DNA of 32,000 bases, from NCBI GenBank assembly GCA_016840465.1, contig JAEOSH010000008.1, positions 1 through 32,000 of the forward strand. Reading direction: 5' to 3'. Positions 1 through 32,000 of this stretch are shown one piece after another. Origin of the DNA: Candidatus Baldrarchaeum yapensis (GTDB lineage Archaea; Asgardarchaeota; Baldrarchaeia; Baldrarchaeales; Baldrarchaeaceae). The position numbers were made by a program, and so were the translations under genes. Position 1 is the first letter of the stretch; each line of letters starts with the position of its first letter. The notes under the pieces are model-generated. The model worked only from the letters and a program-made list of their open reading frames with translations, had not been told where the DNA came from and did not search any database.

Positions 1-31
1 TAAATTCAGATGAAGTTGTCAGGTGAGAGGG

Positions 32-1663
32 TTGGCTGAGGAAGTAATCTTCGTCAGGAAGGCTACTGGGCTAGTCAGAGAAGTTGGTCCATTCACAGCA
101 ATGAGCATCGTACTCTGCCACGTTATCGGTGGTGGTATTAACTTTTATTCGGTAAAAGCGTCCGTAACTGCACCTGGTGCTAACATCCACCTAGCATTCA
201 TCATTGCAGGCATTCCAACGCTCTGTCTGGGTCTGGCATTTGCCCTCATGGGCATCATGATGCCAAGAACCGGCGGCGACTACATCTTCGTAACCAGGGT
301 CCTAGACCCAACGGTCGGATTCCTGACCTCTTGGATGTTTTGGTTCACTGAAGCAATATCTTATGGAGTAATCGCATATTTGGACGTTGCATTCTGGGGT
401 CTCGGGGTCTGGATAGTCGGTCTTGCGTTCGGCGACCAGGGCCTTATGGATATAGGAAATTGGCTTATGAAAGCGTGGGATGTAGGATCAGTAGCTGGAC
501 TTGCCATAGGAGCACTTCTAGTAATAATATGGTGGATCATAGGACTGGTCGGTCTCAGAGTTTATGCCGCGATAATGAACATCGTCTTGATAATTCCCGC
601 TATCGGTAGCCTTATAACTCTTGGCCTCTTCGGATCTGCAATGCTCAACCCCGACCTGCCTGTAAAGATGTGGGAATCAAGATTCGGGACGGGATCCGTC
701 GAGAAAGTCTTCCAACTCGCAGAAGAACTGGGATGGGATCCTAACAAATACGCCTATGGTGCAAGCTGGCCAGGAACAATGGCAGCATCAATCGCTGCTA
801 CATGGGCGTTCATAGGATTCACCGCAACGGCCTTCGTAGGATCCGAGGTTAAACACCCAACGAGATCTATGTTAGTTGGTATGTTCGTTGGAACCCTGAT
901 GATCGCTGTTTACTACGTTGCTTTAACATTCATGATGTACGGCGCTTGGAACATTAATGGCAAGAACTTCATATCTGCGTACGCCTTCGCCTTCACGGAG
1001 AACTCATCAAAACTCTCCGCGGAGGCCCTCGGTGGGAAGCCTGCACCAATGCCATGCTTGCCACTCTTTGCAGCAATTTTAACGGACAACTTCGCTATAG
1101 CATTCTACGTCGCAATAACAGCGGCCTTCTGGCTGATGAATGACATTCCCGCATTCCTGCTAGTATGTAGTAGAACTGTCTTCGCATGGTCCTTTGATAG
1201 ATTCTTCCCAGAGATCTTTGCTGCCGTTAATGAGAGGTTCCACACACCACACTGGGCGGTGTCCATAAGTAGTATCATTGGAATAATTGGAGTCACCGGA
1301 TGCTATTTACCAATGTTAGGACCATGGTTCATGATGGTTGGGACAACGGTCTTCTGCATATTCAGGTACCTCTTTGATTGTCTCACTGGTATAATGGTAC
1401 CCTTCAAGAGACCCGAGATTTACGAGCGTGGACTCAAGATCGAGATCGCAGGAATTCCACTGATATCCATTGTTAGCTGGATTGCACTGGTGTTCTGGAG
1501 TTATATCTTCTGGTGGGCATGTTTAGAACTTGACCCGATGACAATCAACACCTACACTGTCTGGATCGCAATCGGTATGCTGATATTCTCAGGGTACTAT
1601 GTGTACAACAGGAAACGTGGAATCGATGTTGCATCGATCTACAGAGAGGTTCCACCAGCTTAA
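32..1663 (+). CDS. APC-family amino acid/polyamine permease
   Basis: About 12 hydrophobic segments. N-terminal FVRKATGLVREVG, MPRTGGDYIFVTRVL, GSEVKHP and SRTVFAWSFDRFFP...VNERFHTPHWA are typical of archaeal APC permeases. ORF track starts at 23; GGTGA (22-26) followed by TTG at 32 suggests the real start. Confidence 0.9.
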   Translation: MAEEVIFVRKATGLVREVGPFTAMSIVLCHVIGGGINFYSVKASVTAPGANIHLAFIIAGIPTLCLGLAFALMGIMMPRTGGDYIFVTRVLDPTVGFLTSWMFWFTEAISYGVIAYLDVAFWGLGVWIVGLAFGDQGLMDIGNWLMKAWDVGSVAGLAIGALLVIIWWIIGLVGLRVYAAIMNIVLIIPAIGSLITLGLFGSAMLNPDLPVKMWESRFGTGSVEKVFQLAEELGWDPNKYAYGASWPGTMAASIAATWAFIGFTATAFVGSEVKHPTRSMLVGMFVGTLMIAVYYVALTFMMYGAWNINGKNFISAYAFAFTENSSKLSAEALGGKPAPMPCLPLFAAILTDNFAIAFYVAITAAFWLMNDIPAFLLVCSRTVFAWSFDRFFPEIFAAVNERFHTPHWAVSISSIIGIIGVTGCYLPMLGPWFMMVGTTVFCIFRYLFDCLTGIMVPFKRPEIYERGLKIEIAGIPLISIVSWIALVFWSYIFWWACLELDPMTINTYTVWIAIGMLIFSGYYVYNRKRGIDVASIYREVPPA

Positions 1664-1688
1664 ATACAATTCCGCCCCCACAACATAG

Positions 1689-1721
1689 TTTTTAATTAAC
1701 TTAACCTCAATTTTTATTTTT
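1689..1721 (+). terminator. Putative oligo-T terminator after the APC permease
   Basis: T-tracts TTTTT (1689-1693) and TTTTTATTTTT (1711-1721) just downstream of the stop codon. Confidence 0.45.
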
Positions 1722-1982
1722 GAGTTCACTCGTTTTCTGTAGCAAATGAAGTATTATTCTCGGCTTGGGATCCGTTCTGGGAAACATCAACCATTACATT
1801 ATTTGGAACAGATGCTTTACGGGAATATAACTCTCATAATTCTCAAGGCATCCTTTTTTATCAGCAAGTTGCTGTATCTTAACAAAGAGTGCAAGATTTT
1901 AATTATAGCTTTCATCGGGCGTGACGATGATTTAATAAACGTCGTACTTTCCAATATGTTTAACGTCCAACGGAGTGTAGTG

Positions 1983-2153
1983 ATGTTCATATGCGAAGGT
2001 GTTCGAATTGCTGAGAAGGCCGCGCCAGCTTATGAAGAAGGTGAAGCAGAAGACGAAACCATTAGACAAGTTGAGATGTTTGAGTTCGCTGATCTCAATG
2101 ATAGATTCCTACAGAGCGATGGTCCTCGTGGCCCCAGAGAAGGTCGAGTATAG
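1983..2153 (+). CDS. Candidate small acidic protein (56 aa), or the true N-terminus of the next gene in a shifted frame
   Basis: MFICEGVRIAEKAAPAYEEGEAEDETIRQVEMFEFADLNDRF... About half of the codons from 2010 to 2150 start with G in this frame, which is coding-like. The overlapping 1999 frame lacks this bias until about 2116. Confidence 0.3.
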   Translation: MFICEGVRIAEKAAPAYEEGEAEDETIRQVEMFEFADLNDRFLQSDGPRGPREGRV

Positions 2154-2706
2154 AGCAGCGGAAAGTGGAATACCAGGGATAAGAAGCGAGGTCCGTGGGG
2201 TTATGCATGACATTAATAGAATAGTAAAGGCGATAAGAGCAGAGAGGAAATTGTACAATTTAATAAGACTATCATTGGTTCTTAAAATAGCAGCAGCGGC
2301 TCCATTGGTTGCGCTTCTTATAATATTGTTAATAGGCTGGCAGGGTGGTCAGACCCACTTGCTGAGGATTTTTACGATATTTCCGCTAATGGTATTATTC
2401 ATTGTAGTTCTTCCAAACGCGTTCCTAATATTTGATTACTTTGTTCGGATGCGTATAGCGGAGTTTAAGGGAAAAAAAGTAAGAGGAGTCCAGAGAAGTG
2501 TCGAGAGATTAAGAGATACAGCACAGAGGCTAATCTTCAAGTTAAATATCTTAACGGAGAGATGGGGAGTCGACCCGGAAAAAGTAACAATAAGATTATA
2601 TCACTCGGATTATGATGGCATTTTGATAAAGAAGAAGCCGTCCTTTTTACTTCCATATTACGTTGCAGTTCCCGTACTAGGTGGAGAAAGTGAAGAGGAG
2701 GCATGA
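1999..2706 (+). CDS. Hypothetical membrane protein with 2 TM helices; start uncertain (2008, 2119 or later)
   Basis: Two hydrophobic stretches (LSLVLKIAAAAPLVALLIILLIGW; IFTIFPLMVLFIVVLPNAFLIFDYF) followed by a basic soluble C-terminus. Confidence 0.7.
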   Translation: MFELLRRPRQLMKKVKQKTKPLDKLRCLSSLISMIDSYRAMVLVAPEKVEYRAAESGIPGIRSEVRGVMHDINRIVKAIRAERKLYNLIRLSLVLKIAAAAPLVALLIILLIGWQGGQTHLLRIFTIFPLMVLFIVVLPNAFLIFDYFVRMRIAEFKGKKVRGVQRSVERLRDTAQRLIFKLNILTERWGVDPEKVTIRLYHSDYDGILIKKKPSFLLPYYVAVPVLGGESEEEA

Positions 2707-3565
2707 ACATTTACTAGAACCCGAAGTACCGTACGAAGAGGAGGATGAATTGAAATTCGAAGAGGAGGAAAAAAGAGCAATGGTATTAATAGACCTAGGC
2801 CACGATGAACTTTTTGCAACGGGTATTGGCAGAATGCCGGGAATAATCGCGGGGGTTGTAGCGGGGGGGAGACCTTTCGTTAATTGGTTGATACACCATA
2901 GAGATTATGAGGTTGCCTTAACTGAACATCGTCTATCTAGGTCGTTGCTATCTGACTGGGACATTCTCCTTATAATAAATCCATCAGGAGATAAAGAGTT
3001 CTTTCCCGAGGAAGTGGACGCAATATTAGAATGGGTGAAAGGAGGAGGTTGTTTGCTATTTGCGAGGCCAATCGGAAAAAACATGTTAGAGTCCTTCACG
3101 AGGAAAATAGGGCTCATATTCACCCGCAGGAAACTCTCCCAACCTTACTTTTTTGCCGATATTAACGACAGGATAATGAAGCAAGATCCCGAGGCATACG
3201 GTAAGATCAAAGAATTACTGAATGAGCATTTCATAAATAAGGGAGTGCCTGTTGTTGCCGAGGGCCCGTATAAGTCGAAATTGTACCCCTACGCCATAGA
3301 GGTGGATGATAACTGGAAGGTCATAGGAGTTGGAATTGGAGAGAGGGGAAATCCTGAGGTTGTTGCTGCAGTTAGGGAGTTTGGAAACGGTGCAATAGTT
3401 GCCCTAGGGATGATGTACATATTTTATACTTGGAACTTCTGGTTACGAAATGAAAAGTATGAAAGGGATCCACGTGCAACTCTCAGAACGGTTACGTTCT
3501 TTAATAGAATCTTTGACTATTTTGACATAATCGTCGAAAGGAAAAAAGCGAAACAACGTGAGTGA
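2681..3565 (+). CDS. Class I glutamine amidotransferase-like fold protein (DUF4350/GIFT-like)
   Basis: VLIDLGHDE, WDILLIINPSGDKEFFPEEVDAILEWVKGGGCLLF and VAAVREFGNGAIVALG match the GldG/IFT52/DUF4350-type pattern. The start may be ATG 2779. Confidence 0.65.
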   Translation: MEKVKRRHEHLLEPEVPYEEEDELKFEEEEKRAMVLIDLGHDELFATGIGRMPGIIAGVVAGGRPFVNWLIHHRDYEVALTEHRLSRSLLSDWDILLIINPSGDKEFFPEEVDAILEWVKGGGCLLFARPIGKNMLESFTRKIGLIFTRRKLSQPYFFADINDRIMKQDPEAYGKIKELLNEHFINKGVPVVAEGPYKSKLYPYAIEVDDNWKVIGVGIGERGNPEVVAAVREFGNGAIVALGMMYIFYTWNFWLRNEKYERDPRATLRTVTFFNRIFDYFDIIVERKKAKQRE

Positions 3566-4055
3566 TAGGAAGAATAAAACATCATCCGTTTTTTCAAGAC
3601 ATAATTTGACAATAATCTCTTTTTCATCTTTGTAAAATTACGATCCTAGTTTTTATGTACACATCATCATCATTTTGCTTCTATTCGTTTCTTAGCATGC
3701 TTTTGCGAAACCGAGTCATCATAGAAGCACATCTTTGCAAGATCTCTATAAGAACGATTGAGAAGCATAAGAGTGATGGCTCAACTTTATTGCCTAGATT
3801 GATGAAATATGAGATGGTTGGTGGGTGATATGGATGGATCTGAACATTATGTTTTGACAGAAAAGGAGACCAGCAAATCTCCGATTAAAAATACAAAAGA
3901 GGGATTCGATGGCATCCAAAAAATCAATTCTGACTTTTACGAGGAAGAAAATACTATTTGAGTGGTACATAGGACAATTTTGAAGCGAGGCGAGTAATTT
4001 GGGGAAAGTTTCTGCAAAATTTTTCAAAAATCACGTAATATCCACGGAATATTAC

Positions 4056-5126
4056 ATGGAAGACGAAATACGTCGTTACGGTGCTAAGGTACTGAGCTTA
4101 GTGTGGTGCAGTAGAGATTTTGCTAGAATGATGGGAAATGAGAACCCTTACGGTCCCTCGTCTAAGGTTATAGAGGCAATAAAGCGATCAATTCATGAAA
4201 TCTATAGGTACCCTGAGCCCACTTATATTCGTTTGCTGGAAAAACTTTCGGAATACGTGGGTGTAGGAAAAGAAAATATCCTAATAGGCGCCGGCTCAAT
4301 GGAACTCATAGATAGTACTCTCAGAGCGTTCATCGACCCGAATGATGAGGTCGTGCTCTCAGCTCCGACCTACAAACCCTACCTTCTAAGGATAAGGATC
4401 TGCGGCGGAAAACCAGTACTGATACCTATGAGAAGGCTACCTCACGAATTTCGTTACGACGTTGAGGGAATGCTAGAGGCGGTGACTCCTCGCACGAAGG
4501 CTGTAGTGATAATAAATCCTAACAACCCGACGGGCGCGCTCATGGATGGGAAGAGAATAGAGGAATTCCTCGACAAGGAGGTATTGGTAATGGTTGACGA
4601 AGCATATTTTGAATTTTCGGGAAAGACAGTTGCGCATCTTGCACCTGAAAATGAAAATCTGATAGTTCTGAGGTCCATGTCCAAGGCATTCGGCATAGCG
4701 GGCCTAAGAGTTGGTTACGCAATCATGCACCCTAAAGTTGCTGATTATATTCGACGAGTCCAGTTACCATTCCGATTGTCAGAATTGAGCGCTGCGGCCG
4801 CACTCGCCGCACTCGAAGATCTCGATTACATGCGAGAAACTGTAAAGAAGATAGTTGACGAAAGAGAGAGACTATTTGATGAATTGAAGAAGATAAACGG
4901 GCTTCATCCCTACAAGTCCAATGCTAACTTCATACTTGTCGGAGTTAAGCGGAAAGACGTGACAGCAGGTCAACTATCCTCTAAATTGTTGTCGAGAGGA
5001 GTAATTGTGAGGGATTTCACGGGAGCGCCGGGGCTCGAGGACGGCTCCTATTTCAGGGTGAGTGTAAGCACTCCGGAGAATAATGCTAAATTGGTGAATG
5101 CACTAAAGGGAATACTGGGAGAGTGA
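4056..5126 (+). CDS. hisC: PLP-dependent class I/II aminotransferase, histidinol-phosphate aminotransferase family
   Basis: NENPYGPS, INPNNPTG, VDEAYFEF, RSMSKAFGIAGLRVGY (PLP Lys) and SNANFILV. No other his genes are in the window, so the substrate is uncertain. Confidence 0.75.
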   Translation: MEDEIRRYGAKVLSLVWCSRDFARMMGNENPYGPSSKVIEAIKRSIHEIYRYPEPTYIRLLEKLSEYVGVGKENILIGAGSMELIDSTLRAFIDPNDEVVLSAPTYKPYLLRIRICGGKPVLIPMRRLPHEFRYDVEGMLEAVTPRTKAVVIINPNNPTGALMDGKRIEEFLDKEVLVMVDEAYFEFSGKTVAHLAPENENLIVLRSMSKAFGIAGLRVGYAIMHPKVADYIRRVQLPFRLSELSAAAALAALEDLDYMRETVKKIVDERERLFDELKKINGLHPYKSNANFILVGVKRKDVTAGQLSSKLLSRGVIVRDFTGAPGLEDGSYFRVSVSTPENNAKLVNALKGILGE

Positions 5127-5131
5127 TTGAC

Positions 5132-6670
5132 ATGCCCGAGAAATATCTTCTCGCGTACGACATAGGTACGGGAGGTACGAAAACAACACTCGTGAGCGTG
5201 GATGGAGAAGTTATAGGATCAACGATAAAGGAGTATCCTGTTCATTACCCCCAGCCGGGATGGGCGGAACAGGATCCTGAGGACTGGTGGAAGGCAATAG
5301 TGGAGGGAACACGTGAGGTCTTGCAGAGGACGGGTATCAATCCATCCGACATTGCGGGTATAAGTTTCGATGCTCAGATGATAAATGTCATCCCGGTGGA
5401 TGAAAAAGGCAGGCCACTTCGTCGATCAATAATATGGTTAGACGCAAGAGCGGGCGAGGAGTCTAGGGAATTGGAAGAAATGGTCCCGGTTATTTTGATG
5501 GCAAAGGAAGGTCTTCTTCCCATGACATCAGCGAAGGACGTGATGCCCAAGATTCTGTGGATAAAGAAGCATGAGCCAAAAATATTTGAGAAAGCGCGGA
5601 AATTTGTGGACTGTAAGGATTACATAATTTTTAAGATGACCGGAGAGTTTCATATCGACTGGTCATGCGCTTTTCTCACCGGGATGTTCAACCTCTACAC
5701 GAAGGATTGGTATGATGACATTCTGGAGTACATTGGCATAACGAGAGAGAATCTTCCAAAATTGGCAAAAACGACGGATATCGTCGGAACATTAACCTCC
5801 GAAGCAGCAAAAGAATTAGATCTTGTTGAGGGAATTCCGATAATTTGTGGCACTGGGGACATACAAGCAACGGCACTGGGATCTGGGGCAGTGGGGATCG
5901 GGGAGGCACACGTTTACATAGGATCATCTTCATGGGTCTGTGTACACACGAGTTTTGATATGTATACGCTTGATGCAGAAACAGGTATGGGCACAATACT
6001 GTCGGGAGATCCGTCGAAGTTGATACTTACCGGAGAAATGGAGAGTTCTGGGGCATGCTACAAGTGGTTCAAAGAGAACTTGGCAGCAGAGGAGAGAATT
6101 GAAGCGGAAAAAAGGAATATAAGCGTATATAGGATTTTAGACGAAGAAGCATCGAAAGTACCCCCCGGATCCGACAAACTGATCTTCCTTCCGTGGATGC
6201 TAGGAGAACGCGCACCGCTTCAGGATCATACCGTCCGAGGGGGCTTCATAAACCTAAGTTTGAGGCATACTAGAGCCCACATGGTCAGAGCAATACTCGA
6301 GGGAGTCGCCTACCATTTGAGATGGATTGTCGATTGTATGGAGAGGTTAGGCTTCAAGATACCTCAACTTAACGCGTGTGGAGGTGGCGCGATGAGTCCT
6401 CTCTGGATGCAGATACTCGCGGACGTCATAAACAGACCAATAAGAGTGATACATAAACCACTGGAGGGATCATCCCTCGGGGCTGCTATGATCGGCGCCG
6501 TAGGTCTCGGCATATGTAAGAACTTTGAAGAGGCAGCAGACAGGTTTGTGAAAATAGAAAGGGAATATTTGCCGAGAGAGGAGAATCGCGCAGTGTACGA
6601 CGAACTTTATGAGGCGTTCAAGGAAATATACCGAAGGCTGTACACGCTATTCTATGATCTGAACGAGTAG
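5132..6670 (+). CDS. FGGY-family carbohydrate kinase (xylulokinase-like)
   Basis: AYDIGTGGTKT, YPQPGWAEQDPEDWW, IIWLDARA, GTGDIQATALGSG, FLPWMLGERAP, RAILEGVAY and GGGAMSPLWMQILADV. Confidence 0.92.
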   Translation: MPEKYLLAYDIGTGGTKTTLVSVDGEVIGSTIKEYPVHYPQPGWAEQDPEDWWKAIVEGTREVLQRTGINPSDIAGISFDAQMINVIPVDEKGRPLRRSIIWLDARAGEESRELEEMVPVILMAKEGLLPMTSAKDVMPKILWIKKHEPKIFEKARKFVDCKDYIIFKMTGEFHIDWSCAFLTGMFNLYTKDWYDDILEYIGITRENLPKLAKTTDIVGTLTSEAAKELDLVEGIPIICGTGDIQATALGSGAVGIGEAHVYIGSSSWVCVHTSFDMYTLDAETGMGTILSGDPSKLILTGEMESSGACYKWFKENLAAEERIEAEKRNISVYRILDEEASKVPPGSDKLIFLPWMLGERAPLQDHTVRGGFINLSLRHTRAHMVRAILEGVAYHLRWIVDCMERLGFKIPQLNACGGGAMSPLWMQILADVINRPIRVIHKPLEGSSLGAAMIGAVGLGICKNFEEAADRFVKIEREYLPREENRAVYDELYEAFKEIYRRLYTLFYDLNE

Positions 6671-6679
6671 GTGTCTATA

Positions 6680-7231
6680 ATGCCTATTTACGAGTTCAGA
6701 GGTAAAAAACCGAAGATTGACAAGACGGCGTTTGTACATCCCGATGCGGTGATAATAGGGGATGTGGTGATAGGCTCTAAGGTGTTCATAGCTCCATGCG
6801 CCGTTTTAAGGGGAGATAACAATAGAATAACGATAGGAGAATGTAGCAACGTTCAGGATAATGTTGTGATACATACAGAGCCTGAATTTGAAACAATAAT
6901 TGGAAGGTACGTGAATATAGGACATGGCGCTGTGATACATGCTCACATTATCGAGGATTACGTAGCAATAGGAATGAATGCCGTTCTTGACTACAAATCG
7001 ATAGTAAGAAGGGGCGCAATCGTTGGAAACGGCGCCGTTGTGACGGCATTTGAAGAAGTGCCGGAAGACACAATAGTCGTAGGAGTCCCGGCTCGTCCGC
7101 TGAGGAAGGTAAAGGGCGACGACGATCCGGCAAGAGCAAAGATAAGAGAGTTCGTAAACCGGTATCTCAAATTTACTGAGGAGTACAGGAAGTATTTACG
7201 TCAGGTGCGGTTAGAAGAAGTAACCGTCTAG
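6680..7231 (+). CDS. Gamma-carbonic anhydrase family / left-handed beta-helix protein (YrdA/CaiE-like)
   Basis: Hexapeptide repeats, AVLRGDNNRITIGECSNVQDNVVIH and IGHGAVIH; the three metal-binding His are present. Confidence 0.9.
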   Translation: MPIYEFRGKKPKIDKTAFVHPDAVIIGDVVIGSKVFIAPCAVLRGDNNRITIGECSNVQDNVVIHTEPEFETIIGRYVNIGHGAVIHAHIIEDYVAIGMNAVLDYKSIVRRGAIVGNGAVVTAFEEVPEDTIVVGVPARPLRKVKGDDDPARAKIREFVNRYLKFTEEYRKYLRQVRLEEVTV

Positions 7232-7250
7232 GCAAATCGGTGCATAGTAT

Positions 7251-8594
7251 ATGAAGAAGGTTGCAGTGCTGGGTGGGGGTTTAGCAGGCACATACCTCTC
7301 ATTGAAACTAAAAGAGCGTTTTCCTGGAATCGAAGTTATAGTGTTCGAAAAGGAGAAAAACCCGTCGGGCCTTCTGAGAACAGAGATTATAAATGGGCAC
7401 GTCTTCGACACGGGCGGTTCTCATATTATTTTTTCAAGAAATAGAGAAATACTATCGGAAATGTTAAGCTATCTCGGAAATAACATTGTGAGACACAAAC
7501 GTGACACGAGAATCCTTATAGACGGAGAATTTGTGAAATATCCTCTCGAAAATCACATTTATATGCTAAAACCCGAGGATAGGGCAGAAGCGGTAATAGG
7601 ATTTGTAAGAGTATTATTAAAGAGAGCCAAAATGCCGAAATGGCACCCAAAGAACTTATTGGAATGGATAACAATGTTCTTCGGAGATGGAATGGCGAAC
7701 CTGTACCTAATACCGTATAATGAGAAAATATGGAAGCGGAGGCTCACCGAAATCTCAGCAGATTGGGTGTACAAACCGGGGCGACTTCCCATACCCCACT
7801 GGGAGGATGTCTTAAAGGCCGCGGTTGGCATACCTACTGAAGGCTACGTCGAACAATCCACTTTTTACTACCCCAAAACTGGCGGAATACAAGCGTTCTA
7901 CGAGGGCATTAGGAAAAGGGCAGAACATCAGGGAGTTAAGTTTCTAAACAGTACCTACGTGAGAGAAATAAAAGAAAGAAACGGCAAATGGGCAATTAAC
8001 GGCAAATACGTTGTTGATAAAGTGTTTTCAACCATACCATTAGCAGAGCTTACCTATGCGCTTGACGCTCCTGATGATGTTATTAAAGCAGCACAAGATC
8101 TCGACTATAACCAGTTACTCGTAATAGGCGTTGCTCTAAAAAGGCAGACTCCTCATAGTTACCACTGGGTCTACGTTCCCGATAGAAAGATAATATTTCA
8201 CCGATATGCCTACATAAGCAATTATTCTCCTGAAAACTCCCCACCTGGTAGAGGAAGTATACTCATAGAGGTAACGATACCGAGAACCCGAAAACTGACG
8301 GATGAAGACGTCTTGAATATTAAAGAGCAGGCCATAGAGGGGCTTATAGATTTAGAGATCATAAAACCGAGTGACATAGCATTTGTAAAATGTTGGTATA
8401 ACAAATACGGCTACCCTGTGTACACATTAGGACATGAGAGAGCGCGTTCAAAGGTTTTCGATTATCTGGAAAGTATCGGGATAGAGAGTGTCGGCAGATG
8501 GGGCTCGTGGCACTATTGGAATATGGATCGAGTATTAATGGCGGTGAGGGAACTATTAAGCAGAGTATCGTCCAATTTGCATGAGCAGGAATGA
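7251..8594 (+). CDS. FAD-dependent oxidoreductase (protoporphyrinogen oxidase / UDP-galactopyranose mutase-like family)
   Basis: GGGLAG dinucleotide-binding motif, FDTGGSHIIF, PYNEKIW, FYYPKTGG and GRWGSWHYWNMD. Confidence 0.8.
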   Translation: MKKVAVLGGGLAGTYLSLKLKERFPGIEVIVFEKEKNPSGLLRTEIINGHVFDTGGSHIIFSRNREILSEMLSYLGNNIVRHKRDTRILIDGEFVKYPLENHIYMLKPEDRAEAVIGFVRVLLKRAKMPKWHPKNLLEWITMFFGDGMANLYLIPYNEKIWKRRLTEISADWVYKPGRLPIPHWEDVLKAAVGIPTEGYVEQSTFYYPKTGGIQAFYEGIRKRAEHQGVKFLNSTYVREIKERNGKWAINGKYVVDKVFSTIPLAELTYALDAPDDVIKAAQDLDYNQLLVIGVALKRQTPHSYHWVYVPDRKIIFHRYAYISNYSPENSPPGRGSILIEVTIPRTRKLTDEDVLNIKEQAIEGLIDLEIIKPSDIAFVKCWYNKYGYPVYTLGHERARSKVFDYLESIGIESVGRWGSWHYWNMDRVLMAVRELLSRVSSNLHEQE

Positions 8595-9877
8595 TGGTGG
8601 TAGTCATGCAAGCAGAGCAACAAGAGCGTCCGAAAATTTACATCGGGGCATGCGGCATAGGACATGGGCACATTCGTAGAATGTTATATTTTGCAAGAGA
8701 AGTAAGGAATTTCGCTAGAATTCTCTTTTCCACGTATGGAGATGGGATCCCGCCGTTAAGGAGGGAAGGGATGAGATTTGTTGAGTGCCCACCAATAGAA
8801 CTTGAGTATGGAGGGCCTCAGATAAAGATAGAACCCCGTTTATTCTTGGCAAAGATCCCGCAGAAGCTATTCAGGTTCTTCCTCCAAATTCTTTGGGAAA
8901 TAAGGCACATTAAAATGTTCAGACCAGATCTAGTAATTTCGGACACGCGACTTTCAACAATAGTAGCAGCAAGGATACTCGGAGTTCCAAGCATTCTAGT
9001 GGCAGATCAGTTGCACATAATCATTCCGAGTAGGGACGAAAAACTTCTCCCACGGTGGAAACTTTTATTGAAGAGGTTTGCAGAGCAGGTCATAGCAATA
9101 ATAATGTTAAAATTGTGGAGTTTGTCCAATAAAATTGTCATACCGGACCTCCCGCCACCCTATGACCTCTCTCGTGATATACACAAATTCGCTTTACGAT
9201 ATATACGGAGGAAATTGGCGTTCATAGGGCCGATGTTATCAAGGCGCATAAGGCTATCTAAAGTCGATAACAAGGATTTCCTCCGAGAGAAATATGACGT
9301 GTCGAAAAACAAAGTTTTAGTGTACATTTTGATAAGTGGGGCAAGATACGAGCGTGCTCTGATGATACGTGCAATTAAGCGATTATTGCAGTCTAAGCGC
9401 TCCCTAGATGATATGCTCGAGTTTATAATTTCGTTGGGCAATCCTAAAGGAACCCTTAGAAGGAGAATTGGGAAAAACTTCCAAATATGGTCTTGGATCC
9501 CCGACAATTTGGAGGTTATTGCGATATCCGATGTTGCCGTGATAATGGCAGGACCGATGACTATGTATGAGGTCCTCTTCTTCGGAAAACCGATAATTGC
9601 AATACCATTTCCTCAGCACACACAGAAAGAAGCTAATGCTTGCATGTTGGAGGAGTTGGGCGTGGGTAGAGTTTTAAGAATCGATGACTTCAATTACGAT
9701 GAAATAAGTAAGCAGGCGCTCGAACTTGTGAAAAGTGCACCGACTTCAAAGTTAGAGAAAATAAGAAAACTAATAGAGTTGTTTGATGGCGTCGAAAAAC
9801 TGACAGCGTTGGTAAGAGATATGCTTAAAGCAAATGTGGGTCAAGAAAGTCGTAAGGTGAACGCCGGTGATAAGTAA
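8591..9877 (+). CDS. GT-B fold glycosyltransferase, GT28/MJ1255-like (copy 1)
   Basis: ACGIGHGH, FRPDLVISD, PDLPPPY and IMAGPMTMYEVLFFGKPIIAIPFPQHTQKEANA. ATGA overlap with the upstream gene. Confidence 0.85.
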   Translation: MMVVVMQAEQQERPKIYIGACGIGHGHIRRMLYFAREVRNFARILFSTYGDGIPPLRREGMRFVECPPIELEYGGPQIKIEPRLFLAKIPQKLFRFFLQILWEIRHIKMFRPDLVISDTRLSTIVAARILGVPSILVADQLHIIIPSRDEKLLPRWKLLLKRFAEQVIAIIMLKLWSLSNKIVIPDLPPPYDLSRDIHKFALRYIRRKLAFIGPMLSRRIRLSKVDNKDFLREKYDVSKNKVLVYILISGARYERALMIRAIKRLLQSKRSLDDMLEFIISLGNPKGTLRRRIGKNFQIWSWIPDNLEVIAISDVAVIMAGPMTMYEVLFFGKPIIAIPFPQHTQKEANACMLEELGVGRVLRIDDFNYDEISKQALELVKSAPTSKLEKIRKLIELFDGVEKLTALVRDMLKANVGQESRKVNAGDK

Positions 9878-9964
9878 ACAAAGCTGATAATAAGACCTCT
9901 TTGCACACGAAAACGCTGAGAAAGTCGACATAAGTCAATCGGTTATGGGGAGAGCCGATCACGC

Positions 9965-10049
9965 GGGTGGTCGTATGAAGAGGGTGAAGACGGGGATACC
10001 CGGCATGGATGAAATACTCCACGGCGGCTTCCCCAAACGCAATGTAATC
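9965..10049 (+). repeat. 85-bp direct repeat, copy 1 (RBS plus first 25 codons of the kaiC-like gene)
   Basis: Identical to 11589-11673 except at 10001 (C vs T) and 10046 (A vs C). Confidence 0.97.
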
Positions 10050-10163
10050 TTTAGAACGAAGAACTCTAATTTCACAAAGTATTTTTCGATGTGGAAAGGG
10101 GCATTGGATATGAGCAAGTTAAGTACCTGCGTGACTACAGTGGCTGGGGTAAGAGTAATATGA
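9975..10163 (+). pseudogene. Truncated kaiC-like fragment forming a 62-aa chimeric ORF
   Basis: [25 protein letters not shown] is identical to the start of the 11599 gene, then the sequence is unrelated. It lacks the Walker A motif. Confidence 0.8.
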
Positions 10164-11422
10164 GCAATGTTGTTAAGACGAAAATTTACATTGGAGCATG
10201 TGGCATAGGGAGAGGACACGTTAGAAGGATGTTGTATTTCGTCGAAGAAGTTAAGAACAACATGGAAATTCTGTTTTCCACCTATAATGATGGTGTTCCA
10301 CCTCTGGAAAGAAACGGCATTCGGTTCATAAAATCTCCACCGATGGAACTTGAGTTCGGAGGCCCAGGAATAAAGATAGAGCCAAAACTCTTTGCTGCAA
10401 AGTTTCCGATTAAGGTGCTAAAGTTCTTACTGCAACTCCGTCACGAACTGATACATATGAGGAGTTTCAAGCCCGACATTGTCATATCGGACTCGCGACT
10501 ATCTACGGTGATCGCCGCAAAGCTTCTCGGCATACCGTGCATCCTTCTAGCACATCAATTGAACATAATTATTCCAAGTAAACCTCGCGACGCCCTCCCA
10601 AAGTGGAAGCTATTTGTAAAAGAGTTTTCCGAGAAAATAATAGGAATTTTCCTCTCTAGGTTGTGGCAATTAGCAGATAAAATATTAATCCCGGATGTGC
10701 CTCCACCATATAGCGTCTCCTACGAGACTCATAAACTGACTCTTGCACTCACAAAAAACCACAAAGCGATGTATATAGGGCCTCTTCTCTCCAGAGCTTT
10801 GCGGACTTATGTCGACATATATGCGGACAACATAAGAAAGAAATACGGAGTTCCTAAAGGGAAAATACTCGTATACATACTGGTTAGCGGCTCGGAGTAT
10901 GAGCGGCAACTCATGAAGAAGGCCGTAAAACGGCTGATAGAGGAAATTCCCGAAAATGACGAGATGTTTCTGATAGTGTCGTTAAGTTCGCCGAGTAAGT
11001 TATCCGTAAGGAAATGTAAGAACAACGTCCAAGTGTGGTCATGGATTCCCGATAACCTAGAAGTAATGGCAGTAGCGGATGTTATAGTCATCATGGCCGG
11101 TTACACGACAATAAATGAGGCAATATTTTTCGGAAAACCGATGGTGGTTGTACCATTCCCCTATCACACAGAAAAAGAGTCACATGCACGTACTCTAAAG
11201 AAACTCGGGGTTGCAGAGGTTCTACAGGTGGAGGAACTCACATATGAGAATCTAAAGAGGGCGGTTATCAGTCTTTTAAGAAGGGACAAGAGCGCTCTAA
11301 AAAAACTTAAAAAACTAGTAAGAGAGATGGATGGCGTCAAAACTCTCGTTTCAATAATCGGAAACGTGCTGAATCGCAGAGACGATAAGAGTAAAATCAA
11401 GAAATACACATATAAGTGTTGA
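10160..11422 (+). CDS. GT-B fold glycosyltransferase, GT28/MJ1255-like (copy 2)
   Basis: Paralog of 8591-9877: [24 protein letters not shown] and [33 protein letters not shown]. The likely start is ATG 10160 (ORF track 10091). Confidence 0.85.
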
Positions 11423-11588
11423 TCGCAAAAATGGCGATAGAATGAATGCCGGTATTGAAAATTACGGAATTGCTGTCTAGTAATCAAATAAATTCTCGAT
11501 TAATGCCAGAATATATTAAAGGTCATTAATATTGGCGGTCGAAATAAACTATTTGCTATCGATACGAAATATTAAGAATAGCACATAT

Positions 11589-11673
11589 GGGTGGTCGTAT
11601 GAAGAGGGTGAAGACGGGGATACCTGGCATGGATGAAATACTCCACGGCGGCTTCCCCAAACGCAATGTCATC
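11589..11673 (+). repeat. 85-bp direct repeat, copy 2 (5' end of the intact kaiC-like gene)
   Basis: Matches 9965-10049 with 2 mismatches; offset 1624 bp. Confidence 0.97.
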
Positions 11674-12324
11674 CTCCTTGCTGGTGGCCCTGGTACGGGG
11701 AAGTCTATCTTTGGCATGCAGTTCTTATGGGCTGGGGTCTCCCAATTCAATGAACCTGGCATTTATGTGGCCCTCGAGGAACATCCGGTCCAAGTAAGAA
11801 TAAACATGCAACAGTTTGGGTGGGATATAAGGCCATACGAAGAGGCGGGCATGTTCGCGGTTGTTGATGGATTCACGGGAGGTGTGGGGGAGGCGGCAAA
11901 ACGAGAAAAATACGTTGTGAGGTCCCCGGATGATGTACAGTCGTTAATAGATGTCCTCAGGGCAGCAATCAGAGATGTAAATGCCGAAAGGGTCGTGATA
12001 GATTCCGTGACAACACTATACCTGACAAAACCTGTAGTCGCTAGAAATACCGTAATGTTGCTAAAGAGAGTCTTAAGTGGTACCGGGTGCACCTCCATAC
12101 TCGTAAGTCAGGTATCAGTTACAGATAGAGGGTTCGGCGGCCCAGGAGTCGAGCATGCAGCAGATGGGATTATTAGACTTGACTTGGAGGAAGTAAAAGG
12201 AGAATTAAAACGAAGCCTAATCGTCTGGAAGATGAGAGGTACCGCGCATAGCATGAAAAGACATCCTTTTGAGATAACAAATGAGGGTATAATTGTGTAC
12301 CCTGACAAAACAGTGTCCTACTAG
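11599..12324 (+). CDS. Single-domain KaiC/RAD55-like RecA-superfamily ATPase (PH0284-type)
   Basis: [16 protein letters not shown], Walker [17 protein letters not shown], Walker [25 protein letters not shown] and KMRGTAHS. Confidence 0.92.
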
Positions 12325-12333
12325 GTGGTCGTC

Positions 12334-12684
12334 ATGAGTGAGGTTCCTCTCAATCCCCTCGGAAGGGAAGAAATACACAAACTCGAAACGGCACTGCTGA
12401 TCGCAACTCTCTTTAGAAAAGATGTCCTCGAAATGTTAAAGGACCCAACTCAGAGGTTTACGTGGGTTGATGCTCTCGCGGTTGCCGCCGCAGCAATAGC
12501 GAGAGAAAAAGCGAAAATGACCATTCCTCAAATAGCTGAGGACTTGGGAAGAACTGAGGCAGCAATTAGGGCTCATTTGAGCGGAAAAACCAAAGCGGGA
12601 AGGATTGTTCGGGAAACTTATGAAATGCTGGTAAAATCCGGTGGAAAATTGGAACTAGGGGAACTTGAAAAACTACTTAAGTAA
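12334..12684 (+). CDS. KaiC-associated HTH regulatory protein (COG1318-like)
   Basis: VPLNPLGREEIHKLE, TWVDALAVAAAAIARE and MTIPQIAEDLGRTEAAIRAHLSGKTKAG. Directly downstream of the kaiC-like gene, as is usual for this pair. Confidence 0.85.
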   Translation: MSEVPLNPLGREEIHKLETALLIATLFRKDVLEMLKDPTQRFTWVDALAVAAAAIAREKAKMTIPQIAEDLGRTEAAIRAHLSGKTKAGRIVRETYEMLVKSGGKLELGELEKLLK

Positions 12685-12710
12685 CAAAGCGCCACCCGAT
12701 TTTTATCAAA

Positions 12711-14174
12711 TTATCCTAGGAAGGATCTTATTTTTGCAGCATGAACTATCTGTTCGCTTAAATTTGTGAAATCCCCGCGCTTTATCGCGTTTATGACGTT
12801 AGTCGATGCCACGAGATGTTCTTCATTGATCTCAAAATCGATGATATCGAGTCTCAGTCTTTTCGCTACCTCAACTGGTATGAGATCAAGAACCTTCTCA
12901 TTAAAGTATTGCAACCCGTCCGCTAGGTCTCTAAGGAAACTCGGTGCGGCATCGCAAATGAAGTCGAGATCCTTTTCTGTCAATACATTCAATCCAAGTA
13001 ACTCCGGGGGAAGACCTATAGAATATAGAGATGCACAGAATCTTATTGCGCGAGGAAGCTTCACATTGCCGACTTTGCGTGAATATCCGAATAGACCTAT
13101 GTGTAGTTTTCTCTTCCTACGATCCGGAACATACTTAGCAATCATATTTATGAGGTTTGCAAGTAGTTCCACCTGGCGTGAGTATTCTTCAGAGAACCTT
13201 CTTATTATCTCAAGTGCACGTTCTTCATCAACCAGAATTGGCCTGCCACGTTTGCTGTGATTTACTTTCTCGAGGGCTTTTATTACATCATGCGTGGGAT
13301 AATCATATTTAAACGCTGACTGGACGGTGAATGTCTGCACATCGGGATAGTTTTTAAGGCAAAGGTCAACAGTTGAAGGTTTGAAATTACCTCTGAAGGG
13401 AGCCGAGCCAACACCAACTATTGGAAATATGTCAACGGAAATTTTCTCACTAAGATGATATAATCTCTGCAATGCGATCTTATTCAGCAAAACTGCTGAG
13501 GCAACACCATAATTCAGCGCTGGATCGCTTCTTGCAAGAAATACTCTAATATATTCGAAGTCCTTATCCTTCAAGTACTCCTCAACTATCCTGTGGGCAG
13601 ACAGCATGGACTTCATGTCCTCTATTAGTGGGATTACGTGAATTTCTTCAGGCTTAAACTTCCCGACCCACTCAGAAATCGTTATGTCGCCGTCAAAGAA
13701 ACGCATATGCTGCTTCCCTGCGACATATTTCTTATAGTAGAAGTATACGCGGTTTAACTCGACATGAGAAGTCGTCATAGGAAGTATTACTTCGAATATG
13801 GGAGGCACGTCTTCTCCGTAAAACCTATGGGCTATGTCATAGGATCGGGGGATGCTTTCGAGAGTCTCAAGTAGCACTTTACCTTCGTTCTTTTCGACGG
13901 AGGGATTCGGAACTCTCGGCGTTAGGAAAACATCAACACCCAACTTGCACATCCTAAAAAAAGACTCGTACTTTGTGAGCAGTTTCCTCACAACGAAAGC
14001 ATCGACCTCTTTTCCCTCATAATCCCACATTTGTTCGTCACATCCCAGATGAGAGAAAACAAAATAGGCTTCCGTGACCTCATCGTCCCCGCCAAGTACT
14101 GCATTCTGCGCAAAGAATGGTATCGATACGTTATCAGGATGTTGGGTACTCATAGTTCTTGGGATTTTTCTCAT
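12711..14174 (-). CDS. ppcA: Archaeal-type phosphoenolpyruvate carboxylase
   Basis: IPRTMSTQHPDN, EQMWDYEGK, RVFLARSDPALNYG, GVGSAPFRG, FTVQSAFKYD, HIGLFGYSR and LPRAIRFCASLYSIGLPPELLG. Confidence 0.97.
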   Translation of the reverse strand: MRKIPRTMSTQHPDNVSIPFFAQNAVLGGDDEVTEAYFVFSHLGCDEQMWDYEGKEVDAFVVRKLLTKYESFFRMCKLGVDVFLTPRVPNPSVEKNEGKVLLETLESIPRSYDIAHRFYGEDVPPIFEVILPMTTSHVELNRVYFYYKKYVAGKQHMRFFDGDITISEWVGKFKPEEIHVIPLIEDMKSMLSAHRIVEEYLKDKDFEYIRVFLARSDPALNYGVASAVLLNKIALQRLYHLSEKISVDIFPIVGVGSAPFRGNFKPSTVDLCLKNYPDVQTFTVQSAFKYDYPTHDVIKALEKVNHSKRGRPILVDEERALEIIRRFSEEYSRQVELLANLINMIAKYVPDRRKRKLHIGLFGYSRKVGNVKLPRAIRFCASLYSIGLPPELLGLNVLTEKDLDFICDAAPSFLRDLADGLQYFNEKVLDLIPVEVAKRLRLDIIDFEINEEHLVASTNVINAIKRGDFTNLSEQIVHAAKIRSFLG

Positions 14175-14219
14175 GGAGTCCACCGCACACGGAAAGCCCA
14201 CTTTACACACCGCTTAGGG

Positions 14220-14230
14220 TTTATATTCTT
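14220..14230 (-). promoter_or_regulatory. Putative BRE/TATA box for ppcA
   Basis: The minus strand reads AAGAATATAAA about 45 nt upstream of the ATG, and GGTGG precedes the ATG. Confidence 0.4.
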
Positions 14231-14565
14231 ATCGAAGCATTGAACTTGACCGGAAAATTGCAACGCATCCAGAAACGGTCTTGAAATATCGCGATTATTT
14301 GCGAGATTGCCCGTCGGAGATGTACAATATCTTGATTATCTACCGCAGATGACCCTTTTAAAATAGTATAGTACGCATGAGATCTCGATTTTTCGCGTGT
14401 TGCAATAATATCATACCCGTTTATGAGATACCTACGGCTATAGTTATGATCATGATGTTTTTCGTCCTCACATGAATGTTACATATGATACTGTAGTGAA
14501 ACAATAATTTGTAAATGCAACCCCTAAATAGTGGCCGCCCCACATATATTACTGAGGTGCCAAGA

Positions 14566-16404
14566 TTGCCAGGAGGGTACATGGGGAAGTTTCTGCGTGT
14601 AAACCTCTCTGATGGTACGATAAAAGAGGAAAAATTCAGCGACGAGGTACTAAAAAATTACATCGGCGGTAGGGGGCTCGGAGTTAGAATTTTATACGAC
14701 GAACTGAAGCCCGGGACTGACCCCCTCTCACCGGAAAACAAGATCCTTATAATGACAGGCCCTCTAACCGGAACTGCCGCACCACAAAGTGGAAGATGGT
14801 GTTCGGTCACCAAGTCGCCCCTCACGGGCACAATTCACGACTCTCACAGTGGAGGTAGTTTCGGGCCTGAGTTGAAATTCTCCGGATTCGACGGTATAAT
14901 AATAGAAGGCGCCGCCGAAAAGCCTGTATATCTTTGGATTCACGATGGAGAAGCCGAAATAAGAAAAGCAGACCATCTATGGGGTAAAGACACTCACACC
15001 ACCACGGATATGATCATAAAAGAACTCGGAGATCCCAACATAAAGGTCGCATGCATAGGCCCCGCCGGAGAAAATCTCGTAAGGATAGCCTGTATAATCA
15101 ATGATAAGCACAGGGCGGCGGGAAGAGGAGGCCATGGTGCAGTATGGGGAAGTAAGAAACTAAAGGCCATTGCTGTGAGAGGAACCCAGCGCCCACCAAT
15201 AGCCGATGAGGAAGCCTTTAAGGAAGCCGTCAAGGACGCAAGGGAGAAGTTCAGGGCAAATCCTGTAACCGGTCAATCACTGCCCCAGTACGGAACGGCA
15301 GTTCTCGTTAATATAATAAATGAAAGTGGATTGTTCCCAACAAGGAACTTCCAGACGGGAGTTTTCAGAACTGCAAACAGAATAAGCGGAGAAACCTTAG
15401 CGGAAACGCTCCTTGTGAAAAAGAAGCCCTGCTGGGGATGCATGATAGCATGTGGAAGAGTAACAAAGGTACCACCATGGAGCCCGTACAGCGGAGAGGG
15501 AGAAGGACCAGAATACGAGACCATCTGGGCATTTGGTGCTGACTGTGGTGTCGATAACCTAGAAGCAATCACAAAGGCAAACTATCTGTGTAATGAACTC
15601 GGGCTCGATACAATATCAATGGGCGCAGTGATCGCATGCGCAATGGAACTGTACGAGAAAGGATACATGAAGCCCGAGCAGACACGTGGCCTCGACCTGA
15701 AATTCGGCAATGCCGCCGCAATCGTGGAACTAACTTGGAGGACCGCATACAGGTCGGGTCTCGGTGATGACCTTGCTGAGGGTGCCGAGAGGTTAGCAAA
15801 GAAGTACGGAGCACCCGAGCTTGCCATGACCGTTAAGGGACAGGAATTGCCAGCATATGACCCCAGAGGAGCAAAGGGTCATGGCCTCGGATATGCGACA
15901 AGCAATAGAGGAGGTTGCCACCTTAGAGCTTACATGATATCACCGGAGATACTAGGAGTGCCCGAGAAACTCGATCCGCTAACACCTGAAGGAAAGGCTC
16001 AATGGGTCATAACGTTCCAGGATCTCTTCGCGGTTTGTGACAGCCTGATATTATGTAAGTTCAACACATTCGCAATAGGCGCCGAGGAGTTTGCAGCAAT
16101 GCTCTCCGCGGCCACCGGATGGAAGTATACGGCTGACGACATAATGAAAGTCGGAGAAAGGATCTATAACCTAGAAAGGGCATTTAACATAAGAGAAGGA
16201 TTCAAGGGACGTGAGGAGGACACACTTCCGAAGAGATTGCTGGAGGAGCCAATGCCGGAGGGTCCGGCGAAGGGTCATGTCGTCGAACTTGATAAAATGC
16301 TTGACGAGTACTACAAACTGAGAGGATGGGTGGACGGAAAACCAACTAAGGCGAAACTTAAGGAATTAGGGTTAGAAAAAGAAGCAGAAGAAGTCGGAGT
16401 ATAG
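14566..16404 (+). CDS. aor: Tungsten-containing aldehyde:ferredoxin oxidoreductase
   Basis: GYMGKFLRVNLS, TKSPLTG, RAAGRGGHGAVWGSKKLKAI, CWGCMIACGR, EGPEYET, GLDTISMG, AYDPRG and TSNRGGCH. GAGGTG followed by TTG at 14566 gives MPGGYMGK. Confidence 0.95.
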   Translation: MPGGYMGKFLRVNLSDGTIKEEKFSDEVLKNYIGGRGLGVRILYDELKPGTDPLSPENKILIMTGPLTGTAAPQSGRWCSVTKSPLTGTIHDSHSGGSFGPELKFSGFDGIIIEGAAEKPVYLWIHDGEAEIRKADHLWGKDTHTTTDMIIKELGDPNIKVACIGPAGENLVRIACIINDKHRAAGRGGHGAVWGSKKLKAIAVRGTQRPPIADEEAFKEAVKDAREKFRANPVTGQSLPQYGTAVLVNIINESGLFPTRNFQTGVFRTANRISGETLAETLLVKKKPCWGCMIACGRVTKVPPWSPYSGEGEGPEYETIWAFGADCGVDNLEAITKANYLCNELGLDTISMGAVIACAMELYEKGYMKPEQTRGLDLKFGNAAAIVELTWRTAYRSGLGDDLAEGAERLAKKYGAPELAMTVKGQELPAYDPRGAKGHGLGYATSNRGGCHLRAYMISPEILGVPEKLDPLTPEGKAQWVITFQDLFAVCDSLILCKFNTFAIGAEEFAAMLSAATGWKYTADDIMKVGERIYNLERAFNIREGFKGREEDTLPKRLLEEPMPEGPAKGHVVELDKMLDEYYKLRGWVDGKPTKAKLKELGLEKEAEEVGV

Positions 16405-16419
16405 CAATCTATCCTTCGG

Positions 16420-16442
16420 CATTTTTCTTTAATTTTAAACCA
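16420..16442. terminator. T-rich region between the convergent aor and radical SAM genes
   Basis: ATTTTTCTTTAATTTT between the two stop codons. Confidence 0.35.
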
Positions 16443-17549
16443 TTAAAATGGACATTTTATCACCTTTCTTGCCCATAGACAATCAGCACAACTTGGAGAG
16501 TTCCCCCAGCAATCTAAAACGTTTTCCTCAACAAACCAACATCCATGCTGAAACTCGCAGTCGTAGCATGAGGGAAAGTGAAATAAACGTACGATTGCGC
16601 GAAACTTGACATATTCTTCCGACTTCCATATCTCCGCAAGAGTGCGCTCTGTCAACGAACCGAATGAAATCTGCTTTATGTATTTCTTTCGAGTGCCTAT
16701 GTAGCATGGGTACGTATGCATGAAATTGTAGCAGGGTGTGACCTTACCATCCCATGTGACAGCACAGGCGTGGTTATCAATAAAGTCGCAAGACCTTTCG
16801 GTTTTTATCTCAAACCTCGGTAACAGTAGCCTGACTTTTTCGGAGAAGACCCTCTTCGTGGCAAAATCGATTATCGACTTCGCGGAGGCTATTGCTCCGT
16901 CGTCAGTGTATATTGCATTTGCAAGAACCTCCTCGGTATGCGGCAAAACATTCGACACAAATATTGAAGTAACCCCACTCTCATGCGCAACTCTCATAAG
17001 CTTAGGAAGTTCATCCATGTTATTTTTCATCATCACGAATGAAAACCACACCTCGGGACGGCGATTCCCATCCTCACCAAGCAATTTTCTAACTCCCTCG
17101 AACACTTTATGAACGTTGAATCCTCTAATCGCCTTGTAGGTTTCCTCGCTCACTCCGTCAATCGATACAACGACTCTATCAGCACTAACTCTACGTAAGA
17201 AATCAGCAAACTCCTCTAAGAGAGACCCGTTCGTAACAAGCCCTAACCACATACCACTCTTCTTTACCAACTCGGCAGCTTCTTCGAAGTGCTCATAAAA
17301 TAAGGGTTCACCGTAACCGCCGAACCATATATTCCTGACCCCTATTCTCCTACAATCCTCAATTATCCTTCTCAATAGCTTAAGTTCCATATCCGCGAGT
17401 TCTTCCTTCCAAACTCTCCTTACACACATAACGCAATTCATATTACATCGAGTCGTCAACTCTAAGAACAACGTTTTCAGTGGATCCATCAGATCGGCAA
17501 GTACAGTGAGTCCCTTCAATTTTAATGCACAAAAACGCTTGTTAGTCAT
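16443..17549 (-). CDS. Radical SAM/SPASM protein, tungsten cofactor oxidoreductase maturase-like
   Basis: ELTTRCNMNCVMC (CxxxCxxC), FGGYGEPL, SPASM CDFIDNHACAVTWDGKVTPC and CYDCEFQHGC...DCWGNSPSCADCLWA. Adjacent to aor. Confidence 0.85.
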   Translation of the reverse strand: MTNKRFCALKLKGLTVLADLMDPLKTLFLELTTRCNMNCVMCVRRVWKEELADMELKLLRRIIEDCRRIGVRNIWFGGYGEPLFYEHFEEAAELVKKSGMWLGLVTNGSLLEEFADFLRRVSADRVVVSIDGVSEETYKAIRGFNVHKVFEGVRKLLGEDGNRRPEVWFSFVMMKNNMDELPKLMRVAHESGVTSIFVSNVLPHTEEVLANAIYTDDGAIASAKSIIDFATKRVFSEKVRLLLPRFEIKTERSCDFIDNHACAVTWDGKVTPCYNFMHTYPCYIGTRKKYIKQISFGSLTERTLAEIWKSEEYVKFRAIVRLFHFPSCYDCEFQHGCWFVEENVLDCWGNSPSCADCLWARKVIKCPF

Positions 17550-17723
17550 TATAAACACCAAGACTAATGTATCACCCTAGAATCTTAAGGTTCTTGGTAT
17601 CAGAATCCATAGGAGGAGTATTTTCATATATCACGTAATCAAAATGTAAACGTACGAAAGTGTACCAAAATCTTAATCAAAAATCAATATATTGGTGGAC
17701 TTTTGCCAAAACAGGAGATAAAC

Positions 17724-18161
17724 ATGAGCGAGAGCATCGAACTCGTAAGAACAAGAAGAATCTTATCGCTAGAAGATGCAGCGGCGTTTCATGGACATAA
17801 GGGCTCTTTTTTATATTAGATTATAGAATCGGAAGATTAGCCGTTTCGGTTTTGAGACCAAAGGATGAATTTGACCTCATAGCTAAGGTACATGTGCCCT
17901 ATAAGCATCCGTTCTCCTGCATACTCGACGGAATTCAATGTTCGACAAAATGTATTATTGGGAAGGAAAACCTAATGTTTTTCAAATAGCGGTGAAATGC
18001 TGATAGAATTTGAGTGTAAAAGTGCCAAAAAGAAGATGCTGATATTTCTGAATAGGAAATTAACAAATAAAATTCTCAAGGAGGAAAATATTCTCGAAGT
18101 TATAAATACGATGCAAGAATTGCCACTAGAAAAAATTGTCGAGAAACTGGAAGTTCAATAG
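17724..18161 (+). pseudogene. FmdE-family (FwdE-like) protein pseudogene with two frameshifts; not in the ORF track
   Basis: AGGAG RBS and ATG 17724 give ...LEDAAAFHGHKGSFL. A -1 shift near 17814 gives LDYRIGRLA...SCILDGIQCSTKCIIGKENL. A +1 shift near 17981 returns to the first frame, ending at TAG 18159-18161. FHGH and SC..DGIQ..T.C..GK.NL are FmdE-family motifs. Confidence 0.8.
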
Positions 18162-18175
18162 AGAATTTTGCATGC

Positions 18176-19057
18176 CTATGAAGGACGGGCTGTTTTCTCC
18201 TCAAACCACTCGCTTAACTCTAGGCATGTCAACTTTATGATAAAAGGCAACAGCTTAAACACTTCGGCGATATCATCGTAGTACGGAAGCGGAGAGTGAA
18301 TGGCGAGCGTCAGCTTATCTCCTTCCAACTGAACAATTATTTCATGCGTAAGGGAAATATACTTCGAAAACCTTCGTAAAATCTCCAGAACTCCGCTGAG
18401 ATCGGGAAGCAATCTCATATTTTTGGGGATATATTCCTTGATCACGTACTTTGGTGTCACAAAGAGTTTTAATTTCTCATACCGTTTTGCATCCCGTTTT
18501 AACGAGACTACCAGATACCTTCCGATTATCCCATCAAAAACATCAGACTCGGCGATCAGAAAGTCTCTCATTCTGATAGAGAGAGGCCTTGGACCATAAG
18601 CGATTTCAAAAGCCTTGCCATCTACGATCATTCTGCAAAAATCTCTGAGTGTCGGAGCATTAATAACCTCGGCAGAGGAATTAAAAACTCTTTCTAAGAA
18701 GGAGATATCTTTTTTAAGCAAGTTTACTGCCATTTTTGCAGAGTTGCATTTTTCTGCATGTTTGATAGCGATCCATGTACAAAGCGAACTCAATAAGACA
18801 TTTGTAGGAAGAACAACAACCACGCATACCAAGAGCAACTCGGAGAATAGCACCATCACTGCGGTTCGCATCGGAAGTATTTCCAAAGCCGTCCTGAACG
18901 CTGTGCAGTAAAAGATTAAAAAGATGAACAGCGTTTCTAAAAGCACTACCCAGGGTTCATCTAACTTCTGGCAAACTCTCTGAAGTTTACTCTCATGAAG
19001 TACGCGCTTTCTATCTTCAACTGCCAAATCTACTAACTTTTTCCTTTCATCGCTCAC
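18176..19057 (-). CDS. Hypothetical membrane-anchored protein
   Basis: Two N-terminal hydrophobic segments followed by a soluble domain of about 190 aa; no family recognised. Confidence 0.65.
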   Translation of the reverse strand: MSDERKKLVDLAVEDRKRVLHESKLQRVCQKLDEPWVVLLETLFIFLIFYCTAFRTALEILPMRTAVMVLFSELLLVCVVVVLPTNVLLSSLCTWIAIKHAEKCNSAKMAVNLLKKDISFLERVFNSSAEVINAPTLRDFCRMIVDGKAFEIAYGPRPLSIRMRDFLIAESDVFDGIIGRYLVVSLKRDAKRYEKLKLFVTPKYVIKEYIPKNMRLLPDLSGVLEILRRFSKYISLTHEIIVQLEGDKLTLAIHSPLPYYDDIAEVFKLLPFIIKLTCLELSEWFEEKTARPS

Positions 19058-19065
19058 TCAAAACC

Positions 19066-19635
19066 TTACCCCCGATCGGAAAGTGCACGTGCGATGTTCC
19101 TTCTAAGCACATTGAAGCATTTCTCACAAAAATCTTCGCTCTTGGCATCCGTATCCCAGATGCTGTTACTAAACCTCATGATACAGACAGGATTGCTACA
19201 ATGATTTAAACCGAACGTGTGCCCTATTTCGTGGATTGCCTCCTTAATCGCCCGTTCCACTAAGAGGTTAAAGTTTGGAGGATCTCCATAAACCTCTGGG
19301 CGTAACATGAATAGAGATATTACGGCGCCTCGCCCCCAAATTCTCGCCTCTCCGAAAACGAAGTTCAGTCCCGGCGCATAAATATTAACATCGGTAATGG
19401 ATAGAACCCTTAAAGCTCCGGTCCTCCTAGCATGAAACTCCGCAATCTGAACGAAGTAAGACGCAAGGTACTGCCTTCTCAATGGTGAATATGCCTCCTT
19501 AGGAACATCATATGAGATCTCGCTCACATCGCATTTGAGACCGAACTTCTCACTTAACTTCCTGCTTATATGCCTCAGAATTTCGGGGTCTACTGAACCC
19601 ACCGGTAAGATGGTAATCACGGGTTTCACGTCCAT
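19066..19635 (-). CDS. amzA: Archaemetzincin (M54) zinc metalloprotease
   Basis: RRQYLA, NFVFGEA, GAVISLFMLRPE, HEIGHTFGLNHCSNPVCIMRFSNS and DAKSEDFCEKC. Confidence 0.93.
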   Translation of the reverse strand: MDVKPVITILPVGSVDPEILRHISRKLSEKFGLKCDVSEISYDVPKEAYSPLRRQYLASYFVQIAEFHARRTGALRVLSITDVNIYAPGLNFVFGEARIWGRGAVISLFMLRPEVYGDPPNFNLLVERAIKEAIHEIGHTFGLNHCSNPVCIMRFSNSIWDTDAKSEDFCEKCFNVLRRNIARALSDRG

Positions 19636-19636
19636 T

Positions 19637-21001
19637 TTACTCACCGATGATGTCCTTTAACGCGGTATCAACGGCCCTCGAGATACGCTCCTTAATAGCA
19701 CTTGCTGCGTTTTTCCTTATCTCACTCGCCAACTTCTCAAATACTCCCTCAAGATTCTTCGTGAGAACCTCCTCAAACCTCTTAATGATTTCTTCGGTCA
19801 TATTTATCAATAACCTGACTTCGGGATACATTTTCCTACCAATTCCGTACTTTATCTCGGATAACAGCCAAGATGGTATGTCCAAAATTGGCGATAAGGC
19901 GGTCCTCAGAAGTTCAGGCAACATTTTGGCTTTATCCCCGAGATTCTTGACCCTTTTCTCTAACTCCGATGTTATACTCTTAAGAGCGTCTTCCTCAGAC
20001 GTTGTAACTGTTATTGTCAGAGTACCGCTCATATGATACTTCATTTCGAAGGGATCCATGAATTCCATGCCCACCTTAATAGAGCGTCTTCCAGGAGGCA
20101 CGTTCTTCCCAGCAAACAACGTAAACTCTCTCGTTACCCGCTCCCCTGCACCGATATCGCCTATCAATATCTCGCTTCCTGGGCTCTTAACTTCAAATCC
20201 GTCTAATGACTCCAATCTCAAAATTACATTTGAAGCCTTTCCGCGACCGCTGTTAACGATATTCACCGAAATGTTAAACTCGGTACCTGGTACAACGCTC
20301 GACGGTCCATCCAAGCTCAAAGATAACTGTGGAATCGCTGTTCTGCCCTTTAGTCTCTCATTTAATAACTCGAAAGCCCTATCTATTGCGTTGCTCAGCT
20401 CTAATCCTCTGACCACTGACAAGAGAGGTTTGAGGTGAGCAGTTACCTCCATTTGAGCCTCTGTCAATGCGTTCAAATTTCCGGATTTAACGGCGGAAAT
20501 AACCTTATCTCCTATATTGAGTAACATACGAGCTTTCGCCCCTTCCTTTATCTGAGATTTTGCCCATTTTAAAATATCAGCAGCCTTAGAGTCCATATCA
20601 AGGGACGATAGTATTATCACCGCCACCAGTGAGAACGCTGCCGCCTTGTTGCTCTCTCCCCACGCCAAATAATCCTTTGCAACATTCGCTAGGAGATCTG
20701 AAACCCTGATCATCAGGCCCTTTGCCCTTCCCTCATCTCCAGCCGAAATATATGCAAAAGCGGCCTTACAAAAGTGCTCTGCTGCTGCTTTGTAGCTTTT
20801 TGCCCTTTCTGCAAGTTCTCCCGCCTTCTCAAAATTTTCTCCCGCCATTTTGAGAAGCCTTCTCGCTTCATCTTCTTTCCCTTCTCTTTTGGCCCTCTCT
20901 GCCTCTTCCAAGTATTTAGAGGCCGTAGCTTCGTAACCTCTCCTTTCAGCAAGGAGCCCTGTCTCTTTCAGTATCTTTCTTACGACATCCTCCGCTCCCA
21001 A
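19637..21001 (-). CDS. Hypothetical multidomain protein: SNAP/TPR-like helical N-terminus, Ig-like (CARDB/COG1361-like) middle, helical C-terminus
   Basis: AGENFEKAGELAERAKSYKAAAEHFCKAAFAYISAGD helical repeats and beta-rich GPSSVVPGTEFNISVNIVNSGRGKASNV...IGDIGAGERVTREFTL. No signal peptide. The likely start is TTG 21001. Confidence 0.7.
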   Translation of the reverse strand: MGAEDVVRKILKETGLLAERRGYEATASKYLEEAERAKREGKEDEARRLLKMAGENFEKAGELAERAKSYKAAAEHFCKAAFAYISAGDEGRAKGLMIRVSDLLANVAKDYLAWGESNKAAAFSLVAVIILSSLDMDSKAADILKWAKSQIKEGAKARMLLNIGDKVISAVKSGNLNALTEAQMEVTAHLKPLLSVVRGLELSNAIDRAFELLNERLKGRTAIPQLSLSLDGPSSVVPGTEFNISVNIVNSGRGKASNVILRLESLDGFEVKSPGSEILIGDIGAGERVTREFTLFAGKNVPPGRRSIKVGMEFMDPFEMKYHMSGTLTITVTTSEEDALKSITSELEKRVKNLGDKAKMLPELLRTALSPILDIPSWLLSEIKYGIGRKMYPEVRLLINMTEEIIKRFEEVLTKNLEGVFEKLASEIRKNAASAIKERISRAVDTALKDIIGE

Positions 21002-21171
21002 GTCACAACACCCGCAATCGTGCACCTAATTACTTATCATTTTAGGCGATATAAAATATGCGTGGATTTTATGGCTTGAAGATATTTCATATTTCGGGAA
21101 AGTACTAAACTATCCGGGGCATGAACCCGTTCGGTCACTAATGTATTCTGATTCTCGACCGTCCGCGAGCC

Positions 21172-21225
21172 AAAATGTTTCATAATTTAAAAATAATGTT
21201 TTCATCGAGATAAAATAATGTTACA
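21172..21225 (+). repeat. Phased AT-rich direct repeats (AAAATAATGTT twice plus a partial copy)
   Basis: AAAATAATGTT at 21190 and 21212; AATGTT cores at 21174, 21195 and 21217 (spacing 21 and 22 bp). Confidence 0.5.
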
Positions 21226-21821
21226 AGTAGAATGTCGCCTTTACCTCAGTGCAGATGATATTAAAGGGGTGATGAGATCGGGTCGTCATCGTTCATCTGG
21301 CGCGAATACGGACATGTCCATTGAGAATACTGTTGATTCCGCGGATAACTGGCAATGATGTGTCAAAATGATCAAAAAGCACATCAAAAAGGCGACATCC
21401 TCGGAAGACCATCAGTGAACGAATATTAAAAATGAAGAAACATATCAACTCGATGTCCTGGTTGCACAAACGAATGCGTCTCATTCGTAAGACCGGAGTA
21501 ATAATCGGGGCATCATCAGCATATGTAGATAAAATACCGGGTGATCCTATTATCAAGACATGATTTCGGGGGAATTTATTTCTTATAAAATGATATACCG
21601 CGGATTTCTACATCATGTGAGTTATGTACCTCGATCCATATTTCGAGTTATCATCGCGGTCGATACCGTTTACGCCTCGAGATCAATATTATCCATAGTA
21701 AATGGCCGAAGATTCTCCGAGTATTCTAAAAGAGAAGACCATATCTACCGTAATATACGGAAAGCTTTAAATTTCTTACCAGTACATCTCAGCATTCAGG
21801 TATTAGGTGAGATGACCCCAA

Positions 21822-23198
21822 ATGAACACCAAATCAGTGATACAGGGTTACGGAAAGGAATTGAAAAGAGGAACCGGAAGGTTAGCTAGGAGTCTCACGT
21901 TTGGAGAAGCGGTATCTATAGGAATAGGTGCCATGATAGGAGGTGGAATTTTCGCAGTTATAGGAATCATTGTTGGAATCGCTGGGATTTTCGCTCCTGT
22001 GAGCCTAATTCTATGTACATTGATAGCTCTATTTACCGGATACAGTTATGCATACTTATCGCGTAAATATCCGCTTTGTGGAGCAAGTTATACGTATGTG
22101 AAGGAAATCTTTGGTGAACTTGCGGGAGGACTGACTGGTTGGATTTCATGGTTTGCGTGCGTATCTGCATGCGCAATGTACGCCGTGGCATTCGGATACT
22201 ACATGTCCTACTTTGTCCGAGTGCCGTGGGAGATATGGGGCGCACTTCTGATAATCCTCCTAGTAATAGTAAACATTCTGGGAGCTAAGGCCATGGGAAG
22301 ATTCGAAAGCATTTTGGTGGCATTAAAGGTCGGAATTTTATTGCTCTTCATCGGAGCAGGTATCTTACTTGCGTGGGGGAGGGTAAAAGAGGCATTTGCC
22401 GGATTGTCGGTTAAAGGGATCATGAGTTCCACCACGCCGATACTCATAGCTGCATCAATCATATTCATCGCCTACGAGGGGTTCGAGGCCATAGCCACAA
22501 GTTCTGAGGAGGTAAAGGATCCAAATGTCGTGTCCAAGGCAATATTTACGAGTATAATAGTTGTAGCATCGATATATTTGCTCGTAACTATAATAAGTAT
22601 AGGAGTTTCTGGCATAGGAAAATTCTCTGAAAGTAATGCTCCTCTCGCGTTTGCTGCGCGAAACTTCTTAGGGAACATCGGCGAAGTGCTTTTGTGGTTA
22701 GGAGGGATCTTTGCGACATCGAGCGCATATAATGCATGCCTCTACAGCGGCTCTCGCATCCTATATGCAATGGCACGTGATGGCCTCGCACCATCCACGT
22801 TTGCATCTGTAAATGAGAGAACAAATGTGCCCTATATGTCAATACTTGTCACAGCACTTCTCTCAGGGATAGTTTTCGTGGCAGTCGGAGCATTGGCGAG
22901 CACTTCCTTACTTGCAAGTCTGCTGTTCATGTTCCTGTTCTTAATAGTCAACATTTCAGCGACAAAGTCATGTATACAGAGCAGAAATGGTAAAGGAAAA
23001 ATAATGACGGGAACTGCGGCAGTATTCATAGCGTTCCTCTTCGCGATAGTATTCCTTCAGCAGACTATTTCAAACATAGCACTGGGGATGACCGCGGCAG
23101 TGCTATTGTTATCAGCACTGCTATCGTACAAATTCTCGGCGAAACTCATAAATGATGCGGAAATTCCGATCAAAATAGGAGAAGAAATATATAAATAG
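21822..23198 (+). CDS. APC-family amino acid permease
   Basis: IGIGAMIGGGIF, GASYTYVKEIFG, FIAYEGFEAIATSSEEVKDP and SGSRILYAMARDGLAP...VNERTNVPY; about 12 TM segments. Confidence 0.92.
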   Translation: MNTKSVIQGYGKELKRGTGRLARSLTFGEAVSIGIGAMIGGGIFAVIGIIVGIAGIFAPVSLILCTLIALFTGYSYAYLSRKYPLCGASYTYVKEIFGELAGGLTGWISWFACVSACAMYAVAFGYYMSYFVRVPWEIWGALLIILLVIVNILGAKAMGRFESILVALKVGILLLFIGAGILLAWGRVKEAFAGLSVKGIMSSTTPILIAASIIFIAYEGFEAIATSSEEVKDPNVVSKAIFTSIIVVASIYLLVTIISIGVSGIGKFSESNAPLAFAARNFLGNIGEVLLWLGGIFATSSAYNACLYSGSRILYAMARDGLAPSTFASVNERTNVPYMSILVTALLSGIVFVAVGALASTSLLASLLFMFLFLIVNISATKSCIQSRNGKGKIMTGTAAVFIAFLFAIVFLQQTISNIALGMTAAVLLLSALLSYKFSAKLINDAEIPIKIGEEIYK

Positions 23199-23204
23199 GC
23201 AAAA

Positions 23205-24263
23205 TTATAGCTTCCTTCTAACAACAAAATCTGCAAGTTTTATGAAAAATTCTAAATACCTGCTGTCAAATTCCTCTTTTCTCGATATAAGTTCTCTCTT
23301 TCCCCTCTCCTTAAGATCATTGGCAAGTTTTAAAGCGCTATCGAGAGCACCGCAGCTTTTGAAAATCCTTCTGACTTCCTCGATATCTTCAGGGGATGCA
23401 TTCTCGTTCCCGAGAACGCTCATAAGCACTCTTCTCTCGTCATCATCGATGAGTTCTAGGGCCTTTACCACGAGGATCGTCATTTTTCCCTCCTTAATGT
23501 CGCTATCGGAGGGCTTTCCAGTTTCCTCTTCTTTGCCAAACGTTCCTAAAACGTCATCCCATATCTGAAATGCTTGCCCGACAGAAATAGCATACTTGCT
23601 TAATGCCTCAAGTCTCTGGTCGTTGCAACCTGCAAGCACACCACCCATGATTAAAGACTTCTCAAAAAGTGCAGCAGTCTTCAACTCTATCATTTTCAGG
23701 TATTCGTCGAGAGTGGCGCGTTTGCGCATAGCTAGATAGGTCTCAAAAACGACGCCATTAAGCACATCCTCATATGCGCGCTGGTAAAGCATTACTGCCT
23801 TAACGGTTCTCTCTGGTGAAAATCCGGCCGAAAGAATAGCGTCTAGGCCCAAATTCCACGTGGCGTCCCCACCCAGTATCCCTATCGAGAGACCAAAGTG
23901 CTCAGCGTCGGGAACATGTCGGTACTGATTATAGTACTTAATGTGAAACGTGGGAGCACCTCTTCTGATAACGTCTCTATCAATGATGTCATCATGAATT
24001 AGTGTGGAGTTATGCAGGAGTTCCACGCTTATTGCTGCGCGATAAATTTTTTCCTCACTTCCTCCGAGCGCCTTATATGCCATAACCATACTAAGAGGGC
24101 GAAGCCTCTTTCCTCCTCTCAATACGAATTCTTTGATGTTTTCATAAAACTCTCTGTTAAAACCCGAGATGCTCGCAAGAATTCTTTCTTTTTCCTCGAA
24201 GAATCTGTTTATTTCTCTATTTATCAGCTCTATCTCTCCTTTATACTCCTCGAGAAAGACCAT
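23205..24263 (-). CDS. All-trans polyprenyl diphosphate synthase (IdsA/GGPP synthase family)
   Basis: RGGKRLRP, first Asp-rich motif LIHDDIIDRDVIRRG, KTAALF, second motif FQIWDDVLG and GKPSDSDIKEGKMT. GAGGTGA RBS precedes ATG 24263. Confidence 0.93.
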   Translation of the reverse strand: MVFLEEYKGEIELINREINRFFEEKERILASISGFNREFYENIKEFVLRGGKRLRPLSMVMAYKALGGSEEKIYRAAISVELLHNSTLIHDDIIDRDVIRRGAPTFHIKYYNQYRHVPDAEHFGLSIGILGGDATWNLGLDAILSAGFSPERTVKAVMLYQRAYEDVLNGVVFETYLAMRKRATLDEYLKMIELKTAALFEKSLIMGGVLAGCNDQRLEALSKYAISVGQAFQIWDDVLGTFGKEEETGKPSDSDIKEGKMTILVVKALELIDDDERRVLMSVLGNENASPEDIEEVRRIFKSCGALDSALKLANDLKERGKRELISRKEEFDSRYLEFFIKLADFVVRRKL

Positions 24264-24369
24264 ACATTCACCTCTAATATTTAAAGTGGGAGTTTGACCA
24301 ATTATTGAGAAACCCCGCCGTGAAAAATTTTTCCTCGACACTCAGTGAACCCATAGCGGATGGTGTGCA

Positions 24370-25038
24370 ATGATGCTAGCGCAAGCAAAGAAATACAGAG
24401 CTATTGTTTTCGACCTCGATGGCACATTGGTCAAAGAAGAATCATCTTGGGCCACGGTTCATAGGTATTTCGGGGTGGATCCGAGGAAGATACGCAAAAA
24501 TATGGAGGCGTATCTGTCCGGGAGGATAGATTACTGCGAGTGGATGCGAAGGGACATATCTCTATGGCTGGAGACAAAACACCCGATTCACTTAAGTGAG
24601 ATAGAGAAATGCCTCAGTAAATACACTTTGGTGAGGGGAGCCAAAGAGGTCTCAAGGGAGTTAAAAAAGCGAGGATACGTACTAGCGATTGTGACTTCCG
24701 GTCTCGACATTTTAGCACATAGGGTTGCAAGAGATCTGGGGATCGATTATGTCTTTGCAAACGGATTGGCGGTGGACGAAAAAGGCTTTTTGACAGGAGA
24801 ACCAATATGCAAGGTTCCGCTACTGAACAAGAATGTAGCGATAAAGGATCTGTGCGGGATCCTTAATGCAAAATTTGAGGAGATAATCGCCGTTGGGGAC
24901 ACAAAGTTTGACATATCTATGTTTAAATGCGCAGGCCTGAGTATTGCTCTTAACCCAAAGGACGAGGAGGTTGTCCAATTCGCCGACATTGTAATAAGGT
25001 GTGAAGACATGAGAAGCCTATTGAATTACATCTCCTAG
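24370..25038 (+). CDS. HAD-superfamily IB phosphatase (phosphoserine phosphatase-like)
   Basis: VFDLDGTL (motif I), IVTSG (II), NK (III) and VGDTKFD (IV). Confidence 0.88.
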   Translation: MMLAQAKKYRAIVFDLDGTLVKEESSWATVHRYFGVDPRKIRKNMEAYLSGRIDYCEWMRRDISLWLETKHPIHLSEIEKCLSKYTLVRGAKEVSRELKKRGYVLAIVTSGLDILAHRVARDLGIDYVFANGLAVDEKGFLTGEPICKVPLLNKNVAIKDLCGILNAKFEEIIAVGDTKFDISMFKCAGLSIALNPKDEEVVQFADIVIRCEDMRSLLNYIS

Positions 25039-25896
25039 GTGATGCTGGTGTCAGACAGCAACATAAGAAGGAGACAAGGGATTTTTGCACTAATTTCTGG
25101 AGTACTTATGATAGCCGTTGGAATAAGAGGGAGCGCGGCTGGATACGTTTCAACAATACTAAAAATTTCAAGCATACTTGTAATTCCATTCTGGGCAATA
25201 AGGCCCATGTTAATGATGTTTTCTTTGCTTGCAATGCTCGGAGGGGTCTCTGTGATCATAGGCGGGCTGATACATCTTGAGAAGGGGTCATCTGTGCTTG
25301 CTAATATTTTCATTGGCTGTGGAAGCGGAATTGGGGTATTTAATGTTGTCACATTCACGTTAGGTGCGACTCCCGCAATTAAGGTGTATTTAGCAAAGAA
25401 GGTAATCACAGGTATCGTGATTTTTGGTATCGACTATGCATTAGCAATTCTAGCAATGATATTTGCACTATTTGCGATGATAAAGGACATTCTGGGATTC
25501 CTACTGGGGGCTCTCTCCGGAATCTTGGTATCGCTCTCCGCCTCGTTGACAGAACTCCTAATGGTACTTACATTTCTCGTGAAAATAGGTATCGCGAAAC
25601 CATCGTCTCTTGTAATACAGATGATAAACGTACTCTTCCTATCAGGGGTACTGTTTGTATTGGGAGGCATACTTTACGGTTTTATGCATTATAAGTTGGG
25701 TGCAGGCGTCATTTTATTCGGATTAATATTTTTCTCCTTACCTATTGCTGTACTCATAACGTCCGTAGCCTTAGATGTCGTAAGTATCATGAGAATAGTG
25801 TTTGGTCTTCTTGGCTTTATGATGGCTCTACTATCTCTCGTCTACGGCTTACAGAAGTCCCGTCCGACTCCGAAAAAACTTAATCTTACCCCTTAA
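25039..25896 (+). CDS. Hypothetical polytopic membrane protein (about 8 TM)
   Basis: Almost entirely hydrophobic, Gly-rich helices. Confidence 0.75.
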   Translation: MMLVSDSNIRRRQGIFALISGVLMIAVGIRGSAAGYVSTILKISSILVIPFWAIRPMLMMFSLLAMLGGVSVIIGGLIHLEKGSSVLANIFIGCGSGIGVFNVVTFTLGATPAIKVYLAKKVITGIVIFGIDYALAILAMIFALFAMIKDILGFLLGALSGILVSLSASLTELLMVLTFLVKIGIAKPSSLVIQMINVLFLSGVLFVLGGILYGFMHYKLGAGVILFGLIFFSLPIAVLITSVALDVVSIMRIVFGLLGFMMALLSLVYGLQKSRPTPKKLNLTP

Positions 25897-25980
25897 TTTT
25901 CGGTATCATAACACTTGTAAGTCACCAATTCTAAAACTCGTAGAGTATCATTGCAAGAATACTCCTAAGGGGGTTGTGTT

Positions 25981-26796
25981 TTGAGCAGAAAAATCCCAAC
26001 ACCGGAGGAAGTTGCTAGGATAATCGACCACACGATTTTAAAGCCTTATGCGACTGCGAGAGACATAGATAGATACTGTGAGGAGGCAATAAAGTACGGA
26101 TTTAACGCGGTTTTTGTTCATCCATGCTGGGTTAAATATTGTGTTGAGAGACTTAAGGGGACTGAAGTGAAGGTCGGGTCAGTAGTTGGCTTCCCACAGG
26201 GCGCAGAACTCCCCGAAGTTAAGGCATACTCTGCCGAGAAACTCGTATCGTTGGGAGTCCAAGAAATAGACATGGTCATGAACATAAGTGCGTTCAGAAA
26301 TGGAGACTATGACCTGGTCAAAAAGGACATCGAGGGAGTGGTACGTGCAGCAGGAGACGTTCCCGTCAAAGTGATAATCGAGGTGGGATATCTTACCGAT
26401 GAGGACATCATATATGCGTGCAAAATTGCCATGGAGGCTGGTGCGAGTTTTGTCAAGACAGCAACAGGGCTAGGACCTCTGGGAGCCTTTCCTCATCATG
26501 TGAGGATAATGAGGGAGACGGTCGGCAACAAGATGGGTGTAAAGGCGGCGGGTGGAATAAGGGACTTCAAAACTGCGGTAAGACTAATAATGGCCGGGGC
26601 GGATAGAATCGGCACAAGCACTGGTGTAGCAGTAATAGAAACAGCAAAGGACGCGAAATTCGATGAAGAAGAAGATCCATGTTTGACATGCCCAAGTTAC
26701 TATGCATCTAAAGACAAGATGCCGGAAGACGTCTATGAATATTACAAGTCGAAGTGCCTGAAATGCCCGCACGCTAAATATGGAGGCAAGCACTAA
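25981..26796 (+). CDS. deoC: Deoxyribose-phosphate aldolase with a Cys-rich C-terminal extension
   Basis: IIDHTILKP, VGSVVGFPQG, EIDMVMNI, VKVIIE, FVKTATG (Schiff-base Lys), VKAAGGIR and RIGTS, followed by a CLTC...CLKC tail. Confidence 0.93.
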   Translation: MSRKIPTPEEVARIIDHTILKPYATARDIDRYCEEAIKYGFNAVFVHPCWVKYCVERLKGTEVKVGSVVGFPQGAELPEVKAYSAEKLVSLGVQEIDMVMNISAFRNGDYDLVKKDIEGVVRAAGDVPVKVIIEVGYLTDEDIIYACKIAMEAGASFVKTATGLGPLGAFPHHVRIMRETVGNKMGVKAAGGIRDFKTAVRLIMAGADRIGTSTGVAVIETAKDAKFDEEEDPCLTCPSYYASKDKMPEDVYEYYKSKCLKCPHAKYGGKH

Positions 26797-29390
26797 ACAT
26801 ACGCCTCTTCGGCCGGTATTTCCTTTTCGTCTATTTTGCTTTTTACACCTCTTATTATTTTCTCGAGAACCTCGATGGCGCCATTCTTGAATAGCGGTTG
26901 ATTATTATTACCACACTGATAAGAGTACGTGCAGTTAGGGCACCCGCTTATCGATTTACATTTACATTCCTTGAGAATCATGAGAGACCTTCTAAATCCC
27001 TCTTCTAGTCTATCATATAGGAGTTTAGAGAGACCATTACCTCCAGGGCACGCGTCATGGACGAAGATAATTCCTGTGGTTCCAAGAGAGATGCCTCCGA
27101 TTTCTCTACTTCCTCCACCTGTCAACATATTACTGCTTTCTATGAGAACGTGTTCAACAGCATGAAACGTACCTGCTATCAGATCCAGTTGTGATACCTC
27201 CGACGCTCCAAACCTTTCCACGGCATCTTCTATGGACTTCTCCGGGAACGGTGCCTGAAAGACAAAGCCCTTTGTCTCATATGTGTATTTAATTTCCTTA
27301 TCCAGATCCTTTTGATCAACAGTCTCGCCCGTGAATATGTTTTTTACAACATAACCGTGGACCACATCAGTGACTCTTAACTTACAGTAAATAACCGCAA
27401 CTCCGAAAACGCTTTTTCTGTCATAAATGTCAAGAACCTCCGGTATTGAGTAATGTAATGCCTCCGTTTTCAAATTATTGAATTCAGGGAGCTTTCTGAC
27501 GATAGCCCTCCCAACTCCTCCCCTGAATTCGAAAGAGATCGACTCGTACTGGTGTCCCCCGTGAAGATATATGGCACCGGGATGCAACTCTCGCGCGGCC
27601 ATCGGCATTTCTCGTTCTCCCAGATATCTGCCACTCTCATCATATATCACAACAATATCACCCGTTCCCCTGATGTTATACTCGGCCAATATCTTTTTCG
27701 CGATCCTCCAGTTTGGTACTAAGGTTCCATTTCTGGTCCTCACAAGTACTCCATCGTCTAACAACTTCATCTTCACATTCTCAAAGTTCGCAAACTCATC
27801 CTCACGCAGGGGCATATCCATTGCTGCTGCAAGTATTTGATAGTAGGCAACGACCTCGTTGTGCGGTTCCACGTATATCGGAGCTATATCGGTAAAGTAA
27901 TCATCCGGATGTTGGCGATAGTAGGTACTTATCGGATCTCTATCTCTGAGTGCAAGAATGGCTATACTCTCTTGTCCTCTTCTTCCTGCTCGTCCGATTC
28001 TCTGTGTTAGTTTTGTAATGTCTGTGATCATGGATATCGTTGCGTCGACGAATCCTATATCTATTCCTAACTCGAGAGTCGGCGTCGCCACAAGTACATC
28101 GAGATCTCCTCTCTTGAATCCCCGTTCAACAGCCTCTCTAACTTCTTTTCTTAAACCCGCCCTGTGAACAGCGCTTTTTATTCCCGCTCTCTTTGCCATA
28201 ATGTTTATGACTTCTGCGTCCTTGTGCGTATTACCAAACACTAGAGTCTTCCTTTTTTCATCAACGAGAGCCCTTAATGCTCCGATTATCATCGCATAAA
28301 CGGACCTATATGCAGGGTATAGCATCAAGAAGTGCATTCTTCCTCTTCGCGCTTTTTTACATACTATTTCACGCACGGGTACTCCGAAAAGCGTCTCAGC
28401 AAATTCCTTTGCATTACTTATGGTTGCGGACGCGCCAATAAATTGAAGCCTTCCTCCACATAGTCTCTTTAGTCTCTGAAGAATAAAGTGAACGTTCGCG
28501 CCAAAAGCACCCGTATATACATGAAAATCATCTAACACAACAGTCTCGACCCTAGAAATGAGATGACGGAAGGACGGATCCTTTTTACGCATATGGTAAT
28601 GAAGCATGTCAGGATTCGTAACTAAAATATCGGGAGGGGAGGAAAAAATTCTCCTCCTAACCTCAGGTGGGGTATCTCCATCAAAAGCCTCAGCTCGAAT
28701 GCCCACAGCCCCACATAATTCATGCAATCTATCCAATTGATCACGGGCGAGAGCCTTTGTCGGGTATATGAATATTGCTCTGACATGACGGCTAGGTGCC
28801 CTCTCCGGCGCCAATACACCCCATCTTGGAACATTTTTCGAAATTCTATCGATTATTGGAATAGCAAAAGCCTCAAACTTCCCCATGCCGGTCGGAGCAA
28901 CTATCACAACGTTCTCTCCTTCTATTATCGCTTTTATCGCTTCCTCTTGATATTTATACAGTCTTTTAATACCTCTCTTCTTTAGCACATTCTTTAATTC
29001 GTCCGAGATGTTAAGATCATCGACGCTGCATCCAAATTCCGGCTCCTCCTCTCTAAATAATTTGTATCTAACCAGGTAATCGCGTCCTTCTTTAATGATT
29101 TTTCTTACTGAAAGCGGGAGATCATCAAATGAAATTCCCTCTCTTTCTATCTCTTTCATTATGTCATCCAAGCTTCTCACTAGTGAGCTATCCATCTTAG
29201 GCCTAATCTCCCCCCTCTCATAAGCCTCGATGAACGAGAAGTAAGCGTCTAACTCATCTTTAGTTCTAGGCGGGCAAACATACCTTATTCTACATTCGTA
29301 ACATCTAACTACGAAATGCGGCCCCTCACGTCTGACACGGAGTTTATCGCCACAGAAGGGGCAATGCACTCCATACACGGGATTCACCAT
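26793..29390 (-). CDS. SF2 DEAD/DEAH-box helicase, Hrq1/MrfA(YprA)-like, with N-terminal Zn ribbon and C-terminal DUF1998
   Basis: CPFC/CYEC N-terminus, Q motif LYKYQEEAI, YPTKALARDQ, TNPDMLH, GASATI, VATPTLELGIDIG, QRIGRAGR, FHAVEHVLI and CKCKSISGCPNCTYSYQC. Walker A and B are atypical (see findings). Confidence 0.9.
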   Translation of the reverse strand: MVNPVYGVHCPFCGDKLRVRREGPHFVVRCYECRIRYVCPPRTKDELDAYFSFIEAYERGEIRPKMDSSLVRSLDDIMKEIEREGISFDDLPLSVRKIIKEGRDYLVRYKLFREEEPEFGCSVDDLNISDELKNVLKKRGIKRLYKYQEEAIKAIIEGENVVIVAPTGMGKFEAFAIPIIDRISKNVPRWGVLAPERAPSRHVRAIFIYPTKALARDQLDRLHELCGAVGIRAEAFDGDTPPEVRRRIFSSPPDILVTNPDMLHYHMRKKDPSFRHLISRVETVVLDDFHVYTGAFGANVHFILQRLKRLCGGRLQFIGASATISNAKEFAETLFGVPVREIVCKKARRGRMHFLMLYPAYRSVYAMIIGALRALVDEKRKTLVFGNTHKDAEVINIMAKRAGIKSAVHRAGLRKEVREAVERGFKRGDLDVLVATPTLELGIDIGFVDATISMITDITKLTQRIGRAGRRGQESIAILALRDRDPISTYYRQHPDDYFTDIAPIYVEPHNEVVAYYQILAAAMDMPLREDEFANFENVKMKLLDDGVLVRTRNGTLVPNWRIAKKILAEYNIRGTGDIVVIYDESGRYLGEREMPMAARELHPGAIYLHGGHQYESISFEFRGGVGRAIVRKLPEFNNLKTEALHYSIPEVLDIYDRKSVFGVAVIYCKLRVTDVVHGYVVKNIFTGETVDQKDLDKEIKYTYETKGFVFQAPFPEKSIEDAVERFGASEVSQLDLIAGTFHAVEHVLIESSNMLTGGGSREIGGISLGTTGIIFVHDACPGGNGLSKLLYDRLEEGFRRSLMILKECKCKSISGCPNCTYSYQCGNNNQPLFKNGAIEVLEKIIRGVKSKIDEKEIPAEEAYV

Positions 29391-29472
29391 GGCATTCAAT
29401 TATCAATACTCTTAGGAACATCGTGCTTAAAAAAGAACTTTAATGGTATCACTGGATGAGGACACATAACTC

Positions 29473-30030
29473 CTACAACATAGAACTCGGATTATGCTCT
29501 TCATGCTCATTAAATCTGTTAACCTTGTAAATTAACCTAAATGAGGAATATTGGAGAACGTTTTTTGGCTTAAAAACTTTGCAAACCTCATCCGGCTCGC
29601 AAAACCCCATTTTTCTCATATTATCGCATGTAAGTTTGTATGCCCCCATAACATCGTCTATGAGACATGCAGCAATGAGATACGAGGCGACAACGGTAAT
29701 TTTATTTTTGCGGAATGCAGCCCTTACACACGGTGGAGCACGTTCGAGATGCGCTCTTAAAGCGAGATTGCGGAGTTTGTCCATTAACAAACATTTTCCA
29801 CGCTTTAACTTCCATATGCAATTCTTACAGATATTTTCTGGTAGAAGCTTGCATAGCTCACGTAATGCGGCGGTACTGAAACCATCACCTCTTAACAAGT
29901 GATAATTTAGTTCCATAAAGTATATAGGATCAAAATGTCCCAGCTCATGCACTAAACTCTGAGCCTCTCGTACTATTGTACTAATATCACATGCCCAGTA
30001 CTTCATATATTGCTCATCGCCCGAGGACAT
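29473..30030 (-). CDS. Hypothetical Cys-rich protein resembling the C-terminal Fe-S domain of primase large subunit (PriL-CTD-like)
   Basis: APPCV...YKLTCDNMRKMGFCEPDEVCKVFKPKNVLQY matches the PPC...Y...C....GxCxPD..C....NP.QY pattern recalled for archaeal PriL. The likely start is ATG 30030 or 30006 (ORF track 30135). Confidence 0.6.
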   Translation of the reverse strand: MSSGDEQYMKYWACDISTIVREAQSLVHELGHFDPIYFMELNYHLLRGDGFSTAALRELCKLLPENICKNCIWKLKRGKCLLMDKLRNLALRAHLERAPPCVRAAFRKNKITVVASYLIAACLIDDVMGAYKLTCDNMRKMGFCEPDEVCKVFKPKNVLQYSSFRLIYKVNRFNEHEEHNPSSML

Positions 30031-30133
30031 GATGTCTCTTTCCCCACTAATTGGTTTCTCCCCTAAACATTTAAGGTCAGAGGTCATAGTGTACCGGGGG
30101 ATATTCTTGGAATTCGGAATAAGTACGTGTTTC

Positions 30134-30877
30134 ATGGGGAATATCTCGGAGAGTCTTCTCCACTACATTAAGGAACTAGGTATATCACACGTAGAGATTT
30201 GTTTCGTCAGGAGAACGGATGTATCGCGATCTGCCGCAATTAAAATCGCAAAAATGGCATATAAAATGGATTTTGGCGTCACAATTCACGCGCCATTTAT
30301 GTACGAGTTCATGGGTACACCGTCATTATACGTACATAGGGGCTCCAAACAGGATGTTAAGGTTCTCATGCGGTCATTAGAAATTGCCGCAATAGCGGGC
30401 GCGGAACTCTTAGTGGTTCATGATGAACCGTTTAGGCCTTATAGTCTGGAGTCAAGGATTTTCTTCTCAGCAATTTCAGAACTGGCGCTCGAAGGAGAGA
30501 AAGAGGGTATAGTTGTGACGGTCGAAAATTGCTGGCAAAGGGTGGGATACCTAGTTAAAGAAATAGAATCTTGCGGAATTAAGAGTCTCGGATTATGTTT
30601 GGACTTGGGCCATGCAAACATTCACATGAACCCCGCTGAGGCCATAAGGGTGGCATCTCCCGTTTTATGCCATGTCCATATCCACGATAACCGTGGAAAA
30701 TCGGATGAGCACTTGCCTCCAAGAAGGGGAACAATAGATTGGTATGCGGTGATGTCCGAACTTTTAAAAATAGGATATAGCGGGATTTGCATCCTAGAAG
30801 TTAATGAACCCAATCACGTGTTGACTCTGAAAGGAATTCTCGAGGAAGTATCAGAAAATTGTAGTCTGACGCTTTAG
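30134..30877 (+). CDS. Xylose isomerase-like TIM barrel (sugar phosphate isomerase/epimerase or endonuclease IV family)
   Basis: TIHAPF, VVHD, VEN, CLDLGHAN, HVHIHDNRGKSDEHLPP, GTIDW and ILEV: the full set of metal ligands. Confidence 0.85.
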   Translation: MGNISESLLHYIKELGISHVEICFVRRTDVSRSAAIKIAKMAYKMDFGVTIHAPFMYEFMGTPSLYVHRGSKQDVKVLMRSLEIAAIAGAELLVVHDEPFRPYSLESRIFFSAISELALEGEKEGIVVTVENCWQRVGYLVKEIESCGIKSLGLCLDLGHANIHMNPAEAIRVASPVLCHVHIHDNRGKSDEHLPPRRGTIDWYAVMSELLKIGYSGICILEVNEPNHVLTLKGILEEVSENCSLTL

Positions 30878-31555
30878 TAGCTGAACGGCAAGTCTGGCGT
30901 TGTCCGTCGCTATTCCGTCAACGCCCATTCTTGCAAATTTGAGCATATTACGCTCATCATTGATCGTCCAAACAAGAACCTCCAAGCCGCACCTATGTGC
31001 AGATCTTATCACTTCTGATGTTGTAATCGTGTATTTGGAAACGACATATTTTGCACGAACCTCTTTACAAACCTCCACCATATTACCTCGAAACCTCGCA
31101 CCGAAAATTACTCCCGTTGTGATAGCGGGACATAATTCATGCACTCGCTGAATGCTATCCTTAATGAAGGATACTATAATGACATCGCCAAGCATGCCGC
31201 AATTCTCAATGATATCTAATACTTTATCCTCTATTCCCGTCTCCTTTATCTCTACTATAAGTTTTCCTCGCATCGAGCGAACAAGTTCAAGAACTTCACT
31301 AAGTAGAGGTATCCTTTCTCCTTTCCCAAAATCAAGTCTTCTCAAATCGTTCAGAGTCATGTCCCTAACGTATCCACTACCACTAGAAGTTCTATCCACG
31401 GTCTCGTCATGTATTACAACTATGTAACCATCTTTAGAAGACCTAACATCCACCTCCACATAATCTGCACCAACCTCTAGAGCTCTCTTTACACTTCTCA
31501 GAGTATTCTCTGGTTCCTCTGCTGGTATTCCTCGGTGCCCTACTATAAATACCAC
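30851..31555 (-). CDS. Glycerophosphodiester phosphodiesterase family protein
   Basis: VGHRG, PENTLRS, VEVDVRSSKDG...VIHDETVDRT, IVEIK, VWTIND and GIATD. Confidence 0.93.
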   Translation of the reverse strand: MVFIVGHRGIPAEEPENTLRSVKRALEVGADYVEVDVRSSKDGYIVVIHDETVDRTSSGSGYVRDMTLNDLRRLDFGKGERIPLLSEVLELVRSMRGKLIVEIKETGIEDKVLDIIENCGMLGDVIIVSFIKDSIQRVHELCPAITTGVIFGARFRGNMVEVCKEVRAKYVVSKYTITTSEVIRSAHRCGLEVLVWTINDERNMLKFARMGVDGIATDNARLAVQLLKRQTTIF

Positions 31556-31642
31556 TTTTATCGCCTACCGATATTCTAAAAATGATGATCACGGCTTAGA
31601 AAATTTTCTGCAGAGAATAAAATTAAAAAACGAAGTGAAAAA

Positions 31643-32000
31643 TCAGGACTCTCTTTCTATAAGGATGGCCTCTCCCTGCCCGCCTCCAACACAAAGAGTA
31701 GCAACTCCCCATCTTCCATCTTCCCAATGGAGAATACGGGCAAGCGTTCCAGTAATTCTAGCACCCGTCATTCCTAGTGGATGTCCGATGGCTATTGCTC
31801 CTCCTTTGACATTAACCTTTTCTGGATCTATGTTTAATTCTCTAATGGCATAGAGAGTGACTACAGCAAATGCCTCATTGATCTCCCAGAAGTCGATATC
31901 CTCAACCTTCATTCCGGCCTTCTGCAGGAGTTTCTTGCTTGCAGGTACCGGTCCCATTCCCATGACCTCAGGGTTAACTGCTGCCCATGCAACCTCTCTT
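31643..32000 (-). CDS. Thiolase (acetyl-CoA C-acyltransferase), C-terminal part; gene continues beyond the window
   Basis: [33 protein letters not shown] and CVGGGQG. Confidence 0.93.

Follow-up and report, generated by a model that had tools for sequence, protein, structure and literature searches.

The locus described here raises a simple question. Is a short Cys-rich protein, encoded in the genome of the Asgard archaeon Candidatus Baldrarchaeum yapensis, a detached piece of the primase large subunit PriL, and would such a piece take part in primer synthesis? The gene resides in a stretch of 32,000 nucleotides, analysed at its full length and referred to below as the window (Table 1). In the initial annotation the product was regarded as a separate, internally shortened paralog of the PriL C-terminal domain (CTD), preceded by an unrelated N-terminal half. 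The results reported below suggest, with a probability of about 0.6, that it is a lineage-restricted Asgard protein made of three pieces, which would carry a C-terminal module (C-module) derived from the Fe-S part of PriL-CTD, and work as an accessory or sensor in DNA metabolism.

Table 1. Location of the features discussed in the text; coordinates lacking a locus name refer to the window.
Feature	Position	Strand	Remarks
CDS of the 185-aa protein	29476..30030	-	ORF reading; stop codon 29473-29475
N-terminal helical module (N-module), residues ~10-57	29860..30003	-	W12, G31-x-F33-x-P35, F38, L45
First metal site (putative), residues 58-80	29791..29859	-	E-L-C60-x7-C68-x2-C71-x8-C80, all four Cys invariant
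PriL-CTD-like module, residues 97-165	29536..29742	-	Putative [4Fe-4S] site; basic
DEAD/DEAH helicase, 868 aa	26793..29399	-	MrfA Zn-binding (MZB/DUF1998) domain; N-terminal Cys4 ribbon CPFC...CYEC
Xylose-isomerase-like TIM barrel (AP_endonuc_2)	30029..30877	+	Divergent from the 185-aa gene
Glycerophosphodiester phosphodiesterase gene	30851-31555	-	Converges with the TIM barrel, ~27 nt overlap
Stand-alone N-module + Cys4 proteins	L078:2997-3314, L079:2658-2990	- (L078), + (L079)	Closed or near-closed 2.8-Mb Asgard genomes
P4/D5-type primase-helicase with N-module, 606 aa	L077:2758-4578 (G321:C27)		Thorarchaeota-type genome
Thorarchaeota-type arrangement	L041:5048-8464 and 24/30 loci L047-L076		Divergent FG-GAP/BBS-like beta-propeller gene, family gene, HD + HD_assoc_2; gaps 3-120 nt

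The minus strand of the window carries an ORF of the expected size, encoding 185 amino acids. The same ORF may be read from an alternative ATG at 30135 to give a 220-aa product, but the start at 30030 is preferred, because homologues begin ~10 residues before W12, and because the longer form would overlap the divergent TIM-barrel gene. The true start of the latter probably lies 50-100 nt further in than its first ATG. The C-terminal Cys residues occur in the order originally described (PPC / C / GxC / C), but the spacer separating APPCVRAAF from YKLTC measures 24 residues rather than 21, and contains a fifth, non-conserved Cys (C122). The five additional Cys counted in the N-terminal half are in place (C14, C60, C68, C71 and C80), and all but C14 are invariant. 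The HExxH string HELGH, at residues 28-32, had been suspected to be accidental; judged from the aligned homologues it is fortuitous, since only G31 is conserved.

The 185-aa protein is a genuine gene product, and belongs to a family as yet without a name, restricted to part of the Asgard lineages. Members were identified by profile search in 97 of 400 genomes of the phylum, among which 83 of the 86 genomes of the taxonomic family f7 (Thorarchaeota, Hermodarchaeota or Promethearchaeota in public records), all five of f8, all six of f18, and the genome hosting the window. The same search found none in 135 genomes of f9, 31 of f5 and 4 of the window's own order. An exhaustive search of 1.8 billion representatives yielded ~7 true relatives, and a word-based homologue search returned only the query itself. 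An alignment of 26 sequences, which share 21-83% identity with the reference, shows eight invariant Cys (C60, C68, C71, C80, C101, C135, C144 and C150); F33, P35, F38, P99, A105, Y161 and R165 do not vary either, and the invariant positions number ~15. The Cys pattern is far beyond chance, and the four C-terminal residues, the conservation of which was a point to be checked, are invariant in 25-26 sequences. The protein is matched by no Pfam, NCBIfam or PADLOC family; sequence searches of the PDB gave nothing significant, and no relatives were found among IMG/VR viral contigs. The notion of an unrecognised family holds in this respect.

Some matches were set aside. Two large proteins, P0010 (1771 aa) and P0012 (1362 aa), are repeat proteins in which summed weak repeats inflate the E-value, and are not matched by the family profile. 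Short tblastn matches in Marinimicrobia/Nitrospinales records run from the end of a gene into the beginning of the following one, and fall in no single called ORF. One family copy (G010:C1:799262-799743) is broken by three stop codons (TGA, TAG, TAA), which may reflect either a pseudogene or a fault of the assembly.

The C-module reads R-A-P-P-C101, 33 residues, C135-x8-C144-x5-C150, N-x-L-x-Y161, R165, and is basic (pI 9.4 and net charge +7 in the 185-aa protein; pI range 9.4-10.3). In the family, as in short archaeal PriL-CTD (PF04104), the first ligand is set in P-P-C-[IV], and the next three Cys are spaced C-x8-C-x5(6)-C, as in PriL of the same or related genomes. Residues other than Cys match as well, in P-S-C-K-x-[LM], G-[YLF]-C, D-x-x-C and [NH]-[PT]-L-x-Y, and the order of the motifs is the same. 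The last three Cys of the protein and of the PriL of its own genome align already by BLASTP (E 0.003). The family alignment matched PriL of related genomes in hhalign with a probability of 90.7% (E 1.3e-6), which rose with larger alignments to 93.2% (E 2.9e-7, score 49.9 over 37 columns). In 100 column shuffles of the PriL alignment the score was 13.0 +/- 2.25, with a maximum of 20.3, which places the real value ~16 SD above; the reversed PriL alignment scored 12.8. When every Cys was masked as X in both alignments the same register was recovered with a score of 23.6, to be compared with 13.3 +/- 2.1, and a maximum of 20.1, in 60 shuffles. Cys residues contribute about half of the score, but the likeness to PriL is not only a matter of their spacing, because the register survives masking.

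PriL emerged also from searches of whole sequence sets, with E-values short of significance. It ranked second (9f26_B, E 0.17) when the C-module profile was run against 177,635 PDB sequences, with the PPC-I motif and the Cys triad both aligned and collinear, and third (E 0.18) when the family profile was run against 18,190 ORFs of the genome itself. The top PDB row corresponded to residues 411-444 of 30ie_B, a "virion nicking-joining enzyme" (E 0.078), the C-terminus of which carries the same C-x8-C-x5-C spacing, with D-x-Y-C; this match is probably due to chance.

The two ends of the C-module are not equally well anchored. The PPC motifs of the family and PriL align to each other only at a relaxed alignment threshold, and are thus more weakly linked than the C-x8-C-x5-C...Y segment. 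In the relaxed alignment the family is ~37 residues shorter than PriL between the first and the second Cys; 33 residues separate C101 from C135, versus 72 in the PriL consensus. The proposed shortening of this helical segment, and the retention of the cluster ligands (C101, C135, C144 and C150), are both borne out. No counterpart was found in the family of the PriL-invariant residues H36, R39, G50, D65, Y73 and H77, nor of an Arg at +19. The PriS-binding N-terminal domain is lacking, as had been surmised, and residues 1-96 align to PriL with hhalign probabilities of 0.1-7%.

The Pfam check, in turn, went against expectation. The DNA_primase_lrg model (PF04104) does not detect, at E <= 10, the 185-aa protein, 13 family members, or any family gene in six-frame searches of five carrier genomes; weak secondary matches in the genomes G038, G039 and G000 fall in unrelated ORFs. 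Structural comparisons were made with an AlphaFold model of middling quality (pLDDT 74.9, pTM 0.48), a single-sequence model being unusable (pLDDT 42). Residues 90-185 of this model remained without a clear match in Foldseek, VIA-align (wide search and second look) and ESM Atlas, and neither PriL-CTD nor PriX folds came out of Foldseek and VIA-align. Similarly, the PDB, searched by sequence and by fold, returned no chain of PriX. The claim of a PriL-CTD paralog is hence upheld at the level of profile comparison, over the small C-terminal subdomain and the PPC motif only, but not by the Pfam model. On balance, the profile data make it rather likely that the C-module is homologous to the cluster-binding part of PriL-CTD.

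The N-terminal half was deemed unrelated to primase, and similarity to PriL is indeed missing; yet, it includes a separable module and an invariant Cys4 site of its own, and is reused in part on a primase-helicase of mobile-element type. The N-module is acidic (pI ~5, 4.6-5.0), and residues 11-50 are predicted with block-mean pLDDT values of 83-94. The Cys knuckle which follows may hold either Zn or a second Fe-S cluster. N-module and knuckle make up alone proteins of 105-110 aa in another Asgard family, showing that the first Cys4 site is self-contained, and the architecture of the 185-aa protein modular. The genes encoding two of these stand-alone proteins adjoin small Cys-rich ORFs, a small GTPase-like gene and a membrane peptidase-like gene. 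The N-module alone (family residues 4-56) precedes the D5_N domain in a 606-aa protein which lacks both Cys sites of the family. This protein is matched by TIGR01613 (199 bits), D5_N, DUF5906 and Pox_D5, carries a C-terminal wHTH, and probably belongs to an integrated mobile element. Other relationships were considered and dropped. The N-module is not supported by sequence as a displaced PriCT/Fe-S_N-like domain (hhalign probability 0.1%), nor is the first knuckle as a duplicate of the PriL-like triad (7%).

The helicase gene starts 73 nt downstream of the 185-aa gene, on the same strand, and the two are possibly co-transcribed. The helicase best matches TIGR03817 among NCBIfam models (389 bits, below the cut-off of 874); in PADLOC it gave BrxHI/SngC-like rows, which cover the helicase core only. 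The TIM-barrel protein gave a weak CbiR-like NCBIfam row (37 bits). Gene order is maintained in the closest relative of the 185-aa protein (48% identical), found in a contig of 881 nt which includes the divergent TIM barrel, the family gene and the N-terminus of the helicase. The sigma-70 promoter/terminator scan was disregarded, being irrelevant for an archaeon. The context is different in Thorarchaeota-type genomes. The HD gene is present in 27 of the 30 loci inspected, in three of which the family gene was uncalled by the simple gene caller, and encodes a distantly dGTPase-like phosphohydrolase; in the remaining 24 it lies directly downstream of the family gene. An actin-like gene occurs 2-5 kb from the family gene in L041, L042 and L045. 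Neighbours in f8 and f18 are different again. Since the lineages have no neighbour in common, the context does not single out any partner. A complex of a Thorarchaeota member with the downstream HD protein, 4Fe-4S and Zn was predicted with a score of 0.00, which amounts to no answer from the method, and speaks neither for nor against binding.

Primase is not missing in these organisms. No priS occurs in the window, as noticed before, but a search for a separate priL was successful, and a complete PCNA-priL-priS operon resides in another contig of the same genome. The PriL it encodes is full-length, and has all four Cys (spacing C-x8-C-x6-C). PriL was found in 41 of 41 related genomes examined; because a complete PriL is present, the 185-aa protein is an addition, not a replacement. 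The PriL of the window's genome, and those read in family carriers (f1, f7, f8 and f18), are of the short archaeal type; long eukaryote-like PriL proteins, in which the last Cys comes after a wide gap, were seen at relatives' loci L012, L013, L015, L016, L019 and L020. The occurrence of such forms, and of actin-like genes, among the relatives identifies the phylum as Asgard archaea. Long and short forms fit the two primase groups described in PMC12770985.

Comparison with known systems helps to define what the family has kept. Two helical subdomains, one larger and one smaller, make up PriL-CTD and have the cluster in between; PriX and PriCT correspond to the larger one (PMC5862659). PriX of Sulfolobales, along with the domains PriCT-1 and PriCT-2 of mobile-element primases, represents part of PriL-CTD in a derived form, either free-standing or fused (PMC5700102, PMC5862659), and initiation requires, in human PriL, the residue R306 of the larger subdomain, located 19 positions past the PPC Cys (PMC5700102). 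The 185-aa protein differs from PriL since it lacks the PriS-binding domain and its gene is unlinked to priS, and from PriL-CTD because the segment between the first and the second Cys is devoid of the H, R, G, D, Y and H which do not vary in PriL, an N-terminal module and a second Cys4 site are added, and similarity falls below every Pfam threshold. PriX is a cluster-free six-helix bundle, with a D-x-R-K-R nucleotide-binding turn. The family would resemble PriX, here compared by description, in being a PriL-CTD derivative found outside PriL itself. In contrast to PriX, which binds the initiating nucleotide through the larger subdomain and has no cluster, it has kept the ligands of the cluster along with the small subdomain, and is without the larger one. 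PriCT models found no sequence match in the family. As for P4/D5 primase-helicases (TIGR01613, D5_N, DUF5906), only the ~50-residue N-module is shared, and neither a helicase nor a primase domain is present in the 185-aa protein. Since the PriL-invariant residues of the larger subdomain are absent, a role in primase initiation similar to that of PriL-CTD or PriX is unlikely.

How else may the data be explained? The main rival, to which we assign a real though clearly minor share of the probability, is that the PriL-like metal motif arose independently in a small Fe-S or zinc protein without kinship to PriL. Such a protein may be, for instance, a transcription regulator that senses redox state or metals, and controls adjacent genes through an HTH-like N-domain. 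In line with this hypothesis, the significant alignment is confined to 37 columns, roughly half of its score comes from Cys, the Pfam PriL model does not see the family, and the gene heads different operons beside a divergent promoter region. Yet, convergence of Cys would not readily account for a register which, upon masking, is recovered above all 60 shuffles, nor for the finding that PPC-[IV], Cys triad and N-x-L-x-Y follow each other as in PriL, or that PriL ranks second or third in two independent searches of whole sets. Moreover, an N-module with a pI of 4.6-5.0 would be unusual as a DNA-reading head.

A quite unlikely alternative is that the protein is an extra primase subunit which, similarly to PriX, associates with PriS-PriL and has a share in making primers. 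The PriL-CTD-like motif and the N-module shared with a mobile-element primase-helicase are compatible with this role, for which PriX, itself a separate subunit similar to PriL-CTD, offers a precedent (PMC5700102). The make-up of the protein is, however, the opposite of that of PriX, which has the nucleotide-binding helical part and no cluster; the H/R, PDF and RYQxEH positions invariant in PriL are absent, a PriL complete with all four Cys is encoded in the same genomes, and the family gene never adjoins priL-priS. In addition, no member was retrieved from the majority of Asgard families, although their primase is of the same kind. That the ORF occurs by chance, or is a decaying fragment of a duplicated priL, with no functional gene behind, may look consistent with the lack of family annotation, but this reading has practically no chance and is refuted by conservation: full-length intact copies reside in 90-odd genomes of several families, near-universally in f7, and share the invariant Cys and other positions listed above.

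The reading favored here, an Asgard Fe-S accessory or sensor derived in part from PriL-CTD, may be outlined as follows. The protein starts with a helical module of acidic composition, continues with a Cys4 knuckle (C-x7-C-x2-C-x8-C), and ends with a basic module. The latter would be a cut-down homologue of the Fe-S part of PriL-CTD, in which the PPC ligand and the small three-Cys subdomain have been kept, and most of the large helical subdomain, the part which in PriL holds the initiating nucleotide, has been lost. C101, C135, C144 and C150 may hold a [4Fe-4S] cluster stapling the short module together, and the basic surface of the module may bind nucleic acid; both cluster and nucleic acid binding are probable. 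The acidic N-module, found also on the mobile-element primase-helicase, may dock onto a partner protein. A protein endowed with a cluster, a basic surface and a docking module would thus serve DNA metabolism as a small Fe-S accessory factor or sensor, and not as a primase initiation subunit. A role as an accessory factor in DNA metabolism, outside primer initiation, is probable, because the N-module occurs on a P4/D5 primase-helicase, and the gene downstream encodes a MZB helicase in the window and in the closest relative, and a HD phosphohydrolase in most Thorarchaeota-type loci.

A broader and decidedly tentative proposal is that these proteins form a new class of small Fe-S factors of DNA metabolism, born within one section of the Asgard archaea, in which the cluster "clasp" of PriL has been split off, and joined to a docking module used also by mobile-element replicases. 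According to this proposal, a redox-active cluster would report on, or regulate, lineage-specific enzymes, which would be the MrfA/Hrq1-type helicase in the organism studied here, and the HD dNTPase-like enzyme in Thorarchaeota. If so, the family would mirror PriX, where the other half was retained.

The family goes unmentioned in two recent surveys on the primases and replisomes of Asgard archaea. Near-universal in Thorarchaeota-type genomes, and yet unannotated, it is a missing entry in the inventories of Asgard replication and repair. The common N-module, in turn, suggests that Asgard chromosomes and the mobile elements they host have traded sequences. What the Fe-S cluster does in primases is still a matter of debate, and the Sulfolobus primase works without it (PMC5700102). 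A protein carrying only the cluster-binding part of PriL-CTD, separated from the part which binds the nucleotide, would be a minimal system to learn what the cluster module does.
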